64,000 nt of DNA from Armatimonadota bacterium. Its GTDB lineage: Bacteria; Sysuimicrobiota; Sysuimicrobiia; Sysuimicrobiales; Humicultoraceae. The translations under genes were made by a program, and so were the position numbers. How positions within the stretch are numbered: the stretch's first letter is position 1; each line of letters opens with the position of its first letter. The stretch covers positions 5,760 through 69,759 of the forward strand of contig JBBIOM010000005.1 in NCBI GenBank assembly GCA_037443365.1. Direction: 5' to 3'. The notes under the pieces are model-generated. The model searched no databases, had not been told where the DNA came from, and saw only the letters and a list, made by a program, of their open reading frames with translations. This document shows, piece after piece, positions 1-64,000 of the stretch.

Positions 1-33
1 CAAGCCCGGTGGGAGCCCGGGCGATCCGCAACG

Positions 34-489
34 ATGATTGCCCGGTGGATCGCGCTAGGGGCGCTTGCCGCGGCCTGCGTTGTCCTGTTCGCCGCGCCGG
101 TGGCCGCGGCCGGGATCCTGCTCGGCGTGTTCTGGGGCACGGCGGCGGTCGCGCTGGGGAGCATCGTCGTATCAGCCGTAGTGCTCTACCTCGCCCCGAA
201 GGTCAGACGCACCACCCTGCTGGGCCGATCGCTATCCTGGATTCGGAGGTGGGCCACCGAACGCGCGGCGCATCCCGGCGCGGCGGTGAGGTGGGCCTAC
301 CACGTCGGTGGTGGATTGGGATTCGTTGTTTCGTCTGTTCTCCTTGGTCCCACGGTAACCAGCCTCATGATAGCGCTCGTCCGCGGGCACCGGCGCCGGC
401 TCTGGCCCGTCGTGATCGGCAGCAGCCTGGTGTTCGCAGCGTTCGCCGTGAACCTCTTCGCCGGGCTCTGGGCCCTGGTCAGGCGATGA
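34..489 (+). CDS. Hypothetical membrane protein
   Basis: 151-aa ORF with several hydrophobic segments; no recognised motif; the true start may lie upstream. Confidence 0.55.
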   Translation: MIARWIALGALAAACVVLFAAPVAAAGILLGVFWGTAAVALGSIVVSAVVLYLAPKVRRTTLLGRSLSWIRRWATERAAHPGAAVRWAYHVGGGLGFVVSSVLLGPTVTSLMIALVRGHRRRLWPVVIGSSLVFAAFAVNLFAGLWALVRR

Positions 490-505
490 GACGCAGCGCG
501 TCCGT

Positions 506-1420
506 CTAAGCCACCTCGGGAGTCCCGTACATCTGATCCGGCGCAAGGACCTCGGGGAACCGCGCCCGCAGCCCCAGACGGCACTCGTAGCACAGGTGAC
601 AGGCATCGGCGTAGGCGTCTTCGCACGCCAGCCCATAGCGGCGGGCCAGCTCCGCCGGACCGCCCGCCAGGAGCGGGCCGGTGATGGGGTTCAAGTCAGG
701 GGCGTACGTCCGGCAGATCCGTTCGAGCGGGGCGCGGAAGAGGTTGCCCACGACTATTCCCTGGCAGATGTGCAGGTTCCCGAACGCATCCACGTGCACC
801 CGTCCGGGCTCGCGCAGGTCCTCATGCGGGCATTCCGTGAACCGCTCCCATGCCTGCCGCGCGGCCCGCCCGACCAGCTTCTCCGCGGCGCGTCCCCGGT
901 ACATGACGGCCGACTCGCCCGGCGGGAGCTGGCCGACCGACGGTGCCGCGCTCGTCGCCTCGGGCTGGGCCACGCAGATCGTGCCGGATGAGATGCCCAG
1001 CTTCAGGGCCGCGGCGCTCGCGTGACGCGCCTGCTGGCTTAGCTGCTCGTCCCAGTGGTACAGGTCGCTGCTGACCGAGAGGTCCTGGATCCGTCGGGCC
1101 AAAGGACGCAGCCACGCGACCGCGTCCTGCACCTGTGTTGCCCAGTAGGCGTTCGACACGACCCCCACGCGGAAGCCCATGCGCGCGGCCATGCGCACCC
1201 CTCTCACCAGGACAGGGTAATAGAGGAACGGCTCCCCGCCCTCGAAGTAGATGGACTTGACAGTATCGAGGTTCCTCGCCTGGCGCAGGATACGCCGTAT
1301 GCAGCCAAGCGTCATCGTCCCGCTCTGCCGCGGGCTTCCCCAGACGAAGCAGTGGTCGCACTCCATGTTGCACTGGTAGGTCAGGAGGAGATGAAGCCCT
1401 GACAACGTCACGCCAACCAC
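506..1420 (-). CDS. Radical SAM protein with a C-terminal Cys-rich auxiliary cluster region
   Basis: CNMECDHC (CxxxCxxC), GGEPF motif, and C-terminal CPHE...ICQG...CHLCYECR. Confidence 0.88.
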   Translation of the reverse strand: MVGVTLSGLHLLLTYQCNMECDHCFVWGSPRQSGTMTLGCIRRILRQARNLDTVKSIYFEGGEPFLYYPVLVRGVRMAARMGFRVGVVSNAYWATQVQDAVAWLRPLARRIQDLSVSSDLYHWDEQLSQQARHASAAALKLGISSGTICVAQPEATSAAPSVGQLPPGESAVMYRGRAAEKLVGRAARQAWERFTECPHEDLREPGRVHVDAFGNLHICQGIVVGNLFRAPLERICRTYAPDLNPITGPLLAGGPAELARRYGLACEDAYADACHLCYECRLGLRARFPEVLAPDQMYGTPEVA

Positions 1421-1486
1421 CTCCGATCAAGGGTCTTCGCCCTTGCCGGACGCGGCCCTGCGCCCCTACCATCACAGCAGGGAGGT

Positions 1487-2194
1487 GTGCCCGTGTCGCG
1501 CACCGCGATTGCGATCACTGCGCTCGCCCTTGGCTGTGCGGCCGCGTGGGCAGGCCCCAACTCCTACGCCGAAGCCCGCCGCACGATGGTGGAGACCCAG
1601 ATCAGGGCGCGCGGCGTCTCGGACGAGCGGGTGGTGCGCGCGATGCTGGCCGTCCCCCGGCACAGGTTTGTGCCCGACCGGTACCTGCCGCAGGCCTACA
1701 ACGACCATCCTTTGCCCATCGGGCACGGCCAGACGATCTCGCAGCCCTACATCGTGGCCCTGATGTCCCAGGAGGCAGGGGTGAAGCCCGGCCACCGGGT
1801 GCTCGAGATAGGCACGGGGTCAGGCTACCAGGCGGCCGTGCTGGCGGAGCTTACGGCGCATGACCGGGTCTACACCATCGAGATCATCGAGCCGCTGGCG
1901 CGCCAGGCGGCGCAGCGCCTGCGCGACCTGGGCTACGCGCGGGTGCACACGCGCATCGGTGACGGCTACCTGGGTTGGAGCGAGGCCGCGCCGTTCGACG
2001 CGATCCTGGTCACCGCCGCGCCGGACCACGTTCCGCCCCCGTTGGTGCAGCAGCTCAAGGAGGGGGGACGCATGGTGGTGCCGGTGGGTCCTCCCGGGCT
2101 GGTGCAGACGCTGTGGCGCATCAACAAGGAGCAGGGGCAGCTGAAGTTCCACAATCTGGGCAGCGTGGCGTTCGTGCCGCTGGTGAGGCGGTAG
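1487..2194 (+). CDS. pcm: Protein-L-isoaspartate O-methyltransferase with a signal-peptide-like N-terminus
   Basis: VPRHRFV, PLPIGHGQTISQPY, VLEIGTGSGYQAA, APFDAILVTAA motifs; GGAGG at about 1481 favours the GTG at 1493 as start. Confidence 0.93.
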   Translation: MPVSRTAIAITALALGCAAAWAGPNSYAEARRTMVETQIRARGVSDERVVRAMLAVPRHRFVPDRYLPQAYNDHPLPIGHGQTISQPYIVALMSQEAGVKPGHRVLEIGTGSGYQAAVLAELTAHDRVYTIEIIEPLARQAAQRLRDLGYARVHTRIGDGYLGWSEAAPFDAILVTAAPDHVPPPLVQQLKEGGRMVVPVGPPGLVQTLWRINKEQGQLKFHNLGSVAFVPLVRR

Positions 2195-2223
2195 CGGCGG
2201 GCGCCGCGAGCGGCACCTGACGC

Positions 2224-4758
2224 TCACGGAGGACATCCTGCGCGTCGCACCGCGATCCCGGCCGTCAGGTAGGCGATTCCCCCGAGAGTCAGCACCACGG
2301 GGAACCCCCATTCCAGCGCGACCATCGCGGCCAGGATCGAGGCCACCACCGAGGCGCACCCATTGATCCCCCATGCCCACGGGACCAGATGCGGGGCGGT
2401 CCTGCCCAACAGCCGGATGCCTGCGGGGAACGGCATTCCCATGAGCAGGCCGAGCGGGAGGATGACGGCGGCAAGCACAGCGATGCGCCCGGGCAGGGGC
2501 AGGCCCAGCGCGGAGTCGAGGATGCGCGGCAACGCCGCCGCGGCGCCCAGGGCCGATGCGGCCAGCACCGCAAGCGCAGCGGGCAGCCATGAGCCCAGGC
2601 GAGGCGCCAGCAGGCTGCCCGCTCCGGAGGCCAGCAGCAGGCCGGCCAGCACCGCGGCCGCCGCGTACGTTGGATGCCCCAGCACCAGGATCATCTGCTG
2701 CAGGAGCGGGATCTCGATGAAGAGGTAGCCGACACCCAGCGCCAGGAAGTAGGCGAAGACAGGCCATCGTTGCCGCGCGCCGTGGGTGCCGGGCAGCGGG
2801 TGCGCAGGGCCCGACTTGCGTGCGGCACCCAGCGCGCGCAGGGGGATCAGGATGAGGCCTGCGCTGAGCACGGCCGCGGTGCCCAACAGCACCAGCAGCA
2901 CCAGATAGCCCCCGCCGCCAAACGGCTGCCAGGTGTGTCCCAGTCCCGCCAGGATCTGCGGCACCTGGCGCCACCGGAAGAAGTGGAAGAAGAAGGGCCG
3001 CCCATCGCGCACCGGGCTCACATCGAACGGGTACGCGCGCAGGAAGCCGGCGCGGCGCCCTGGGTCCAGGATGGCGACGAAGGCATCGCGGTGAGCATCT
3101 CTGGGCAGGACGTTGAAGCGGTTGCCTTCCCAGGCAGGCACCCCAGGCGCGTGGGTGATGTCGAAGCGCCGCGAGGCAGCGAAGGTGCGCAACGCCGTCA
3201 CATCCGCGGGGCTGAAACCACTCGGCTTGACCAGGATCGTCATGGTGTTCATTGAGCGGAGCGCGGCCAGGCAGGCCTCGTGTGCGGGGATCTGCGCGCC
3301 CGGGGCCCGCCCTTCGAGCGCGGCTACTGCCGCCCCCCACACCCTGATCTCCTCGCTGGGAGGCGTCTGGATCCAGCGGGTGACCGCGAGCACGCCGCCG
3401 GGCGCGAGGGCGCGCACGTAGTCGCGGAAGGCCTCGACCGTGTACGTGTGGTGCTCGGCCAGAGAGAAGGCCCCGGAGGCCACCACCTGAAACGATTCCC
3501 GCGGCGGCACCTGGATGACGTCGAACCGTTCTGTTGTGCGCCGCATGTACGTTCGGGGATTCTCGGTGATGGTGCGCACTACGGGCCGGCCGCGGGGTCT
3601 CGCGAGGGCGTCGCCGGCGAGCCGGTGCGCGGCCTCGACCACCAGGGGGTTGCCCTCCAGCACTGCTACGTCCCGCATTCCGTGGTGTAGAGCGCCCAGG
3701 ACCTCCACGCCCATCCCCACGATCAGGGCGCGCCCCTGGCCGAGCCGGTAGGCCCCTAGCCGGTAGGCCGACGCCGCGGGCAGGTACTCGGTGAAGGAGG
3801 CGTCCACATCGGCAGGCAATCCTCGCAGGCCGTCGCCGTCGGTTACAAGGCCGGGCAGCGAGGGCGGCACACCCGGGAAGGCGACGCTCATTCCTGGAGC
3901 CGACCGCACGGCGGTGCTTCGCACGACATCCACCCGCGCGACCGCGCTCCACCGGGAGAAGACGACTCGGGCATCCGGGAAGAGGCGTACCTGGCTGAGG
4001 GTCTTGTAAGGAGACAAGGGAAGGTCGAACGGTACCGTGAACGCGGTCAGCGCCGCTGCCAGGGCGAGCGCCCCCGAGGCCGCTGCCGCGCGTCTGCCCG
4101 GTGACGAGTTCCAGGCACCCGCCGCGTCATTGCCGCCTGCCTCGGGCAGGCCCCACCAAAGCAGGGCCGCGCCTGCGGATGCGACCGCACCGGCCAGGAT
4201 CATCGCGCCCGGTCCTTGCAGCACACCCAGGATCGGCACCGCGGCCAGCGCGCCTGCCCCGGCGCCGAGAAACGACGCCGCGTAGAGACTTCCGGCGGCC
4301 TCGGGGAACCCGGCCAGGACCGCTCCCACCGCCAGGCCGGCGGCGAAGAATGGGATCACCAGGGCCGCCACCTGAATCGCGAGGTATGCGGACTGGACCG
4401 GCTCGAGCGCCATCAGGTAGGCGTCGAAGGGCACCAGGGCGACGGCGAGGAGGGCCACGGCTGTCGCGGGCATCACAAGCAGCGCTCCCCACGCCGCGGT
4501 GCGCACCGGCGCCCGCCGCAGGCCTGGGGTTACCGCAAGCGCGGTCCCGCTGGCCCCGAAGCCGAGCAGCCCCAACCCCACGGCCATGAAGGCGAAGTGG
4601 TGCCACTGCACCACGGCAAAGACCCGGGTGAGGGCAAGCTGCAGCAGCAGGGCCGCGCCGGAGACCAGGGCGACGCCCGCCTGGATCCGTCCCACAGCAC
4701 CCGGAGGTTTTCGGCACGCGCGGCGTTTCGCCTGCGCTCCCGGAAGGCCCGCGGTCAT
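2224..4758 (-). CDS. Multi-pass membrane protein with a central spermidine-synthase-like SAM-binding domain
   Basis: N- and C-terminal TM bundles (LTRVFAVVQWHHFAFM; YLFIEI; PWAWGING), central FDVIQV and LAEHHTYTVEAFRDY, DGRPFFF; start trimmed from the track's 4920 to the ATG at 4758. Confidence 0.8.
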   Translation of the reverse strand: MTAGLPGAQAKRRACRKPPGAVGRIQAGVALVSGAALLLQLALTRVFAVVQWHHFAFMAVGLGLLGFGASGTALAVTPGLRRAPVRTAAWGALLVMPATAVALLAVALVPFDAYLMALEPVQSAYLAIQVAALVIPFFAAGLAVGAVLAGFPEAAGSLYAASFLGAGAGALAAVPILGVLQGPGAMILAGAVASAGAALLWWGLPEAGGNDAAGAWNSSPGRRAAAASGALALAAALTAFTVPFDLPLSPYKTLSQVRLFPDARVVFSRWSAVARVDVVRSTAVRSAPGMSVAFPGVPPSLPGLVTDGDGLRGLPADVDASFTEYLPAASAYRLGAYRLGQGRALIVGMGVEVLGALHHGMRDVAVLEGNPLVVEAAHRLAGDALARPRGRPVVRTITENPRTYMRRTTERFDVIQVPPRESFQVVASGAFSLAEHHTYTVEAFRDYVRALAPGGVLAVTRWIQTPPSEEIRVWGAAVAALEGRAPGAQIPAHEACLAALRSMNTMTILVKPSGFSPADVTALRTFAASRRFDITHAPGVPAWEGNRFNVLPRDAHRDAFVAILDPGRRAGFLRAYPFDVSPVRDGRPFFFHFFRWRQVPQILAGLGHTWQPFGGGGYLVLLVLLGTAAVLSAGLILIPLRALGAARKSGPAHPLPGTHGARQRWPVFAYFLALGVGYLFIEIPLLQQMILVLGHPTYAAAAVLAGLLLASGAGSLLAPRLGSWLPAALAVLAASALGAAAALPRILDSALGLPLPGRIAVLAAVILPLGLLMGMPFPAGIRLLGRTAPHLVPWAWGINGCASVVASILAAMVALEWGFPVVLTLGGIAYLTAGIAVRRAGCPP

Positions 4759-4825
4759 GAAGGATTCCTTCACCCCAACCGCCTGGTGCGAGAAGGATTT
4801 CTTCGCGCCGCCCCAGAAGACCACG

Positions 4826-5692
4826 ATGATGCCTCCTGTGCGCCACGCCGGCATCGGCAGTCTGACACGGCTTCGCGAACTTCGCCCGCGCCTCGCCGAC
4901 GCGGAACGCCGATTGGCCACCTACATCCTGCGGCACCCCCGTCAGATACTGGACTCCTCGATCACCCTCGTCGCGGGGCGGGCACGCGTGAGCGAGGCCA
5001 CGGTCGTGCGCCTGTGCCGCCGTATTGGGTGCCGCGGGTATCAGGATCTGCGCATCCGGCTGGCGGCCGATCTCGTGCTTCCGCCGCGGCAGATCTACGA
5101 CGAGATAGACCCTGGCGATGATTGTCCCGCGGTCAAGCGCAAGGTGTTTGGGATCTCGATCCGGGCCCTCGAGGAGACCCTGGACGTGCTCGAGGACGGG
5201 GCGCTGGAAGCCGCGGTCGAGGCGATCGCCGCGGCGCGGCAGGTGGACTTCTACGGCGTGGGGGCGTCGGGAATCGTGGCGATGGACGCGCAGCAGAAGC
5301 TCCTGCGCATAGGCATTGCCGCGCAGGCGTTCGTGGACCCGCACGTGCAGGCGGCCTCGGCGGCCCTGCTCCGCCGCGGCGACGTCGCGGTGGGCATCTC
5401 GCACTCGGGCTCAACCAGGGACACGGTCCACGCGCTCGGGGTGGCGCGCTCAGCCGGCGCGACGACCGTGGCCATCACGCGGTACGGTCCGTCCCCGATC
5501 GAGGCGGTCGCGCAGATCCGGCTGCACACCATCTCGACCGAGGGCGGCATACGCGGTGCCGCCATTGCCAGCCGCATGGCGCAGCTCGCCGTGGTGGACG
5601 CCATCACGATGTCCGTGGCGCTCCGTCGCTACGAGGAGACGCTGGCGGCGCTGCGGGCGACGCGCGACGCGGTCGCGGAGAAGAAGTTCTGA
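4826..5692 (+). CDS. RpiR/MurR-family transcriptional regulator (HTH plus SIS domain)
   Basis: VSEATVVRLCRRIGCRGYQDL HTH; FYGVGASGIVA and ISHSGST SIS motifs; heads the murQ/anmK operon. Confidence 0.92.
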   Translation: MMPPVRHAGIGSLTRLRELRPRLADAERRLATYILRHPRQILDSSITLVAGRARVSEATVVRLCRRIGCRGYQDLRIRLAADLVLPPRQIYDEIDPGDDCPAVKRKVFGISIRALEETLDVLEDGALEAAVEAIAAARQVDFYGVGASGIVAMDAQQKLLRIGIAAQAFVDPHVQAASAALLRRGDVAVGISHSGSTRDTVHALGVARSAGATTVAITRYGPSPIEAVAQIRLHTISTEGGIRGAAIASRMAQLAVVDAITMSVALRRYEETLAALRATRDAVAEKKF

Positions 5693-6264
5693 TGGAGACC
5701 CCCAGGGTGCGGGGAATGCGATCGGGCGACGTCGAGGCGGTCGCGCAGATCGTCGCCGGCGAGGAGCTCTGGAAGCGCTACGGCCTGACACTGCAGCGGG
5801 CTCGTCGTGTGCTGGCACGGGCGCAGGCGGCGCGGCGGCGCGGCGGGGTCTATGCGCGCAATGCCGGGGAGATGGCAGTCGCCGTCCAGGACCGGCGAAT
5901 CCAGGGCTTCGTCTGGTTTCACCGCAAGGGCACCTTCCGCCACAGCGGGTACATCCAGTGGATCGCGGTGGCTCCCACGGCCCGTGGCCGGGGCGTGGGC
6001 AGGCTTCTCATGCGCTACGCCGAGGAGCGGATCCTCAGGAAGGGCCCCAACGTGTTGCTGCTGGTCTCCGACTTCAACTCGCGGGCGCAGGCGTTCTACG
6101 AGAAGCTGGGCTACGCGCGGGTGGGAGCGATCCCTGACTACATGGTGCGGGGCATCACCGAGTATCTCTATCGCAAGACGCGGGGGCCGGTCTCGACGAG
6201 GGTTCCAGGAGAGGAAACGCAGGGCAGGTACCATACGGAACATCAAAGGAGGGGACGGCGGTGA
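5692..6264 (+). CDS. GNAT-family N-acetyltransferase
   Basis: IAVAPTARGRGVG acetyl-CoA motif A and NSRAQAFYEKLGY motif B; TGATG overlap with the upstream gene. Confidence 0.88.
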   Translation: METPRVRGMRSGDVEAVAQIVAGEELWKRYGLTLQRARRVLARAQAARRRGGVYARNAGEMAVAVQDRRIQGFVWFHRKGTFRHSGYIQWIAVAPTARGRGVGRLLMRYAEERILRKGPNVLLLVSDFNSRAQAFYEKLGYARVGAIPDYMVRGITEYLYRKTRGPVSTRVPGEETQGRYHTEHQRRGRR

Positions 6265-7775
6265 AAGGACGCTGGTGGTTGCTACTCGTGGTCGCGGCGC
6301 TGGCATTGCCCGTGATGCCCGTGCGCGCGGGCCCGGCCGGGGTTACGTTCACGATCGGCGTGGACCAGGAAGTCGTAGGGCTGGATCCCAACCTGGTGAC
6401 GGCCTTTTCCTCGTTCCGGCGCATTGACTTCCTTTACAACAAGCTGGTCCGGTACAACGACAAGCTCGAGATCGAGCCGGATCTTGCCGAGTCATGGGAG
6501 TTCCCCGACCCGCGGACCGCGGTCTTCAGGCTGCGCCGCGGGGTGAAGTTCCACAGCGGCGCCGAGATGACTTCCGAGGATGTGAAGTTCACCCTCGACC
6601 GCGTGCTGGACCCGGCCACAAGGTCGCCCGGCAGGTCCTTCATTGATGTAATCAAGGAGATCGAAACCCCGGACCGCCACACGGTGCGGATCAAGATGAC
6701 CTTCCCGCTCGCGTCGCTGCTCTCCGGCCTGGCGTCGGCCAACCTCTCGATCGTAGAGAAGGCGGCCGTCCTGCGGCACGGGAACCTGCAGCGAAACGTC
6801 GCCGGCACCGGGCCGTTCATGCTCGCGGAATGGGTCCCCGACAACTTCATGCGGATGGTGAAGAACCCCAACTACTTCCGCAGCGGCCTGCCCAACTTCG
6901 ACACGCTCATAATCCGGGTGATTCCCGATCAGGCCTCGCTTCTCGCCGGCGTGCGGACGCGCGCGTTGGACATGGCCACCATCAACCAGGGGCCGGTGAT
7001 TGCCGCCGCGAAGCGGGAGGCCGCCCTGAACGTCATGCAGAAGGCCGGCATCAACCTGAGGATCTTCGCGTTCAACACAACCCGGCCGCCCTTCACCGAC
7101 CCGAGGGTGCGGTACGCGCTGTCGTTCGCGATTGACAGGCAGGCGATCGTGAACACCGCTGAGTTCGGCTTCGCAACGGTCTCCGGGCCGGTATCCGCCC
7201 CCACGCCGTGGGCGCTGCCGACCACGCGCTTCCCTTCATACACCCAGAACATCGCGCGCGCGCGCCAGATGCTGGCCGAGGCCGGCTTCCCGACTGGGTT
7301 CGCCACCCGGATCGTCACCTCGCCCACCTACGAGGGAGGCATAGCGGTGGCGCAGGTGATCCAGGAGCAGCTCCGGGCGATCGGCGTGAGTGCGACGCTC
7401 GAGACGCTCGAGTGGGGAACCTACATCAACAGGTGGGTCGCCCGCGACTTCGACACCATGATCGAGCTTCGCGGAGGAGACCCTGACCCCGACAGGTTCC
7501 TGTACCGGACGTTCCACAGCACAGGCGCCGTCAACAACTTCCTGTTCAAGGACGGGGCCATAGACCGCCTGCTGGAGCGGGGGCGCGTGAACCTCGATGC
7601 CGATGCGCGCCGACCCATCTACGATGATCTGCAGCGCGCCCTGATAGAGGCGGCGCCGGCCCTGTTCCTGTACGTTCCGATGGAGACGCAGGTGCTTCAG
7701 GGGTATGTGCGGGGCTTCCGGATCATCGGTAACGGCGCCCTGTACCTGTTGGAGCGGGCGACGGTAGAGCGCTAG
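6261..7775 (+). CDS. ABC transporter substrate-binding protein, family 5 (peptide/nickel type)
   Basis: Signal peptide; PDLAESWE, LRRGVKFHSG, GTGPF, VRYALSFAIDR. Confidence 0.93.
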   Translation: MKGRWWLLLVVAALALPVMPVRAGPAGVTFTIGVDQEVVGLDPNLVTAFSSFRRIDFLYNKLVRYNDKLEIEPDLAESWEFPDPRTAVFRLRRGVKFHSGAEMTSEDVKFTLDRVLDPATRSPGRSFIDVIKEIETPDRHTVRIKMTFPLASLLSGLASANLSIVEKAAVLRHGNLQRNVAGTGPFMLAEWVPDNFMRMVKNPNYFRSGLPNFDTLIIRVIPDQASLLAGVRTRALDMATINQGPVIAAAKREAALNVMQKAGINLRIFAFNTTRPPFTDPRVRYALSFAIDRQAIVNTAEFGFATVSGPVSAPTPWALPTTRFPSYTQNIARARQMLAEAGFPTGFATRIVTSPTYEGGIAVAQVIQEQLRAIGVSATLETLEWGTYINRWVARDFDTMIELRGGDPDPDRFLYRTFHSTGAVNNFLFKDGAIDRLLERGRVNLDADARRPIYDDLQRALIEAAPALFLYVPMETQVLQGYVRGFRIIGNGALYLLERATVER

Positions 7776-7862
7776 ACCGCGGCGCACGCTTGAGGAGCAA
7801 TCCGAACGGGTGATTCCGGGGCGGCGCAACGTCCCGCCCCGGAACCCGGCCGGTGTCCATCC

Positions 7863-8810
7863 ATGCAACGGTATCTGGCCACGCGCCTGCTGGCGCTCAT
7901 CCCGGTGCTGCTCGGCATCCTTGCCGTCGTCTTCCTCTTGATTCGCATGATACCCGGAGACGCCGTCCAGCTCTTCCTGGGAACCCAGGTGGAGATGACA
8001 CCCGACCAGATGGCTGAACTGCGGCGGTTCTTCGGGGTGGACAAGCCGATCTGGGCCCAGTTCATCGACTACCTGGGCCGGATTCTTCGGGGCGATTTCG
8101 GGGTTTCGCTGCGGACCTCGCGCCCTGTGCTCGGCGACATCCTGGCGCGGCTGCCGCTCTCGTTCCAGCTCGCGATGTTCGCGCTGGCCGTCGCCCTGGC
8201 AATCGCGGTGCCGCTTGGCATCCTCTCGGCGGTTGCGCGCAACTCGGCCTTCGACGTGCTGACGCGCATCGGGGGGCTGCTCGGCCTATCGATGCCCAAC
8301 TTCTGGCTTGGAGCGATGCTGATCCTTGTCTTCTCGCGGTACCTGCACGTCTCTCTTGGCCAATACGTTCCCCTGTCGCAGAATCCGCTGGGCACGCTGG
8401 GAAGCCTCTACCTGCCGGCCATCGCCCTGGGGGTGGCGATCGCGGCGATACTCATGCGCTACATCCGGTCGTCGCTGCTCGAGGTGTTGGGACAGGACTA
8501 CATCCGGACCGCGCGGGGCAAGGGGGTGCGGGCTTCAGCCGTGATGCTCCGGCACGCCCTGCCAAACGCGATGATCCCGGTCATCACGGTGGTGGGGTTC
8601 CAGATGGGCTACCTGCTGGGCGGCACAGTGGTGATCGAGGAGATCTTCGCTCTCCCCGGGATGGGCCGCCTCGTGCTGCAGGCGATCTTCCAGCGAGACT
8701 ATCCGGTCGTTCAGGGAGTCGTGCTGACAATCGCCCTGCTCTTCGTCGTCACCAATCTCGTGGTGGATCTGCTCTATGCCTGGATCGACCCGCGCATTCG
8801 CTACGGGTAG
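7863..8810 (+). CDS. ABC transporter permease (DppB/OppB-like)
   Basis: PGDAV, GDFGVS, DYIRTARGKG EAA loop, RDYPVVQG, DPRIR. Confidence 0.93.
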   Translation: MQRYLATRLLALIPVLLGILAVVFLLIRMIPGDAVQLFLGTQVEMTPDQMAELRRFFGVDKPIWAQFIDYLGRILRGDFGVSLRTSRPVLGDILARLPLSFQLAMFALAVALAIAVPLGILSAVARNSAFDVLTRIGGLLGLSMPNFWLGAMLILVFSRYLHVSLGQYVPLSQNPLGTLGSLYLPAIALGVAIAAILMRYIRSSLLEVLGQDYIRTARGKGVRASAVMLRHALPNAMIPVITVVGFQMGYLLGGTVVIEEIFALPGMGRLVLQAIFQRDYPVVQGVVLTIALLFVVTNLVVDLLYAWIDPRIRYG

Positions 8811-9675
8811 GGCGTCCTCCGCCGCCGGGCCGCGCATCGGCACCGGCTGGCGGTGGTGGACGCGCCGATTCCTGCGCAACCGCGTCGCGCCGATAGGGTT
8901 CACCATCGTCTTCGCCGGCGTCCTGATCGCGGCCCTCGCGCCTGCGATCGTGCCCCATGACATCAGGGTGATGTCTCCCCAGGACGCTCTCTCCCCGCCA
9001 GGAGGTCGCTACCTGTTCGGCACGGACGAGTTTGGGCGCGACGTGTTCAGCCGCGTGCTGGTGGGATCGCGCATTTCCCTGGTTGTGGCCTTCCTCTCTG
9101 TGCTCGTGGCCGTGGCGCTGGGAACCTCGCTCGGCCTGGCCGCGGGGTACTACGGCGGGTGGTGGGACTCGGTCTCGATGCGGGTCATGGACGTCATCTT
9201 CGCCTTCCCGGCGATACTGCTTGCGATCGCGATAATGGCGGTGCTGGGCACGAGTCTATTCAACCTGGTGATCGCCATCGGGATCGTGTACACGCCCCAG
9301 TTCGCGCGCGTCGCCCGCGCAGCGGCGTTGAGCGTGCGCTCGTTGGAGTTCGTTGACGCCGCCAGGGCGCTGGGGATGGGCAACGCCCGCATCATCGCCA
9401 GGCACCTCATCCCCAACGTGCTGGCCCCATTGATCGTGCAGATCTCGCTGAGCCTTTCGCTGGCGATCCTCTCCGAGTCGGCGCTCAGCTTCCTGGGTCT
9501 TGGCACCCAACCCCCCACGCCCTCGTGGGGCAACATGCTGAGCGACGGCCGGCAGCTGCTTGAACTGGCGCCCTGGAACGCCGTCTTCCCGGGCCTGGCG
9601 ATCATGGTCGTTGTGCTTGGCTTCAACCTGCTGGGCGATGGCCTGCGCGACCTGCTCGATCCGAGGCTGCGATGA
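8776..9675 (+). CDS. ABC transporter permease (DppC/OppC-like)
   Basis: FGTDEFGRDVFSR, EFVDAARALG, LSFLGLG, PSWG, GDGLRDLLDP; start uncertain. Confidence 0.92.
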   Translation: MPGSTRAFATGRASSAAGPRIGTGWRWWTRRFLRNRVAPIGFTIVFAGVLIAALAPAIVPHDIRVMSPQDALSPPGGRYLFGTDEFGRDVFSRVLVGSRISLVVAFLSVLVAVALGTSLGLAAGYYGGWWDSVSMRVMDVIFAFPAILLAIAIMAVLGTSLFNLVIAIGIVYTPQFARVARAAALSVRSLEFVDAARALGMGNARIIARHLIPNVLAPLIVQISLSLSLAILSESALSFLGLGTQPPTPSWGNMLSDGRQLLELAPWNAVFPGLAIMVVVLGFNLLGDGLRDLLDPRLR

Positions 9676-10883
9676 GAGCCCTCCCGATTCGCGCTGTGGG
9701 ACCGGGGTGCGCCGCGGCAGGGAGCACGGTCGCAAGACTGCGTGAGGCCGTGCGCTCGCGCGTTGCAGCCGGGCTGCGCGAAGGGGTCTTTCCGGGCGCG
9801 GTCGTCGCCGTCGTGAGGGGGAGGACCCTGCTGCTGCTCGAGGCGTTCGGCGATGCGCAGGTCGTGCCCCGACGGCGGGCGATGCTGGTGGAAACCGTGT
9901 TCGACCTGGCCAGCCTCACCAAGCCCCTGGCCACGGCGACCGCCGTGCTCCAGCTCTGGGAGCGAGGCGTCGTGGATCTCGACGCCCCGGTGGCGCGGTA
10001 CTTCCCGCGCTTCGCGCAGGGGGGAAAGGCAGGGGCAACGGTGCGGCAGCTGCTGGCGCACACCTCGGGCCTGCCTGCCTGGGAGATGCTCTACCTGCCC
10101 CGCCCAGGCAGGGGAGCCCCGAGCCGGGGGGGCGCCTGCCGTTCAATCCGCGGGGCAGTGGAACGTATCTGCTCCACACGCGCCGTGTCACAGCCGGGGG
10201 CGCGCGTGGAGTATAGCGATCTGGGGTTTGTCGTGCTGGGGCATCTCGTGGAGCGCCTGACCGGGATGCCTCTTAGCGCCTACACACGCGAGCACATCTT
10301 CGCGCCGCTCGGGCTCGGCACGATGCGGTTTGCGCCCCCGCGCTCGTGGGGGATGCGCTGCGCCCCCACCGAGGTCGGGAACGCCTTCGAGCGGGCGAAG
10401 GCGCACGAGCTTGGGCTGGGGCGCGCCTTCACCTGGCGAACGTACCTGCTTCGAGGCGAGGTGCACGACGGCAACGCCTGGCATCTGGGGCGCGGGGTGG
10501 CGGGTCACGCCGGGCTGTTCGCCTCCGCCCGGGACGTCGCACGGCTCGGCGCGGCGATGCTGGGTGGCGGAGAGATCGGTGGCGTGCGCGTCCTGCGCTG
10601 TGCGACGGTTGCCGAGGCCACGAGCGATCAGACGCGTTCGCCGGGTGCGGGGCGCAGGGGATTGGGGTGGAGCCTGCATGGCGCACCGTCGGCCGGCACG
10701 CGTGCCTCGGCGAGGGCATACTGCCACACCGGCTTCACCGGCACCTCCCTGCTCGTGGATCCGGAACGCGACATGATCGTGGTGCTGCTCACGAACCGTG
10801 TGCATCCCGCCGCGGGACGTGAGGAGATCCAGGCCTTCCGGCCGGCGTTCCACGACGCCGTGATCGAGGCCCTCGGGGGGTGA
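9672..10883 (+). CDS. Beta-lactamase-like serine hydrolase (AmiE-like candidate muramyl-peptide amidase)
   Basis: FDLASLTK (SxxK), LLAHTSG, YSD, VHDGNA, GHAGLF, HTGFTG; context in a murQ/anmK operon. Confidence 0.85.
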   Translation: MRALPIRAVGPGCAAAGSTVARLREAVRSRVAAGLREGVFPGAVVAVVRGRTLLLLEAFGDAQVVPRRRAMLVETVFDLASLTKPLATATAVLQLWERGVVDLDAPVARYFPRFAQGGKAGATVRQLLAHTSGLPAWEMLYLPRPGRGAPSRGGACRSIRGAVERICSTRAVSQPGARVEYSDLGFVVLGHLVERLTGMPLSAYTREHIFAPLGLGTMRFAPPRSWGMRCAPTEVGNAFERAKAHELGLGRAFTWRTYLLRGEVHDGNAWHLGRGVAGHAGLFASARDVARLGAAMLGGGEIGGVRVLRCATVAEATSDQTRSPGAGRRGLGWSLHGAPSAGTRASARAYCHTGFTGTSLLVDPERDMIVVLLTNRVHPAAGREEIQAFRPAFHDAVIEALGG

Positions 10884-11851
10884 CCGAGATGCCTGACACG
10901 ATGCTGGTCGGTGTGGACGGCGGTGCGTCGAAGACCCGCGCGGTGGTGCTGTCCTGGGACGGGTCGGTCTTGGCCGAGGCGGCCCTGCGGTCCTCGAGCG
11001 CCTACCACCGTGAACCCGAGGAGGCGGCGGCCGTGGTGGTCGCCGCGGCGCGTGACGCCCTGGCCAGTGCGGGCGTTCGCGGGCCGGCAGATGTGCTCGG
11101 GACCGGGCTGGCAGGGGCCGACGATCCGGCGATCCGCGAGCGCCTGATCCGGGCACTCGAGGGGTCTGGCATCGCGCATGGCCTGCACGTGGATCACGAC
11201 GCCGCGGCCGCGCTGGCCGGCGGCGCCGCGCTGGCGCCGGGTGTTGTCGTCGTCGCCGGCACCGGGTCCATCGCCTTCGGAACGGATGCGCAGGGCCGTC
11301 GTGCGCGCTCCGGCGGATGGGGACCGCTCCTCGACGACGAGGGCAGCGGCTACTCGATCGGCCGTTCGGTGCTGCGGGCCGCCATGCGCGCGCACGACGG
11401 TCGCGGCGACGCCACAATGCTCGTGGAGGCGGTCAGGGCGCGCTTCGGCATCGCCTCAATGCCGATGCTCAAGGCCGCGGTGCGCGGCGCCGGCATAGAC
11501 GAGATCGCCGACCTGGCCCCGCTCGCGGTGGAGGCCGCTTCCTGCGGAGATGCTGTGGCCGCGCGCATTCTCGAGCGCGCCGGCGGGGGGTTGGCCGCCA
11601 TGGTCGTGGCGGTGGCGCGCGCGCTGGGATGGCAGGGTGAGGGTTTCACCCTGGTTGCCTCGGGAGGGGTGCTCGCGGAAGGCGGGCCGACCACCGGCTT
11701 GATGATGCGCTCGCTCGAGGCGCGCGCCTGCAAGGCAGTACTCACGCCGGCCCGCTTCCCGCCCGAGATCGGAGCCGCGCTGCTTGCGGCCCGCGCGGCG
11801 GGCATGGATGCGGCAGCGCTAATCGAGAACCTCAAGGGGTGGGCGCGATGA
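10880..11851 (+). CDS. BadF/BadG-type amino-sugar kinase (GlcNAc/MurNAc kinase-like)
   Basis: GVDGGASKT, AGTGS, GGWGPLLDDEGSGY. Confidence 0.87.
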   Translation: MTEMPDTMLVGVDGGASKTRAVVLSWDGSVLAEAALRSSSAYHREPEEAAAVVVAAARDALASAGVRGPADVLGTGLAGADDPAIRERLIRALEGSGIAHGLHVDHDAAAALAGGAALAPGVVVVAGTGSIAFGTDAQGRRARSGGWGPLLDDEGSGYSIGRSVLRAAMRAHDGRGDATMLVEAVRARFGIASMPMLKAAVRGAGIDEIADLAPLAVEAASCGDAVAARILERAGGGLAAMVVAVARALGWQGEGFTLVASGGVLAEGGPTTGLMMRSLEARACKAVLTPARFPPEIGAALLAARAAGMDAAALIENLKGWAR

Positions 11852-12786
11852 CACCAGCTGATGCAGGGCGGCCGGTGAACTACTACGACCTGGAGACCGA
11901 GCAGCGCAACCCCAGGACGATGGACCTGGACCGCCTCTCCACAGAGGATATCCTGATCGCCATCAACACCGAGGATCACACCGTCCCGCAGGCCGTGGCA
12001 GCACAGATCCCCAACATCGCCCGGGCGGTGGAGGCCATGGTGCGGTCCATACGCTCTGCGGGCCGTATCGTCTACGTCGGGGCGGGCACGAGCGGACGGG
12101 TCGGCTTGCTCGACGCGCTGGAGTGGCCGCCCACCTTCGGGGTTGATCCGGATATCGTTCCGGTCCTCATCGCCGGGGGCTTGCAGGCCACGATCGGCTC
12201 GGCCGCGCCCTGTGAGGACGACGCCGCCGCGGGCGCCGCAGAGATCGCTCGGGTGGGCGTGGGTCCCAACGATACCGTGGTGGCGATCGCCGCGAGCGGC
12301 GTGACGCCGTTCGTGATGGGCGCAGCAGAGGAGGCGCAGCGGCGCGGCTGCACCGTGGTCGGGCTCTGCAACGTTCCCGGCTCTCCCCTGGCGCGGCTGG
12401 CAGACATTCCCGTTGTCCCGGTTACCGGTCCCGAGGTCCTGGCCGGCTCGACGCGCATGAAGGCCGGAACAGCGCAGAAGATGGTGCTGAACATGCTCAG
12501 CACCACGACAATGGTGCGGCTGGGCAAGGCGTACTCGAACCTGATGGTGGACATGTCGCCCAGCAACAACAAGCTGGCCGCCCGCGCGCAGCGCATGGTG
12601 GCGCAGGCGACGGGACTGGCCCCCGATGCCGCCGGGCGGCTGCTGGACCAGGCAGGCGGCAGCGCCAAGGTAGCGATCGTCATGGCGCTGGCCGCGGTGG
12701 AGCGCGAAGAGGCCGAGCGCCTCCTGGATCGCGCAGGCGGGTTTGTCCGGGCGGCGATCGAGGCCGCAACAGGCGCGGAGGGCTGA
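11848..12786 (+). CDS. murQ: N-acetylmuramic acid 6-phosphate etherase
   Basis: TEQRNP, YVGAGTSGR, PPTFG, GPEVLAGSTRMKAGTAQKMVLNMLST. Confidence 0.95.
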   Translation: MTPADAGRPVNYYDLETEQRNPRTMDLDRLSTEDILIAINTEDHTVPQAVAAQIPNIARAVEAMVRSIRSAGRIVYVGAGTSGRVGLLDALEWPPTFGVDPDIVPVLIAGGLQATIGSAAPCEDDAAAGAAEIARVGVGPNDTVVAIAASGVTPFVMGAAEEAQRRGCTVVGLCNVPGSPLARLADIPVVPVTGPEVLAGSTRMKAGTAQKMVLNMLSTTTMVRLGKAYSNLMVDMSPSNNKLAARAQRMVAQATGLAPDAAGRLLDQAGGSAKVAIVMALAAVEREEAERLLDRAGGFVRAAIEAATGAEG

Positions 12787-12799
12787 GAGGGGGCAGGCG

Positions 12800-13996
12800 A
12801 TGCGGGAAGCGGCTGACTTGGCACGCAAGGATCCGAAGCGCGTCGTGGGCCTGATATCGGGCACCTCTGCCGACGGGATTGACGCCGCCCTCGTCGAGGT
12901 ATCCGGCGCAGGGCTGGAGTCGCGGGTGCGGCTGATCGCCGGCCTGACCGCGCCTCTTGCGGCCGCGCACCGCGATGAGCTGTTCTCCATGTTCGACCCC
13001 AAGACGGCCACCGTGGATCGCCTGTGCCGCTTCAACTTCCACCTGGGCGCCCTCTTCGCGGACGCGGCGCTGGCCGTGATAGCGCAGGCCGGGCTGCGCC
13101 CGGGAGACGTGGACCTCATCGGCTCGCACGGTCAGACGCTGTGGCATATCCCTGGGCCGGACGGCGCCACGCTGCAGGCCGGGGAGGCGGCGGTGATCGC
13201 GGAGCGCACGCGCATTCCGGTGGTTGCCGACTTCCGCGTGGGCGATATGGCCGCCGGCGGGCAGGGCGCGCCGCTGGTGCCGTACTTCGACCTGGTTGCG
13301 TTCCGCCACGCGGAACGCACGCGCGCGGTGCAGAACATCGGAGGGATCGGCAACGTTACCTACCTGCCGGCCGGATGCGTCCCCGACGATGTCTTGGCGT
13401 TCGACACCGGACCCGGCAACATGCTGATAGACGGCGTCGTGCAGCTACTGACCGGCGGGGCCGTGGTCTACGATCACGGCGGCGCGATGGCTTCAAGCGG
13501 GCGCGTGGATGAGGACTGGCTGTCCGCGTTGATGGCCGACCCGTTCCTGCATTCCTCCCCGCCCAAGACGACCGGGCGCGAGGTCTACGGCCGGCCGTTC
13601 GCCGCGGCCCTTGTTGAGCAGGCGCGCCGCCGCGACCTGGGCCTCGAGGACACGGTGGCCACGGTCTCGGCTCTGACCGCGGATTCGATCGTGGGCGCCT
13701 ACCGTGACTTCCTGATTCCCCGGGCCGGTTTGGACGAGGTCATCCTGGGAGGCGGCGGGTCCTACAACGACTTCCTGCGCCGACGGATCGCATCGGGGCT
13801 GGGACTCCCGGTCTACCGCTGCGAGGAGTTCGGGGTGGACGGCAAGCTGAAGGAGGCCATGGCGTTTGCGCTCCTGGCGTCCGAGGCGGTGGCCGGGAAT
13901 GCCACGAACGTGCCGGCCGCGACAGGGGCCTCCGGGCCGCGCGTGCTCGGCAAGTACACGCCGGCGCCTCCCCCGCCTGCTCCGCGCACGGACTAG
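12800..13996 (+). CDS. anmK: Anhydro-N-acetylmuramic acid kinase
   Basis: GLISGTSADGID, GSHGQT, GGQGAPLVP, NIGGIGN, FDTGPGN, KEAMAFA. Confidence 0.95.
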   Translation: MREAADLARKDPKRVVGLISGTSADGIDAALVEVSGAGLESRVRLIAGLTAPLAAAHRDELFSMFDPKTATVDRLCRFNFHLGALFADAALAVIAQAGLRPGDVDLIGSHGQTLWHIPGPDGATLQAGEAAVIAERTRIPVVADFRVGDMAAGGQGAPLVPYFDLVAFRHAERTRAVQNIGGIGNVTYLPAGCVPDDVLAFDTGPGNMLIDGVVQLLTGGAVVYDHGGAMASSGRVDEDWLSALMADPFLHSSPPKTTGREVYGRPFAAALVEQARRRDLGLEDTVATVSALTADSIVGAYRDFLIPRAGLDEVILGGGGSYNDFLRRRIASGLGLPVYRCEEFGVDGKLKEAMAFALLASEAVAGNATNVPAATGASGPRVLGKYTPAPPPPAPRTD

Positions 13997-14004
13997 GCGT
14001 TGGA

Positions 14005-14013
14005 TGATATAGT
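14005..14013 (+). promoter_or_regulatory. Extended -10 element (TGaTATAGT) 6 nt before the argS ATG; probable leaderless promoter
   Basis: TG at 14005-14006, TATAGT at 14008-14013, ATG at 14020, no Shine-Dalgarno sequence. Confidence 0.6.
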
Positions 14014-14019
14014 AAGACG

Positions 14020-15681
14020 ATGTTTCGCGAGATCCTCAGAATAGACATACGGGATGCCATCATGCGCGCCATGCAATCCGGCGCGATTCCCCTGGGCGAG
14101 GTGCCGCCGTTTGAGGTGGAGATCCCGCGGGACCGCCGGCACGGCGACTACGCGACCAACGCCGCCCTGCTGCTGGCGAAGCAGGCCGGAGGCAACCCGC
14201 GCCAGATATCACAGCGTCTGATCGAATCCTACGCGCCGCCGGCGGACCGCATCGAGCGCCTCGAGGTGGCCGGCCCCGGGTTCGTCAACATGACGATCGC
14301 CTGGCCGTGGAGGCGCGACCTGGTGGCCGCGATCTGCCGCCTTGGGGACAGTTACGGCCAGCAGACTATCGGCGCCGGGCGACGCGTGAACGTCGAGTTC
14401 GTCAGCGCGAATCCCACGGGTCCGCTGCACGTCGGGGCAGGGCGCAACGCGGTGATAGGCGACGTGCTGGGCAACCTGCTGGAGGCGCTCGGGTTCTCGG
14501 TGTCGCGCGAGTACTATATGAACGATGCCGGGGCGAAGGTGCACAACCTGGCGCGATCCATTGAGGCCCACTACCTGAGCATGCTTGGACAGCCCACGCC
14601 TATCCCGGAGGGAGGCTACCCGGGCCAGTACGTCAGGGACCTGGCGGACCGCCTGGTCGCGGAGGAAGGCGACCGGTGGCTCGGGGCGTCCGAGGACGAG
14701 CGCCTCGATCACTTCCGCGACTTCGGCGTCAGCGCGGTCGTCGCGGACATCAGGGAGGTCCTCGAGCAGTTCGGCGTGAGGTTCGATACCTGGTTCAGCG
14801 AGCGCGGGCTGATCCGATCGGGCGCCGTGGACAGGGCGCTCGCCGAGTTGCGCGCCCGCGACCTCATCTACGAGTCCGATGGCAAGACGTGGTTCCGCTC
14901 CACCTGCTTCGGAGACGACAAGGATAGGGTGATCGTCAAGCCCACGGGCGAGTGGACCTACTTCGGCAGCGACATCGCGTATCATCTGGACAAGCGCTCG
15001 CGCGGCTTCGACCTGATGATAAACGTGTGGGCCATAGACCACATCGGCGACGTGGCCCGCGTCAAGGGCGGCCTGACCGCCCTGGGAGTCCCGGACGAGG
15101 CCCTGGAGATACTCATATACCAGCACGTGCGACTGAAGAACGCGGGCGAGTCCCTGCGCATGTCCAAGAGCAGCGGCGAGTTCGTGACCCTACGCGAACT
15201 GATGGACTCCGTGGGGGGCGACGCCGCGAGGTACTTCTTCGCGATGATCTCACCGGCGGTCCCGATGGACTTCGACGTTGGGCTTGCGCTCCAGCGCTCG
15301 CAGGACAACCCCGTGTACTACGTGCAGTACGCCCACGCCCGCATCGCCGGCATACTGCGCGAGGCAGGCCAGAGGCGGGTGCGCGGAAGCGCGGATTCAT
15401 CGCTCGGCCGCCTGGCCGATGAGCGCGAGGCCGCGCTCATCCACGCCCTGGGCGAGTTCCCCGAGGTCATACGGCTGGCCGGAGTACGGCGCGAGCCCCA
15501 CCGCCTGTGCGCCTACGCCCGTGAGGTGGCCGAGGCGTTTCACCTTTTCTACACGCATTGCCGCGTCCTGACAGACGATCCGGAACTCACAGGTGACCGG
15601 ATGGCGCTCGTCGAGGCGGTGCGGGTGGTTCTGCGGCGCACCCTGGGGCTGCTCGGGGTCAGTGCTCCCGATAGCATGTGA
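14020..15681 (+). CDS. argS: Arginine--tRNA ligase
   Basis: HGDYATN, EFVSANPTGPLHVG (HIGH region), RMSKS (KMSKS-like), NPVYYVQYAHAR. Confidence 0.96.
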   Translation: MFREILRIDIRDAIMRAMQSGAIPLGEVPPFEVEIPRDRRHGDYATNAALLLAKQAGGNPRQISQRLIESYAPPADRIERLEVAGPGFVNMTIAWPWRRDLVAAICRLGDSYGQQTIGAGRRVNVEFVSANPTGPLHVGAGRNAVIGDVLGNLLEALGFSVSREYYMNDAGAKVHNLARSIEAHYLSMLGQPTPIPEGGYPGQYVRDLADRLVAEEGDRWLGASEDERLDHFRDFGVSAVVADIREVLEQFGVRFDTWFSERGLIRSGAVDRALAELRARDLIYESDGKTWFRSTCFGDDKDRVIVKPTGEWTYFGSDIAYHLDKRSRGFDLMINVWAIDHIGDVARVKGGLTALGVPDEALEILIYQHVRLKNAGESLRMSKSSGEFVTLRELMDSVGGDAARYFFAMISPAVPMDFDVGLALQRSQDNPVYYVQYAHARIAGILREAGQRRVRGSADSSLGRLADEREAALIHALGEFPEVIRLAGVRREPHRLCAYAREVAEAFHLFYTHCRVLTDDPELTGDRMALVEAVRVVLRRTLGLLGVSAPDSM

Positions 15682-15916
15682 ACAGGGGTTCGCGGGATCG
15701 GGCGGCTATTGCAATGGCATCGGCCTGTGTGATACCAATAGTCTATGGTATCTACCGGCGGCAGGCGCAACGTCGCAGCCCGCCGCTAACAATCTCCGGT
15801 CCGGCCCAAACGAAACTTCCGGGGTAGTGTCCCAGACGATGTCCGAACTACCAGTCACGCGGTGAGCAGTTCCGGCAGACCTGCACGCCATCGGTGACCC
15901 CGAGGGAGGCGCACTT

Positions 15917-17416
15917 GTGATGATGACTCGAGCACGCTTGGCCGCGGTGTTCGTCATGATTGCCCTGGCCGCGGGTCCGGCCACAGCCCAGATCTTCACG
16001 GACATGAGCACGCACCCCGCGCGGCGCGCCGCCGAGCGGTTGGCCGCGAAGGGGCTCGCGATCCGCCTGCCCGACGGACGCCTGGCTCCTGACGAGCCGC
16101 TGACCCGGCTCGACGTGGCGCTCTTCCTGGCCCGCGCGCTGGGCATCCCCACGGGCGGAGTGCGCGCGCCCGACTTCCGCGACGTGGACCAGATTCCCCC
16201 GGCCGACCGCACGGCCGTGGCCGCCGCGTCAATCATGGGCACGGTCTCGGCGGCGAAGGCCGAGGTGACGAAGGGAACGGTTCGCTACACCCTGGCTGCG
16301 AACAAGACCGTCTACGGTCCCGACGAGGAGATAGAGATCACCTTCACGATCGCTAACCACGGCCCGGGACGCGAAACGGAGTTCCTTTCCCCGGATCGCG
16401 GCCGGACGCGCGTCAAGATGAGCGACCGCGACGGGCTGAAGGCGGGGATCGAGGGCGAGCTGTATACCGAGACCCGCACCGCGCAGGCCGTCACGCGCGA
16501 GAAGGTGGCAAGGTTCCGGGTACTGGAGGCGCGCTCGGACGGGTCGATCCTGGAACTCTACGAAGAAGGCGCCGTCCAGATCAAGCCGGGGCTCAAGGTG
16601 TTCTTGCTGCAGGATACCTTCTTCGAGTACTCGACGTCGCAGTTTCACGACTTCGTGATCCGCGATGCAGAGGGCAACGAGGTGGCGCGCTGGTCACTGA
16701 ACCGGCCGTTCGTCCAGGTGGAGCGCCCGGTCGCCCTGGTCGCCAACCAGTCGATGAAGTTCTCAACCCGGTGGAAGCAGCTCGACCAGAACTCGCAACC
16801 GGTGAAGCCCGGTCGCTACGAGATGGTCGCGGTGCACACCACCAAGGAGAACCCCACGGCTCTTACGATCGCGTACCAGCGCGGGCTGATCGCGGCCTAC
16901 CCCGACAACACGTTCAGGCCCCGGTTGCCTGTCTCGAGGTCCGATCTCGCGGTCTTCATGGTGCGCGCGATGGGCCTTGAGATCGAGGCCTTCCGCCGCG
17001 CCAACGAAGCGCTGGTGGTGGCCGACGCGCGCGATATCCCCGCCGAGGCCCGGGGGAGCGTCGTGGTGGCCATTGACCGCAAGATCGTGCTCCCCCTGGC
17101 CGACAACACCTTCCGGCCGGCGCGGACCGCCAACCGAGGCGAGGCGATCTTCGCGCTGAACGCCCTGATGGAGACGATGGGCAGGTATGACTTCGTGACG
17201 GCCACACTGCGCGAGATCCGCGGCGGCCCGCCCCCGGTCGTTGTCGTCGAGGACGCCAACCGCCAGGTGCGGTCGCACCGGGTGGCGGTTGTGAGCGCCA
17301 TCTACCGCAACGACCAACCGGTGATGCTGATGCATCTGCGGCCGGGTGACCAGCTCCGAATGCTGCGCCCCACCGAAGCCGCTGAGATCATGTACATCGA
17401 GGCTACCGGGAGGTAG
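15917..17416 (+). CDS. Secreted S-layer homology (SLH) domain protein with an inserted BsuPI-like beta-sandwich domain
   Basis: Signal peptide; SLH repeats (FTD...PDGRLAPDEPLTR; YPDNTFRP..VSR; DNTFRP..ANRGE); BsuPI-like YSTSQFHDFVIRDAEGNEVARWS...PGRY. Confidence 0.75.
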   Translation: MMMTRARLAAVFVMIALAAGPATAQIFTDMSTHPARRAAERLAAKGLAIRLPDGRLAPDEPLTRLDVALFLARALGIPTGGVRAPDFRDVDQIPPADRTAVAAASIMGTVSAAKAEVTKGTVRYTLAANKTVYGPDEEIEITFTIANHGPGRETEFLSPDRGRTRVKMSDRDGLKAGIEGELYTETRTAQAVTREKVARFRVLEARSDGSILELYEEGAVQIKPGLKVFLLQDTFFEYSTSQFHDFVIRDAEGNEVARWSLNRPFVQVERPVALVANQSMKFSTRWKQLDQNSQPVKPGRYEMVAVHTTKENPTALTIAYQRGLIAAYPDNTFRPRLPVSRSDLAVFMVRAMGLEIEAFRRANEALVVADARDIPAEARGSVVVAIDRKIVLPLADNTFRPARTANRGEAIFALNALMETMGRYDFVTATLREIRGGPPPVVVVEDANRQVRSHRVAVVSAIYRNDQPVMLMHLRPGDQLRMLRPTEAAEIMYIEATGR

Positions 17417-17421
17417 CGTGG

Positions 17422-18096
17422 ATGGAGTTCTTCATCGACACGGCCAGCATCGAGGAGATCCGCGCGGCGCAATCGTGGGGCATCCTGGACGGCGTCACGA
17501 CGAATCCCACCCACGTCGCCAAGGAAGGCCGTGAGCACAAGGACCTGATCCAGGAGATCTGCTCCATCTGCCCGGGTCCGGTGAGCGTGGAGCCGACGGT
17601 GCCGGATGCCCAGGGGATGATCCGGGAGGGCAGGGAGTTCGCCACCTGGGCCCCCAACGTGGTCGTGAAGGTTCCTGTCACTCCCGAGGGCATCCGTGCG
17701 CTGCGGGTGCTGCGCGCGGATGGCATCCGCTGCAACGTGACGCTGGTGTTCTCGCTGGCACAGGCGCTGATAGCCGCAAAGGCCGGCGGGACCTACGTGA
17801 GCCCGTTCGTCGGGCGCCTGGACGACGCGGGCACCGACGGCATGGCGCTGGTGCGCGACATCTGCGAGGCGTACCGGCACTACGGGTTCTCCACGAAGGT
17901 GCTGGCCGCCAGTCTCCGCCACCCGGTCCACGTCATCCAGTCCGCGCTCCTGGGCTGCCACGTGGCCACCATGCCGTTCAGGGTCATGGAGCAGCTCTTC
18001 AACCACCCGATGACCGACATCGGGCTCGAGAAGTTCCTGGCGGACGCCCGCCGTCTCCAGGCCGAGCTCGAGAGCCGGCGCGCCGCGCGCGGTTGA
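17422..18096 (+). CDS. tal: Transaldolase / fructose-6-phosphate aldolase family protein
   Basis: FFIDTA, GVTTNP, VVVKVP, NVTLVFS, YVSPFVGRLDD, LAASLR. Confidence 0.92.
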   Translation: MEFFIDTASIEEIRAAQSWGILDGVTTNPTHVAKEGREHKDLIQEICSICPGPVSVEPTVPDAQGMIREGREFATWAPNVVVKVPVTPEGIRALRVLRADGIRCNVTLVFSLAQALIAAKAGGTYVSPFVGRLDDAGTDGMALVRDICEAYRHYGFSTKVLAASLRHPVHVIQSALLGCHVATMPFRVMEQLFNHPMTDIGLEKFLADARRLQAELESRRAARG

Positions 18097-18138
18097 GCCC
18101 CGCCGAGGCGGCAACAGAACACAAGAGGTGATCCAGTC

Positions 18139-19401
18139 GTGCCCATAGCCGAGCTCGAAGCCAAGACGCTCGCGGACCTCCAGGAGATGGCCCGCGAGCT
18201 CAACATCGCCAACTACCGGCGCTACCGCAAGCAGGAACTGATCATGCGGGTGCTTCAGAAGCAGACCGAGGACGCCGGGCTGCTGATCCGGGCCGGGATA
18301 CTGGAGATCATGCCCGAGGGCTACGGCTTCCTGCGCACGAGCGGCTACCTGCCCGGGAGCGAGGACATCTACGTATCGCCCTCGCAGATCAAGCGCTTCG
18401 GGCTGCGCGTTGGCGACGAGGTCCTGGGCCAGGTCCGGCCTCCCAAGGACAACGAGAAGTACTTCGCGCTCCTGCGCGTTGAGGCGGTCAACGGCCTCGA
18501 CCCCGAACAGGCCCGCTCGCGCCCATCGTTCGAGCACCTGACGCCCGTGTTCCCATTTGAGCGCGTGCGCCTGGAGCTGCCCGAGTCCGACCTGACAATG
18601 CGGGTGGTGGACCTGTTCTCGCCGATCGGCAAGGGGCAGCGAGGCATGATCGTATCGCCGCCCAAGGCCGGGAAGACCACCCTGCTCAAGAAGATCGGGC
18701 AGTCCATCGTGGCGAACCACAGCGAGATCTACCTCATGGTGCTGCTGCTCGACGAGCGCCCCGAAGAGGTCACCGACATGCGCCGCTCCGTGGAGGCCGA
18801 GGTCGTGGCCAGCACCTTCGACCGTGCGCCCGAGGAGCACATCCAGGTGGCGGACCTGGTCCTGGAGCGCGCGAAGCGAATAGTGGAGGGGGGCCGCGAC
18901 GTCGTGATCCTGCTCGACAGCCTGACCCGGTTCTCGCGCGCGAACAACCTGGTCATCCCGCCGTCGGGACGCACGCTGTCGGGCGGGCTCGATCCCGCAG
19001 CCCTGCACCGGCCCAAGCGGTTCTTCGGCGCCGCCCGCAAGATCGAGGAGGGCGGCAGCCTGACGATAATCGCCACCGCCCTGGTGGACACCGGCAGCCG
19101 CATGGACGACGTGATCTACGAGGAGTTCAAGGGCACCGGCAACATGGAGCTGCACCTCAACCGGAAGCTGCAGGAGCGGCGCACGTTCCCCGCGATAGAC
19201 ATCAAGATATCGGGGACGCGGCGCGAGGAACTGCTTCTCTCCGACGAGGAGCTGCGCAAGGTCTGGGTGCTGCGCAAGAGCCTCGAGCAGCTCGATACCG
19301 TCGCGGTGACCGAGCTCATCCTCGACCGGCTGCGCAAGACCGCGAACAACGCCGGGTTCCTGCGGTCCATCGTCAAGAGCTCGGAGGACAACGGCCCGTA
19401 G
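18139..19401 (+). CDS. rho: Transcription termination factor Rho
   Basis: [43 protein letters not shown]. Confidence 0.98.
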
Positions 19402-19525
19402 CAGGAACCGTGCTCCCGGCGTCGAAGAATCTGTGTTGTCCAGACCTGCACGCAGCGAGGTTCGCGATCGCAGCACGCGCCGGTGCAGGCACCTGCGCGT
19501 GACTGGCAAGGCCGAGGAGGGAACG

Positions 19526-20575
19526 TTGCGCACCCCCACCACAGCGATCGTGCTCCTCGGGATGCTGATCGCGGTGGCCCCCTCTATCGGGGCCGCGGAT
19601 ACCCCTCGCCTTCCCGTTCCGTCCGTAGATGTTCCGGCTTCCGCCGAGGATGCTCTCCGGCAGATGGCCGCGGCGCGGCCGTCCGCGCGCGCTGTTCGGC
19701 AGATCGTCGAGGCAGAGGCGGCGGCAAGAGCGGCGATCGAGGCGCCCGCCCCAAACCCTGCTCGTGTCACGTACACGGTGCAGGCCGGGGATACGCTCTG
19801 GACGATAGCGCAGCGGCACGGTGTCGCGGTCGAGGATCTCGCCTCGGCCAACCGCATCGCGCTGACTGCCATACTATCGTTGGGCAGGCAGCTATCGGTC
19901 CCAGCAGGCGGAGGCCCGGCTTCCCCCTCAGGACGCGCGGCCCATGCTTCCGCGCCGTCCGCGCGGCCCGCGGTGCACGTGGTGCGCAGCGGCGAGACCC
20001 TGTGGGAGATCGCCGGCCGCTACGGGACGCGGGTCGAGGAACTGATGGCGCTGAACGATCTGGGTCACTCCGACTGGATCAAGCCGGGGCAGCGGATCGT
20101 CGTTTCTTCCAGCGCGCTCCCGCGGCACCGCCAGATCGAGGTGCGGGCGCGTACCCGGCCCGGTCAGGCAGGACCAGTGATGGCCGATGTCTCGGTGCTG
20201 CGTTCCGGGGGGGCCTTCATCTGGCCGGCGCGCGGCACCCTGACCTCACGCTACGGCTGGCGGTACCGCCGACAGCACGAGGGCATTGACCTGGCCGCTC
20301 CTCGCGGCACGCCGATCTACGCGGCGCGCGATGGCGTCGTGGAGTACTCGGGGTGGAAGGGCGGATACGGGCGGGTGGTGTTTATCGGCCACGGCGGCGG
20401 TGTTACCACGGTGTACGGTCATGCATCGAAGCTCCTTGTGCAGCCCGGTCAGCGCGTCAAGAAAGGCCAACTGATAGCCCTCGTCGGCTGCACAGGCTAC
20501 TGCACGGGGCCACACCTGCACTTCGAGGTCCGCGTCAACGGACGCTCGGTCAACCCGCTGAGATACCTCCGCTGA
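19526..20575 (+). CDS. LysM (x2) / M23 family peptidoglycan endopeptidase
   Basis: GAGGAGG SD before TTG at 19526; signal peptide; YTVQAGDTLW and HVVRSGETLW LysM repeats; HEGID and HLHFE M23 motifs. Confidence 0.92.
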   Translation: MRTPTTAIVLLGMLIAVAPSIGAADTPRLPVPSVDVPASAEDALRQMAAARPSARAVRQIVEAEAAARAAIEAPAPNPARVTYTVQAGDTLWTIAQRHGVAVEDLASANRIALTAILSLGRQLSVPAGGGPASPSGRAAHASAPSARPAVHVVRSGETLWEIAGRYGTRVEELMALNDLGHSDWIKPGQRIVVSSSALPRHRQIEVRARTRPGQAGPVMADVSVLRSGGAFIWPARGTLTSRYGWRYRRQHEGIDLAAPRGTPIYAARDGVVEYSGWKGGYGRVVFIGHGGGVTTVYGHASKLLVQPGQRVKKGQLIALVGCTGYCTGPHLHFEVRVNGRSVNPLRYLR

Positions 20576-20582
20576 TCGCGCC

Positions 20583-20611
20583 TCGACGCTGGCGACCTGA
20601 TCTGATATAAT
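20583..20611 (+). promoter_or_regulatory. Sigma70-type promoter for rpmE
   Basis: TCGACG, 17-nt spacer, TATAAT with an extended TG. Confidence 0.6.
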
Positions 20612-20654
20612 CGCGCGTGTTCCCACGACCCCAGGCGGCAACCAGGAGAAGGAC

Positions 20655-20861
20655 ATGAAGCAGGGCATCCACCCGCAATACCACGAGGCGCGCGTCACCT
20701 GCGCGTGCGGCGAGTCGTTCGTGACGGGATCCACCAAGAAGGCGATCCGCGTCGAGATCTGCTCCAAGTGCCATCCTTTCTACACCGGGCAGCGCAGGTA
20801 CGTTGACGCGGAGGGTAGGGTCCAGAAGTTCGCCCGCAAGTACGGCCTGAAGGTCCAGTAA
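20655..20861 (+). CDS. rpmE: 50S ribosomal protein L31 (zinc-binding type)
   Basis: [23 protein letters not shown]. Confidence 0.97.
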
Positions 20862-20991
20862 CCCCACGCGTCCCCTGGCCCTGGCGCAGGTCGCTCTCTT
20901 CGCGGGTTCCGTCCTGGCGTGGAGCCCGCCGGCGGTTCCTCTCCCACGAGTTGAGACATCGGCGCCCAGGGTACAGCCGTGGGTCGTTGCC

Positions 20992-22020
20992 GTGGGCGCG
21001 CGCTCCGCGGTCTACGCTCTCCCCGGCGCGCCCGAGGAGGCCCTGACCGGATCGATCGCGCGCCTGCTGGACGGCCTCCTGGCGCAGGTCGAGCACGACA
21101 GCGGGATCGCGCCGGGCGGCTTGTTCATCTATCCGCTCTACCCGTCGCCGGAGCGGTTCCGGAGGGACTGGTGGCAGTTCGCCGTTCTCCGGGGCACCAC
21201 GTTGCACGGCTGGGGGACCCTCATCGAGGACGGCAAGGCGCATGTCTCCCCCTACCAGATAGCGCGGATTGTCACGCGCCGGGAGGTGGGGCGGGCCGTG
21301 CCGCTCCTGTCCTGGGGGCTGGGGGACCTCATCGCCGATCGGCTGGCGGGAGTTGACAGCCACGCTCACGCGAAGCTGGTTCTCGAGCGAGAAGGACTCC
21401 CTGAGGTGGCGCAGATAGTCCACCAGCTCGACTTCAGCCGGGCCCTGCCGGCCTCCTACCTCCAGAGCGTGTCGTTCCTCGCCTATCTGGCCGAGGAGCA
21501 CGGCATGCATCGCGTGGTTGCGTTTGCACGCGCTGCGGGTGGACGATGGTACGACTTCCACGAGGTGTTCCAGCGCGAGTTTGGCGTTTCTGTGGGCGAG
21601 GCCGAAGGGCGCTGGCGCGCGCGGCTTGCGCAGACGGCATCCCCGCGTCTCTCGGACGCCGAGTTCCGGGGCTACGTGCGTGGGCTGGAGTATGCATGCG
21701 CCTACACGCTGGCTCAGTCTCCGGGTCGGCTGGTTTCCAGGCCCGGCGGCGCGATAGCCTACGTCGAGGCGCTGCGCGCGACCGGGGCCCTGCGCCGGTT
21801 CGACGTGACGGAGGCCGCCCGGTCGGTCGCGGCCGGGCGGCGAGCCGCGGAGCAGGTCCAGCGGCGGACCCTGCGCACGCGGCTTGCGACCACGACGGCG
21901 CTGTGGGCGCTGGGCCTGGGCCCGATCGTTCTGGCCGTGCTGCTCCTCGCATGGCCGGCCATCCGCGGCGCCTGGCGCAGCCGGGGCCGCAGGCGCGCAC
22001 ACACCAGGAGGGCGGGATGA
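20992..22020 (+). CDS. Membrane-anchored hypothetical protein resembling a degenerate peptidase-MA (gluzincin-like) domain
   Basis: [17 protein letters not shown]...FQREFGVS...EGRW tail typical of peptidase-MA-like proteins; C-terminal TM helix; frame is open back to about 20851 with a hydrophobic stretch, so the start may be near 20875. Confidence 0.55.
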
Positions 22021-22607
22021 ATCGCGCGACCGGAACCATAGAGATCATCTGCGGGAGCATGTTCAGCGGCAAGACCGAAGAGCTCATCCGGCGCGTGCGT
22101 CGAGCGCAGATCGCCCGCCAACGCGTGGCCGTCTTCAAGCACGCGCTGGACGATCGCTACGGGGCCGGCTCGATCACATCGCACAACGGCGTGCGCATCG
22201 AGGCGGTACCCGTGACCCGCAGCGCCGAGATCCTGACCCAGGTGGCCCCGGGTGTGGAGGTCGTGGCCGTGGACGAGGTGCAGTTCCTCGACGACGGGAT
22301 CGGGCAGGTGGCCGCGGCGCTTGCCGGTAGGGGCATCCGCGTCCTGCTTGCCGGGCTCGACACCGATTTCCGCGGAGCCCCCTTCGGCCCCATACCCCAC
22401 CTGCTTGCCGTCGCCGAGGAGGTCACCAAGCTCCAGGCGATCTGCATGCGGTGTGGGGCGCCGGCCAGTCGTACCCAGCGCCTGGTCGAGGGCCACCCCG
22501 CGCACTACGGCGATCCGGTGATCCTGGTGGGAGCGCGGGAGTCATACGAGGCGCGCTGCAGGAGATGCCACGAGGTGCCAGGGCGCCCCGGCGACGCGGT
22601 GCTATAA
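22017..22607 (+). CDS. tdk: Thymidine kinase
   Basis: [26 protein letters not shown]...YEARCRRC zinc motif. Confidence 0.96.
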
Positions 22608-22617
22608 TCGGAGCGGC

Positions 22618-23702
<1,085 letters not shown>

Positions 23703-23706
<4 letters not shown>

Positions 23707-24569
23707 GGACCATCGCCGACGCCTGGCTGGCCGGCAAGGAGCGCCTGGCTGCAAGCGGGGTTGAAGAGGCCGGCCCGACGGCCGAGGTCCTCTTGCGCCA
23801 TGCGCTCGACCTGACACGCGCGCAGCTCTACACCGCGTGGAACAGTCCGATTCCAGAGGACGCCAGGATCCAGTACCTGCGCTGTGTCGGCGAGCGCGCA
23901 CGCGGGCGGCCGCTGGCCTACATCGTCGGCCGCCGTGAGTTCATGGGGCTCGACTTTCTGGTTGACGAGCGGGTCCTGATCCCGCGGCCCGAGACCGAAA
24001 CGCTGGTGGAGGTCGTGCTGGAACTGGTGCGCTCCTCCACCGCGCCCGTCGTGGCCGATATCGGCACGGGCAGCGGTGCAATCGCGGTTTCCGTCGCGGT
24101 CCTGCGGCCCGACGCCGCGGTGGTGGCAACCGATATCTCGCCCGAGGCCCTGGAGGTGGCGCGCGCCAACGCTTCACGGCACGCCGTGGCGGAGCGCATC
24201 ACCTTCCTTGCCGGCGACCTGCTGGAACCGCTGATTGATGCCGGATGGCGGCTCGACGTGCTTGCATGTAATCCACCTTACCTGGATTTGGAAGCCGCCG
24301 CAGGGCTGCCGCGCGAGATCCGGGAGTTCGAGCCTCCCCTGGCGGTCGTGGCGCCGGAGTGCGGCGAGAGCGTGCACGCCCGGCTGGTGGATGCCGCGCC
24401 GGGCGCGCTGCGGCCCGGCGGCTGGCTGGTGCTCGAGGTGGCAGCAGGCCAGGCGCCGCGCGTGGTCGAACTCCTCAGGGGAAGGACCGTCTACGACGAA
24501 GCGCTGGTCCGGCGCGACGGCCTGGGTTGGGACCGTGTGGTCGCGGCCCGCTGGTCCGGCCGAGAATAG
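23703..24569 (+). CDS. prmC: Release factor glutamine methyltransferase
   Basis: [20 protein letters not shown]; follows prfA. Confidence 0.95.
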
Positions 24570-24602
24570 TCGCGCTGTTGCCGAGTGTGGGAGGTGGTCT
24601 GT

Positions 24603-25052
24603 GTGCGGATAGCGATCGGCGGAGACCACGCTGGGGTGATTCTGAAAGCCGAGGTGGCACGGCTACTGCTCGAGCTGAGGCACGAGGTGCGCGACTTCGG
24701 CACCAGTTCGGTCGAGCCCGTGGACTATCCCGACTACTGCATCGCGGTGGCCGAGGCCGTGGCGCACGGCGATGCGGACCGGGGCATCATCTTCGGCGGG
24801 ACCGGCAACGGCGAGGCGATGGCCGCCAACAAGGTCCGCGGCATCCGCTGCGCTGTGGTGCACGATGTCACGACGGCCAGGTTGGCCCGATCCCACAACG
24901 ACTCCAACATGATCGCGCTGGGCGCGCGCATCGTCGGCCAAGAGGTGGCCAAGGAGATAGTCCGCACCTGGTTGACCACCCCGTTTGAGGGCGGGCGGCA
25001 CATCCCGCGGCTCGAGAAGATCGCGCGGTACGAGGCGGCGCACAAGAAGTAA
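24603..25052 (+). CDS. rpiB: Ribose 5-phosphate isomerase B family protein
   Basis: GGDHAG, DYPD, GGTGNGE, ANKVRGIR, HNDSN, FEGGRH. Confidence 0.93.
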   Translation: MRIAIGGDHAGVILKAEVARLLLELRHEVRDFGTSSVEPVDYPDYCIAVAEAVAHGDADRGIIFGGTGNGEAMAANKVRGIRCAVVHDVTTARLARSHNDSNMIALGARIVGQEVAKEIVRTWLTTPFEGGRHIPRLEKIARYEAAHKK

Positions 25053-25071
25053 GGGCCGCCGGGCGCCCGAG

Positions 25072-26400
25072 CTACGGGATTCCCGGCACCGGGAACCCCT
25101 GGCACAGAGCGCGCACTTCCTCCCGGATGGCCGCGAGGCGAGGGGAGGTCTCGATCGCGGCGCGGAACTCCTTCAAGACCCGGTTCCTGGCTTCTTTCTC
25201 CTCGGGCAGCCGGAACCCGGCGATCTCCTCGCGCACCGCAGCCATCCAGTCCGCGATCCGGGCCATCTCGGCCTCGCGCATGCCGCGCGTCGTCGCCGCC
25301 GGCGTGCCCAGGCGCACGCCCGAGGGGTAGAACGCGGACGAGGGCTCGCCGGGGATCGTGTTCTTGTTGACCGTGATCCCGACCGCGTCCAGGGCTTCCT
25401 GCATCAGGACGCCCCGGCCGGCGCCGTCGGGCGTGAGGTCCACCAGCAGCATGTGGTTGTCCGTCCCGCCCGCGACAAGCCTGAATCCCAGGCGCGCCAG
25501 CGCCGCGGCCAGCGCGCGCGCGTTCGCCACTATCTGCGCGGCGTAGGCGCGGAATTCGGGCCGGGAGGCCTCGTCCAGCGCCACCGCGATCGCGGCGGTG
25601 GTGTGGTCGTGCGGGCCGCCCTGCAGGCCGGGAAAGATCGCCCGATCCACCTTCTCGGGGAGTTGCCGGTCCTTGGCCACGCCTCGGTGGGTGACCATGA
25701 TCAGCGCGCCGCGAGGGCCACGCAGCGTCTTGTGGGTGGTGGTGGTGACGATGTGCGCGTGCTCGACCGGGCTGGGGTGCGCGCCGCCGGCTACGAGTCC
25801 CGCGATGTGGGCTATGTCCGCGGCCAGATACGCCCCCACATCGTCTGCGATCTCGGCGAACCGCGCGAACGGCATCTCCCGCACGTAGGCGGTCGCGCCG
25901 CACCAGATCAGGCGAGGCCGCACCTCGCGGGCGAGGCGACGCACCTCGTCGAAGTCTATCTCGCCGTCGGCCCGCACGTGGTACGGCACGCTTCGGTAGA
26001 AGATGCCGGTGGCGCTCACCTTCCACCCGTGCGTCAGGTGGCCGCCGTCGGTCAGGTTCTGGCCCATGATGACGTCGCCCGGCTCGCATACGGCCAGATA
26101 GACCGCCAGATTGGCGGGGCTCCCGGAGTAGGGTTGGACGTTCACGTGCGGCACCCGGAACATGTCCCTCGCACGCCGCTGCGCCAGCCGCTCGATCTCG
26201 TCTATGTGCTCGTTGCCGCCATAGTACCTGCGGCCCGGATACCCCTCCGAGTACTTGTTGGTGAGGATCGAGCCCATCGCCTCGAGCACGGCGGGGGAGG
26301 TGTAGTTCTCGGACGGTATCAGCTCGATGCCTTCCCGCTGCCGCGTGCGTTCGTGCGACATCATTGCGTGCAGTTCTGGGTCCTGCTTCTCGAGGATCAT
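25072..26400 (-). CDS. glyA: Serine hydroxymethyltransferase
   Basis: LIPSEN, NKYSEGYPGRRYYGG, GGHLTHG, TTTHKTLRGPRG, GLQGGP. Confidence 0.97.
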   Translation of the reverse strand: MILEKQDPELHAMMSHERTRQREGIELIPSENYTSPAVLEAMGSILTNKYSEGYPGRRYYGGNEHIDEIERLAQRRARDMFRVPHVNVQPYSGSPANLAVYLAVCEPGDVIMGQNLTDGGHLTHGWKVSATGIFYRSVPYHVRADGEIDFDEVRRLAREVRPRLIWCGATAYVREMPFARFAEIADDVGAYLAADIAHIAGLVAGGAHPSPVEHAHIVTTTTHKTLRGPRGALIMVTHRGVAKDRQLPEKVDRAIFPGLQGGPHDHTTAAIAVALDEASRPEFRAYAAQIVANARALAAALARLGFRLVAGGTDNHMLLVDLTPDGAGRGVLMQEALDAVGITVNKNTIPGEPSSAFYPSGVRLGTPAATTRGMREAEMARIADWMAAVREEIAGFRLPEEKEARNRVLKEFRAAIETSPRLAAIREEVRALCQGFPVPGIP

Positions 26401-26537
26401 CACGGACCTCCAACGGGCACCTTTGTCATCTACGGATTGACTTCGGCGGCCACCCGCGGCATGCCTCTTGCGGGAGGACTGGTTTCCCGACGCATCGAAG
26501 CCGGTAGCGACTCCCAGACCATCCAGGAGGCCAGGCG

Positions 26538-27167
26538 ATGGCCAACGTGCATGTGTTCGACCACCCGCTGATCCGGCACAAGCTCACGATTCTGCGCGAC
26601 AAGCGCACCGGCCACAAGGAGTTCCGCGAGATCACCGAGGAGCTGGCCGCGCTGATGGCCTACGAGGCGACCCGCTCGCACCCCGTGCGAAGGGTGGAGG
26701 TGGAGACCCCGCTCGCCAAGACCACCGGCTGGTCCATCGCCGGACAGGAGCTCGCGGTGGTCCCGATCTTGCGGGCCGGACTGGTGATGGAGACGGCGAT
26801 TACGCGGCTGATTCCCACCGCGCGGGTCGGACACATAGGCATGTACCGCGATCACGATACCTTGGAGCCGGTCAGCTACTTCGTGAAGCTGCCGGCCGAC
26901 ATCGCCGAGCGCGAGGCGATGATCCTCGATCCCATGCTGGCCACCGGCGGTTCCACGGTGGAGGCGGTAAACACCCTCAAGGCCCACGGATGCCACAACA
27001 TCAAAGTGATGGCGATCATCTCGGCGCCAGAGGGGATCAAGAAGGTCCAGGATGCCCACCCGGACGTTGAGATCTACACCGCCGAGGTGGACAGCCACCT
27101 CAACGACAAGGGCTACATAGTGCCCGGTTTGGGAGACGCGGGCGACCGCCTGTTCGGCACCAAGTAG
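26538..27167 (+). CDS. upp: Uracil phosphoribosyltransferase
   Basis: [41 protein letters not shown]. Confidence 0.97.
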
Positions 27168-27175
27168 ATACGCCC

Positions 27176-28909
27176 GTGAGCGTCGTCGCCGCCGTCCTGG
27201 CCTTCCTTCTGGGAAGCATCCCCGCCGGGTACGCGGTCGGCCGGCTCCGCCGCGGCGTGGATCTGCGCCGCTACAGCGCGCACAACCTCGGTCTCGGAAC
27301 GGTTGCGGCCGCGGCCGGGACGCTCACCCTCGCGCTGGCAGCGGCGCTTGACCTCATCAAGGGAGGACTGGCGGTTGCCGCCGCGCGGTTGCTGGGTGGC
27401 GGCGACTGGGCCCTTGCCGCCTCTGCGATTGCGGTCGTGGCCGGGCACGCCTTCTCGCCCTTCTGGCTGCTTGCGCCGCCGGCACGCGCGCGCCTGAAGG
27501 GCACCGCGGTGGTGGCGGGGACGTTGCTTGGGTTGGGTGCCCTGGCCGCGGTTCCGCCGGCTGCGATTGCGGCTGCCGTGGGTGTGGCAGCGCTGAGCCT
27601 GATCCTGCCTTGGATCACTGGCAGGCGCTGGGGCTATCTCTCGCTGGCGACCGTGCTCGCGACGGCCAGCCTTCCTGTGGCACTGTGGGTGCTGGGGGGG
27701 CGAGTGCCCTACCTGGCGCTGTCCGCGGCGCTGGCGCTTATCTCCTTGTGGAACCACAAGGAGCATCTGGCGCGGATCGCCGACGGCACCGAGCCCAGGA
27801 TGGGCGAGCGTCTTCCCCTGCCGCGGCTCCCCGGCGACGATGCCGTCTGCGCGTTTCTGATCCACCCGATGACCGTTGACGACAACTGGGAGGCCGGCAG
27901 GTTTCGCTGGCTCCTGCCCCTGCGCCGCCGCGGACTGATCGGCGACGCGTTCGTTCGGCGATTGGCGCGATTCGTACGGCCCATGAAGGTGGACGACCTC
28001 CACCCGGTGATCACCAGGGACGGCAGGCGCGCGCGCGTCTACCTGATAGGGGTCCCGATGCTGCCCGATCAGATCAGGGCCGACCCCGGCCTGGCCGTGC
28101 GCCGCGCGGTGCAGGCCGCTCACCTGGCCGAGAACCTGGGAGCCACGGTGCTGGGGCTGGGCGCCTACTGGTCCGTTGTGGGTGGCAAGGGCGTCGAGGT
28201 GGCAGGAAGATCCGGGATCGCGGTGACCAACGGCGGCGCTTACACCGCCGGCACCGTGAGGATGGCTGTGCCATTGATACTCGAGCGCCTTCGCTCGCGC
28301 GGCGTCGACCCGTCCGGCGCCACGATCGCGGTGGTCGGCGCAGGCGGCGTCGTGGGATTCGGTATCTGCCGCCAGATAGCCGGGTGTGTGGGACGCCTGA
28401 TCATGCTGGGGACCGATGCCCCACGCCTGGAGCGCTCGCGGGAGCTGCTGGCTCGCCGCCACCCCGGCCTTCGCATCGAGACGACGACCGACCACGCGGC
28501 GCTGCGGCAGGCCGACGCCATCTTCACCGCCACCTCCTCGCCGCGCCCGGTCGTCTTCCCCGAGCACGTCAGGGAGGGGTGCCTCATCATAGACCTGGGA
28601 AGGCCCTACGATGTGGACGAGTCAGTGAAGGCGACACCTGGCGTCGAGGTGATCCCGGGAGGAGTCGTGCGTCTTCCGGGGAATCCCAGGTGGCAAATCA
28701 ACCTGGGGTACGGGCCGGGACTCGTGCCCGCGTGCTTGGCGGAGACGGCGATCATCGCGCTGGACGGCTGCACCCAGCGCGTGAGCCTGGGTGATCGCAC
28801 GAGAGCCGAGGACATCGAGTACCTGATGGCACGGGCGGCCGAGATGGGGTTCGAGGTCATTGCTAGGGCGATCGGGAGGGTCGGTGATGACGAAAGAGCA
28901 GGTGCTTGA
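27176..28909 (+). CDS. Fusion of a PlsY-like membrane acyltransferase domain and an acyl-ACP-reductase-like Rossmann domain
   Basis: N-terminal FLLGSIP, DLIKG, GHAF, HKEHLARIADGTEP; C-terminal AFLIHP, LGLGAYWS, TNGGAYTAG, VVGAGGVVG, DLGRPYDV, ACLAET. Confidence 0.8.
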   Translation: MSVVAAVLAFLLGSIPAGYAVGRLRRGVDLRRYSAHNLGLGTVAAAAGTLTLALAAALDLIKGGLAVAAARLLGGGDWALAASAIAVVAGHAFSPFWLLAPPARARLKGTAVVAGTLLGLGALAAVPPAAIAAAVGVAALSLILPWITGRRWGYLSLATVLATASLPVALWVLGGRVPYLALSAALALISLWNHKEHLARIADGTEPRMGERLPLPRLPGDDAVCAFLIHPMTVDDNWEAGRFRWLLPLRRRGLIGDAFVRRLARFVRPMKVDDLHPVITRDGRRARVYLIGVPMLPDQIRADPGLAVRRAVQAAHLAENLGATVLGLGAYWSVVGGKGVEVAGRSGIAVTNGGAYTAGTVRMAVPLILERLRSRGVDPSGATIAVVGAGGVVGFGICRQIAGCVGRLIMLGTDAPRLERSRELLARRHPGLRIETTTDHAALRQADAIFTATSSPRPVVFPEHVREGCLIIDLGRPYDVDESVKATPGVEVIPGGVVRLPGNPRWQINLGYGPGLVPACLAETAIIALDGCTQRVSLGDRTRAEDIEYLMARAAEMGFEVIARAIGRVGDDERAGA

Positions 28910-30209
28910 GCAGGCCCGCGAGTGGGGTGTGAGGTTCGTCCGCCTGCAGTTCACGGACATCCTGGGCACCCTCAAGAACGTGGAGATACCGGTCGAGCAG
29001 CTCGAGAGGGCCCTCGATAACGAGATCTTGTTCGATGGCTCCTCCATCGAGGGCTTCGTGCGCATAGAAGAGTCGGACATGTACCTCGCGCCCGATCCTG
29101 CGACCTTCGCGCTCTTCCCCTGGAAGAACCGGGGAGGGGCCACGGCGCGCCTGATATGCGACATCCATACCACAGACCGGGAGCCGTTCGCGGGCGATCC
29201 CCGCCACGTGCTGCGGCGCGTTGTGGCCTCCGCCGCGCGCAGCGGGTTCACCATGATGGCCGGGCCCGAGTGCGAGTTCTTCATCTTCCCCACCGACGCC
29301 GACGGCCGGCCGAGGCTGACCACGCACGATCGGGCCGGCTACTTCGACATGGCGCCCGTGGACAAGGGCGAAGAAGCGCGGGCCGACATGGTGACCGCGC
29401 TGACCGCCATGGGCTTCGAGGTCGAGGCAGGGCATCACGAGGTGGCCCACGGTCAGCACGAGATTGACTTCAAGTACACCGATGTGCTGCGCTCGGCCGA
29501 CAACATCGCCACCTTCCGCCTGGTGGTGCGCACGATCGCCCGCCAGCACGGGCTTCACGCGACATTCATGCCCAAGCCCATCGCCGGCATCGCCGGGTCG
29601 GGCATGCACACGCACCAGTCGCTCTACAGCAACGGGACGAACGCCTTCTTCGATCCCCAGGGCCCCTACCAGCTCAGCAAGACCTGCCTCCAGTACGTGG
29701 GCGGGCTGCTGGCCCACGCGCGCGGCATGTGCGCGGTGACAAACCCGCTGGTCAACTCCTACAAGCGCCTCGTGCCCGGTTACGAGGCGCCGGTCTACAT
29801 CGCCTGGGCCGCGCAGAACCGGTCGCCGCTCGTACGCGTCCCGGTGGCGCGCGGGAACGCCACGCGCATCGAACTGCGCATGCCGGATCCGTCCTGCAAC
29901 CCCTACCTGGCCATGGCGGTGATGCTGGCCTCCGGCCTCGACGGCATCGCCAGGGGGCTGGATGCCGGCCCGCCGCTCAACCGCAACATCTACGCGATGA
30001 CCGAGGACGAGCTGGACAAGCTGGGCATTCGCGTTCTCCCCAGGGACCTCAACGAGGCGGTGGACGAGCTCCTGGCCGACGATCTCATGTGCGAGACGCT
30101 CGGCGGGCACATCCTGGACCACCTGACGCGCGCCAAGCGCCTGGAGTACCGGGAGTATGCCACGCGCGTGCACCCCTGGGAGGTAGAGAACTACCTGACG
30201 GCGTTCTAG
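28887..30209 (+). CDS. glnA: Glutamine synthetase type I
   Basis: LQFTDILG, FDGSSIEGFVRIEESDM, HHEVAHGQHEI, FMPKP, GSGMH, NSYKRLVPGYEAP, RIELRMPD. Confidence 0.96.
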   Translation: MTKEQVLEQAREWGVRFVRLQFTDILGTLKNVEIPVEQLERALDNEILFDGSSIEGFVRIEESDMYLAPDPATFALFPWKNRGGATARLICDIHTTDREPFAGDPRHVLRRVVASAARSGFTMMAGPECEFFIFPTDADGRPRLTTHDRAGYFDMAPVDKGEEARADMVTALTAMGFEVEAGHHEVAHGQHEIDFKYTDVLRSADNIATFRLVVRTIARQHGLHATFMPKPIAGIAGSGMHTHQSLYSNGTNAFFDPQGPYQLSKTCLQYVGGLLAHARGMCAVTNPLVNSYKRLVPGYEAPVYIAWAAQNRSPLVRVPVARGNATRIELRMPDPSCNPYLAMAVMLASGLDGIARGLDAGPPLNRNIYAMTEDELDKLGIRVLPRDLNEAVDELLADDLMCETLGGHILDHLTRAKRLEYREYATRVHPWEVENYLTAF

Positions 30210-30653
30210 ATGGGCCGACCTTCCTGGGACGTCTACTTCATGCGGATGGCGGAACTGGCGGCCAGCCGCTCGACCTGCGTGCGCCGTCAGGTCGGCGCGG
30301 TGGTGGTCAAGGACCGGATGGTTCTCTCGACAGGATACAACGACACTCCCCGAGGGCTGCCCAACTGCGGCGACGGCGGCTGCGAGCGGTGCGCGAGCGA
30401 CGCGCCCCCAGGTGCGGCCCACGACACCTGTCTGTGCCTGCACGCCGAGCAGAACGCGATAATCCAGGCGGCCTACCACGGCGTCGCCATCGCGGGTGCC
30501 GCGATCTACGTCACGCATCAGCCGTGCCTCGTCTGCGCCAAGATGATCCTCAACGCCGGACTGCGGCGCGTCGTCTTCGGCGGCGAGTACCCGGATGAGA
30601 TGGCGCGCCAGGTACTGGAGTCAGGAGGGGTTGAACTGGCTCGCCTGGCGTGA
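30210..30653 (+). CDS. dCMP deaminase / ComEB family protein
   Basis: RPSWDVYFM, RSTC, TGYN, HAEQN, PCLVC. Confidence 0.92.
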   Translation: MGRPSWDVYFMRMAELAASRSTCVRRQVGAVVVKDRMVLSTGYNDTPRGLPNCGDGGCERCASDAPPGAAHDTCLCLHAEQNAIIQAAYHGVAIAGAAIYVTHQPCLVCAKMILNAGLRRVVFGGEYPDEMARQVLESGGVELARLA

Positions 30654-30659
30654 TATACT
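30631..30659 (+). promoter_or_regulatory. Sigma70-type promoter for the DEAD-box helicase
   Basis: TTGAAC (30631-30636), 17-nt spacer, TATACT (30654-30659) with an extended TG. Confidence 0.72.
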
Positions 30660-30834
30660 GGCCTTGGTCGACATAGTTGCGTCTTTCGATACGGGCGATG
30701 TCAACCGGACGTCGCCCGTTTCATGTGTCCGCGGAGTTACTCTCACCAGGGCTGGGTGGACCGGTGGGCACGCGCAGGATGCCGGCACAAACCCGGCCCG
30801 GGTTCCCCCCGGGTTAGTTCAGGAGGTAAGCAAG

Positions 30835-31968
30835 ATTACCATCTCAACGCACGAGACCGCGTTCGGCGGCCTCGTATTGCGCCCGGAGACCGTCCGGGCG
30901 ATAACCCGTCTCGGGTGGACCGAACCCACCCCGATTCAATCGAAGGTGATCCCCGCGCTCCTGGCAGGCCACGACGTCGCCGGCCAGGCGCAGACCGGAT
31001 CCGGCAAGACCGGCGCCTACGTCATTCCCATGCTCGAGCGCCTCGACCGCAATGCGCGAGGGATCCAATCGCTCGTGCTCTCACCCACCCGCGAGCTGGC
31101 CCTGCAGATCGCGGATGCGGTGCGCGCGCTGGGTGGACCCAAGATCCGCGTCACGGCGCTCTACGGCGGGCAGCCCATTGAGCGGCAGCTCGCCGCGCTG
31201 CGAGCCGGCGTGCAGGTGGCCGTGGCCACGCCAGGCCGCCTGCTCGATCACATCTCCCGGGGTTCGGTGAAGCTCGACGGCGTTCGGTTCCTGGTTCTAG
31301 ATGAGGCCGACCGGATGCTGGACATGGGCTTTCTGCCCGATGTGGAGGACATAATCCGGCTCACCCCGGCAGCGCGCCAGACCGCGCTGTTCTCGGCCAC
31401 GCTCCCAGACGCGGTGTCCACGATCGCGGCGCGGCACATGCGCAATCCATCGTGGATCAGGATCGCCGCGGCGGTGCCGACCGTCCAGACCGTGACGCAG
31501 TACTACCTGGAAGTGGCCGAACAGGACAAGGTGCGGGCGCTCCGGCTGCTGCTGACCAGCGGCGAGGTGCCCTCTGCCCTCGTCTTCCGGCGCACGCGCC
31601 GGGGAGCCGATCGGCTGGCCAAGATCCTGCGCGAGCGGGGTCAGCCGGTCGAGGTGATCCACGGTGATATGACCCAGGGCGCCCGGCTGCGCGCGCTGAC
31701 GGCCTTCGCCAAGGGAAGGGCCCAGGTGCTGGTGGCCACCAACGTCGCGGCCCGCGGGCTCGACCTTCCCGATATCTCGCACGTGGTCAACTTCGACATG
31801 CCCGAGGACGTGGACACCTACATCCACAGAGTCGGCCGCACAGCCCGGGCCGGACGCACCGGCGAGGCGATTACCTTCGTGGGCCAGCACGACGTGGAGG
31901 CGTTCGACCTGCTGCGGCGTCGGATCGGTTCGGCGCTGCAGCCCCACCCGCTGCCGCTGTACCGGTAA
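30835..31968 (+). CDS. DEAD-box RNA helicase (core only); probable ATT start
   Basis: Q motif PTPIQ, AQTGSGKT, PTRELA, TPGR, DEAD, SAT, ARGLD, HRVGRTAR; AGGAGGT SD lies 7 nt before ATT at 30835 (family certain, start inferred). Confidence 0.9.
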   Translation: MTISTHETAFGGLVLRPETVRAITRLGWTEPTPIQSKVIPALLAGHDVAGQAQTGSGKTGAYVIPMLERLDRNARGIQSLVLSPTRELALQIADAVRALGGPKIRVTALYGGQPIERQLAALRAGVQVAVATPGRLLDHISRGSVKLDGVRFLVLDEADRMLDMGFLPDVEDIIRLTPAARQTALFSATLPDAVSTIAARHMRNPSWIRIAAAVPTVQTVTQYYLEVAEQDKVRALRLLLTSGEVPSALVFRRTRRGADRLAKILRERGQPVEVIHGDMTQGARLRALTAFAKGRAQVLVATNVAARGLDLPDISHVVNFDMPEDVDTYIHRVGRTARAGRTGEAITFVGQHDVEAFDLLRRRIGSALQPHPLPLYR

Positions 31969-31988
31969 GAGCCTCCCCGCCCGAACGC

Positions 31989-32024
31989 AGGGACTGGTTT
32001 GGTCTATCCGGCCAACCAGTCCCT
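31989..32024 (+). terminator. Strong stem-loop downstream of the helicase gene
   Basis: Perfect 11-bp inverted repeat AGGGACTGGTT / AACCAGTCCCT; no U-tract. Confidence 0.5.
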
Positions 32025-32159
32025 CACCGGCACCCCGAGCGCTCCCGCGAGTCGTTCCAGGGTATCGAGGCTGGGAACATGTCGCCGGCCGTCAGATTGG
32101 AGTTATCCTGGGCCTCGCCATTTCGCGCCGGGCGTCCGGGCGTGGTATGCTCGGTGCGT

Positions 32160-33110
32160 ATGGCTGATCCTTCGCTGCCTGCCGCGGTGCCCTCGCCGCG
32201 CGCCACACCGGTTCAGCGCGAGAGGGAATTCGAGCTACTCGAGGAGATGACGCGCGCCATCCTCGAGGCAGCCGAGGTGCTCACCGGGGCCCTGGAGAGC
32301 CGCACGCCCGCGGGTCAGGCCTGGCAGGCGATCCGAGATCTCGAGCACAAGGGCGATGCGATTGCGCGCGATCTCTTCGAATTCCTCTCATCCCCCGGCG
32401 TCCCCGCCGGCGATCGCGACGCTCTGCAGGGTCTGACCGGACTCCTCGACGACGTGCTCGACGCCATCGAGGCCGCGGCCGCGCGGCTGGCGATCCACCG
32501 TATCCGCCGGGCGATCCCCCCGGCACGCGAGATGGGGCAGATCATGCTCCGGTTGGCGCAGGAACTCAGGCAAGCGATTCGCGAGGTACGCCACGGGCGA
32601 GAGGTCTTCCCCCACACGCGCACGTTGCATCGCTTGGAGAACCAGGGCGACGACGTGCTGCGGGACGCCCTCGAGACCTTGTTCTCGGGCCGGTACAGCG
32701 CCAGGGACATCATCAAGTGGAAAGACATCTGCGAGATGCTTGAGACCGGCACCGACCGCTGCGAGGATATCGCCAACGTCTTGGAGACGCTAATCGTTCG
32801 TCCAGGCGTGGAGCAGAAGCTTGCAGCCGGCCGTCTGTCCATTGACACGGACCGCCACGAGGCCACCGTGGCCGGCAAGCCCATTCCCCTCACCGCGAAG
32901 GAGTTCGGTCTCCTGCACCTTCTGGTTCGCCATCAAGGCAAGGTGGTTCGTCGCGAGCGGCTCCTGCGCGAGGTTTGGGGCGAGGACTACTTCGGCAACT
33001 CGCGTACCCTCGATACGCACATTGGCTGGCTACGCAAGAAGGTCGAGCCCTACGCTGGACTGCGGTTGGTGGTCGTGCGGGGCATCGGATACCGCCTGGA
33101 CCTAAAGTAG
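32160..33110 (+). CDS. DUF47 (PhoU-like) domain fused to an OmpR/PhoB winged-helix DNA-binding domain
   Basis: LEHKGD, LDDVLDAIE, LENQGD, IIKWKDI..LETGTDRCEDIANVLE (DUF47), then LTAKEFGLL, LLREVWG, RTLDTHI, VRGIGY (Trans_reg_C); no receiver domain. Confidence 0.88.
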   Translation: MADPSLPAAVPSPRATPVQREREFELLEEMTRAILEAAEVLTGALESRTPAGQAWQAIRDLEHKGDAIARDLFEFLSSPGVPAGDRDALQGLTGLLDDVLDAIEAAAARLAIHRIRRAIPPAREMGQIMLRLAQELRQAIREVRHGREVFPHTRTLHRLENQGDDVLRDALETLFSGRYSARDIIKWKDICEMLETGTDRCEDIANVLETLIVRPGVEQKLAAGRLSIDTDRHEATVAGKPIPLTAKEFGLLHLLVRHQGKVVRRERLLREVWGEDYFGNSRTLDTHIGWLRKKVEPYAGLRLVVVRGIGYRLDLK

Positions 33111-33164
33111 GTTTTTCCCAGGTTTGACATAGGGTTTACCCGGCCTTGGCCTATCTATCACCCC
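33110..33164 (+). promoter_or_regulatory. Pho-box-like direct repeats with 11-bp period upstream of pstS
   Basis: Hexamers TTTTCC (33113), TTGACA (33124), TTTACC (33135), TTGGCC (33146), ATCACC (33157); -10-like TATGGT at 33172. Confidence 0.65.
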
Positions 33165-33214
33165 CCGAGTCTATGGTTGGGGGGGAATGGACTGCAGCCA
33201 AAGGAGGCCAGGCA

Positions 33215-34273
33215 GTGCTCAAGCCGTTATCCTGTCTTCTTAGTCTTGCTCTAGGCATCGCGGTGGTATTGGGCGCGGCAGGGACCACGCCCGCGCAGCA
33301 ACCGGTGACGCTCAACGGCGCGGGCGCCACGTTTCCGTTCCCGCTCTACTCTAAGTGGTCGCAGGTGTACCACGCCGAGCGAGGGGTCCAGATCAACTAT
33401 CAGTCTATCGGCTCGGGAGGCGGCATCCGGCAGTTCATGGCCAAGACGGTGGATTTCGGCGCCACCGACGGGCCGATGACCGGTGAGCTGATCCGGCAGG
33501 CCGGCGGCAGGGTCCTGCACATCCCGATGGTGGCGGGCGCGGTTGTGCCAGTGTACAACGTTCCCGGCGTGGGCCCCGGCCTGAACTTCACCCCCGATGT
33601 CCTGGCGGACATCTTTCTCGGCAAGATCACGAAGTGGAACGATCCGCGGATTGCCGCCGTCAACACCGCAGCGAAGCTGCCGTCCGCCGACATCATCGTC
33701 GTCCGCCGCTCGGACGGCTCGGGGACCACGGCCATCTGGGTTAACTACCTAAGCAAGGTGAGCGCCGAGTGGAAAGCGAAGGTCGGCGAGGGAACCTCGG
33801 TCAACTGGCCGGTCGGACTGGGCGGCAAGGGCAACGAGGGCGTCACTGGGCTCGTCAGGCAGATGCCCAACTCGCTGGGCTACGTGGAGCTGGCCTACGC
33901 GCTCACGAACCAGATGACCTTCGGCAACGTGCGAAACAGGGCTGGGCAGTTCATCCGACCATCGCTATCGAGCACCACGAGGGCCGTGGAAGGCGCGCTT
34001 CGGTCTATCCCTGAAGACTACCGCATGTTCTTCACGAATCCCGAGGGCCGGGACGCTTACCCCATCGCGGGTTTCACCTGGATCCTGATCTACGGCGACC
34101 AGCCCGATCCTGCCAAGGGCAGGGCGCTGGTTGAGTTCCTGTGGTGGGCCACGCACGAGGGCCAGAAGTATGCGCCGACGCTGCTGTACGCAACGCTGCC
34201 CAAGAGCCTGGTGCAGCGCGTCGAGGGAACCTTGAAGACCGTGACCTCACAGGGGAAGGCCGTCATGCCCTAA
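33215..34273 (+). CDS. pstS: Phosphate ABC transporter substrate-binding protein
   Basis: GAGATFPFPLYSKW, YQSIGSGGG, DFGATD, RSDGSGTT, GKGNEG, YPIAGFTW; AAGGAGG SD. Confidence 0.96.
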   Translation: MLKPLSCLLSLALGIAVVLGAAGTTPAQQPVTLNGAGATFPFPLYSKWSQVYHAERGVQINYQSIGSGGGIRQFMAKTVDFGATDGPMTGELIRQAGGRVLHIPMVAGAVVPVYNVPGVGPGLNFTPDVLADIFLGKITKWNDPRIAAVNTAAKLPSADIIVVRRSDGSGTTAIWVNYLSKVSAEWKAKVGEGTSVNWPVGLGGKGNEGVTGLVRQMPNSLGYVELAYALTNQMTFGNVRNRAGQFIRPSLSSTTRAVEGALRSIPEDYRMFFTNPEGRDAYPIAGFTWILIYGDQPDPAKGRALVEFLWWATHEGQKYAPTLLYATLPKSLVQRVEGTLKTVTSQGKAVMP

Positions 34274-35214
34274 TGAGCACGTCGCCGCGCGCCGCCTCAG
34301 GGGCGGGCGACCTCCTCTTCCAGCGGCTGCTGGCCGCCGCCGCGGGCAGCGTGCTGGTTATTGTGGGCGCCATGCTACTCGCGCTTACCGTCTCTGCCTG
34401 GCCGGCGATCCGGCGGTTTGGCCTGGCGTTCTTCGCCACATCAACATGGGATCCGGTGGCCGGCCAGTTCGGCGCCCTCCCCTTTGTTTACGGGACGGTC
34501 GTGTCATCGATCATCGCACTGGCGCTGGCCATTCCGCTGGGGCTGGGCGTAGCCATCTTCCTGTCGGAACTCACCCCGCGTGGGCTCCGGGCACCCATAG
34601 GCTTCCTGGTCGAACTGCTGGCGGCCATCCCCAGTGTGGTTTACGGCCTGTGGGGTATCTTCGTGCTGGTCCCCTGGGTGCGCGCTTCGCTGGCGCCGTC
34701 GCTCAAGGCGTTGTTCGGATTCCTCCCCTTGTTTGAGGGACCGCCGCTGGGGGTGGGGATGCTGACCGCTGGCCTGATCCTGGCCATCATGGTTGTGCCG
34801 TTCATCGTCGCGGTGAGCACCGCGGTCATGCGTGCCGTGCCGCAGTCCCAGCGGGAGGCCGCGCTCTCGCTCGGGGCCACCACCTGGGAAACCACCCGAA
34901 CCGCCGTGCTCCCCTACGCCCGATCCGGCATCATGGGCGCGGTCTTCCTGGCCCTGGCCCGGGCCCTCGGCGAGACGATGGCGGTGACCATGTTGATCGG
35001 CAATGTCCCCCAGATCAAGGCGTCGCTGTTCGCGCCCGCCTACACCATCGCAGCGGTGATCGCCAACGAGTTCGCCGAGGCCACGGAAGACCTGTACCTG
35101 GCCGCCCTGATCTACGCGGGACTCGTCCTCTTCCTGGTCACGGTCGTCGTCAATGTCCTCGCCCGCATCCTCGTCGCCCGGGCGGCAAAGGGCCCGAGCC
35201 TGATCAGGGAGTGA
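34273..35214 (+). CDS. pstC: Phosphate ABC transporter permease
   Basis: WDP..FGALP, ELLAAIPSVVYGLWG, RALGETMAV, IANEFAEA. Confidence 0.95.
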   Translation: MSTSPRAASGAGDLLFQRLLAAAAGSVLVIVGAMLLALTVSAWPAIRRFGLAFFATSTWDPVAGQFGALPFVYGTVVSSIIALALAIPLGLGVAIFLSELTPRGLRAPIGFLVELLAAIPSVVYGLWGIFVLVPWVRASLAPSLKALFGFLPLFEGPPLGVGMLTAGLILAIMVVPFIVAVSTAVMRAVPQSQREAALSLGATTWETTRTAVLPYARSGIMGAVFLALARALGETMAVTMLIGNVPQIKASLFAPAYTIAAVIANEFAEATEDLYLAALIYAGLVLFLVTVVVNVLARILVARAAKGPSLIRE

Positions 35215-36065
35215 TGGGGATGGACCTGAGCTACGTACGGCGCAGGTGGACCAACCGGGCCATGGCTGTCCTAACATTCCTTTGCACCGTCGTCGTGCTG
35301 GCACCCCTGTTCTTCATCCTGTTCTTCCTGGCGCGCACCGGGCTTTCCGCCCTCAATCTGGATTTCTTCACCCACCTGCCGGGGCCGGCCGGTGAGCCCG
35401 GCGGCGGCATGGCCAATGCCATCGTGGGAACGCTGGTGCTGGTCGGGCTGGCAGCACTGCTCGGTGTGCCGGTCGGCGTGCTGGGCGGCATGTTCCTGGC
35501 AGAGTTCCCCGGCAGCCGGCTGGGCCACGCGGTCCGGCTGTTCGCTGACGTGATGAACGGGATGCCGAGCATCGTGATGGGTTTGTTCGCGTACACGCTC
35601 CTGGTGCTGCCACTCCGGCACTTCAGCGCGCTCGCCGGCGGGGTCGCCCTGGGCGTTATGCTGATTCCGACGGTGATGCGCACCACCGAGGAGATCGTCC
35701 GACTCGTGCCCCAGAGCCTCCGAGAGGCGTCGCTGGCGCTGGGTATCCCTCAGTGGAAGACGCTGCTTTGGATCGTCCTGCCCGCGGCGGCGGCCGGCAT
35801 CGTGACTGGAGTCATGGTGGGGCTCGCCCGCATCGCGGGAGAGACGGCGCCGTTGTTGTTCACGGCGTTCGGCAACCGCTTCTGGAACTGGGACCTGCTG
35901 CAGCCGATTGCCGCCCTGCCGCTGCAGATTTTCGCCTACGCCATCTCCCCGTTCGATGACTGGCACCGCCAGGCGTGGGCTGGCGCGCTTGTGCTGGTGG
36001 CGATAGTGTTGGCCATCAACGTCGCGGCGCGCTACTTCGCGGGCCGGCAGGCCAGGCTGCGTTGA
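35211..36065 (+). CDS. pstA: Phosphate ABC transporter permease
   Basis: [39 protein letters not shown]. Confidence 0.95.
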
Positions 36066-36844
36066 TGCCCGCCGCGCTCATTGACCACGCCGCCGGGATC
36101 GAAACCCAGGACCTGCACGCCTGGTTTGATCGGCTCCATGTGCTGCGCGGCATCACACTGAGGGCGGCCCCGCGGAGGGTGACGGCCATCATTGGGCCAT
36201 CCGGCTGCGGCAAATCCACCTTCCTGCGCTGCCTCAACCGGATGCACGAACTCGTCCTGGGCTCAAGGTCGAGCGGCCGCGTGTTGTTGGACAGCCAGGA
36301 CATCTACGCGCCGGCGGTGGACCCCGTGTTGATCCGCCGTCGCGTGGGCATGGTGTTCCAGAAACCCAATCCGTTTCCCACCATGAGCATCTATGACAAT
36401 GTGGCCGCGGGGCTGCGGCTGGCAGGCGAACGGGATCGCCGGAGGCTGGACGAGACCGTTGAACGCAGCCTGCGCGCGGCCGCGCTGTGGGATGAGGTGA
36501 AGGACCGGCTAGCCAAGTCCGGCACCAGCCTGTCGGGGGGGCAGCAGCAACGCCTGTGCATCGCCCGGGCCCTAGCGGTCTCACCGGAGGTGCTGCTGAT
36601 GGACGAGCCGGCCTCCGCGCTCGACCCTTCCGCGACATTGAAGATTGAGGAGCTGGCGCGCGAGCTGGCCGCGCAGATCACCATCGTGATAGTGACCCAC
36701 AACATGCAGGAGGCGGCCCGGGTCTCCGACTTCACAGGGTTCTTCCTCAGCGGTGAGATGGTGGAGTACGGCGCCACCGACCAGATCTTCACCAGGCCCC
36801 GGGACCGCCGCACCGAAGACTACATCACCGGCAGGTTCGGGTAG
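36065..36844 (+). CDS. pstB: Phosphate ABC transporter ATP-binding protein
   Basis: [42 protein letters not shown]. Confidence 0.97.
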
Positions 36845-36853
36845 GAGGCGGCC

Positions 36854-37510
36854 GTGACGCGGGAACTCTTTCTCAGGGAGCTGAACGCCCTCCAGGGCGA
36901 CGCCGTGCGCATGGCCGGGATGGCCGGGGATGCTATTCACGCGGCGGTGGAGGCGCTCAAAGAACGCGACAGCGCCCTCGCGGACCGGATCATTGAAGAG
37001 GACGACAGGATCGACGCGCTGCACCTGGAACTCGAGGAACGGTGCATGCGCCTGCTAGCCAGGCAGCAGCCGATGGCATCGGATCTGCGGACGATCGCGG
37101 CGGTTCTTGCCATCACCATCGACCTGGAGCGCATGGCTGATCACGCCGAGGGGATTTCGAAGTGCGCGAAACGGCTGGCTGACCAGCCGTTGCTCAAGCC
37201 CTTGATTGACATCCCGCGGATGGAGATCCTGGTCGGGGAGATGCTGCGCGACGCGATGGACGCGTTCCTCCGTCGCGATGCCGTACTCGCCGAGGCGATG
37301 GCGAAGAAGGACGACGAGGTGGACGCGCTGCGCAGCCAGGTGTTCCGCGAGCTGCTGACGTACATGATGAGCGATCCGCGGTCCATCCCCAGGGCCCTGG
37401 AACTGCTGCTGGTGGCGCAGCACCTCGAACGGGCGGCCGATCACATCACCAACATCGGCGAGCGCGTCATCTACATGGTGACCGGCGAACTGCGGGAATT
37501 GAACGTCTAG
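36854..37510 (+). CDS. phoU: Phosphate signalling protein PhoU
   Basis: QQPMASDLR, DLERMADHA, DDEVD, LERAADHITNIGE. Confidence 0.96.
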   Translation: MTRELFLRELNALQGDAVRMAGMAGDAIHAAVEALKERDSALADRIIEEDDRIDALHLELEERCMRLLARQQPMASDLRTIAAVLAITIDLERMADHAEGISKCAKRLADQPLLKPLIDIPRMEILVGEMLRDAMDAFLRRDAVLAEAMAKKDDEVDALRSQVFRELLTYMMSDPRSIPRALELLLVAQHLERAADHITNIGERVIYMVTGELRELNV

Positions 37511-37535
37511 AGACCGAATCACAACGGAGCGTGCG

Positions 37536-37736
37536 ATGCCCACTGTCCTATTCGTCTGAGCCCACAACACCGCCCGCTCGCAGGTAGCGGAGGGGCTGTT
37601 CAACGCCCTGGCGCCGGCGGGCTGGCGGGCTCGGTCCGCGGGAACGGACCCCCAGGGTACGGTGCGCGAGGAAGCCTGCCCAGTCCTCCCCGTGGTACGC
37701 AGCCTCATCCACGACCTGGGAGGAGAACCAGCATGA
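37536..37736 (+). pseudogene. arsC: Internally deleted ArsC / low-molecular-weight PTP family relic with in-frame TGA at the catalytic Cys
   Basis: Reads MPTVLFV*AHNTARSQVAEGLFNALAPAGWRARSAGTDP..EEACPVLPVVRSLIHDLGGEPA; 66 codons, about half the normal length. Confidence 0.8.
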
Positions 37737-38175
37737 GCGATCGCCGGTCCGATGTGGTTGCCTACGCGGCGGGCTGCGCCTGGACCGCGTCCTCTACTCA
37801 CCGCTTCACTACCCGGCTGACTACGGGTTCATCGTGGACACCCTGGCGAACGACGGGGACCACCTCGATGTCCTCATCTTTACCTATGAACCGACCTTCC
37901 CGGGCTGCCTCGTGGAGGTCCGTCCCGTCGGCGTGCTGGACATGCACGACGAGAAGGGGCACGACCAGAAGATCCTGGCCGTGCCAGTCGGCGACCCGCG
38001 CTTCCAGGGCGTGACCGATCTGGGGCACCTGCCCCCGCACTTCCTCAAGGAGGTGGAGCACTTCTTCGCGGTCTACAAGACGCTTGAGCAGAAGCCGGTG
38101 GAGATCCACGGCTGGGCCGGGGCAGAGGAAGCGCGCCGGTTGATCAGCGAGGCCCGGCGCTCGCTGCCGTCCTGA
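37733..38175 (+). pseudogene. ppa: Inorganic pyrophosphatase (family I) disrupted by an N-terminal deletion and frameshift
   Basis: SD and ATG at 37733 (MSDRRSDVVAY) are in one frame; GLRLDRVLYSPLHYPADYGFI..DGDHLDV..DQKILAVP is in another; the IEIP...KYE segment is missing. Confidence 0.82.
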
Positions 38176-39073
38176 GGTAGCGCATCAGCCCCAGGGCGTT
38201 CAGCCGCGAGGACATGATGATCTCCCTCCGCTCCGCGGCGCCCGGCCCGTCCGCGGCAGCCGCGCTGGCACCCGCTTCGCGCAACCGCTCCACGATCGTG
38301 TCTTCCGCGCATCCGGCTTCCAGCCCTGAGCGCACCATCTCCACGCCCGCCGCGAGACGCTCCTCTGCCTGGACGAGCAACTCGTCGCACCAGGTGTGCG
38401 GGCCGAAGTGCGTGAGCAGCATGCGCTCCGGCCGCAGGGCGCGCAGGCGCTCGAGCGTCGCGATCCAGGTTGGCACGTCTAGCTCGGGCGGAGGGGTCGG
38501 AGGCAGGACATAGCGCGATCCCGGCAGGCATATGCCTGCCGCGTCCCCGGTGAAGAGGTCGCCGGAGGACTCGTCCAGCAGCACCAGGTGATGCCGGGCG
38601 TGCCCGGGCGTATCGAGGGATCGCAGCCGACGCGACCCCAACCGGATCTGCGCCCCGTCCTGCAGCAGCCGCACCCGGTCCGCCGGAACCGGCTCGGGCT
38701 CGCCCAGCAGCGCGTCGAGGTCTCCACCGTAGAGCCGGCGGGCGCTCGCGATCAGGCGCGAGGGGTCTGCCAGGTGCGGCGCGCCCGCCGGGTGCACCCA
38801 CACTTCGAGATGGGGGAAGCGCCGCACGAGCGCGCCTGCCGCCCCTGCATGGTCCAGGTGGATGTGCGTGACCGCGACCGCCCGCAGATCCTGCGGGTCG
38901 CACCCGGCCGCGTGCACGCCCTCCAGCATCACCTCGACGGTCGAGGCCGGCCCGGTCTCGATCAGGGCCGGGTACTCACCCGGCAGCAAGTAGACGCCGA
39001 TCGCCGCGGGAGTGCGGCAGTAGCCGGTATCAATGAGCACCAGGTCATCGTCGAGGCGTTCAATGCCAGGCAT
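38144..39073 (-). CDS. MBL-fold metallo-hydrolase
   Basis: THIHLDHAG, TPGHARHH, FTGD, THFG. Confidence 0.92.
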   Translation of the reverse strand: MPGIERLDDDLVLIDTGYCRTPAAIGVYLLPGEYPALIETGPASTVEVMLEGVHAAGCDPQDLRAVAVTHIHLDHAGAAGALVRRFPHLEVWVHPAGAPHLADPSRLIASARRLYGGDLDALLGEPEPVPADRVRLLQDGAQIRLGSRRLRSLDTPGHARHHLVLLDESSGDLFTGDAAGICLPGSRYVLPPTPPPELDVPTWIATLERLRALRPERMLLTHFGPHTWCDELLVQAEERLAAGVEMVRSGLEAGCAEDTIVERLREAGASAAAADGPGAAERREIIMSSRLNALGLMRYLRTAASAGPR

Positions 39074-39132
39074 GGCGTGGTCTCCGGTGTAGGGGGGTCT
39101 CGCACCAAGATACCACAGTTCGCCCGGGACGG

Positions 39133-39160
39133 TTGCGGCAGGGGCCCCGCGTGCTATAAT
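39133..39160 (+). promoter_or_regulatory. Sigma70-type promoter for rplY-pth
   Basis: TTGCGG, 16-nt spacer, TATAAT with an extended TG. Confidence 0.6.
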
Positions 39161-39218
39161 GAGCGGTGTTCGGGCCCCGGCGATTGGGGCCTGTTGTGTG
39201 TGTTGGAGGGAGTCGCGG

Positions 39219-39872
39219 ATGGAGCGTCTGGCGCTGGCTGCACAGGTTCGTGATGGGGTTGGAAAGGGCGTGGCGAGAAGCCTGCGACGCAGGGGGCTCG
39301 TGCCGGGCGTGGTCTACGGACGCGGCCGAGACCCGCTGCCCGTGGCAGTGGAGGCGAGGGCGCTGTCCTCGGCGCTCCAAACCCACGCCGGGCTGAACGT
39401 GCTCATCGATCTCGACGTAACGGGATCCGGCGCAGATCCCGCTACCGTGATGGTCAAGGAGATCCAGCGCGGTGTTTTCAAGCAAGATATCATCCACGCC
39501 GACTTCCACGTCATCTCTCTCACCGAGACCATTGAGACACGCGTGCGGGTCGCGCTGCGCGGCACCTCCAAGGGCGTCGCCGAGGGCGGCATACTGGAGC
39601 ACCACCTGCGTGAGGTGCTCGTCGAGTGCATGCCTACGCTCATCCCCGAGCAGCTGGAACTGGACGTCACCAACCTGCTCGTGGGGCAGTCGCTGCATGC
39701 CAGCGACCTGGTAGTCCCCGGGGGCGTGACCCTGCTCACGCCTCCCGATGAGGTCATCCTGACGGTCGTCGCTCCCCGCGTGCACGAGGAGGCGGCACCG
39801 GCGGCCGCGGTTGCGGTGGAGGGTGCGCCTGCTGCTACGGCGGTTCCTGAAGCGGCTCCCCAGAAGGAGTAG
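39219..39872 (+). CDS. rplY: 50S ribosomal protein L25 / general stress protein Ctc
   Basis: GKGVARSLRR, VPGVVYG, VKEIQR, HADF, GVAEGG, Ala/Glu-rich tail. Confidence 0.94.
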   Translation: MERLALAAQVRDGVGKGVARSLRRRGLVPGVVYGRGRDPLPVAVEARALSSALQTHAGLNVLIDLDVTGSGADPATVMVKEIQRGVFKQDIIHADFHVISLTETIETRVRVALRGTSKGVAEGGILEHHLREVLVECMPTLIPEQLELDVTNLLVGQSLHASDLVVPGGVTLLTPPDEVILTVVAPRVHEEAAPAAAVAVEGAPAATAVPEAAPQKE

Positions 39873-39960
39873 GGGGCCCTTCCCCGGGCAGGTCGGCCCT
39901 ACGGTCACGGCAGGGGCGCCCGACGGCGCCCCTGCTCGCATGCCGGGCGCAGGAGGGCAC

Positions 39961-40545
39961 ATGCGGCTGATAGTCGGCCTTGGCAATCCGGGACGCCGGT
40001 ACCGCGGCACGCGCCACAACATCGGGTGGGAGGTGCTGGAGGCGCTGGCCCGAGCGTACGGCGTCGCCATCGCGACCGAGGATGGATGGGCGCTCGTGGG
40101 GCGGGGCGCGATCGGTGGACGACGCGTGATGCTTGCCCGGCCAGAGACCTACGTGAATGTGAGCGGCACGGCGGTCGCGCACCTGCGCCGGCGCCACCGC
40201 GTGCCGATGGAGCATCTGATGGTGGTCGCCGACGACCTAGATCTACCGGTGGGCGCCGTGCGCGTGCGTGAGAAAGGGAGCCACGGCGGGCACAACGGCC
40301 TGCGTTCGATCATCGAGGCCCTGGGTACGACGGCCTTCGCCCGCGTGCGCGTGGGCGTTGGCCGTCCCCCGACTGACCAGGATCCCGCGGAGTATGTGCT
40401 CGGCCGGCCCGCAGCGGACGAGCGCGTCCTGCTGGACGAGGCGGTCGCCCGCGCCGCCAGGGGCGTGGAACTGTGGGTAGCCGAGGGCGCGTCCTCGGCC
40501 ATGAACTACTGCAACCCCAGGCGCCGCCAGGATGACAAGGGATGA
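39961..40545 (+). CDS. pth: Peptidyl-tRNA hydrolase
   Basis: LIVGLGNPG, TRHNIG, DDLDL, GGHNGLRS, RVRVGVGRP. Confidence 0.96.
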   Translation: MRLIVGLGNPGRRYRGTRHNIGWEVLEALARAYGVAIATEDGWALVGRGAIGGRRVMLARPETYVNVSGTAVAHLRRRHRVPMEHLMVVADDLDLPVGAVRVREKGSHGGHNGLRSIIEALGTTAFARVRVGVGRPPTDQDPAEYVLGRPAADERVLLDEAVARAARGVELWVAEGASSAMNYCNPRRRQDDKG

Positions 40546-40879
40546 TGGGAGCGCGATCCGACCCACGCGTTCCGCCGGGACAGCGTGTCACCAGGGATTG
40601 GCCCGTTCTCCACTATGGCGCCGTGCCGGAGTTCGACCCCGCGACCTGGGACTTTCGGATCTTCGGGCTGGTTGAGGAGCGGGTGCGTCGTGAGGCGCGG
40701 TTCGCGATGGTGCACGCCGAGGCCGGGTTTGAGACGAACCTGCCCCTTTCTGGAAGAGCGCCAAGTGGGTACGCGGCATCGAGTTGATGACCGAAGACCG
40801 GCCAGGGTTCTGGGAGAAGAACGGCTATCACATGCGCGGCGATCCATGGAAGGAGGAGCGCTACTCTCCGCCGTGGTGA
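40545..40879 (+). pseudogene. Sulfite-oxidase-like molybdopterin oxidoreductase (YuiH-like) relic with two internal deletions and a frameshift
   Basis: RVPPGQ..WPVLHYG..WDFRIFGLVEE | ..GFETNLPL | frame change to [39 protein letters not shown]; the Moco-binding Cys segment is absent. Confidence 0.8.
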
Positions 40880-42081
40880 AACCGCAGACCTTCGCGCCGC
40901 TCCGCCAGCGCAACTTCCGGCTGCTCTGGACCGGCCTGCTGGTTTCCAACACCGGGTCGTGGATGCAGTTCACCGCGCTCGGGTACCTCGTTGATCAGAT
41001 CACGAAGGATCCCCTCTACCTGGGATTGTTGGGCCTGGCTCAGGCGCTGCCACGGTTGCTCTTCGCGTTCCTGGGAGGGGTGGCGGCCGATCGCTTCGAC
41101 CGGCGTCGCGTGTTGCTGTGGACGAACGGCGCCACCATGGTCGCCGCGCTCCTGCTGGGCATGCTGGCGGTCTCGGGACGCATACAGGTCTGGCAGATCC
41201 TGACGATCGGCGCCTTCAACTCCCTGGCCAGCTCCTTCGACATGCCGGCCAGGCAGTCGCTCGTCCCATCGCTTGTGGGCGAGCGCCAGCTGATGCAGGC
41301 CGTCAGTCTCAACGCCATGGCGTTCAACGGTTCGGGCATATTTGGCCCGTCGCTGGGCGGGGTGCTGATCGCCGCGGTTGGGGTGGCCGGCTGCTTCTTC
41401 GCCAATGCCGCGAGCTACGTGGCCGTGATCGCAGCGCTCTGGCTGATGGAGGTGCCCTCTGGGAGCGCCAAGAGCCGTGCGTCGCTGGGGGAGGACGTAA
41501 GGCAGGGCGTGGGGTTGCTCATTCGGCACCGCCACCTGCTGGCGATCCTCTCGATCGTCGCGGTGGTCAGCTTCTTCGGCCGTCCCTACATCCGCCTGAT
41601 GCCCACGCTGGCCCGCGAGGTGCTGCGCGTGGGCCCCTCTGGCCTCGGCCTGCTGCAGGCCGCGCCCGGAGTCGGCACGATCCTGGCGGTGTTCCTGCTG
41701 GGCTCCATCGGCGATGCGGCGCAGAAGGGCAAGCTCCTGATCGGCGCGGCGATGGCGACCGGTGCCATGGTGGTGCTGTTCGCGCTGTCCCCGTGGTTCG
41801 CCGCCTCGATGGCGCTCCTGGTGCTGGTCGGGGCAAGTCAGGCAGTAACGATGGCCGCGGCCAATACACTTCTGCAGACGAGCGTGCAGCCCGACGAGCG
41901 TGGGCGCATAATGGGGCTCTACGGCATGGTGACCTTCGGAATGGTCGCGCTGGGCACGCTGCCGCTCGGCGCCCTGGCCGGGATTGTCGGAGTGCCGCTG
42001 ACCCTGGGGCTGGGAGGGGCAGTGGTCATCGCGCTCGTTGGGGGGCTCGCGCTGGCGTCGCCGAGGCTCACCGGCCTGTAG
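40873..42081 (+). CDS. MFS transporter
   Basis: [21 protein letters not shown] motif A, about 12 TM helices, RGRIMG; start trimmed to GTG at 40873/40876. Confidence 0.9.
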
Positions 42082-42087
42082 CGCGGG

Positions 42088-43506
42088 CTATCTCTGGGTC
42101 GGCCTGCGCAGGGCAACGAGCATCGCCGAAACCCGCCTCTCGCCGCCCCGCGGCAGCGCGCTGACAACGCGCCCGCCGACCACCAGCGTCGCCGATCCTC
42201 CGCCGTCCAGGTTCATCGCCTCGCGGGCGCCAAGCGAGCGCATCAGCGCCGCGAGCTCCGCCAGATTCATCCCTGTGCTCTCGGGGCGCCCATGACGCGT
42301 CACCGTCCGGTCCACCGTCACGAACAGAACACCCCCTGTGCCGGTGATGCCCACGGCGGCCCGCGCGGCGCGTCTCGCGGCGAACCCCCTCCCGAATCCC
42401 TCCCAGGCGTAGGGTACCTCGACCACACCACCGCGAACGAGACGCGGACCGCCCTGAATGGCGTGGCGAAGGCCTGCGGGCTCCAGCGCCAGATGCACCG
42501 TGACACGCTGCCCGCGCACCACGTTTGTCAGCAGGTGCTGCTGCCCTGCCGCCGCAGCGAGCGCGTAGCCGTCAGGAGGGACGGGAGGCCGCCCGCTCTG
42601 AAACGACGCGATCCGCCCGCCGCGCACGATTGCCACCAGCGCCTGGGGCGGGGTCTCGGGCCCGAACTCGGGCGTGTAGAGCGCAACCCCATCTGCGCGC
42701 GGTGGCCGGTTCACGGCTGTGATCGGGACCTCCATTCCGGTGTCCGCCATCAGGCGTCCCTTGAATCTCACCGTACCGATCCACGCCCTGCCCGCCGCAT
42801 CCACTCCAAAGGCCGTGCGGCGCGGCAGGGGCGCGGACAGGATGCGTCCCTCGTGCACGACCAGTCCCAGCGGCAGGCCTGCGCGCGAGTAGTAGTTGCC
42901 GTTGATGGCGGCCGCGGCCTCCAGCCGGGAGGCGGCCGTGCTGGTGGCCTCGGTCGCGGCCACCGCACCTCCGCCCAGCGCCGAGCGGATCTCGATTCCC
43001 GGAGCGCGTGGATTCAGAGTGACGACGTGCACGCGTGCCCGTCCCGCGCCGGTTGCGACGCGGAGCGACCGGTACGCCACGCCCTGCGGGAGCGCGGTTG
43101 CGCCCTGCCGGTGCGGAAAGAGCGCTACCGTCAGCCGGTCACCCCGAGCGAAGACCTTGAACCGACCCTGTTTCCTCAGGCCGATCACCAGGCGGGCGAC
43201 CCCGGGGGTGAGCCGGCTCAGCCGGATTGATGAGACATTGCCTTCTGCAACGACAGCCGTGCGGTCGCCTTCGTGCCGGACGTTCCACATGTCCACGACC
43301 ACTGCGCGCTGCGAGGAGAAGGTGCGGTGGCGCACCGGCGCGGAGGTCCGTAGCGTCACCGTTGTAGACTCGCCGTGCCGCCCCCAGCGGAGATCGAGGA
43401 TTCGGGAGGGTGTGCTGGCCTCGGCGGCACACGATGGGCGCCCCGCGAGCAGGAGGCCGGCGCAGATGCCCAGGACGAGTATTCGGCGTAGTGTGCGACG
43501 ATGCAT
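42088..43506 (-). CDS. Secreted phosphodiester glycosidase (NAGPA/DUF2233) family protein
   Basis: Signal peptide; AAINGNYY, GGPRLV, ARAAVG, AMNLDGGGS. Confidence 0.85.
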   Translation of the reverse strand: MHRRTLRRILVLGICAGLLLAGRPSCAAEASTPSRILDLRWGRHGESTTVTLRTSAPVRHRTFSSQRAVVVDMWNVRHEGDRTAVVAEGNVSSIRLSRLTPGVARLVIGLRKQGRFKVFARGDRLTVALFPHRQGATALPQGVAYRSLRVATGAGRARVHVVTLNPRAPGIEIRSALGGGAVAATEATSTAASRLEAAAAINGNYYSRAGLPLGLVVHEGRILSAPLPRRTAFGVDAAGRAWIGTVRFKGRLMADTGMEVPITAVNRPPRADGVALYTPEFGPETPPQALVAIVRGGRIASFQSGRPPVPPDGYALAAAAGQQHLLTNVVRGQRVTVHLALEPAGLRHAIQGGPRLVRGGVVEVPYAWEGFGRGFAARRAARAAVGITGTGGVLFVTVDRTVTRHGRPESTGMNLAELAALMRSLGAREAMNLDGGGSATLVVGGRVVSALPRGGERRVSAMLVALRRPTQR

Positions 43507-43686
43507 GGGCGGACCCAAGGAGCAGCGTGATCGGCCGTTTTGAACTGCCCGCAGGCGGTTTATGCGCCCGGGGGAGCGAATCCTGCAAGGACGCGCCGGG
43601 ACCCTGGCGGCTCCTTGCCTCCACAGGGTAGATGTCATCTGCTAGGATGAAGGTCGGCAGGACCGCGCGGGGAGCCCGTGTCATCT

Positions 43687-44124
43687 ATGTCTCTCAACCT
43701 GGACCTGATCCGTACCCGTTCCGCCGACATCCGGCGCGAGCTCGAGATGCTGCGTGCGTACGCGGCGCTGGACGCGGGGGTCTTCTCGACCGATCCCGAG
43801 AAGGTAAGGGCCGCACGGTACAGTCTGACCGTCGTGGTCGAGGCCGCCGCGGCCATCTGCAACCACCTGGTCGCCCGCCGGGGCCGTGTCTCCGAGAGCT
43901 ACCCCGGATGCTTTCATATCCTGGGAGAGCTGGGGATTGTTGCCGCTTCCCTTGCCACCAGCCTTGCTGCCATGGCGCGGCTTCGCAACCTCCTCGTGCA
44001 CGGCTACGGTCGCGTGGATGACAGGCGGCTGCATCAAGTCCTCCGGCAGGACCTGGGCGACCTGGAGGCGTTCCTGACCGCGGTTGGGGCCTACGTGTCC
44101 TCCACGGGTGGTGGGTCACCGTGA
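43687..44124 (+). CDS. HEPN (DUF86/HepT-like) ribonuclease toxin
   Basis: RNLLVHGY (Rx4HxY) motif; ESYPGCFHILGE. Confidence 0.87.
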   Translation: MSLNLDLIRTRSADIRRELEMLRAYAALDAGVFSTDPEKVRAARYSLTVVVEAAAAICNHLVARRGRVSESYPGCFHILGELGIVAASLATSLAAMARLRNLLVHGYGRVDDRRLHQVLRQDLGDLEAFLTAVGAYVSSTGGGSP

Positions 44125-44615
44125 AGGAAGAGCCGCTCGCAGGAGCGCTGAAGCACCACCGTCTCTCGGCATCCGAACGTGAGGACGTGTTGGAGCGCGT
44201 TGCCGGGTGTCTTGCGGCTGAGGGCGCTGTCCTGTTTGCCTACGCGCTTGGCTCGTTCGTTGAGGGCCGGCCCTTCGGGGACGTTGATGTGGCCGTCTTC
44301 CTCGACCTGGAACGCTGCCCGGAGGCGGGTATGTTGGCCCTGCAGCTCGATCTGGCAGACCGACTGGAGAAGGCGGCGGGCCTGCCGGTTGACGTGGTGT
44401 TGCTCAACGGTGCTCCGCTTGGCATCCGGATGGCCGCCGTGCGCGGGCGCGTGGCCTACTCACGCGACGATGCAGGTCGCCTGGCCTTCCTCGAAGCCAC
44501 CTGCCTGGAGACCATGGACATGGCCTACCTGCGCGGCGAGACCCTGCGCGAATTGCTGGGTATCGGTACTAGGACCGCGTCGGCCGGGCCAGACCGCGCC
44601 GCAACAGTATCGTGA
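44121..44615 (+). CDS. Minimal nucleotidyltransferase (MntA-like) antitoxin
   Basis: FAYALGSF..GDVDVAV and VDVVLLNGAP; GTGA overlap with the HEPN gene. Confidence 0.85.
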   Translation: MKEEPLAGALKHHRLSASEREDVLERVAGCLAAEGAVLFAYALGSFVEGRPFGDVDVAVFLDLERCPEAGMLALQLDLADRLEKAAGLPVDVVLLNGAPLGIRMAAVRGRVAYSRDDAGRLAFLEATCLETMDMAYLRGETLRELLGIGTRTASAGPDRAATVS

Positions 44616-45018
44616 CCGTCCGCGACGCCTGCCTTTCCTCAACCGTGACGATGTAGAACTCCCTGCGCTTGGCGTCGGCGAGGAACCGGTTGTACACCCT
44701 GCCCGCGCTCTTGGGCGCCTCGCTCTCGAAGGTGGACGTCCAGCCGCTGATCGCCAACTTCGCGTAGAAATCCCGCACCTGCTCGTACGGCGCACTGCTG
44801 CGCAGCTCGACCTGCGACCACTCCGCTCGAGGGAAGCCGTACGCCTCGCCGACCAGCGACGTCCTGCCCACGCGCGTGGAGCCCGGGAAGTAGGGGAGGT
44901 CACCCAGCCGATCGCCTCGCGTGCAGGCGGCAGCGACGATCAGCGCGGGCAGGAGGACCAGCAAGGACAGGATGGTAGGTACCTCGACTGCCCGCTTGCG
45001 GGTGATCGGCCTGTCCAT
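44569..45018 (-). CDS. Hypothetical lipoprotein
   Basis: Hydrophobic stretch ending IVAAAC, then DLPYFPGS; start uncertain. Confidence 0.55.
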   Translation of the reverse strand: MDRPITRKRAVEVPTILSLLVLLPALIVAAACTRGDRLGDLPYFPGSTRVGRTSLVGEAYGFPRAEWSQVELRSSAPYEQVRDFYAKLAISGWTSTFESEAPKSAGRVYNRFLADAKRREFYIVTVEERQASRTVTILLRRGLARPTRS

Positions 45019-45090
45019 CGCGAATATCGTATCGTCCCGCACCAGGGCGGTCAAACGCGGGGAGAGACGCTGGGGGAGGACGGCTGACAC

Positions 45091-47727
45091 ATGCGAAGGC
45101 TCAAGATCGCGCTGTGGACCCTCATCGGCGTCTTCTTCGTGGTGGGACCCCTGATCGCGCGCTGGTACACCGACTGGCTGTGGTTCGCCGAGGTCGGTTA
45201 CCTGCGGGTCTTCTGGGTGCCGTTCCTATCGAGGGCCGCGCTGGCGCTCGTGGTGGCGGTCGCGGTCTGGCTGCTGTTGGTGCTCAACCTGCGGCCGGCG
45301 CGCGATGCGTGGGGCGGGCGTGGCCGCTGGCTGGGTTGGATCACGGCCGCGGTGGCGGTGCTGGCCGGCCTGTCGGCCTCGAACGAGTGGGTGGCCGTCC
45401 AGCAGTTCCTGCATGCCCGGGCATTCGGCGAGACGGATCCGCTCTTCGGGCGCGACGTGGGATTCTACGTCTTCCGCCTGCCTGTCTACCGCATGCTGGC
45501 CGACGGCCTGTTTGCCTGGCTCGCGCTGACCGCCGGCGCCGTCGCGCTGGGGTACGGGGCCGCCCACGGACGGCTCGCGCTGCGCGGAATCTGGACGGCA
45601 CCCCCGCGGGCGCGCGCGCACCTCTCTGCGCTGTTGGGAGCGACGGTGCTCGCGCGCGCCGCCGGGTTCTGGCTGGACGCCTTCGACCTCCTCTACTCGT
45701 CGCGCGGTCCGGTCTTCGGGGCTGCGTTCACCGATGTCCATGCCGTGCTGCCTGCGCTGCGGGTGCTGGCCCTGCTCTTCGCCGCGTGCGGGCTGCTGCT
45801 CGTTGCCAACGCCTGGCTGCGCACGGCGCGCCTGGCGATCTGGACGGTTGTGCTGATCGTCGTGGCCTGGGTCTTGGGCCTCGTCGTGTATCCGGGTCTC
45901 GTTCAGGCGCTGCGCGTGCGGCCCAACGAGCTGACCGCCGAGGCGCCGTTCATCCGGCACGCGATAGCCGGGACGCTGCGGGGATTCGGGCTGGACCGGG
46001 TGCGAGAGCGCGAGTTCAACACAGAGCCGCTCGATGCCGCGGCGATCGCGCGAAACAGGGCTACCGTCGAGAATGTGCGGCTGTGGGACTACCGGCCGCT
46101 GCTGCGGGCCTACGGGCAACTCCAGACGCTGCGGCAGTACTACGCCTTCTCCGATGTGGACATAGACCGCTACACGATCGGCGGCGCGCAGCGACAGGTG
46201 ATGCTCGCGCCGCGCGAGCTGGCCCCTGGCCGGCTGGCTCCCCAGGCGCGCACATGGGTCAACCAGCACCTTGTCTACACTCACGGCTACGGGTTGGTGA
46301 TGTCGCCGGTCAACCGCGTCTCGCCCGAGGGGATGCCCGAGTTCCTGGTTCGGGACATCCCGCCCGAGACGGTTCCGGATCTACCGATCGCGCGACCCGA
46401 GATCTACTTCGGGGAGATGACAACGGACTACGTGGTGGTGAACACCAACGTCCGCGAACTCGACTACCCGCGCGGTGACGAGAATGTCTACGCGCACTAC
46501 CAGGGCCGGGGCGGGATCCGGCTCGGCTATCTCGCGCGCCTGGCCCTGGCCTACAGGTTCGGAGACGCCCGGCTGCTCTTGTCCGCGGACATCGGCCGGG
46601 ACAGTCGGCTGATCTTCGCCCGGCAGATCGGTGCGCGCGTGACGCGCATCGCCCCGTTCCTGCGCTATGATCGCGACCCCTACCTGGTGCTCGCCGAAGG
46701 TCGGCTCTTCTGGATCATCGACGCCTACACGGCCACCGATCGCTACCCGTACGCGACGCGTTACGGCGACGTCAACTACATGCGCAACAGCGTAAAGGTC
46801 GTGGTGGACGCCTACGACGGCGCCGTGACCTTCTACCAGGTGCTCCCGGACGAACCGATCGCCCGCACCCTGGCCGCCATCTTCCCCGACCTGTTCCGGC
46901 CGGCGGATCGGATGCCGCCGGCGCTTGCCGCCCACCTGCGCTATCCCGTTGACCTCTTCGAGCTCCAGGCTCAGGTGTACGCGACGTTTCACATGCGCGA
47001 CCCGCAGGTGTTCTACAACAAGGAGGACGTCTGGGCGATCCCTCGTGAGCTCGTCGGCCGGGAGGCGGTGAGCGTCGAGCCCTACTACGTGACGATGCGC
47101 CTCGCCGAGGGCACGGCGCCCGAGTTCGTGCTCATGCTGCCGCTTGTCCCCTCGGGCCGAGACAACATGATCGCCTGGATGGCGGCGCGCAACGACGCGC
47201 CGAACTACGGCGAACTGATCGTTTACAGGTTTCCCAAGGCGCGCGTGGTGTTTGGGCCGATGCAGGTGGAGGCCCGCATAGACCAGGACCCCTTCATCTC
47301 CCAGCAGTTGACGCTGTGGAACCAGCTGGGTTCGCAGGCAATCCGTGGCAACCTGCTGGTGATCCCGATCGAGAGCGGCCTGCTCTATGTCGAGCCGCTC
47401 TTCCTCCAGGCTGAACGCAGCCAGATGCCCGAGCTGAAGCGCGTGATCGTTGCCAGCGGCGCCCGTATCGCGATGGCGCCGACCCTGGAGGCGGCGCTGG
47501 GCGAGTTGTTTGGAGCGCAGCCGCCGGGTGGGCCATCGCCAGCGCGGCCAGTCCCTTTGGCGATCCCTGGAGCGCCGGCTGGCGACGTGCGGACGCTGGC
47601 CGAGGAGGCGCTGGCTGCCTACGGCAGGGCGCAGGAACGCCTGCGCGCGGGCGACCTGGGAGGATACGCCCAGGAGATCGAGCGCCTGGGGCAAGTACTG
47701 CAGCGGTTGCGCGCGGCCACGCAGTAG
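45091..47727 (+). CDS. UPF0182 family membrane protein
   Basis: YTDWLWF, DPLFGRDVGFYVF, NVRLWD, YTHGYG, NYMRNSVK, RGNLLVIP, LYVEP. Confidence 0.93.
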   Translation: MRRLKIALWTLIGVFFVVGPLIARWYTDWLWFAEVGYLRVFWVPFLSRAALALVVAVAVWLLLVLNLRPARDAWGGRGRWLGWITAAVAVLAGLSASNEWVAVQQFLHARAFGETDPLFGRDVGFYVFRLPVYRMLADGLFAWLALTAGAVALGYGAAHGRLALRGIWTAPPRARAHLSALLGATVLARAAGFWLDAFDLLYSSRGPVFGAAFTDVHAVLPALRVLALLFAACGLLLVANAWLRTARLAIWTVVLIVVAWVLGLVVYPGLVQALRVRPNELTAEAPFIRHAIAGTLRGFGLDRVREREFNTEPLDAAAIARNRATVENVRLWDYRPLLRAYGQLQTLRQYYAFSDVDIDRYTIGGAQRQVMLAPRELAPGRLAPQARTWVNQHLVYTHGYGLVMSPVNRVSPEGMPEFLVRDIPPETVPDLPIARPEIYFGEMTTDYVVVNTNVRELDYPRGDENVYAHYQGRGGIRLGYLARLALAYRFGDARLLLSADIGRDSRLIFARQIGARVTRIAPFLRYDRDPYLVLAEGRLFWIIDAYTATDRYPYATRYGDVNYMRNSVKVVVDAYDGAVTFYQVLPDEPIARTLAAIFPDLFRPADRMPPALAAHLRYPVDLFELQAQVYATFHMRDPQVFYNKEDVWAIPRELVGREAVSVEPYYVTMRLAEGTAPEFVLMLPLVPSGRDNMIAWMAARNDAPNYGELIVYRFPKARVVFGPMQVEARIDQDPFISQQLTLWNQLGSQAIRGNLLVIPIESGLLYVEPLFLQAERSQMPELKRVIVASGARIAMAPTLEAALGELFGAQPPGGPSPARPVPLAIPGAPAGDVRTLAEEALAAYGRAQERLRAGDLGGYAQEIERLGQVLQRLRAATQ

Positions 47728-47742
47728 AAGTAGGTGGGGCGC

Positions 47743-48249
47743 ATGGTACGGGCCGTATGTGCCGTTCTCCTGCTCCTGTCTCTCCCCGCCGCCGGGGCCG
47801 CCCGGCAGCCCGGCATCTGGCTGATCGTGCCGGGCGAGGCGATCGGTCCGGTGAGGATCGGCATGACCCTGGCCCAGGTGAGGGGTCAGGGCACCCGCCT
47901 TCCCTGTGAGATCGCGGTGATCTACACCGCTGGCCTCGCCAGCCGTCTCGAGACCAACTGCGGGGTGGCCTATCAGACGCCCGAGGGAATCACGGTCGGC
48001 CTGGACGGCTCGCGCATCTGGTGGGTGCACGGCGCGCCCGACCAGACGGTGCCGAGCAACTTCGCCGGAGTGCGCGCCGACTGGTTCCTCTACCGCGGCG
48101 AGGGCATCGGGTTCCGTGTGATCTACGCCGAGGGCGGCACCTTGATCCAGGCGATAGCGATCTTCAAGGGCACGGGCGCCGCGACCGTGCGGCGCCCGCC
48201 GGCCTCCCCGGTTGGGCCCTCTGTGCAGCCCCCGGTGCTGGGCGACTAG
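47743..48249 (+). CDS. Hypothetical secreted protein
   Basis: Signal peptide; IVPGEAIGPVRIGMT and TPEGITVG repeat-like motifs. Confidence 0.65.
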   Translation: MVRAVCAVLLLLSLPAAGAARQPGIWLIVPGEAIGPVRIGMTLAQVRGQGTRLPCEIAVIYTAGLASRLETNCGVAYQTPEGITVGLDGSRIWWVHGAPDQTVPSNFAGVRADWFLYRGEGIGFRVIYAEGGTLIQAIAIFKGTGAATVRRPPASPVGPSVQPPVLGD

Positions 48250-49355
48250 GCGGCGAACCTGGCCATCCGCACCGTGTGCCGCTCGACGCGCTCGGGAACA
48301 ACCCGCACGCCCAGGCCGACGCCAGAGGGCACCGTGATCGTCCCGTCGTTGTTCAGCGTGATCGGCGGGTCAATCAGGTCCTCCTCGAAGTAGCGGTCGC
48401 TGGCCGAGAGGTCGGCCGGCAGCGTGAAGTTCGGCAGCGAGCACAGCGCCAGGTTGGCCGCCCGGCCGATGCCGGTCTCCAGCATGCCTCCGCACCACAC
48501 CGGGACGCCCTGCTCCCGGCAGAGGTCGTGGATGGCCACGGCCGCGGCGAGCCCGCCGCAGCGCGCCTGCTTGATGTTGATCACCCGGCATGATCCCAGC
48601 TCGAGAGCCGCCCGGGCCGCGCGCTCGTGCACGATGGATTCGTCCAGGCAGATCGGCGTGCGGATCTGGGCCTGCAGCCGGGCGTGGTTCACCAGGTCGT
48701 CTTCCTCGAGCGGCTGCTCGATCAAGAGCAGCGCGTACGAGTCCATGGCCCGGAAGGTGTTGGCGTCGGCCAGGCTGTACGCGGAGTTGGCGTCCACCTG
48801 GAGCAGGATGTCGCCGAAGCGCTCGCGGATCACGCGCACGGGCTCGAGGTCCCATCCCGGTTTGATCTTGATCTTGATGCGCCGGTAGCCCCGACCGAGG
48901 TAGTCGGCGACGCGCGAGAGCAGGTCTCCCACGGTCGGCTCGATTCCCAGGCTGACCCCCACCGGTACCGTGACCCGCTCGCCGCCCAGCAGCCGCGACA
49001 GTGACCGCCCCTGATGCTGCGCCGCGATGTCCCACAGCGCGGCCTCCAGCCCAGCCTTGGCCATGTGATGCCTGCGGATGTGCTCGGCGCCCGAGGCGAA
49101 CGCCTGCGGCGTTGGGACCGGTCGCCCAAGCAGCGGCGGTATCAGGAACTTCTCCAGCACCGACCAGGCGGTGTCCGTCGTCTCCTCGTTGTAGAGCGGA
49201 GCGCTCATGGCCGGGGTCTCGCCCCAACCCTCCAAGCCGCCGGCCTGCACGCGCACGAGCAGGCACACCTTGTTCTCGTCGCGCCCGAACGAAGTCTCAA
49301 ACGGCGCGCGCAGCTTCATCGCGATCTCGCGCAGTTCAACGGCTTCGACCCTCAT
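48246..49355 (-). CDS. menC: N-succinylamino acid racemase / o-succinylbenzoate synthase (enolase superfamily)
   Basis: APFETSFG, KIKIKPG (KxK), DANSAY, IEQPL, CLDES, WCGGMLE. Confidence 0.9.
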   Translation of the reverse strand: MRVEAVELREIAMKLRAPFETSFGRDENKVCLLVRVQAGGLEGWGETPAMSAPLYNEETTDTAWSVLEKFLIPPLLGRPVPTPQAFASGAEHIRRHHMAKAGLEAALWDIAAQHQGRSLSRLLGGERVTVPVGVSLGIEPTVGDLLSRVADYLGRGYRRIKIKIKPGWDLEPVRVIRERFGDILLQVDANSAYSLADANTFRAMDSYALLLIEQPLEEDDLVNHARLQAQIRTPICLDESIVHERAARAALELGSCRVINIKQARCGGLAAAVAIHDLCREQGVPVWCGGMLETGIGRAANLALCSLPNFTLPADLSASDRYFEEDLIDPPITLNNDGTITVPSGVGLGVRVVPERVERHTVRMARFAA

Positions 49356-50185
49356 GTCCCCTCCTCGTCGGTCTCTCGCGAGAGCACGTACTCGCATCGA
49401 AGCCCTCCCTCACGGTGCAGGAGGAAGTCGGCGGCCGCATAACCTCGGCCGAAATAGTGAAGGAACGCCTCCCGGCTGGCCACCCGCCAGGCATGTGCCA
49501 GACCCAGGTCGCGCGCGCGCAGGTCCGGGAAGTCGGCCGGGATCTCGAGCAGGACCGCGCTCGCCTCCAGGCCCAGGACAGGATCACCCGGCGCCGAGGT
49601 CACCGGGTCCAGCGACAATACACGGGGCGAGCCCGTCCACGCGCGGTCTGCGGCCCGCCCCGACGTCGCCTCCTCGACACGGCGTGAGCGCAGTGCCCAG
49701 TCCACCTCCATCCTGTCGCTGGCGGTTCCCCGGTTCAACGCGTCGGGCATGTCGCCGTAGTAGTCCACGTAGTAGCGGCGCGCGGTGGCTCCCAGCTTGT
49801 GCATGTTGAACCGCGCGTTGATGCTCTGCAGCGGGTCGTACGTCCAGACGGCGTGGTCGTATCCCATCGCCAGCGCTGCCTCCCGCTGGGCGCACTTCAA
49901 CCGGAACCCGATGTCCTGCAGCTGCCTGCCGCTTAGCACGCCGGCCATGTGCGAGTAGAACAGCGGCCGGCCGTTGCGCCATCCGGCAAAGCCGTAGCAG
50001 AACCCGACGAACGTGCCGTCCGGAGCGATCGCGGCGATCACCGCTCCGCCGGCGCCACAGGCCGCCTGGAACTGGTGTACCGGCACGATGTCGCGCTCGG
50101 GCATCCCCCAGATCGCGATCTGCAGATCCTCTATCCGCCGGAACGCGTCGATGTCCTTGACCGTGGCTATCACGACATCCGTCAT
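49352..50185 (-). CDS. GNAT-family acyltransferase (candidate D-amino acid N-succinyltransferase)
   Basis: YSHMAGV, IGFRLKCAQRE, WTYDPL, NARFN, YYGDMPD, SDR; coupled to the racemase gene. Confidence 0.82.
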   Translation of the reverse strand: MTDVVIATVKDIDAFRRIEDLQIAIWGMPERDIVPVHQFQAACGAGGAVIAAIAPDGTFVGFCYGFAGWRNGRPLFYSHMAGVLSGRQLQDIGFRLKCAQREAALAMGYDHAVWTYDPLQSINARFNMHKLGATARRYYVDYYGDMPDALNRGTASDRMEVDWALRSRRVEEATSGRAADRAWTGSPRVLSLDPVTSAPGDPVLGLEASAVLLEIPADFPDLRARDLGLAHAWRVASREAFLHYFGRGYAAADFLLHREGGLRCEYVLSRETDEEGT

Positions 50186-50244
50186 GTCTGCATCACAAGG
50201 GAGAAGGGTTCGCCGCGGGCGGCCCGAACTCTTCCTGCGGCTCC

Positions 50245-51594
50245 ATGGATGCCCTTCGCGCTCACGCCGCAGCCTACCTGACCGAGCACATAGGTCGCCT
50301 CGACGGACTCGTCCGGCTGCCCAGCGTCGCTGCCCAGGGGCAGGGGCTCGAGGAGACGGCCGCGGCGGTGCGCGGTCTGTTCGAGGACACCGGGGGCGCC
50401 TCCGAGATCCTGCGCCTTCCGGGCGCCGCGCCGGTCGTCCTTGCCGAGTTCTCCGGGCGAAGCGACCGCACGCTGCTGTTCTACGATCACTACGACGTTC
50501 AGCCGGCTGAACCCCTGGGCGAGTGGACCGTCCCTCCCTTCCAGGTGACGCAGCGCGACGGCCGCATCTACGGCCGGGGGGTGAGCGACAACAAGGGCGA
50601 TCTGGTCACGCGGCTGGCCGCGCTGCGGGCGCTGCGCGACACCTCGGGCGGGCTCCCCTGCCGCGTGCTCTTCCTCGTCGAGGGCGAGGAGGAGATCGGA
50701 TCGGTCCACTTCCACTCCCACGTATCCGGCCTGCGCGAGCGCCTGCGCGCCGACGCCTGCATCTGGGAGTATGGTGACCGCGACCCCGCTGAGCGGCTGG
50801 GCGTCATCGCCGGGGTGAAGGGCATCTGCTACGTCGAGATCGAGCTCACCGCAACGGGCCGGGACCTCCACTCCTCGATGGGTGCCATCGTGGAAGGCGC
50901 CGCCACCCGGCTGGCCTGGGCTCTGGCCGGTCTGCGCGATTCAACGGGGCGCATCCTGATCCCGGGGTTCTACGATAGGGTGACCCCGCCGCGGCCCGGT
51001 GCGCTGGCAGCGGCGCGCGCGATGCCCTTTGAAGAGGCCCGGACGCGGGAGCACGCCGGCGTGCGCGCCTTCATCGGCGGGCGCACCGGATGGGAAGCGG
51101 TGCACGCCCTGCTGTTTGAGCCCACCTGCACCGTCTGCGGCCTCGAGGCGGGGTACACCGGCGCCGGGCTCAAGACCGTGCTGCCCCGGCGCGCCCGCGC
51201 CAAGATTGACTTCCGGCTGGTGCCCGACCAGGACCCCGAAGAGATCGCAGCGCTCCTGCGCGCCCACCTCGATCGCCGCGGGTTTGCGGACTGCGCCATC
51301 ATCACCCTGGGTGGCGAGCGCGCCTTTCAGACCGATCCGTCGCATCCCTTCGTGCGGACAGTGCTGGATGCCGCATCCGCGTCCACCGGCCGCGAGGTCG
51401 TGCTCGTTCCCACCTCGCCCGGCACCGGGCCGATGCATCCGGTAGGCGATCTGCTGGCGGTACCTGTCGTCAGCATCGGGACTGGCTACTGGGGCTGCAA
51501 CGCCCACGCGCCCGACGAGCACATACGGGTCGCCGACTTCGAAGAGACGATCGTCATGATCGCCCACCTGCTGGAGCGCTTCGCGCGCGCTTGA
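50245..51594 (+). CDS. M20/M25/M40 family metallo-hydrolase
   Basis: [35 protein letters not shown]. Confidence 0.93.
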   Translation: MDALRAHAAAYLTEHIGRLDGLVRLPSVAAQGQGLEETAAAVRGLFEDTGGASEILRLPGAAPVVLAEFSGRSDRTLLFYDHYDVQPAEPLGEWTVPPFQVTQRDGRIYGRGVSDNKGDLVTRLAALRALRDTSGGLPCRVLFLVEGEEEIGSVHFHSHVSGLRERLRADACIWEYGDRDPAERLGVIAGVKGICYVEIELTATGRDLHSSMGAIVEGAATRLAWALAGLRDSTGRILIPGFYDRVTPPRPGALAAARAMPFEEARTREHAGVRAFIGGRTGWEAVHALLFEPTCTVCGLEAGYTGAGLKTVLPRRARAKIDFRLVPDQDPEEIAALLRAHLDRRGFADCAIITLGGERAFQTDPSHPFVRTVLDAASASTGREVVLVPTSPGTGPMHPVGDLLAVPVVSIGTGYWGCNAHAPDEHIRVADFEETIVMIAHLLERFARA

Positions 51595-51607
51595 GGGTGC
51601 GCGCCGG

Positions 51608-52972
51608 ATGGAGGCCCCGATGCCGCCGCTACGTGACGTAACCAGGGAGCACGCCGATCTCGCGTTGGAGGTGCTGCGCGCGCTGCTTCGCCAGCCCAGC
51701 GTGGCCGCCACCGGCGAGGGGATCGCCGCCTGCGCAGACCTGGTCCGCCGCGCCTTCGAGGATGCCGGCGCATCCGCGACCGCGCATCAGATTGGCAACG
51801 CCGCCCCGGTAGTGATCGCCGAGTTCGAGGGGACGGGCGATCGCACCCTCCTGTTCTACGACCACTATGATGTCCAGCCCGCCGATCCCCTAAGCGAGTG
51901 GAGCTCGCCGCCGTTCGAGCCGGCTGTGCGCGACGGCCGTCTGTACGCGCGCGGCGTCGCCGACAACAAGGGCGACCTGGTCACCCGCCTGGCCGCCGTG
52001 CGGGCGCTTCAGGCGGCCCGGGGCCGGCTGCCCTGCCGGGTGAAGTTCCTGGTCGAGGGCGAGGAGGAGATCGGATCGCCCGCGTTCGGCTCGTACGTGC
52101 GGGCGCACGCAGGCGCGCTGCGCTCGGATGCGTGCATCTGGGAATCCGGGCTGCGGGACCTCAAGGAGAGGATGGAGATAACTGCCGGCATCAAGGGCAT
52201 ATGCTACCTCGACCTGGAACTGCGCGCCGCCAGTCGGGATCTCCACTCGTCGTTGGGCGCCCTAGTGGAGGGAGCCGGCAATCAGATGGCCTGGGCGCTG
52301 GCCTCACTGAAGGATCCGGCCAGCGGCCGCGTCCTGGTGGAGGGCTTCTACGACCGTGTGCGGTCACCGAGCGCGCGCGAGATCGCCTCTGCCCGGGCGC
52401 TCCCGTTCGATGAGTCCGAGATCAAGGCGTACGTCGGCGTGGACCGCTTCATAGGGGGCCTCACCGGATATGACGCGCTGTGCAGGCTCCTCTTCCAGCC
52501 CACCTGCACGGTCTGCGGTCTGGAAGGCGGTTACACCGGGGAGGGATCCAAGACGGTGCTGCCGCGCCGCGCACACGCCAAGGTGGACTTCCGGCTGGTG
52601 CCTGACCAGGACCCTGACGAGATCGCCGATCTGGTACGCGCGCACTTCGCTCGACTGGGGATCGAGATCGAGGTATCGCTGCTTGGAGGCGAACGCGCCT
52701 ACCGCACCGACCTGGACGACCCGTTCGTGTCGCTCGTGGCCGACGTGGCAAGCGAGACCACCGGCCGCGAGATCAAGCTCTACCCCACCTCTCCTGGCAC
52801 CGGTCCGATGTACGAACTGGGAGGTGTGCTGGGGATACCGGTGGTTGGCGTCGGCGGATCCTACTGGGGCAGCCGCGCGCACGCGCCCGACGAGAACATC
52901 CGGATGGCCGACTTCGAGGAGACGGTCTACCTGATGGCGCGGCTGATCGAGCGCTTCGCAGGGCTGCCCTAA
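51608..52972 (+). CDS. M20/M25/M40 family metallo-hydrolase (tandem paralog)
   Basis: [35 protein letters not shown]; collinear with the upstream gene. Confidence 0.93.
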
Positions 52973-54369
52973 GACTGCATGCGCGCGCGCAGCGCGGCCA
53001 GATTCGGGCTCAGTGCCACGTGGTACGCCACCGCGTCCTCCAGGCGGCAGAGCTCCTCGGGGAGCGACGCCAGACGCTCGGTGCAGCGCGCGCGAATCGC
53101 GGAGAGGGTCTCGGATCGCAGGCGTGCGCCGGCTTGCATCGCATCCGCCAGCAAGGGAACGCCCCCCGGCGGCGGAGGCTCGTCGTGCAACGCGATCAGA
53201 TCGCCGATGGGCCCGCCGTAGGGGTCGGTGCTCCTCCAGACCTGCTTCCTGCCCGGCAGCGTGGCCTTGCCGGTGCTCAGCTTGACCCGGTATCCCTTCT
53301 CGTCCTCGACCAGCTTGTACACTCCGCCGATGCTGGGAGCGTCCGCCGAGGTCCCCAACTCGGTGCCCACGCCGAAGGCGTCCGCCGCCGCGCCTTGCGC
53401 CAGCATCTCGGCGATGCGGTACTCGTTGAGGTCCCCGCTAAGGAGAATCTGCACGTCGCGCAGCCCTGAGGCGTCTAGCGCCGCCCGCACGGCCCGGCTG
53501 TGCGAGACCAGGTCGCCGCTGTCTATGCGCACGCCGCGCAGCCGCGCGCCCGCGGATGCCATCTCGCGGCCGACCGTGATCGCGTTCTGCGCGCCCTGCA
53601 TCGTGTCGTAGGTGTCTATGAGCAGCACGGCGTTGGTTGGGAAGTCGCGCGCGAACGCGCGGAAGGCCTCGAGCTCGTCCGAGAAGGACATGACGTACGA
53701 GTGCGCCATCGTCCCCACGACCGGGATCCCATAGATCATACCGGCGAGCACGTTGGAGGTGCCGGTGCAGCCGGCGATGTAGGCGGCCCGCGCGGCCTTG
53801 AGTGCCGCGTCGGCGCCGTGGTCGCGCCGTGGGGAGAAGTCCACCACGCCGCGCCCCCGGGCGGCCAGCACCGCGCGCGCCGCCTTGCTGGCCACCATCA
53901 CCTGGAAGTTCAGGGTGTTGAGCAGGAACGTCTCGACGATCTGTGCCTCGATGCGGGGCGCGCTCACCTCCAGCAGGGGCTCGTTGGGGAAGAACACCTC
54001 GCCTTCGGGGATGGCCCGCACGTCGCCGCTGAAGCGGAAGCCGCGCAGGTACTCCAGGAACCGCCCGCTGAACAGCCGGAGTCCGTGCAGGTAGCGGATG
54101 GCCTCGTCCTCGAAGCGCAGCGTCTCGAGGCCGGCCAGGGCCGTCTCGAGGCCGGCACTGACAAGGAACGCGCGGTTGGGGGGTAGCGAGCGCACGAACA
54201 GCGCGAAGGTGGCCCGGCCGTTCATGCCGTTCCGCAGGTAGCTGTCGGCCATGGCCAGCTCGTACAGGTCCACGAGCAGGGCCAGGTTGGACGGGGTCAG
54301 GTGCCCGAAGCCGGGAAAGCGCCCTCCCGCATCCTCGAGCCCGCCGGGGTCGTTCGCGCTCACAGCCAT
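52969..54369 (-). CDS. pncB: Nicotinate phosphoribosyltransferase
   Basis: DLYELAM, GTSNV, GTMAHS, LIDTYDT, RIDSGD, GVYKL. Confidence 0.95.
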
Positions 54370-55346
54370 CGCAGGCGGCGGAAGATCGCCAGCATCGTCA
54401 GCACGCTGGCTGCCATGAGCCCCAGGGCGGCCGCGAACCCGCCCCGCCAGTCAAACGGCGGGAAGGCCCGTTCGAAGTTCATCCCGTAGATTCCGGAGAT
54501 GACCGCCAGCGAGGCGAAGATCGCGGTGATGACCGTGAGCACCTTCATCACCTCGTTCAGCCGGTTGCTCACGATGCTCAGGTATATGTCCAGCGCCCCG
54601 GCCAGCAGGTCGCGGTGCGCGTCGATCTGGTCGGTGATGCGCAGCAGGTGATCGTAGATGTCGCGGAAGTAGGCGCGCAGCGGTGCGCCGACGAGGCGCG
54701 AGTCGTGCCGCATCAAGAGGTTCATCATGTCGCGCTGCGGCGCCGCGACATGCCGCAGGTGCAGCAGCGCGCGCTTCGCACTGAAGAGCTGGTCCATCGT
54801 CTTCTGCCTGGGCTCCCTGAAGAGCGTGTCCTCGAGGCGCTCCACGTAGCCGTCCAGGGCGTCGAGCACCGGGAAGTACGAGTCCACCACGGCGTCGAGG
54901 ATGGCGTAGAGAACGTGACCCTCGCTGCTGCGCAGGCCGGCCGGGGCCGCCGCGAGGCGCCGCCGGACCTCGTCCAGAACCGGAGCCGCGCCGCTGTGGG
55001 CGGTAATCACGAAGCCCGGTCCCATGAAGATGTCAATCTCGTCCAGACCGACGTCGTGCCCGCCCGGGCCGCGGAGCCGCGCAGCGTGCGTGGTGACGAA
55101 CAACAGCCCATCATACTCCTCGGCCTTGGGGCGCTGCCGGCGTTTGAGCGCGTCCTCGACCGCCAGGGGGTGCAGTCCGAATACGCTGGCGACGGGCGCG
55201 ATCATCTCCTGGGTGGGGCGCGACAGATCAATCCACAGGACCTGCCCCTCGCGTCCCCGCAGGGAGTCGAGGGGCTCTGGAGGGTCGGCAATGGTCTCCG
55301 GGCCGCGGAAGACCAGGACCTGTATGCCAGGACGGGGCGCGGGCAT
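54360..55346 (-). CDS. corA: Magnesium/cobalt transporter CorA
   Basis: [31 protein letters not shown]. Confidence 0.95.
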
Positions 55347-55572
55347 CGGGAAGTACGTTCGTCCCGCGGGGGGGCTTTCCTTGCAGGGAGGACGCCGGAC
55401 CAGGAGGAATCCCGTCCCGCCGCGAATAGAGGCGGTGCTCCACGACAGCCGTCCACGAGGGGTGCGCCCAGGATGAGGGTGGCCTCCTGTCATCTGATGA
55501 GCACGTCTCCTGCCGCGTGCATCTGTCGAGCCATGCGAGAAGCATGAGAGAAAGAAGGGAGGGGAGAGTCCG

Positions 55573-57318
55573 ATGAGCAAGCTGCTTCGGGTCAACATGA
55601 CCGACCTGAAGGCCGCGTTCGAGGAAGTCCCCGAGCCCTACCGGCTTTGGGGAGGCCGGGGCTTCACTTCAATGCTCACGTCCGGGGAGGTCCCGCCCAA
55701 CTGCCATCCCCTCGGCCCCAACAACAAGCTCACCATCGCGCCCGGGATCGTGAGCGGCACCGCGGCGCCCACCTCCGGCCGCACGTCGTTCGGCGGCAAG
55801 AGCCCGTTGACCGGGACGATCAAGGAGACCAACGTCGGAGGGCTGTCCTCGCAGAAGATAGCGCGGCTCGGCATCAAGGGGATCATCATCGAGGGCCAAC
55901 CCGCCGAGGCCGGGAAGTTCTGGCTGCTTCGGATCAACAAGGACGGTGCGGAGTTCCTTCCGGCGACGGACCTGGTGGGCAAGGGGATGTACGAGGTCTG
56001 CCGCACGCTGTGGGAGCGCCACGGCAAGGGTGTGGCGATCATCGGTATAGGCCCGGCAGGCGAGTACCGCCTGACCAACGCCGGCATCTGCGTCAACGAC
56101 CCGGAGAACAGCGCCGGCCGCTACGCCGGGCGCGGCGGCATGGGCGCGGTCATGGGCTCCAAGGGGCTCAAGGCGATCATCGTTGATGACACCGGCGGCC
56201 CAGGGGTGGAGATCGCCGAAAAGGAGCACTTCCGGACGGCGATCAAGAAGCTCACCGAGGCCTCGCTCAAGCACGACGTGACCAAGAAGGAGGGCGCCCT
56301 CAACACCTACGGCACCAACGTCCTGGCCAACATCATGAACGAGGCCGGCGGCTACCCCACGCGCAACTTCAGCGGCGGCCGGTTTGAGCTGACCGGGCAG
56401 ATCAGCGGCGAGGCCGTGGCCGAGCTCGTCAAGAAGCGCGGAGGCGTTGGGACCACGGGCCATCCCTGCCATCCCGGCTGCATCATCCAGTGCTCTAACA
56501 TCTTCCCCTACCCCGACGGCAAGTTCCACACCTCGGTGCTGGAGTACGAGTCGGTGTGGGCGCTGGGCGCCAACTGCGGGATAGGCAACCTGGACGACAT
56601 CGCCGACCTGGTCTGGGCGTGCAACGACGTCGGCCTGGACACCATCGAGGCAGGCGCCACGATCGCCGTGGCCATGGAGGGCGGCCTGCTCGAGTTCGGG
56701 GACGCCCAGGGCGCCAAGAAGTTGATACACGAGGACGTGCGGGGAGGCACTCCGCTGGGCCGCATCATCGGCTGCGGCGCCGAGCTGACCGGCAGGGCGT
56801 TCGGCGTGGTGCGCGTGCCCACGGTGAAGGGCCAGGCCATGCCTGCCTACGAGCCCCGGGTCGTCAAGGGTATCGGCGTGACCTACGCCACCACCACCAT
56901 GGGCGCCGACCACACCTCGGGGTACACGATCGCCCCGGAGATCCTGAGCGTGGGCGGCAAGGCCGATCCGTTCAACCCGCAGAAGGCCGAGCTGTCGCGC
57001 TCGTTCCAGGCGGCCACCGCGTTCATTGACACGAGCGGGTACTGCCTGTTCGATGCCTTCGCGGTGCTCGACATCCCGGAGGGCCTGGCGGGCATGGTGG
57101 AGTCGTGCGCGGCGGTGCTGGGCACGAAGTGGACCGTGGATGACATCGGGCGGATCGGCACCGAGGTCCTCAAGGTCGAGCGCGCCTTCAACGCGGCGGC
57201 CGGATTCACCAAGGCACACGACCGCCTGCCCGAGTTCATGAAGTACGAGCCGCTCCCGCCGCACAACACGGTGTTCGACGTGCCGGACGAGGATCTGGAC
57301 AAGGTGCACGCCTATTGA
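55573..57318 (+). CDS. Aldehyde:ferredoxin oxidoreductase family (tungstopterin) enzyme
   Basis: KSPLTGTIKE, IGPAGE, GRGGMGAVMGSK, CHPGCIIQC, EYES, GLDTI, GADH, DRLP. Confidence 0.93.
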   Translation: MSKLLRVNMTDLKAAFEEVPEPYRLWGGRGFTSMLTSGEVPPNCHPLGPNNKLTIAPGIVSGTAAPTSGRTSFGGKSPLTGTIKETNVGGLSSQKIARLGIKGIIIEGQPAEAGKFWLLRINKDGAEFLPATDLVGKGMYEVCRTLWERHGKGVAIIGIGPAGEYRLTNAGICVNDPENSAGRYAGRGGMGAVMGSKGLKAIIVDDTGGPGVEIAEKEHFRTAIKKLTEASLKHDVTKKEGALNTYGTNVLANIMNEAGGYPTRNFSGGRFELTGQISGEAVAELVKKRGGVGTTGHPCHPGCIIQCSNIFPYPDGKFHTSVLEYESVWALGANCGIGNLDDIADLVWACNDVGLDTIEAGATIAVAMEGGLLEFGDAQGAKKLIHEDVRGGTPLGRIIGCGAELTGRAFGVVRVPTVKGQAMPAYEPRVVKGIGVTYATTTMGADHTSGYTIAPEILSVGGKADPFNPQKAELSRSFQAATAFIDTSGYCLFDAFAVLDIPEGLAGMVESCAAVLGTKWTVDDIGRIGTEVLKVERAFNAAAGFTKAHDRLPEFMKYEPLPPHNTVFDVPDEDLDKVHAY

Positions 57319-57569
57319 TTGAGGTTCACCTGTACGGGCGGCTGCGGCGTCTGGCCGCGCAGCCAGGGGTGTGGAGGCCTTCGATCGCCTGGGTCGCCCT
57401 GCCGGAAGGCACGGTCGCCCAGGTGATCGAGGTGCTTGGCATTGGGCCGGGGGACGTGAGCAACATCTTCGTCAACGGGTGCTACGATCAGGCAGCGCTG
57501 GGCCGGACCGTGCGGAGCGGAGATCGGATCGGGCTGTTCCCTCCTGAGATGCGGATGCTCTATGTCTAG
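57315..57569 (+). CDS. MoaD/ThiS-like beta-grasp protein lacking a C-terminal GG
   Basis: VHLYGRLR, GTVAQVIEVLGI, IFVNG, GDRIGLFPP; ends EMRMLYV. Confidence 0.75.
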   Translation: MIEVHLYGRLRRLAAQPGVWRPSIAWVALPEGTVAQVIEVLGIGPGDVSNIFVNGCYDQAALGRTVRSGDRIGLFPPEMRMLYV

Positions 57570-57849
57570 CGACGCGGTGGACGTGCTCGTCTACGGCGCG
57601 CTGCAGAAGCGGTTCGGCCCCCCTTCGCCGTTTCAGGCGGTGCGCAGGCAGGTGGCCGTGCGCGAGGGGAGCACGATCGCGGAAGTCCTCGGGGCGATCG
57701 GGGTAGCGCCCGAGGAGGCGAGCCACCTCTTCCTCAACCACGAGTACTCCGCCCCCAGCCGGCGCGTGAAGCCCGGGGACCGGCTGGCCGTGTTCGGGCG
57801 CGACATGGCGCTGATCTACCGGCAGTACTTCCGCAAGGCCACCGAATAG
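57562..57849 (+). CDS. MoaD/ThiS-like beta-grasp protein lacking a C-terminal GG
   Basis: VLVYGAL, STIAEVLGAIGV, LFLNH, PGDRLAVFG; ends DMALIYRQYFRKATE. Confidence 0.75.
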   Translation: MSSDAVDVLVYGALQKRFGPPSPFQAVRRQVAVREGSTIAEVLGAIGVAPEEASHLFLNHEYSAPSRRVKPGDRLAVFGRDMALIYRQYFRKATE

Positions 57850-57851
57850 CC

Positions 57852-59327
57852 GTGATCGTCACCGTGCGGCTCTACGCGACGCTGCGGGATCTCGTCCCGG
57901 GCGGGCGGCAGGCCCTGCGGGTGGACCTTCCCGAGGGCACCACCGTGGCAGGCCTGATTGCGCACCTGGGCATCCCCGAAGGGACCGTGCGCAAGGTGTT
58001 CGTTGGCGGGGTTGCCCGGGAGGATTCGTACGTGCTGCAGCCGGGCGATGAGGTGGGCGCGTTCCCGCCGATAGCGGGCGGAGCGCCCGCGCGCGAGTTC
58101 CTGCACATCCTGACGGTGGACCAGGCCCGGGCGCGATTCCTGGAGGCCTGGAACCCCTCGCCCCCGCGAGCCGTCCCCGTGGATCTCGCCGCGGCCTGCG
58201 GGCGCGTGCTCGCATCGGACGTCGTCGCCCCCGAGGATCTGCCGCCCTTTCCGCGCTCGGTCGTGGACGGCTACGCGGTGCGCGCCGCCGATACCTTTGG
58301 AGCCAGTGAGGGCCTTCCGGCCTACCTCGAGGTTGTCGGCGAGGTCCTCATGGGCGAGGCCCCGGCGCTTGCGCTCGGCCCCGGGCAGGCGGTCCGCATA
58401 CCAACCGGGGCGATATTGCCCCCTGGCGCGGACGCCGCGTTGATGGTCGAGCACACCGAGGAAGTGCCCTCGTCCCAGATCGAGGTCCGTCGCGCCGCGG
58501 GCCCGAGCGAGAACGTTATCACCCGTGGCGAGGATGCCCGGCGCGGGGCGGTCGTGCTGCGCGCCGGGGCAGTCCTGCGCGCGGCGCAGATCGGGCTGCT
58601 GGCAGGGCTGGGGGTCACGCGCGTCATGGTGGCGGAGCCCCCGCGCGTAGGGGTGATCTCGACCGGCGACGAGGTCGTCCCGCCCGAGATGACACCTGAG
58701 CCGGGCCGCATCCGCGACATCAACGGACCGGCGCTCCTCGCCGCGGTTCGCTCCGAAGGTGGGGAGCCTTTCTTCCACGGGATCGTCCCCGACCGGCTCG
58801 GTCCGCTGCTGGATGCGCTCCGCACCGCGCAGGAACGTTGCGACATGGTCCTGGTCTCTGGCGGCAGTTCGATCGGGCTGCGCGACGAGGTCGCGCGTGC
58901 GATCGCCGCGCTGGGGCCACCCGGGGTGCTGGTGCACGGGGTGGCCATGAAGCCGGGCAAGCCCACTGTGCTGGGGCTGTGCGGCCCGACGCCGGTGGTG
59001 GGCCTGCCAGGGCATCCCACCACGGTGCTCGTGGTGTTCCACGTCTTCGTGCGCGAGATGATAGCCCGCCTGCTGGGACGGCGGACTGAGCCTCTCGGCG
59101 CGGTGCGCGCACGACTCGCGCGCCGCGTGGCTTCCGCACCAGGCCGGACCGACTACCTGCGCGTTGCGCTGGAGCAGCGCGACGGCACGTTGTGGGCGAC
59201 GCCGCTCCTTGGCAAGTCAGGCCTCGTCTCCACCATGGCCGGTGCCGACGGGCTCGCCGTTATCCCGGAGCCTGCGGAGGGGATCGAGTACGGTGAAGAG
59301 GTGATGGTGGAGGTCCTGACGTCTTGA
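57852..59327 (+). CDS. moeA: MoaD-like domain fused to molybdopterin/tungstopterin metal insertase MoeA
   Basis: VRLYATLR...GDEVGAFPPIAGG continues in frame into SVVDGYAV, IPTGA, STGDE, SGGSS, KPGKP, GLPG. Confidence 0.9.
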   Translation: MIVTVRLYATLRDLVPGGRQALRVDLPEGTTVAGLIAHLGIPEGTVRKVFVGGVAREDSYVLQPGDEVGAFPPIAGGAPAREFLHILTVDQARARFLEAWNPSPPRAVPVDLAAACGRVLASDVVAPEDLPPFPRSVVDGYAVRAADTFGASEGLPAYLEVVGEVLMGEAPALALGPGQAVRIPTGAILPPGADAALMVEHTEEVPSSQIEVRRAAGPSENVITRGEDARRGAVVLRAGAVLRAAQIGLLAGLGVTRVMVAEPPRVGVISTGDEVVPPEMTPEPGRIRDINGPALLAAVRSEGGEPFFHGIVPDRLGPLLDALRTAQERCDMVLVSGGSSIGLRDEVARAIAALGPPGVLVHGVAMKPGKPTVLGLCGPTPVVGLPGHPTTVLVVFHVFVREMIARLLGRRTEPLGAVRARLARRVASAPGRTDYLRVALEQRDGTLWATPLLGKSGLVSTMAGADGLAVIPEPAEGIEYGEEVMVEVLTS

Positions 59328-61252
59328 GCCGCCCGGATCGCCGCGTCTACCTGACTGACCTTCCCCTCGAGGAGGCGCTCTCGCGCTGGATCGGGGCGCT
59401 GCGTGCGCGCGGCCTGCTCCTGCCGACCCCGGCAGAGGCAGTTGACGTGGCCGAATCCGCCGGGCGCGTGACCGCCGAAGCGATCCACGCCAGCCGATCT
59501 GTGCCGCACTACCACGCCGCGGCAATGGACGGGATCGCGGTGCTCGCCGCCGATACCTTCGGCGCGACCGAGACCGCCCCGATCCTTCTGCCTCCGGATC
59601 GCTTCGTGACGGTCAATACCGGTGACGCAATGCCTGATGACGCCGACGCGGTGATCATGATCGAGGAGATCCGCGAGGTGGACGGCGCCGCCGAGATCCT
59701 GGCGCCCGCGGTGCCGTGGCAGCACGTTCGATCGGTCGGGGAGGACGTCATCGCGACCGAGTTGCTCCTGCCCAGCAACCACCTCATACGCGCCGTGGAC
59801 GTGGGCGCGATTGCTGCCGCGGGCGTGGGCGCCGTTTCGGTGCGGCGCCGGCCACGCGTGACGCTCATCCCCACCGGCGACGAGGTGGCAGATGCCGCGG
59901 GGCCGCTCCGCCCGGGCCAGGTTCCCGAGTTCAACACGGTTATGCTGGCCGCCGAGGTGGCGGGCTGGGGCGGGGAGGCGCGCCGCCACTCGATCGTACC
60001 CGACGATGCCGCGGCACTGGCGGCCGCGCTCGAGGCCGCCGACGACTGTGACCTGCTGGTGGTCAACGCCGGGGCATCGGCCGGCGAGCGCGATCACACG
60101 GCCCTGGTCTTCGAACGGCTGGGCGAGATCATGGTGCACGGCGTGGCCATACGCCCGGGCAAGCCCGTGATCCTGGGGATCGTGCGCGGCCGTCCGGCGA
60201 TCGGCCTGCCCGGATATCCGGTCTCGGCCATGCTCACGTTCGACCTGTTCGCCCGACCGGTCGTGTACGCGCTGCAGGGTCTCGCGGCGCCCGAGCGCGA
60301 GCGCCTGCGCGCGACGCTGGTGCGCAAGGTCCACTCAACCCTGGGAGTGGACGAGTTCGTGCGCGTGACCGCCGGCCGCGTGGGCGGCCGGATGGTGGTC
60401 GCGCCGCTGGCCCGCGGCGCCGGGCTGGTGACCTCGCTGGTGCGTGCCGACGGCATGCTGGTCATCCCGCGCACATGCGAGGGGGTGGACGCCGGCGAGG
60501 AGGTGGAGATCGAGCTGCGCCGTCCCAGATCCGCTATTGAGAACGCGATCCTGGCCGTGGGCAGTCACGATGTCGCGCTCGACGTGCTGGCCGACTTCCT
60601 GCGCCGCGCCGATCCGGGCGTCTCGCTCACGTCGGCGCACGTAGGGAGCCTGGGAGGGTTGCTGGCGCTTCACCGCAACGAGGCGCACATGGCCGGCGTG
60701 CACCTGCTCGACGAGGCCACGGGCGAGTACAACATCCCCTACGTGCGCCAGTACCTGCCTGACCGCACGGTGGTGCTGGTGACCCTGGCCCACCGGGAGC
60801 AGGGGCTGATCGTTGAGCCGGGCAATCCCAAGGGCATCCTCGGCATTCCCGACCTGGCCAGGCCGGACGTGCGCTTCATCAACCGGCAGCGCGGGGCCGG
60901 CACCCGGCTATTGCTCGACTACGAGATGCGCCGATGCGGCCTGGTCCCAGGGCAGATATGCGGGTACGCCCGCGAGGTCTACACGCACATGGCCACGGCC
61001 GCGGCCGTCGCGTCGGGTGCGGCCGATGCCGGGCTCGGCATCCTGGCCGCGGCGCGCGCGATGGGTCTGGAGTTCATTCCGGTGGCGCGCGAACGCTTCG
61101 ACCTGGCGATTCCACAGGAACAGGTGGCCTCGCCGCTGGTCCAGCGCGTGTTGGACGTCCTGGAGCGCGACGAGTTCAGGGCAGCGGTGGCCGCGCTGGG
61201 GGGGTACGACCTGTCATCCACCGGCAGCCGCGTCGTGGTGGGGCCTGGATGA
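59324..61252 (+). CDS. MoeA domain fused to a PBP/LysR substrate-binding-like domain (Mo/W cofactor biosynthesis)
   Basis: AAMDG, PTGDE, RPGKP, GLPGYPVS, then GSHD, VGSLGGL, AGVHL, NRQRGAGTR, EVYTH. Confidence 0.9.
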   Translation: MSRPDRRVYLTDLPLEEALSRWIGALRARGLLLPTPAEAVDVAESAGRVTAEAIHASRSVPHYHAAAMDGIAVLAADTFGATETAPILLPPDRFVTVNTGDAMPDDADAVIMIEEIREVDGAAEILAPAVPWQHVRSVGEDVIATELLLPSNHLIRAVDVGAIAAAGVGAVSVRRRPRVTLIPTGDEVADAAGPLRPGQVPEFNTVMLAAEVAGWGGEARRHSIVPDDAAALAAALEAADDCDLLVVNAGASAGERDHTALVFERLGEIMVHGVAIRPGKPVILGIVRGRPAIGLPGYPVSAMLTFDLFARPVVYALQGLAAPERERLRATLVRKVHSTLGVDEFVRVTAGRVGGRMVVAPLARGAGLVTSLVRADGMLVIPRTCEGVDAGEEVEIELRRPRSAIENAILAVGSHDVALDVLADFLRRADPGVSLTSAHVGSLGGLLALHRNEAHMAGVHLLDEATGEYNIPYVRQYLPDRTVVLVTLAHREQGLIVEPGNPKGILGIPDLARPDVRFINRQRGAGTRLLLDYEMRRCGLVPGQICGYAREVYTHMATAAAVASGAADAGLGILAAARAMGLEFIPVARERFDLAIPQEQVASPLVQRVLDVLERDEFRAAVAALGGYDLSSTGSRVVVGPG

Positions 61253-61261
61253 GCGCCCGCA

Positions 61262-62320
61262 CTACCTGACGCCGTCTGCGGGCCCGGCCGGTCTCAGGTT
61301 GGCGGCGCGTACGCCAAGCAGGCGCACCGGGCGATCCAGGGCCACCCTCTCGAGCAGACCCACCGCGACCTCTGCCAGCGCGGCGCGATCGGCCACCGCC
61401 TCGGCCAGCGTGAGCGAGCGCGAGACCGTCTGGAACGTGGCGAACCTGACCTTGAGGGTGATGGTGCACGCGCGATAGCCCTGCTCCCCCAGATCATCCG
61501 CGACGCGGCCGGCCAGATGCAGGACCGCCTGGCGCATCGCTTCCCGCCGTCGCAGATCCACCTGGAAGGTGTGCTCCCGGCTGACCGACTTGGGCTCCCA
61601 TTCGGTCTCCACCGGGCTCTCATCCACGCCGCAGGCGGCGCGATGCAGGTAGGCACCCATGCGTGGTCCGTAAGTCTCCTGGAGCCTCACCAGGGCGATC
61701 GCGGCCAGGTCGCCCACGGTCTGGACGCCGAAGTCGTCGCGCAGGCGCGCCGCGGTCTTGGGCCCGACACCCCATAGAACCCCAACAGGCAGCGGCCCCA
61801 GCCGCGCCTCCACCTCGTCGTCCCGGATTGTGGTCAGACCGTTCGGCTTGGCAAGGCCCGATGCGATCTTGGCCACGAGCTTGTTCGGGCCTATGCCTAC
61901 CGATGCCGTAAGGTGCAGCTCTCGGGCTATGCGTTCCCGGATCGCACGGGCGATTGTCTCGGCCGGTTGCGGCAGATCCGTGACATCCAGGAAGGCCTCG
62001 TCCAGGCCCAGCGACTGCACGCGGGCGCCGGTGGCGCGCAGGATAGCGTGCATGCGCTCGGAAACCTCCCTGTAGCAGGGGAAGTCCACGGGCAGGAATA
62101 CGGCCTGCGGGCACCGCTCGTAGGCGGTGCGCAGCGGCAGTCCGGAGTGCACGCCGAAGGGGCGGGCTTCGTAGGAGGCGGTGGAGACCACCCCGCGCTC
62201 GCGCGGATTGCCCCTGCCGCCCACGACCACCGGGCGACCGCGCAGCCCGGGCCGCCGCAACTGCTCGATCGCGGCGAAGAAGGCATCCATGTCCACGTGC
62301 AGGATCGCGCGGCCGGGCAT
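61262..62320 (-). CDS. dinB: DNA polymerase IV
   Basis: HVDMDAFFA, ASYEAR, LDEAFLD, NKLVAKIAS..KPNG, GVGPKT. Confidence 0.95.
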   Translation of the reverse strand: MPGRAILHVDMDAFFAAIEQLRRPGLRGRPVVVGGRGNPRERGVVSTASYEARPFGVHSGLPLRTAYERCPQAVFLPVDFPCYREVSERMHAILRATGARVQSLGLDEAFLDVTDLPQPAETIARAIRERIARELHLTASVGIGPNKLVAKIASGLAKPNGLTTIRDDEVEARLGPLPVGVLWGVGPKTAARLRDDFGVQTVGDLAAIALVRLQETYGPRMGAYLHRAACGVDESPVETEWEPKSVSREHTFQVDLRRREAMRQAVLHLAGRVADDLGEQGYRACTITLKVRFATFQTVSRSLTLAEAVADRAALAEVAVGLLERVALDRPVRLLGVRAANLRPAGPADGVR

Positions 62321-62417
62321 AGACTCTCATCTGGAGCGGTTCGCCCTGTTCGGTGCCGTGTTCCTACCGCCGTGGGCGCGCGGGCCGTGACAGTTCGGAG
62401 GCGAGGAGGGAGCGGGC

Positions 62418-63167
62418 ATGATCAGGTTCGATGACAGGGTGCTGCTGGTCACCGGCGGCACCGCGGGGATCGGGCTGGCCACGGCGCAGCTGGCGCGCGA
62501 GCTGGGAGGCAAGGTGGCCGTGGCGGGGCGGGACCCGGAGCGCGGCCGGCGCGCGGTTGGCGATCTCGGCGAGGACGCGCTCTTCATCGAGGCCGACGTC
62601 GCGCGCGAGGCCGACGCCGCGCGCATGGTCGCCGCGGTGCTCGATCGGTTCGCCCGCCTGGATGTGCTGGTCAACAACGCGGGTGCCATCAGCCGCCGGC
62701 CTGTCCACGAGGAGGAGCCGGAAGCCTGGGACCGCTTGATGGGAGTCAACCTGCGCGGCGTGTTCCTGTGCTGCAAGTGCGCGCTCCCCGCGCTCATTGC
62801 GAGCCGGGGCGCGATTGTCAACGTCTCGTCGGTCCTGGCGTTTGGCTCAGGGGCGGGCCGGACCCCGGCCTACGACGCCAGCAAGGCCGGGGTTGCCGCG
62901 CTCACGCGCTCGCTGGCCACCCGCTACGGGCCCGAGGGCGTGAGGGCGAACGCGGTCTGTCCCGGGCTGATCCCGACCGACCTGAACCGCGACTCCTGGG
63001 AGACGTGGACGAACGAGCATCGCGCCGCGATCATCCAGACCTATCCGCTGCGGCGCCTGGGGACGCCCCAGGACGCGGCGCGCGCCATCCTGTTCCTGGC
63101 CTCGGACGCGGCCTCCTGGATTACCGGCGCCGCGCTGCTGGTGGACGGAGGGCTGACCGCCGTCTGA
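62418..63167 (+). CDS. SDR family oxidoreductase
   Basis: TGGTAGIG, NNAG, YDASK, ANAVCPG, VDGG. Confidence 0.93.
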   Translation: MIRFDDRVLLVTGGTAGIGLATAQLARELGGKVAVAGRDPERGRRAVGDLGEDALFIEADVAREADAARMVAAVLDRFARLDVLVNNAGAISRRPVHEEEPEAWDRLMGVNLRGVFLCCKCALPALIASRGAIVNVSSVLAFGSGAGRTPAYDASKAGVAALTRSLATRYGPEGVRANAVCPGLIPTDLNRDSWETWTNEHRAAIIQTYPLRRLGTPQDAARAILFLASDAASWITGAALLVDGGLTAV

Positions 63168-63200
63168 CGCGCAGGGCCTGCAGGGCGAGAGGCTCAACGC

Positions 63201-63229
63201 TTGTCCCGGGCCTGCACGCGGGCTATACT
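63201..63229 (+). promoter_or_regulatory. Sigma70-type promoter upstream of the TPP riboswitch
   Basis: TTGTCC, 17-nt spacer, TATACT. Confidence 0.65.
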
Positions 63230-63253
63230 AAAGGGTAGGAACTCAATAGCGAT

Positions 63254-63365
63254 CCTCTGGGGGAGCTCGGGCGAGCCGGGCTGAGAGTGCGACCTCCCGA
63301 AGCAGGGCGCCGTCGCAGACCCCAAGAACCCGATCCAGGTAATGCTGGCGTGGGGAAGCAGGGCA
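63254..63365 (+). ncRNA. TPP (thiamine pyrophosphate) riboswitch
   Basis: GGGG..GCTGAGA...GACCC..GAACCCGATCCAGGTAATGCTGGCGTGGGGA matches the THI-box consensus; followed by a GC-rich hairpin at about 63374-63407. Confidence 0.92.
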
Positions 63366-63430
63366 GCACGTCGCGGCCGCCAGCCCCGGATGGGGAGGGC
63401 GGCCGTCGGGTTTCCTGCGCGGGGTGGCGC

Positions 63431-64000
63431 ATGACAGGCGGGATTGGGGCAGTAGCAGTGGTCATCGTTACGGCGCTGGCGTTCGCGCTCGCGGGGATCG
63501 TGCACGCGCGCAGGAGCCGCCTCTCGGTCGAGGACTACATCAGCGCCCGCTACTCGGCCGGCGCAGGCGCGACCGCGGCGACCCTCGTTGCCTCGGCGAT
63601 GGGCGCCTGGATACTCTACAGCCCTGCCGAGGCCGGCACCTGGGGCGGGCTGGCCGCGCTGATCGGCTACGGGCTGGGAAGCGCCGCGCCGATGCTGGCG
63701 CTCGTCCCGCTCGGGGCACGGATGCGGGCGCTGGCTCCCTCCGGGCACTCCCTTACCGAGTTCGTCTGGCACAGGTACGGAAGGGGGATGTACGCCCTGA
63801 CGCTGGCGGTCATGCTCTTCTACATGTTCGTCTTCCTCGCGGCCGAGACGACCGGAATAGCGCTGGCGGTCAATCTGGTGGCGCAGGCGCCGCTTCCGCT
63901 GACCGCCGCCCTGGTGGGCCTGGCCACCGTCGCGTACACCGCCTACGGCGGGCTGCCTTCGACCATCTTCACCGACCGGATACAGGCCGCGGTGATCATA
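63431..64000 (+). CDS. Sodium:solute symporter family protein (partial; candidate thiamine or precursor transporter)
   Basis: Not in the ORF track because it runs off the window; MTGGIGAVAVV..SVEDYISAR..SAMGAWILYSPAEAG..YTAYGGLPSTIFTDRIQ. Confidence 0.85.
   Translation, partial: MTGGIGAVAVVIVTALAFALAGIVHARRSRLSVEDYISARYSAGAGATAATLVASAMGAWILYSPAEAGTWGGLAALIGYGLGSAAPMLALVPLGARMRALAPSGHSLTEFVWHRYGRGMYALTLAVMLFYMFVFLAAETTGIALAVNLVAQAPLPLTAALVGLATVAYTAYGGLPSTIFTDRIQAAVII

What the first reader, a model, noticed from the sequence alone, without database searches (positions are those of the whole stretch)
27176..28909. PlsY-like acyltransferase fused to an acyl-ACP-reductase-like domain, with altered PlsY motifs
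Seen: about 215 aa of PlsY-like membrane domain joined to about 350 aa of Rossmann domain (FLIHP, GLGA, TNGGAYTAG, GAGGVVG, ACLAET with a conserved Cys). The PlsY motif GSGNxGxTN reads YSAHNLGLGT and the glycine-rich GGKG loop reads RLKG, which suggests a changed substrate. Known: cyanobacterial acyl-ACP reductases of this fold make fatty aldehydes. I recall long PlsY-like fusions in Deinococcus-Thermus but cannot verify that. Inference: the enzyme may couple acyl reduction to membrane lipid assembly (ether, diol or alkylamine lipids). It overlaps glnA by 23 nt, which may be incidental.
Basis: partly seen in the sequence, partly recalled or inferred. Interest (0 to 1): 0.75.

Follow-up and report, generated by a model that had tools for sequence, protein, structure and literature searches.

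The report
PlsY-like domain fused to acyl reductase
This gene encodes a conserved but unstudied membrane enzyme that joins a remodelled copy of PlsY, the enzyme that starts bacterial phospholipid synthesis, to a cysteine-dependent fatty-acyl reductase; it may make an unusual membrane-lipid building block or bypass the usual first steps of lipid synthesis.

Summary
ORF 27176..28909 (+, 577 aa) has a PlsY-fold membrane domain (PF02660, 82.7 bits) fused to a domain homologous to cyanobacterial acyl-ACP reductase and the PigE thioester reductase. The catalytic Cys (C520) and the NAD(P)H motif are kept. Three of the four PlsY residues that clamp the phosphate of glycerol-3-phosphate are replaced. 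The genome also has a canonical plsY and plsX.

- **Distribution:** orthologs occur in 197 of 201 sampled Deinococcota genomes and in 29 of 94 genomes of the window's own phylum. They also occur in Thermaerobacter, Armatimonadota and Actinomycetota MAGs. A sister clade in Patescibacteria has a fully canonical PlsY domain.
- **New here:** in 12 genomes of the window's phylum the fusion is the only PlsY-family gene, and plsX was not found in any of them. FakB was not found in the four of these tested, which still carry PlsC-type acyltransferases and CdsA.
- **Function:** untested. My best reading (0.45) is reduction of an acyl thioester to a fatty aldehyde at the membrane, feeding a reduced-chain lipid such as the N-glyceroyl-alkylamine lipids. 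The main rival (0.3) is a PlsX-independent first acyltransferase.

I found no paper on the fusion. The scan flagged the same architecture twice before on other DNA.

The parts
27176..28909 (+). Whole fusion ORF, 577 aa, GTG start 8 nt after the upp stop codon
   Evidence: full-length homologs at 45-81% identity
27176..27820 (+). PlsY-like seven-helix membrane domain plus conserved linker helix (residues 1-215)
   Evidence: PF02660 82.7 bits; 5xj5 E 2.6e-15; Foldseek PlsY TMt 0.77-0.80; AF2 helices
27272..27301 (+). Altered PlsY motif 1, YSAHNLGLGT. Relative to Aquifex PlsY: S35->A, G36->H, T41->G, N42->T; nearby R45->A
   Evidence: residue roles from PMC5700162
27443..27508 (+). His91 (= PlsY His92), a family-specific insertion, and the loop R106-L-K108-G-T-A that replaces GGKGVA. 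R106 is present in 73 of 74 loci
   Evidence: lower pLDDT (67-72) over residues 91-110
27749..27799 (+). End of the last helix and the linker, W192-N-H194-K-E-H197...R200...DGTEPR. H194 = PlsY H177; H197 replaces N180. W192, K195, E196 and R200 are in 74 of 74 loci
27839..28861 (+). AAR/PigE-type thioester-reductase domain (residues about 222-562)
28337..28357 (+). Rossmann GxGxxG motif, GAGGVVG (388-394). Invariant R417 (28424-28426) aligns with an Arg of AAR
28733..28735 (+). Cys520 in PACLAET, aligned with AAR Cys294 (the acyl-enzyme nucleophile)
   Evidence: (C in 74 of 74 loci)
26538..27167 (+). Upstream neighbour upp (uracil phosphoribosyltransferase); context only
   Evidence: at -1 in 9 related loci
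28887..30209 (+). Downstream neighbour glnA, overlapping the fusion by 23 nt; context only

Best explanation
Shown: the protein is a two-domain membrane enzyme of a conserved, unstudied family. The N-terminal domain has the PlsY fold. It keeps His91 and Lys108, the counterparts of PlsY His92 and Lys104, and the K-G-x-A 'phosphate-hole' loop. Its glycerol-3-phosphate clamp and the Thr that holds the acyl-phosphate carbonyl are replaced, and the family-conserved His36 and Arg106 are added. The C-terminal domain is an AAR/PigE-type reductase with the nucleophile Cys520 and an intact NAD(P)H site. The model packs the two domains in one confident arrangement. Inferred: (1) a fatty acyl chain is taken from a thioester (acyl-ACP or acyl-CoA) onto Cys520; (2) it is reduced by NAD(P)H to a fatty aldehyde at the cytoplasmic membrane face; (3) the chain passes into the membrane groove of the PlsY-derived domain. 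That domain's remodelled polar pocket then helps build a reduced-chain, non-ester lipid building block. The most plausible product is of the alkylamine / N-glyceroyl-alkylamine type known from Deinococcus-Thermus. It would not be ordinary 1-acyl-glycerol-3-phosphate, which the canonical plsX/plsY pair of this genome can make.
For: The C-domain is homologous to AAR and PigE by sequence and by fold (Foldseek 6jzu E 1.8e-20, TMt 0.79). Cys520 aligns with AAR Cys294. It is invariant in 41 of 41 aligned homologs and in 74 of 74 loci. In AAR, PigE and GluTR this Cys carries the thioester that NADPH reduces, and the aldehyde is channelled onward (PMC8341465 passages). GxGxxG, R417, ATS and DxGRP are invariant. 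In the C-domain tree the nearest outgroups of the PlsY-fused clade are aminotransferase-fused reductases, and PigE is the best NCBIfam hit. Such reductase-plus-transaminase systems make alkylamines ([listing only], 69, 92). PlsY residues needed for G3P acylation are replaced: S35A, T41G, R45A, N180H. The genome has its own canonical plsY (176 bits, next to der) and plsX. Orthologs are in 197 of 201 sampled Deinococcota genomes, with PlsX in 61 of 61. That phylum's major phosphoglycolipid contains an N-glyceroyl alkylamine whose enzymes were unidentified in 2022. AF2 gives pLDDT 90.3 and pTM 0.88 for the whole chain. No aldehyde decarbonylase was found in 5 of 5 genomes, so this is not an alkane pathway.
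Against: In 12 genomes of the window's phylum (59-98% complete; nine at 91% or more) the fusion is the only PF02660 hit and PlsX is not found. FakB was not found in the four of these tested. Those four have the same number of PlsC-type acyltransferases as the window genome, or more, and carry CdsA. They therefore seem to need the fusion for the first lipid step. Their fusion has the same altered motifs as the window's protein (L017). In three Armatimonadota/Actinomycetota genomes a fusion with a near-canonical PlsY domain is the only PlsY. In Patescibacteria a fully canonical PlsY fusion sits next to gpsA in 2 of 6 loci examined. PlsY-DegV fusions are a precedent for a donor-supplying C-terminal partner. 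No aminotransferase or lipid gene is a conserved neighbour. The Deinococcus PLD-like neighbour has 0 of 94 hits in the window's phylum. No lipid data exist for this phylum, and whether N-glyceroyl-alkylamine-producing Bacillota such as Moorella carry the fusion could not be settled. Nothing was tested biochemically.
Confidence: 0.45

Rival explanations
1. A self-contained, PlsX-independent first acyltransferase. Cys520 picks up the acyl chain from acyl-ACP. The chain is passed on without net reduction to glycerol-3-phosphate or a close analogue bound in the remodelled PlsY pocket. Transfer happens either by phosphorolysis to acyl-phosphate inside the PlsY phosphate hole or by direct attack. 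The product is a lysophosphatidic acid. His36 and Arg106 replace Ser35 and Arg45 as phosphate ligands.
For: PlsX is not found in 16 of 29 fusion-bearing genomes of the phylum, against 7 of 65 without the fusion. In 12 of them the fusion is the only PF02660 hit. The four high-quality fusion-only genomes tested have no FakB, two to four PlsC-type acyltransferases (the window genome has two) and CdsA. The stand-alone PlsY-like paralogs in the other PlsX-less genomes also lack canonical residues. The ancestral state of the fused PlsY domain is canonical: the Patescibacteria clade beside gpsA, and the sole PlsY in G297-G299. H91 and the K-G-x-A loop are kept, and R106 is in 73 of 74 loci. Li et al. 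2017 describe PlsY-DegV fusions and argue for acyl-phosphate channelling in thermophiles. An earlier scan note raised the same idea for Patescibacteria.
Against: The NAD(P)H site, including R417, is as conserved as the Cys, which a non-redox transfer does not need. Every characterised relative is a reductase. S35, T41, R45 and N180 are each needed for more than 90% of Aquifex PlsY activity, and all four are replaced here. The fusion coexists with PlsX in 61 of 61 Deinococcota genomes and with canonical PlsY in the window's genus, which would make it redundant there. G297-G299 have PlsX as well.
Confidence: 0.3
2. An acyl-phosphate reductase. The PlsY-like domain binds acyl-phosphate made by PlsX. 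Cys520 attacks it, as in aspartate-semialdehyde or glyceraldehyde-3-phosphate dehydrogenase chemistry, and NAD(P)H gives the aldehyde.
For: The acyl-phosphate ligands His92 and the loop K-G-x-A are kept while the G3P clamp is lost. PlsX is present in this genome, in G297-G299 and in 61 of 61 Deinococcota genomes. Acyl-phosphate is the one intermediate that both domain families could share. This last point is an inference.
Against: PlsX was not found in 16 of 29 fusion-bearing genomes of the phylum, and FakB was not found in the four of them tested, so they have no known source of acyl-phosphate. Thr41, which holds the acyl-phosphate carbonyl, is replaced. Known relatives use thioesters or a tRNA ester, not acyl-phosphates.
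Confidence: 0.08
3. The PlsY-like domain is only a membrane anchor or a regulatory relic, and the protein is a membrane-tethered AAR that makes aldehyde or alcohol for a non-membrane purpose.
For: The canonical catalytic and binding residues of PlsY are degraded. The neighbours are housekeeping genes.
Against: Polar residues inside the PlsY fold are invariant across phyla: G39, D59, K62 and H91 are invariant apart from 3 gapped rows, R106 is in 73 of 74 loci, and W192, K195, E196 and R200 are in 74 of 74. The domain packing is confident (pTM 0.88). The fusion-only genomes argue for a core lipid role. No ADO was found.
Confidence: 0.07

Closest known systems
PlsY, acyl-phosphate:glycerol-3-phosphate acyltransferase (Aquifex aeolicus, PDB 5XJ5-5XJ9; PF02660, TIGR00023)
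   Same: Same seven-helix fold. D59/K62/G63, His92 (H91), Lys104 (K108) with the K-G-x-A loop, Ser142 (S156), His177 (H194) and the C-terminal amphipathic helix motif are kept.
   Different: S35A, G36H, T41G, N42T, R45A and N180H. There is a 9-10-residue insertion before the loop and a new invariant Arg106. A 360-aa reductase is fused at the C-terminus. The score is below the TIGR00023 cut-off. It is not the der-linked housekeeping copy.
Cyanobacterial acyl-ACP reductase AAR (PDB 6JZQ/6JZU/6JZY; TIGR04058)
   Same: The whole domain aligns (278-567 on 47-342 of AAR, about 25% identity). The catalytic Cys, the GxGxxG motif and the TxGxxxTA and GLGxxxS motifs are shared.
   Different: It scores 56.6 bits against a cut-off of 449.7. 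It is fused to a membrane domain. No ADO partner was found in the genome. It is not cyanobacterial.
Thioester-reductase domains of PigE (PDB 4PPM chain; NF053554) and TamH
   Same: PigE is the best NCBIfam match (93.2 bits over PigE 45-335). It has the same Cys. Aminotransferase-fused reductases are the nearest outgroups in the tree.
   Different: There is no aminotransferase domain in this protein. The gene is not in a pigment gene cluster.
PlsY-DegV (FakB-like) C-terminal fusions noted by Li et al. 2017
   Same: A soluble acyl-handling domain is fused to the C-terminus of PlsY in thermophiles, and this was read as substrate channelling.
   Different: The partner there is a fatty-acid-binding protein, not a Cys/NAD(P)H reductase. 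I did not examine those proteins.
'TAD' domain of the carmabin pathway (PDB 9E4S/9E56 and others)
   Same: It is the second-best structural neighbour (TMt 0.60-0.67). The entries show NAD(H) and a Cys-CoA disulfide.
   Different: Only 15-16% identity. It is part of an assembly line. I know its function only from the entry titles.

Membership tests
PlsY (PF02660 / TIGR00023) | Match to the family profile and the seven-helix fold | tested here: met
   PF02660 82.7 bits against cut-off 24.1; Foldseek 5xj5-5xj8 TMt 0.77-0.80
PlsY (PF02660 / TIGR00023) | Equivalog-level score (TIGR00023 cut-off 137.2) | tested here: not met
   76.8 bits; the genome's canonical PlsY scores 176 bits on PF02660
PlsY (PF02660 / TIGR00023) | G3P phosphate clamp Ser35, Arg45, Lys104, Asn180 (PMC5700162) | tested here: not met
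   A35, A45, K108 and H197, so 1 of 4 is kept
PlsY (PF02660 / TIGR00023) | Acyl-phosphate site: His92, Thr41, loop Lys104-Ala107 | tested here: inconclusive
   H91 is kept, T41 is G, and the loop reads RLKGTA after an insertion
PlsY (PF02660 / TIGR00023) | Acyl-phosphate-dependent G3P acylation activity | not testable with these tools
   needs an enzyme assay
AAR / thioester reductases of the AAR-PigE superfamily (COG5322 by recollection and earlier scan notes) | Homology over the whole domain | tested here: met
   6jzq E 7e-16, 4ppm 8.6e-15; Foldseek TMt 0.79; 2346 relatives at E<=1e-3 in the representative library
AAR / thioester reductases of the AAR-PigE superfamily (COG5322 by recollection and earlier scan notes) | Acyl-enzyme Cys (AAR Cys294, PigE Cys296) | tested here: met
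   C520 is aligned and invariant; its role is from PMC8341465
AAR / thioester reductases of the AAR-PigE superfamily (COG5322 by recollection and earlier scan notes) | NAD(P)H Rossmann motif | tested here: met
   GAGGVVG 388-394; G388, A389, G391, V393 and R417 are invariant
Cyanobacterial AAR proper (TIGR04058) | Equivalog score 449.7 and an ADO partner | tested here: not met
   56.6 bits; PF11266 in 0 of 5 genomes with a positive control in Synechococcus
PigE/TamH bifunctional reductase-aminotransferase | Fused class-III aminotransferase domain | tested here: not met
   no PF00202 in the protein; NF053554 93.2 bits against cut-off 850
AAR / thioester reductases of the AAR-PigE superfamily (COG5322 by recollection and earlier scan notes) | NAD(P)H-dependent aldehyde formation from an acyl thioester | not testable with these tools
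   needs an enzyme assay

The most novel reading that the evidence does not exclude
The fusion is the missing synthase of the N-glyceroyl-alkylamine backbone. The reductase domain makes the fatty aldehyde, and a separate transaminase turns it into the alkylamine. The PlsY-derived domain then runs PlsY chemistry 'inside out'. It binds a water-soluble acyl-phosphate of glycerate (1,3-bisphosphoglycerate) in the remodelled G3P and phosphate-hole pocket, and the alkylamine in the acyl groove. The product is N-(3-phosphoglyceroyl)alkylamine, a retro-amide isostere of lysophosphatidic acid. In lineages that lost plsX and plsY, this analogue could be acylated by PlsC and activated by CdsA. Those bacteria would then build their membranes on an amide-linked alkyl backbone.
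Probability: 0.15. Interest if true: 0.9.

Novelty: new variant of a known kind. Interest (0 to 1): 0.65.

Why it matters
Three points make this worth following.

- **Textbook pathway.** Bacterial phospholipid synthesis starts with PlsX/PlsY or PlsB. Here a conserved fusion is the only PlsY-family protein in a dozen genomes where plsX was not found, nine of them 91-98% complete. FakB was also missing in the four tested. These bacteria therefore start membrane synthesis in an undescribed way.
- **An old open question.** The same family is near-universal in Deinococcus-Thermus. The signature alkylamine phosphoglycolipid of that phylum has been known since the 1980s (date recalled) and had no assigned enzymes in 2022. 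Thermus thermophilus and Deinococcus radiodurans are genetically tractable. One knockout plus lipidomics would test the link directly.
- **Patescibacteria.** The canonical-PlsY version of the fusion bears on how these reduced bacteria acquire membrane lipids.

Tried and rejected
- **Gene neighbourhood.** I compared the window with 73 of 80 related loci. No partner is conserved across lineages; the contexts are lineage-specific and housekeeping.
- **Deinococcus PLD-like neighbour.** It lies 1-2 genes downstream in 10 loci and looked like a candidate phosphatidyl-transferase. It has 0 of 94 hits in the window's phylum, so I dropped the lead. That call had no positive control.
- **GpsA as a test of the acceptor.** PF07479 is found in only 6 of 94 genomes whatever their fusion status, so it is uninformative.
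- **Class-III aminotransferases.** There are 5-11 per genome, so they are uninformative.
- **Moorella and other N-glyceroyl-alkylamine Bacillota.** They are not among the 120 listed of 548 hits with a Thermaerobacter query. This is inconclusive, because the list is cut off and many rows carry no name. Bale et al. 2025 is not held; I saw only its title in two reference lists.
- **Uninformative look-ups.** The listing of cluster members gave no organism names for clade B. The protein-atlas search only returned the family's own Deinococcota cluster.
- **Expression.** No RNA holder is listed for the locus, and read laying was not used.
- **Geometry.** The distance from Cys520 to the PlsY pocket could not be measured.
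- **Literature.** Searches found no paper on a PlsY-reductase fusion. Supplements are closed, so data there may have been missed.
- **Not used.** Complex prediction.
Full report
**1. The observation**

The ORF 27176..28909 (+) is real: a GTG start and 577 aa. All quoted motifs are at the stated places.

- Pfam finds PF02660 (PlsY family) on residues 8-201 at 82.7 bits against a cut-off of 24.1. It also finds a Rossmann match, PF01488, on 381-493.
- NCBIfam's best hit is the reductase part of PigE (NF053554, 93.2 bits, PigE positions 45-335 on residues 270-561). Next come PlsY TIGR00023 (76.8 bits, cut-off 137.2) and AAR TIGR04058 (56.6 bits, cut-off 449.7).
- Against the PDB, the protein matches AAR 6jzq at E 7e-16 (278-567 on 47-342), PigE 4ppm at 8.6e-15 and Aquifex PlsY 5xj5 at 2e-14.
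- An AlphaFold2 model built on 41 homologs has mean pLDDT 90.3 and pTM 0.88. I read this as one confident packing of the two domains, which is an inference because no coordinates were available.
- Foldseek returns AAR first (TMt 0.73-0.80), then the carmabin 'TAD' domain (0.60-0.67), then PlsY (0.77-0.80).
- The neighbours are housekeeping genes: prmC, rpiB, glyA (minus strand), upp, the fusion, glnA, a dCMP-type deaminase and a DEAD-box helicase.
- glnA most likely starts at ATG 28887, with GGGAGG 8 nt upstream.

**2. The active sites**

Residue roles in PlsY come from passages of Li et al. 2017 (PMC5700162).

- The acyl-phosphate is held by His92, Thr41 and the backbone of Lys104-Ala107.
- The phosphate of glycerol-3-phosphate is clamped by Ser35, Arg45, Lys104 and Asn180.
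- The 2-OH is bound by Ser142 and His177.
- Alanine mutants of the clamp residues lose more than 92% of activity.

The HMMER alignments to 5xj5 and my family alignments give these equivalences for the window protein.

| Aquifex PlsY | Window protein |
|---|---|
| Ser35 | Ala |
| Gly36 | His |
| Thr41 | Gly |
| Asn42 | Thr |
| Arg45 | Ala |
| Asn180 | His197 |
| His92 | His91 (kept) |
| Lys104 | Lys108 (kept, in the loop R-L-K-G-T-A after a 9-10-residue insertion) |
| Ser142 | Ser156 (kept) |
| His177 | His194 (kept) |

Across the window plus 73 related loci:

- G39, D59, K62 and H91 are invariant apart from 3 gapped rows.
- W192, K195, E196, R200 and C520 are in 74 of 74, and R106 is in 73 of 74.
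- Position 36 is H in 38 and Y in 30. Position 108 is R in 41 and K in 30.
- The canonical positions vary. Position 35 is A 34, P 20, S 8, V 6. Position 41 is E 43, G 15, T 5. Position 45 is R 40, A 16, K 9. Position 194 is H 25, F 23, Y 22. Position 197 is N 49, H 24.

In the C-domain, Cys520 aligns with AAR Cys294. The motif GAGGVVG, R417, ATS and DLGRP are invariant or nearly so. One search used P0001 plus 111 homologs; the self-hit and 8 sequences shorter than 560 aa were dropped. In AAR, PigE and GluTR this Cys carries the acyl-thioester that NADPH reduces, and the aldehyde is channelled to the next enzyme (PMC8341465 passages).

**3. A separate canonical pathway in this genome**

The assembly is 2.2 Mb and 97.7% complete. 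It has a canonical plsY directly downstream of der (176 bits, with GSGNIGASN and GGGGKGVAT) and a plsX (356 bits). The fusion is therefore not this organism's only route to lysophosphatidic acid.

The genome also has a second, stand-alone relative of the reductase domain on contig 33, at 35% identity and cut by the contig end.

**4. The family and its spread**

- The word-indexed search gave 234 proteins at E<=0.001 among 8000 scored candidates. The 120 listed are 47-100% identical and mostly 570-615 aa long. Where they carry a name, it is 'glycerol-3-phosphate acyltransferase' or 'predicted amino acid dehydrogenase'.
- An exhaustive search with the C-domain found 2346 representatives at E<=1e-3 and 96 at E<=1e-30.
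- Other architectures of the domain exist. They include stand-alone forms, START/polyketide-cyclase fusions (one also with PilZ), class-III aminotransferase fusions, and a group of about 700 aa with an unassigned N-terminus.
- In species genomes, 291 loci encode a relative, and the 80 kept name their organisms. At 81% identity is 'Candidatus Nitrosymbiomonas'. At 62-67% is Candidatus Fervidifonticultor and at 54% Candidatus Thermofontivivens. At 44-49% are Armatimonadota and Actinomycetota MAGs, and at 45-56% Bacillota MAGs including Thermaerobacter marianensis. At 45-48% are Deinococcus, Thermus, Meiothermus and other Deinococcota. That the hot-spring genera belong to the proposed phylum Sysuimicrobiota (CSP1-3) is my recollection, not a tool result.
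- With the C-domain as query, 197 of 201 sampled Deinococcota genomes have a match at E<=1e-20. Almost all are near 1e-100 and lie in open frames of about 560-600 aa.
- In the window's own GTDB phylum (94 genomes, one order), 87 have some match. By my reading of the table, 29 have the fusion ortholog (E<1e-100); the rest have only the 33-38%-identical paralog.

**5. Two fused clades and one origin**

A second set of PlsY fusions has a fully canonical PlsY domain: GSGNIGATN and SGGK(S)VAT, scoring 135-154 bits on PF02660. The three hits that carry names come from Patescibacteria (Berkelbacteria, 'Patescibacteria group') and an unclassified bin.

In an IQ-TREE of 125 C-domains (quick search, LG+G4), the window's clade and this clade form one group with SH-aLRT 99. 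The group has 18 rows. Three of them were mislabelled by my crude architecture rule, and one is a fragment. The nearest outgroups are aminotransferase-fused reductases, and one further fusion (P0152) lies elsewhere. Both clades share an insertion between His92 and the GGKG loop.

Within the window's clade, a subgroup of Armatimonadota and Actinomycetota MAGs (L025, L029, L032, P0083) keeps Ser35, Thr41, Asn42, Arg45, His177 and Asn180 and already has His36 and Arg106. It is sister to the window's group in the tree.

I infer three things. The ancestral fused PlsY domain was canonical. His36 and Arg106 came first. The canonical clamp was then lost in parallel, and differently, in the window's lineage and in Deinococcota.

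**6. Comparative genomics of the first lipid step**

*The window's phylum.*

| | PlsX (PF02504) found | PlsX not found |
|---|---|---|
| Fusion genomes (29) | 13 | 16 |
| Other genomes (65) | 58 | 7 |

- Of the 7 non-fusion genomes without PlsX, three form one genus at 94-99% completeness. The other four are 83-89% complete and belong to genera in which other members have PlsX.
- A canonical PlsY (170 bits or more) was seen only in genomes that also have PlsX.
- In 12 genomes the fusion is the only PF02660 hit and PlsX is not found. They are G204-207, G210-212, G221, G224-226 and G237, at 97, 97, 94, 84, 96, 98, 91, 78, 91, 98, 59 and 72% completeness. G204 is 3.2 Mb in 4 contigs.
- The other four PlsX-less fusion genomes have an extra PlsY-like paralog of 104-128 bits. 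All seven stand-alone PlsY-family copies I extracted, including a 148.8-bit one from a non-fusion genome, lack the canonical His177/Asn180 motif. The six low-scoring paralogs also lack Ser35 and Thr41.
- Five genomes were tested for PlsX again and none had it (0 of 5; G204, G225, G211, G210, G205).
- FakB/DegV was found in 0 of 5 (G204, G225, G211, G210 and the window genome).
- PlsC-type acyltransferases (PF01553) number 2, 2, 4 and 2 in the four fusion-only genomes, against 2 in the window genome.
- CdsA is present in 5 of 5.
- G210 is the Fervidifonticultor genome of locus L017. Its fusion has the same altered motifs as the window's protein.

These genomes keep the downstream pathway but lack every known way to make acyl-phosphate or the first acyl-glycerol-phosphate, except the fusion.

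*Other lineages.*

- In the three genomes of the near-canonical subgroup (G297-G299), the fusion is the only PF02660 hit at 147-153 bits, and PlsX is present.
- In Deinococcota, PlsX is present in 61 of 61 sampled genomes, all of which also have the fusion. Canonical PlsY accompanies the fusion in the three Deinococcota genomes checked.
- Of the 80 metagenome loci fetched for the Patescibacteria clade, 8 matched beyond the PlsY part. I examined 6 of them, and gpsA lies immediately downstream in 2 (L084, L085).

Counts include two genomes flagged as unpublished: G228 (fusion present, no PlsX) and G220 (no fusion, PlsX present). Without them the table reads 13 and 15 of 28, and 57 and 7 of 64. 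No conclusion rests on them.

**7. How it most likely works**

What is shown is the anatomy and the distribution. Everything about chemistry is inference.

*For a reductive role.*
- Every characterised relative of the C-domain is a thioester, or tRNA-ester, reductase.
- The NAD(P)H site is as conserved as the Cys.
- The closest non-PlsY relatives are fused to transaminases and make aldehydes for amines ([listing only], 69, 76, 92).
- The canonical G3P clamp is gone here.
- In Deinococcota and in the window's genus, the fusion has been kept alongside a complete PlsX/PlsY system, which suggests a different product.
- Deinococcus and Thermus share a major phosphoglycolipid built on N-(D-glyceroyl)alkylamine (PMC3398001 abstract and passages). 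Its enzymes were 'not identified' in 2022 (PMC9636437 passages).
- The same lipid class is now reported in Bacillota. I saw only the title of Bale et al. 2025 and a table entry for Moorella thermoacetica in PMC13274423.

*For a non-reductive, PlsX-bypassing acyltransferase.*
- The fusion-only genomes of section 6.
- The canonical ancestral PlsY domain.
- The gpsA linkage in Patescibacteria.
- The PlsY-DegV precedent, which Li et al. interpreted as protecting labile acyl-phosphate at high temperature.
- The retained phosphate hole together with the new Arg106 and His36, which could rebuild a phosphate clamp.

*The acyl-phosphate-reductase variant* is disfavoured because most fusion-only genomes have no known acyl-phosphate source.

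I commit to the reductive reading at 0.45, the acyltransferase reading at 0.30, the acyl-phosphate reductase at 0.08 and a passive anchor at 0.07. The remainder is unassigned.

One sub-hypothesis reconciles all the patterns. The PlsY-derived domain would couple the reduced chain, as an alkylamine, to an acyl-phosphate of glycerate. The product would be a retro-amide isostere of lysophosphatidic acid. I give this 0.15, because nothing tests it.

**8. Comparison with what is known, and novelty**

The protein is a member of the PlsY Pfam family and of the AAR/PigE reductase superfamily. It fails the equivalog thresholds of both. It fails the PlsY clamp test, and it lacks the partners that define AAR (ADO) and PigE/TamH (a fused transaminase).

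The architecture is visible in public annotation as 'glycerol-3-phosphate acyltransferase'. Seven full-text searches found no paper that describes or tests it. In the passage I read, Li et al. 2017 report only DegV fusions from their Pfam search.

The scan has flagged the same architecture twice before on other DNA (e1-4584344 and e1-4669752). Their readings were an aldehyde-forming membrane reductase and a possible PlsX substitute in Patescibacteria. These match my two leading explanations.

I rate it a new variant of a known kind, with interest 0.65.

Noticed in passing
G000 contig 33, 1-1158 (-) (locus L164); not in the window: A second, stand-alone relative of the reductase domain, 35% identical to the fusion's C-domain and cut by the contig end. 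It lies next to a biotin-ligase-like gene and two deoxynucleoside-kinase genes. A similar paralog is the only match in the 58 genomes of the phylum that have a match but not the fusion.
   Followed up: partly
window's phylum, 94 genomes: The GpsA C-terminal domain family PF07479 is found in only 6 of 94 genomes and not in the window's genome. PlsY is widespread in the phylum, and PlsC-type enzymes and CdsA are present in the five genomes checked. The source of glycerol phosphate in this phylum is unclear.
   Followed up: no
L165-L170 (G295, G217, G209, G229, G285): Stand-alone PlsY-like paralogs of about 205-240 aa (85-128 bits on PF02660). They keep GGKGVAT-like loops but lack Ser35, Thr41 and the His177/Asn180 motif. 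Several occur in genomes without PlsX.
   Followed up: partly
L172:2031-3599 (-) (Meiothermus granaticius) and L173:318-1637 (+) (Thermus arciformis): Further PlsY-family proteins of 522 and 439 aa. The PlsY domain is at the C-terminus, behind a 270-345-aa N-terminal part with no Pfam match. Thermaceae carry 4 PF02660 hits per genome.
   Followed up: partly
Deinococcus loci, e.g. L058:2697-4223 (+): A 508-aa PLD-like (PLDc_2) gene lies 1-2 genes downstream of the fusion in 10 Deinococcus loci, beside ispH. It has no homolog in the window's phylum (0 of 94).
   Followed up: partly
proteins P0158, P0249, P0175, P0167, P0304: Other architectures of the two domains: aminotransferase + reductase + AMP-binding (1396 aa), GNAT/FemAB + aminotransferase + reductase (1245 aa), PilZ + START-like + reductase, START-like + reductase, and a PlsY-GpsA fusion.
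   Followed up: no
L085:8001-9736: In one Patescibacteria locus the fusion match is split into two ORFs (314 and 238 aa) by my simple ORF call. This could be a frameshift, a stop codon or an assembly error.
   Followed up: no

Follow-up and report, generated by a model that had tools for sequence, protein, structure and literature searches.

A DUF47-winged-helix fusion protein, a putative receiver-less regulator of the pst operon, in Sysuimicrobiota

The fusion gene and its genomic setting

We analysed a stretch of 64,000 nucleotides (the window) from contig C5 of a bacterium that belongs to the uncultured phylum CSP1-3/Sysuimicrobiota. Directly upstream of a pstSCAB-phoU operon, the window contains a gene whose product joins a PhoU-like DUF47 domain to a PhoB-type DNA-binding domain. 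The features of the locus, all on the forward strand, are the following.

32143..32151, +: extended -10-like box TGGTATGCT, putative promoter of the regulator gene, 8 nt before ATG 32160
32160..33110, +: fusion regulator gene (protein P0001), a stop-free ORF of 316 aa plus stop
32226..32798, +: DUF47 / PhoU_div domain (PF01865), residues 23-213; Pfam E 3e-15, 56.6 bits, cut-off 24.4
32799..32816, +: interdomain linker of 6 residues (214-219), from predicted secondary structure and per-block pLDDT
32817..33104, +: OmpR/PhoB-type winged-helix domain, model residues 220-315, from Pfam, NCBIfam, PDB search, AlphaFold2 model and Foldseek
33111..33165, +: Pho-box-like array of five head-to-tail 11-nt units, from repeat alignment and PWM scan
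33111-121 (weak), 33122-132, 33133-143, 33144-154, 33155-165, +: the units of the array, with an exact 11-nt period
33172..33177, +: TATGGT, putative pstS -10 box, 6 nt downstream of the final unit
33215..34273, +: pstS, GTG start, with AAAGGAGG ahead at 33200-33207; PBP_like_2, E 2.1e-35
34273-35214, +: pstC; BPD_transp_1 (Pfam)
35211-36065, +: pstA; BPD_transp_1 (Pfam)
about 36065-36844, +: pstB, start uncertain, ORF open from 35975; ABC_tran (Pfam)
36854..37510, +: phoU, 218 aa, two PhoU repeats; PF01895, E 7.7e-47

The Pfam matches of the downstream genes bear out the sequence-only reading of this DNA, which had placed the fusion gene directly upstream of pstSCAB-phoU. It had also stated that neither a pit gene nor a histidine kinase lies in the window, and this stands: PHO4 (pit) matches occur in the genome on contig C3 only, and a TIGR02966 search gave kinase matches on C58, C23, C11, C55, C2, C65, C59, C4 and C9 with none on C5, the window's contig. 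The absence of a pit partner for DUF47 holds for the window but not for the genome, as C3 carries two DUF47-pit loci in which the two ordinary stand-alone DUF47 genes adjoin pit.

An alternative start at ATG 32079 would give a product of 343 aa (P0002). We favour ATG 32160 because homologues are mostly 307-323 aa long, because the conserved TGGTATGCT box precedes it at 8 nt and because 1401 nt are inserted between 32081 and 32082 in run X2. TGGTATGCT occurs once in the window, and the same box stands at an equal distance before the regulator start in related loci (GTGGTATGCTC in L020 and, with one change, GTGCTATGCTC in L033). It is probably the promoter of the regulator gene, and since it ends 8 nt before ATG 32160 the regulator mRNA probably has little or no leader. 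The regulator gene's own promoter showed no Pho-box repeats.

Contigs that cross the domain junction cover 31932-33400 in run X1 (1 difference), 31902-33143 in run X3 (23 differences) and 32082-33400 in run X2. They differ in length only outside the ORF, by the X2 insert at 32081/32082 and by a deletion of 1 nt at 33179. The strain variants inside the ORF (n=15) comprise 9 synonymous and 6 non-synonymous changes.

Domain architecture and predicted fold

Both Pfam and the translation confirm the earlier description of a PhoU-like DUF47 domain and a PhoB-type winged helix in one ORF. The winged helix is matched by Trans_reg_C (PF00486) at residues 239-313 over the full profile (positions 1-77; E 2e-25, 89.1 bits against a cut-off of 26.2). 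The protein was said to have no receiver domain, and indeed Pfam gave no Response_reg (REC, PF00072) match at E up to 0.01; its receiver slot, residues 1-213, is occupied by PhoU_div, which consists of six helices and is not REC. A Pfam match to the PhoU repeat (PF01895) was likewise not found in the fusion protein. With a putative sensor and a DNA-binding domain, and with no REC, HisKA or HATPase in Pfam, the architecture is of the one-component type.

The AlphaFold2 model of the protein is confident across both domains (mean pLDDT 92.1, pTM 0.78). Its DUF47 part forms six helices over residues 18-213, arranged as two three-helix bundles, and the linker is the sole low-confidence stretch within the fold (block 211-220, mean pLDDT 67). 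In Foldseek, the DUF47 domain matched 3l39 with a TM of 0.85 on the target (E 2.4e-20 in a PDB sequence search) and Aquifex PhoU (1t72) with a TM of 0.74 on the target. The winged helix matched the domains of YycF, VicR, PhoB, PhoP and SaeR with a TM of 0.81-0.90 on the target, the PhoB entries 1gxp/1gxq included, and its top match among PDB sequences was RegX3. The best NCBIfam match of the winged helix is PhoB (TIGR02154), at 72.9 bits against a cut-off of 296.2 and over model positions 128-226 only; the score of the whole protein thus stays below the cut-off that defines a PhoB equivalog.

The acidic motifs quoted in the sequence-only reading were all found in the translation (LEHKGD at 61-66, LDDVLDAIE at 96-104, LENQGD at 159-164 and LETGTDRCED at 194-203), as was RTLDTHI (residues 282-288), which that reading likened to the PhoB motif RTVDVHI. 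Among 130 fusion and stand-alone DUF47 sequences, D97, E160, D164 and E195 are invariant and E62, D66, D98, D101, D199, E202 and D203 are conserved in at least 90%. In the fusion-family alignment, the winged-helix residues R282, T283, L284, D285, T286, H287, W290, L291, R292 and K294 are invariant; these fall within RTLDTHIGWLRKK, the predicted recognition helix. A complex prediction for the DUF47 half (residues 1-218) and the PhoU of the operon, run without controls, scored 0.01 (mark 0.32), which speaks neither for nor against an interaction of the two.

Distribution and origin of the fusion family

Two genes merged by assembly or by a frame error could mimic such a fusion, an explanation that the results refute, so that we give it practically no credence. 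Both domains are present in all of the best 120 of 417 homologues, which show 63-100% identity and come from many assemblies; the fusion was found in 50 of the 94 CSP1-3/Sysuimicrobiota genomes, with fragments in 2 more; the junction is crossed by contigs from three sequencing runs; and the structure model is confident over both domains. The sequence-only reading had allowed for a fusion that vanishes in the reads or in related genomes, and it persists in the contigs of the three runs and in related genomes. The fusions make up a genuine and closely conserved family that is confined to CSP1-3/Sysuimicrobiota. Among its 76 invariant columns over 58 sequences are the acidic motifs of DUF47 and the majority of the predicted recognition-helix positions.

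When representative sequences were searched for the same architecture in other lineages, only one full-length 50%-identity cluster (P0122) and fragments were found. P0123 is 313 aa long, yet matches residues 31-278 only, and the other multi-domain matches that we checked in this search combine either REC with a winged helix or PhoU with DUF47. The architecture had been presumed to be uncharacterised, which agrees with the literature searched, where we found no description of a DUF47-winged-helix fusion. The main text of two publications on the phylum contains no PhoU, pst/pstS, two-component or PhoR; supplementary tables may list such genes.

In the winged-helix tree, the fusions form a single clade (support 100/99), and in the DUF47 tree they form a separate single clade (SH-aLRT 100) on a long branch with a stem of 1.19. 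That each of the two domains forms one clade points to one origin. The trees name no donor of either domain, as the winged helix groups with pst-linked regulators at only 83/82 and the DUF47 tree does not settle the placement of its clade. An origin by fusion of neighbouring DUF47 and regulator genes was considered; for this, the trees give no resolution on either side. Since locus L029 keeps a stand-alone DUF47 gene beside the fusion, and given the poor resolution of the trees, a simple consumption of the neighbour is unsupported.

Linkage to pst genes and probable replacement of a two-component pair

Homologues mostly stay beside phosphate genes: 23 of the 27 related loci adjoin pst or phoU. 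The gene pstS follows on the same strand in 13 loci and is divergent in 1, phoU lies directly after the fusion gene in 5 and immediately before it in 2, and 2 loci have a second-type pst operon within 3.5 kb; the remaining 4 show no such linkage. Next to the fusion gene, no kinase was found in the 27 loci, bar unrelated kinases in L023 and L027.

These neighbours bear on the signal to which the DUF47 domain responds. It might answer a non-phosphate signal (metal, arsenate or energy state) or might be a constitutive oligomerisation scaffold, and phosphate control would then come solely from PhoU or from the promoter context. The long branch of the fusion DUF47 clade allows for a changed function; however, every family-conserved acidic position is kept and the conserved neighbours are all phosphate genes (pstS, phoU, the second pst type, pit-DUF47 and an MGS-domain gene), and we thus regard a non-phosphate role as very improbable.

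Fusion and pstS are also inherited together. Window-type pstS, defined by an identity of 75% or more, is present in 27 of the 94 genomes of the phylum, and 27 of these 27 bear the fusion (G049 as a contig-end fragment only), whereas it occurs in none of the 42 fusion-less genomes. Within the window's genus, four of the eight genomes have both fusion and pstS and four have neither, the latter being 85-96% complete.

What occupies the same place in a fusion-less relative can be seen in genome G072, where the gene order is pit, DUF47, a REC+winged-helix regulator, a PAS-HisKA-HATPase kinase and pstSCAB. In L029, orthologous pit (72%) and DUF47 (70%) genes lie beside fusion-pstS without regulator or kinase. 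Family f4 accounts for all 14 genomes that have an orthologue (62% or more) of the G072-type kinase. The window's genome has none, its best match reaching 40% over part of the protein, and its matches to the pst-linked regulators are at 43-48% only, with no orthologue. This comparison supports that the fusion replaces the regulator-kinase slot before pstS. The fusion is, however, not always a replacement, since in four genomes of genus g23 the fusion occurs together with a PhoR/PhoP-like pair that is embedded among the pst genes; for the same reason, we rejected a strict complementarity between fusion and PhoR-like kinase as a general rule.

A Pho-box-like array in place of the -35 region

The array begins one base past the stop codon of the fusion gene and ends 6 nt before the -10 box. 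Its units share the core TT(T/G/C)(A/G)C in the window, and the family consensus is (C/G)CTT(C/G)AC-N-(C/T), with the core CTT[C/G]AC. TATGGT presumably acts as the -10 box of pstS, and 11 aligned intergenic regions show a TAnnnT box at this place, behind their last repeat unit. No -35 hexamer was found at the pstS promoter, and a consensus promoter scan detected no two-hexamer promoter in 31900-33300.

In relatives, arrays also follow the fusion gene, ahead of pstS or of an mgs-like gene. In L017, L021-L024, L026, L029-L031, L034, L039 and L040, as in the window, the arrays comprise 3-6 units that recur at exactly 11 nt, and they begin 4-56 nt past the stop codon. L018 has arrays in both orientations within its divergent spacer. 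Beside the fusion gene, no array was found in L020, L033, L038 and L041, four loci with phoU directly after it.

To scan for arrays, we used a PWM trained on 10 promoters of this class, the window's pstS promoter included, so that scores on these promoters are circular. Arrays were also detected in loci outside the training set (L018, L019, L023, L026, L032, L035, L042 and L043, and further L090, L091, L107 and L108). Across the 2.2-Mb genome, only two four-unit arrays exceed 18 bits, one of them the window array, and in the reversed/complement control of the scan no array rose above 14 bits. The only further four-unit array lies on C21 and the only further three-unit array of more than 20 bits on C62, both before paralogous secreted-protein genes; before the genome's pit-DUF47 loci, the scan found no array.

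The secreted-protein genes on C21 and C62 were considered as members of a fusion regulon and rejected, as like arrays occur in loci with homologous secreted-protein genes of the fusion-less genomes G027, G031 and G033, and a like array (TTCAC, 11-nt period) precedes the C11 regulator operon. The C21 and C62 arrays probably belong to another regulator. Given the TTCAC arrays before the C21, C62 and C11 genes and in fusion-less genomes, another OmpR-type regulator of this genome probably reads similar repeats and could read the pstS array as well.

The repeats differ between promoters according to the linked regulator. Two-component-linked promoters carry TTAAC/TTAAT repeats (L086, L087, L089, L093 and L109), whereas fusion-adjacent promoters carry TT(C/G)AC repeats, also in genus g23, which has both regulators. 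Judged by these motifs, each regulator type has its own box flavour. The fusion-adjacent element agrees with the published Streptomyces PhoP operator, which consists of 11-nt units with the consensus GG/TTCAYYYRG/CG, up to six of them, near the -35 region (PMC2275107).

A regulator that reads similar repeats raises the question of which protein activates pstS. In the window's genome, no orthologue of the pst-linked PhoR/PhoP-like pair was found, but the genome does encode five complete OmpR-type regulator/kinase pairs, none of which reaches the PhoB or PhoR cut-off; with the PhoB model, the C11 and C23 regulators obtain 233.9 and 219.8 bits against a cut-off of 296.2. A canonical OmpR-family regulator, e.g. 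from the C11 or the C23 pair, might activate pstS while the fusion only modulates. The fusion might, for example, occupy the repeats but not activate, or enter mixed oligomers, and so serve as a PitR-like brake that is tethered to DNA. Besides the five pairs and the TTCAC arrays before other genes and in fusion-less genomes, the coexistence of fusion and pst-embedded pair in the four g23 genomes speaks for such a role, and S. aureus PitR is described as a negative accessory factor (PMC13170248). However, the genome lacks an orthologue of the pst-linked kinase or regulator, the C23 kinase is of the HAMP type without PAS and lies among peptidase and GGDEF genes, and the C11 pair, preceded by an array of its own, lies with cupredoxin and SHOCT genes. 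Furthermore, window-type pstS never occurs without the fusion, and repeats in place of the -35 region are in the usual position for an activator. We therefore consider a merely accessory fusion unlikely, although it carries more weight than any of the other rival explanations.

The fusion might also be a repressor that, at ample phosphate, sits on the array and blocks an otherwise active promoter, which starvation then frees. This would fit a seemingly constitutive regulator, as its own promoter lacks an array, and a negative action of DUF47/PitR in S. aureus (PMC13170248). Yet the array precedes the -10 box in the transcribed orientation, where it replaces the absent -35 hexamer, and no two-hexamer promoter was found. 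This is the layout of PhoB/PhoP-activated promoters (PMC2275107); position by itself cannot decide, and we hold a repressor to be improbable.

Proposed mechanism

The reading that we prefer, and hold to be fairly probable, is that the fusion is a putative receiver-less Pho-regulon activator that is gated by its DUF47 domain and works without the usual kinase relay. The regulator would be expressed from a constitutive promoter without Pho-box repeats, and the DUF47/PitR domain would stand in for the phosphorylatable receiver domain. With ample phosphate, DUF47 would keep the DNA-binding domain inactive, and scarce phosphate would release it. The winged helix would then bind the 11-nt direct repeats, with several protomers together. 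As the repeats stand where the pstS promoter would have its -35 region, we propose that this binding activates pstSCAB-phoU; in relatives, the target would be the mgs-like gene or the second type of pst operon.

DNA binding by the fusion, activation rather than repression and the direction of the phosphate response are presumed here, and the call of activator against repressor is drawn only from the position of the repeats. The signal may enter DUF47 by phosphate or metal binding, or by contact with PhoU, PstB or Pit. A more specific version, which we put forward tentatively and with more doubt than confidence, is that DUF47 itself is the cytoplasmic phosphate sensor, with phosphate or phosphate-metal bound at the acidic clusters directly gating winged-helix oligomerisation on the array, and that it displaced PhoR-PhoP at the pst promoter.

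Comparison to known regulators

The winged helix of the fusion is of the same family as those of PhoB (E. coli), PhoP (Streptomyces, Bacillus) and RegX3 (Mycobacterium). The target of the fusion looks like theirs, with 11-nt direct repeats in tandem around a TTCA(C/Y) core in the -35 region of pstS (PMC2275107). In contrast to these regulators, the fusion has no receiver, no phospho-acceptor aspartate and no adjacent cognate kinase, and its N-terminal 213 residues are a DUF47 bundle. The same study describes that the isolated PhoP-DBD binds multi-unit operators cooperatively and better than whole PhoP, which makes a natural receiver-less Pho regulator plausible (PMC2275107). Such effector domains of PhoB and PhoP are laboratory truncations without a regulatory domain, whereas the fusion is natural and has DUF47.

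With PitR/YkaA, the fusion shares the domain family, the fold, the conserved acidic positions and the tie to phosphate-transport genes. A survey that took single-domain PhoU_div proteins only describes stand-alone DUF47 proteins as about 205 aa long, single-domain and located beside pitA, with 97.8% co-occurrence (PMC13170248). There, S. aureus without PitR expresses pst and nptA more strongly when phosphate is in excess, which makes PitR a negative accessory regulator of PhoPR (PMC13170248). PitR acts through PhoPR, whereas the fusion has its own DNA-binding domain; with 316 aa and this second domain, the fusion furthermore adjoins pst instead of pit and forms a separate long-branched clade.

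PhoU has a related helical-bundle fold (1t72) and the same operon neighbourhood as the fusion. However, PhoU has no DNA-binding domain, the fusion has no PF01895, and an ordinary phoU is present separately at 36854-37510. The archaeal SpoVT/AbrB-PhoU regulators (T. kodakarensis TK2245) also combine a PhoU-superfamily and a DNA-binding domain in one polypeptide; these differ in being archaeal and in having an AbrB-type binder instead of a winged helix and, by name, a PF01895-type instead of a DUF47 domain.

New here are the adjacent arrays, the co-inheritance with pstS and the slot replacement.

Implications

It has long been asked how PhoU-family proteins perceive the phosphate status and inform the Pho regulator. 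In model organisms, transporter, accessory protein, kinase and response regulator pass the signal on in turn, so that single steps are hard to isolate. In the fusion, a PhoU-like domain is wired directly to a DNA-binding output, with binding to a 55-bp repeat array as the presumed read-out, and close relatives keep the classical pit-DUF47-regulator-kinase order at the same promoter. The fusion thus offers an assay, with a single protein, for the signal that DUF47/PitR domains receive. If DUF47 were indeed the sensor, the protein would be a complete phosphate sensor-activator and the simplest natural system to ask what PhoU-family domains sense. It would furthermore be a natural case of a two-component system that was swapped for a one-component regulator at conserved operators, and as a compact kinase-free phosphate-responsive switch it could be used as a genetic part. 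Lastly, the pst module and its private regulator are gained or lost within one genus, which bears on the adaptation of CSP1-3 to phosphate-poor subsurface and hot-spring habitats.

Domain architecture of the fusion

The fusion gene lies downstream of genes for a DEAD-box helicase, a deaminase and a glutamine synthetase, and the next five genes are pstS, pstC, pstA, pstB and phoU (Pfam). Its features are as follows.

32160-33110, + strand: fusion gene, open frame of 316 codons
residues 23-213: PhoU_div/DUF47 domain (Pfam)
residues 239-313: Trans_reg_C domain (Pfam)

No receiver domain was found in the protein with Pfam. The arrangement proposed by the sequence-only reading, DUF47 and a winged helix without a receiver directly 5' of pstSCAB-phoU, is thus borne out by Pfam, and all of the motifs it quoted are found in the translation. 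An AlphaFold2 model based on 130 aligned sequences was confident (pLDDT 92.1, pTM 0.78) and comprises six helices (18-213), then a linker of six residues and a four-stranded sheet followed by the winged helix (220-315). With Foldseek, the first half matched the DUF47 structure 3l39 (TM 0.85 on the target), with Aquifex PhoU (1t72, TM 0.74) as a weaker match; the second half matched the effector domains of YycF, VicR, PhoB, PhoP, SaeR and RegX3. Among NCBIfam models, PhoB fits the winged helix best, at 72.9 bits against a cut-off of 296.2 bits, a low score because the effector half alone matches, and the top match among PDB sequences is RegX3.

Conservation of the family

A search of 5.8 billion proteins yielded 417 relatives of the fusion. 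The best 120 of these all contain both domains (286-352 aa, 63-100% identity), and the domain junction is crossed by contigs of three public runs from one study, one of which may be the window's own source. An artefact that disappears in reads or related genomes is therefore not what we see. When 1.84 billion cluster representatives were searched exhaustively, a single full-length two-domain cluster at 50% identity came up, plus fragments; the other matches were stand-alone DUF47 proteins (28-40% identity) or ordinary response regulators. Where sources name the homologues at all, they call them 'DUF47 family protein', 'uncharacterized protein Yka', 'hypothetical protein' or 'DNA-binding response OmpR family regulator'.

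Across 58 aligned relatives, 76 columns are invariant, among them those of all four acidic DUF47 motifs and of most predicted recognition-helix positions (RTLDTH, WLR and K, inside RTLDTHIGWLRKK). D97, E160, D164 and E195 remain invariant after the addition of 99 stand-alone DUF47 proteins. Strain differences within the open frame number 15, of which nine are synonymous and six non-synonymous. Length differences are confined to its flanks: the only ones reported are a 1-nt deletion at 33179 and, at 32081/32082, an insert. The insert, seen in a contig of the public run X2, adds 1401 letters to the spacer between the helicase and regulator genes. Just 3' of the helicase stop, a perfect 10-bp inverted repeat (31990-32023; GGGACTGGTT / AACCAGTCCC, 14-nt loop) may be a terminator without a T tract; a consensus scan did not call it.

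Co-inheritance with the pst operon

We compared 94 genomes of the phylum, which is CSP1-3 or Candidatus Sysuimicrobiota to judge by how related genomes are named; they come from seven families, including the unpublished G017 and G025, neither of which is needed for any conclusion. The fusion (E 1e-60 or better) occurs in 50 genomes, with short contig-end fragments in two more. The window-type pstS (75% identity or more) occurs in 27 genomes, all of which contain the fusion (one as a fragment only); the 42 fusion-less genomes lack it. The window's own genus is split evenly, with both genes present in four genomes and both absent from four others (85-96% complete). We thus conclude that the fusion gene and the pst operon travel as one module. 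Elsewhere in the phylum, whole families (f5; 12 genomes, 72-100% completeness) have neither the fusion nor a detectable PstS of either type; judged with the PstS query used, they appear to take up phosphate in other ways.

Homologues largely stay next to phosphate genes: 23 of 27 related loci keep the fusion near pst or phoU. At 13 loci pstS follows on the same strand and at one it is divergent; phoU directly follows at five, and lies just upstream at two whose contig is cut after the fusion gene. At two further loci, a second-type pst operon, which encodes a PBP_like_2 binding protein and long permeases, lies 1-3.5 kb downstream of the fusion gene, and the remaining four have none of these arrangements. 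Family f4 often has an mgs-like gene (MGS domain) next, with or without a subsequent pstS; at L091:9463-9936, L023:8704-9522, L107:10347-10760 and L108:8500-8889 it stands behind a repeat array directly after the fusion gene. Methylglyoxal synthase frees phosphate from DHAP, and phosphate inhibits it, so that the mgs-like gene would be a sensible Pho target.

Further 3', beyond phoU, the inorganic pyrophosphatase gene (37733-38175) seems to lack about 40 N-terminal residues. Its open frame (37834-38175) covers Pfam positions 43-150 only, the upstream ATG at 37733 is out of frame, and unrelated sequence stands in place of the 5' coding stretch conserved at L039 and L034. A truncated gene or a fault in the assembly could account for this.

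The two-component counterpart

Fusion-less f4 genomes have a more distant pstSCAB-phoU with four genes ahead of it, all on one strand: pit, a stand-alone DUF47 gene, a regulator with receiver and winged helix, and a PAS-HisKA-HATPase kinase. This kinase has orthologues (62% identity or more) in 14 genomes, all f4. Among the 23 f4 genomes, ten have the kinase without the fusion, eight the fusion without the kinase, four (genus g23) both, and one incomplete genome neither. In genus g26, the fusion lies directly before the orthologous pstS, or before an mgs-like gene and then pstS. At L029, orthologous pit (72%) and DUF47 (70%) genes adjoin fusion-pstS without regulator or kinase.

The window's genome contains no orthologue of the f4 kinase (best match 40% over part of its length) or of the regulator (matches at 43-48%). 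The possibility that a canonical PhoB-PhoR pair explains pst induction fared unevenly: five OmpR-type pairs are present, and none of the five reaches a PhoB or PhoR cut-off. They resemble copper, Kdp, MtrA/YycF-like and unknown systems, with no phosphate genes nearby. The same genome has two ordinary DUF47-pit loci, one with two tandem pit copies (C3:54008-56500) and one (C3:88826-89926) with TGA and TAG within the pit match, so that this copy may be broken.

Repeat arrays and a possible mechanism

Five 11-nt units in head-to-tail order (33111-33165) open the 104-nt spacer 5' of pstS. Next come a TATGGT box, 6 nt past the last unit, then a ribosome-binding site and the pstS GTG (33215); a consensus promoter scan found no two-hexamer sigma-70 promoter there. 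Related loci carry, after the fusion stop codon, 3-6 units of (C/G)CTT(C/G)AC-N-(C/T) with an exact 11-nt period, then TAnnnT. This layout matches the Streptomyces PhoP operator, which according to PMC2275107 consists of up to six 11-nt direct repeat units (GG/TTCAYYYRG/CG) close to the -35.

A PWM derived from 43 units in 10 promoters was run over the whole 2.2-Mb genome. Only two places held four-unit arrays scoring above 18 bits, and reversed and complement-only control sequence gave none above 14 bits. The window's pstS promoter belonged to the training set; independent support thus comes only from loci outside it (L018, L019, L023, L026, L032, L035, L042, L043, L090, L091, L107 and L108). 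No array precedes the fusion gene itself, and a conserved TGGTATGCT box 8 nt upstream of its ATG suggests that expression is constitutive and nearly leaderless.

Repeats of the TTAAC/TTAAT type are found at promoters linked to the two-component pair, and TT(C/G)AC repeats at those adjoining the fusion, also in g23, where both regulators occur; g26 pstS promoters mix the types. We infer that each regulator would have its own operator flavour.

We lean towards the prediction that the fusion is a receiver-less Pho activator. Its winged helix would bind the array as several protomers and supply the missing -35 function, and the DUF47 domain would replace the receiver as the inhibitory, signal-receiving module. 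An inhibitory input is proposed because all DUF47 family-conserved residues are kept, because the stand-alone DUF47 protein PitR has a negative role in S. aureus (PMC13170248), and because the isolated PhoP DNA-binding domain binds better than full-length PhoP (PMC2275107). Against this reading stand the four genomes that keep both the fusion and the two-component pair, and four loci with phoU directly after the fusion gene that lack an adjacent array.

Similar repeats also appear to be read by other OmpR regulators in these genomes, which counts against our reading of the fusion. Two paralogous secreted proteins of the window's genome, 162 and 166 aa long and sharing 58% identity, belong to no Pfam family; their genes stand behind TTCAC 11-nt arrays at L071:250-861 (C21:22649-23260) and L072:182-798 (contig C62). 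The relatives have the array in front of an operon that encodes a 161-aa secreted protein, a protein of this type and a Fer4_5 membrane protein. A similar array lies upstream of a SHOCT-cupredoxin-regulator-kinase operon on contig C11. These arrays probably mark an OmpR-type regulon of their own, which may serve copper or redox functions.

Origin and relation to known systems

In trees, both halves form single, well-supported clades, and thus the fusion arose once. The winged helix groups with pst-linked regulators among others (moderate support, 83/82), a group that leaves out all regulators of the window's genome. The DUF47 half has a long branch whose sister the tree does not settle. Given this, a joining of neighbouring genes is possible only. 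Another uncommon PhoU-superfamily fusion, P0139 from the representative library (451 aa), has two PhoU repeats (PF01895) and a C-terminal DUF47 domain.

In predicted function, the fusion resembles PhoB or PhoP in how it would act on DNA, and PitR or PhoU in its input. Unlike PhoB and PhoP it has no receiver domain, and unlike PitR it is neither single-domain nor pit-linked; by architecture, it fits the one-component class. The literature searched yielded no description of it: a 2026 survey of PhoU/PitR accessory regulators covers single-domain PhoU_div proteins only (PMC13170248), and the main text of two papers on the phylum does not treat phosphate regulation. What is new here is the replacement of one regulator by another in the slot at pst, the co-inheritance of the fusion with pstS, the two operator flavours, the coexistence of the fusion with the two-component pair in g23, and a caution over look-alike arrays of another regulon.
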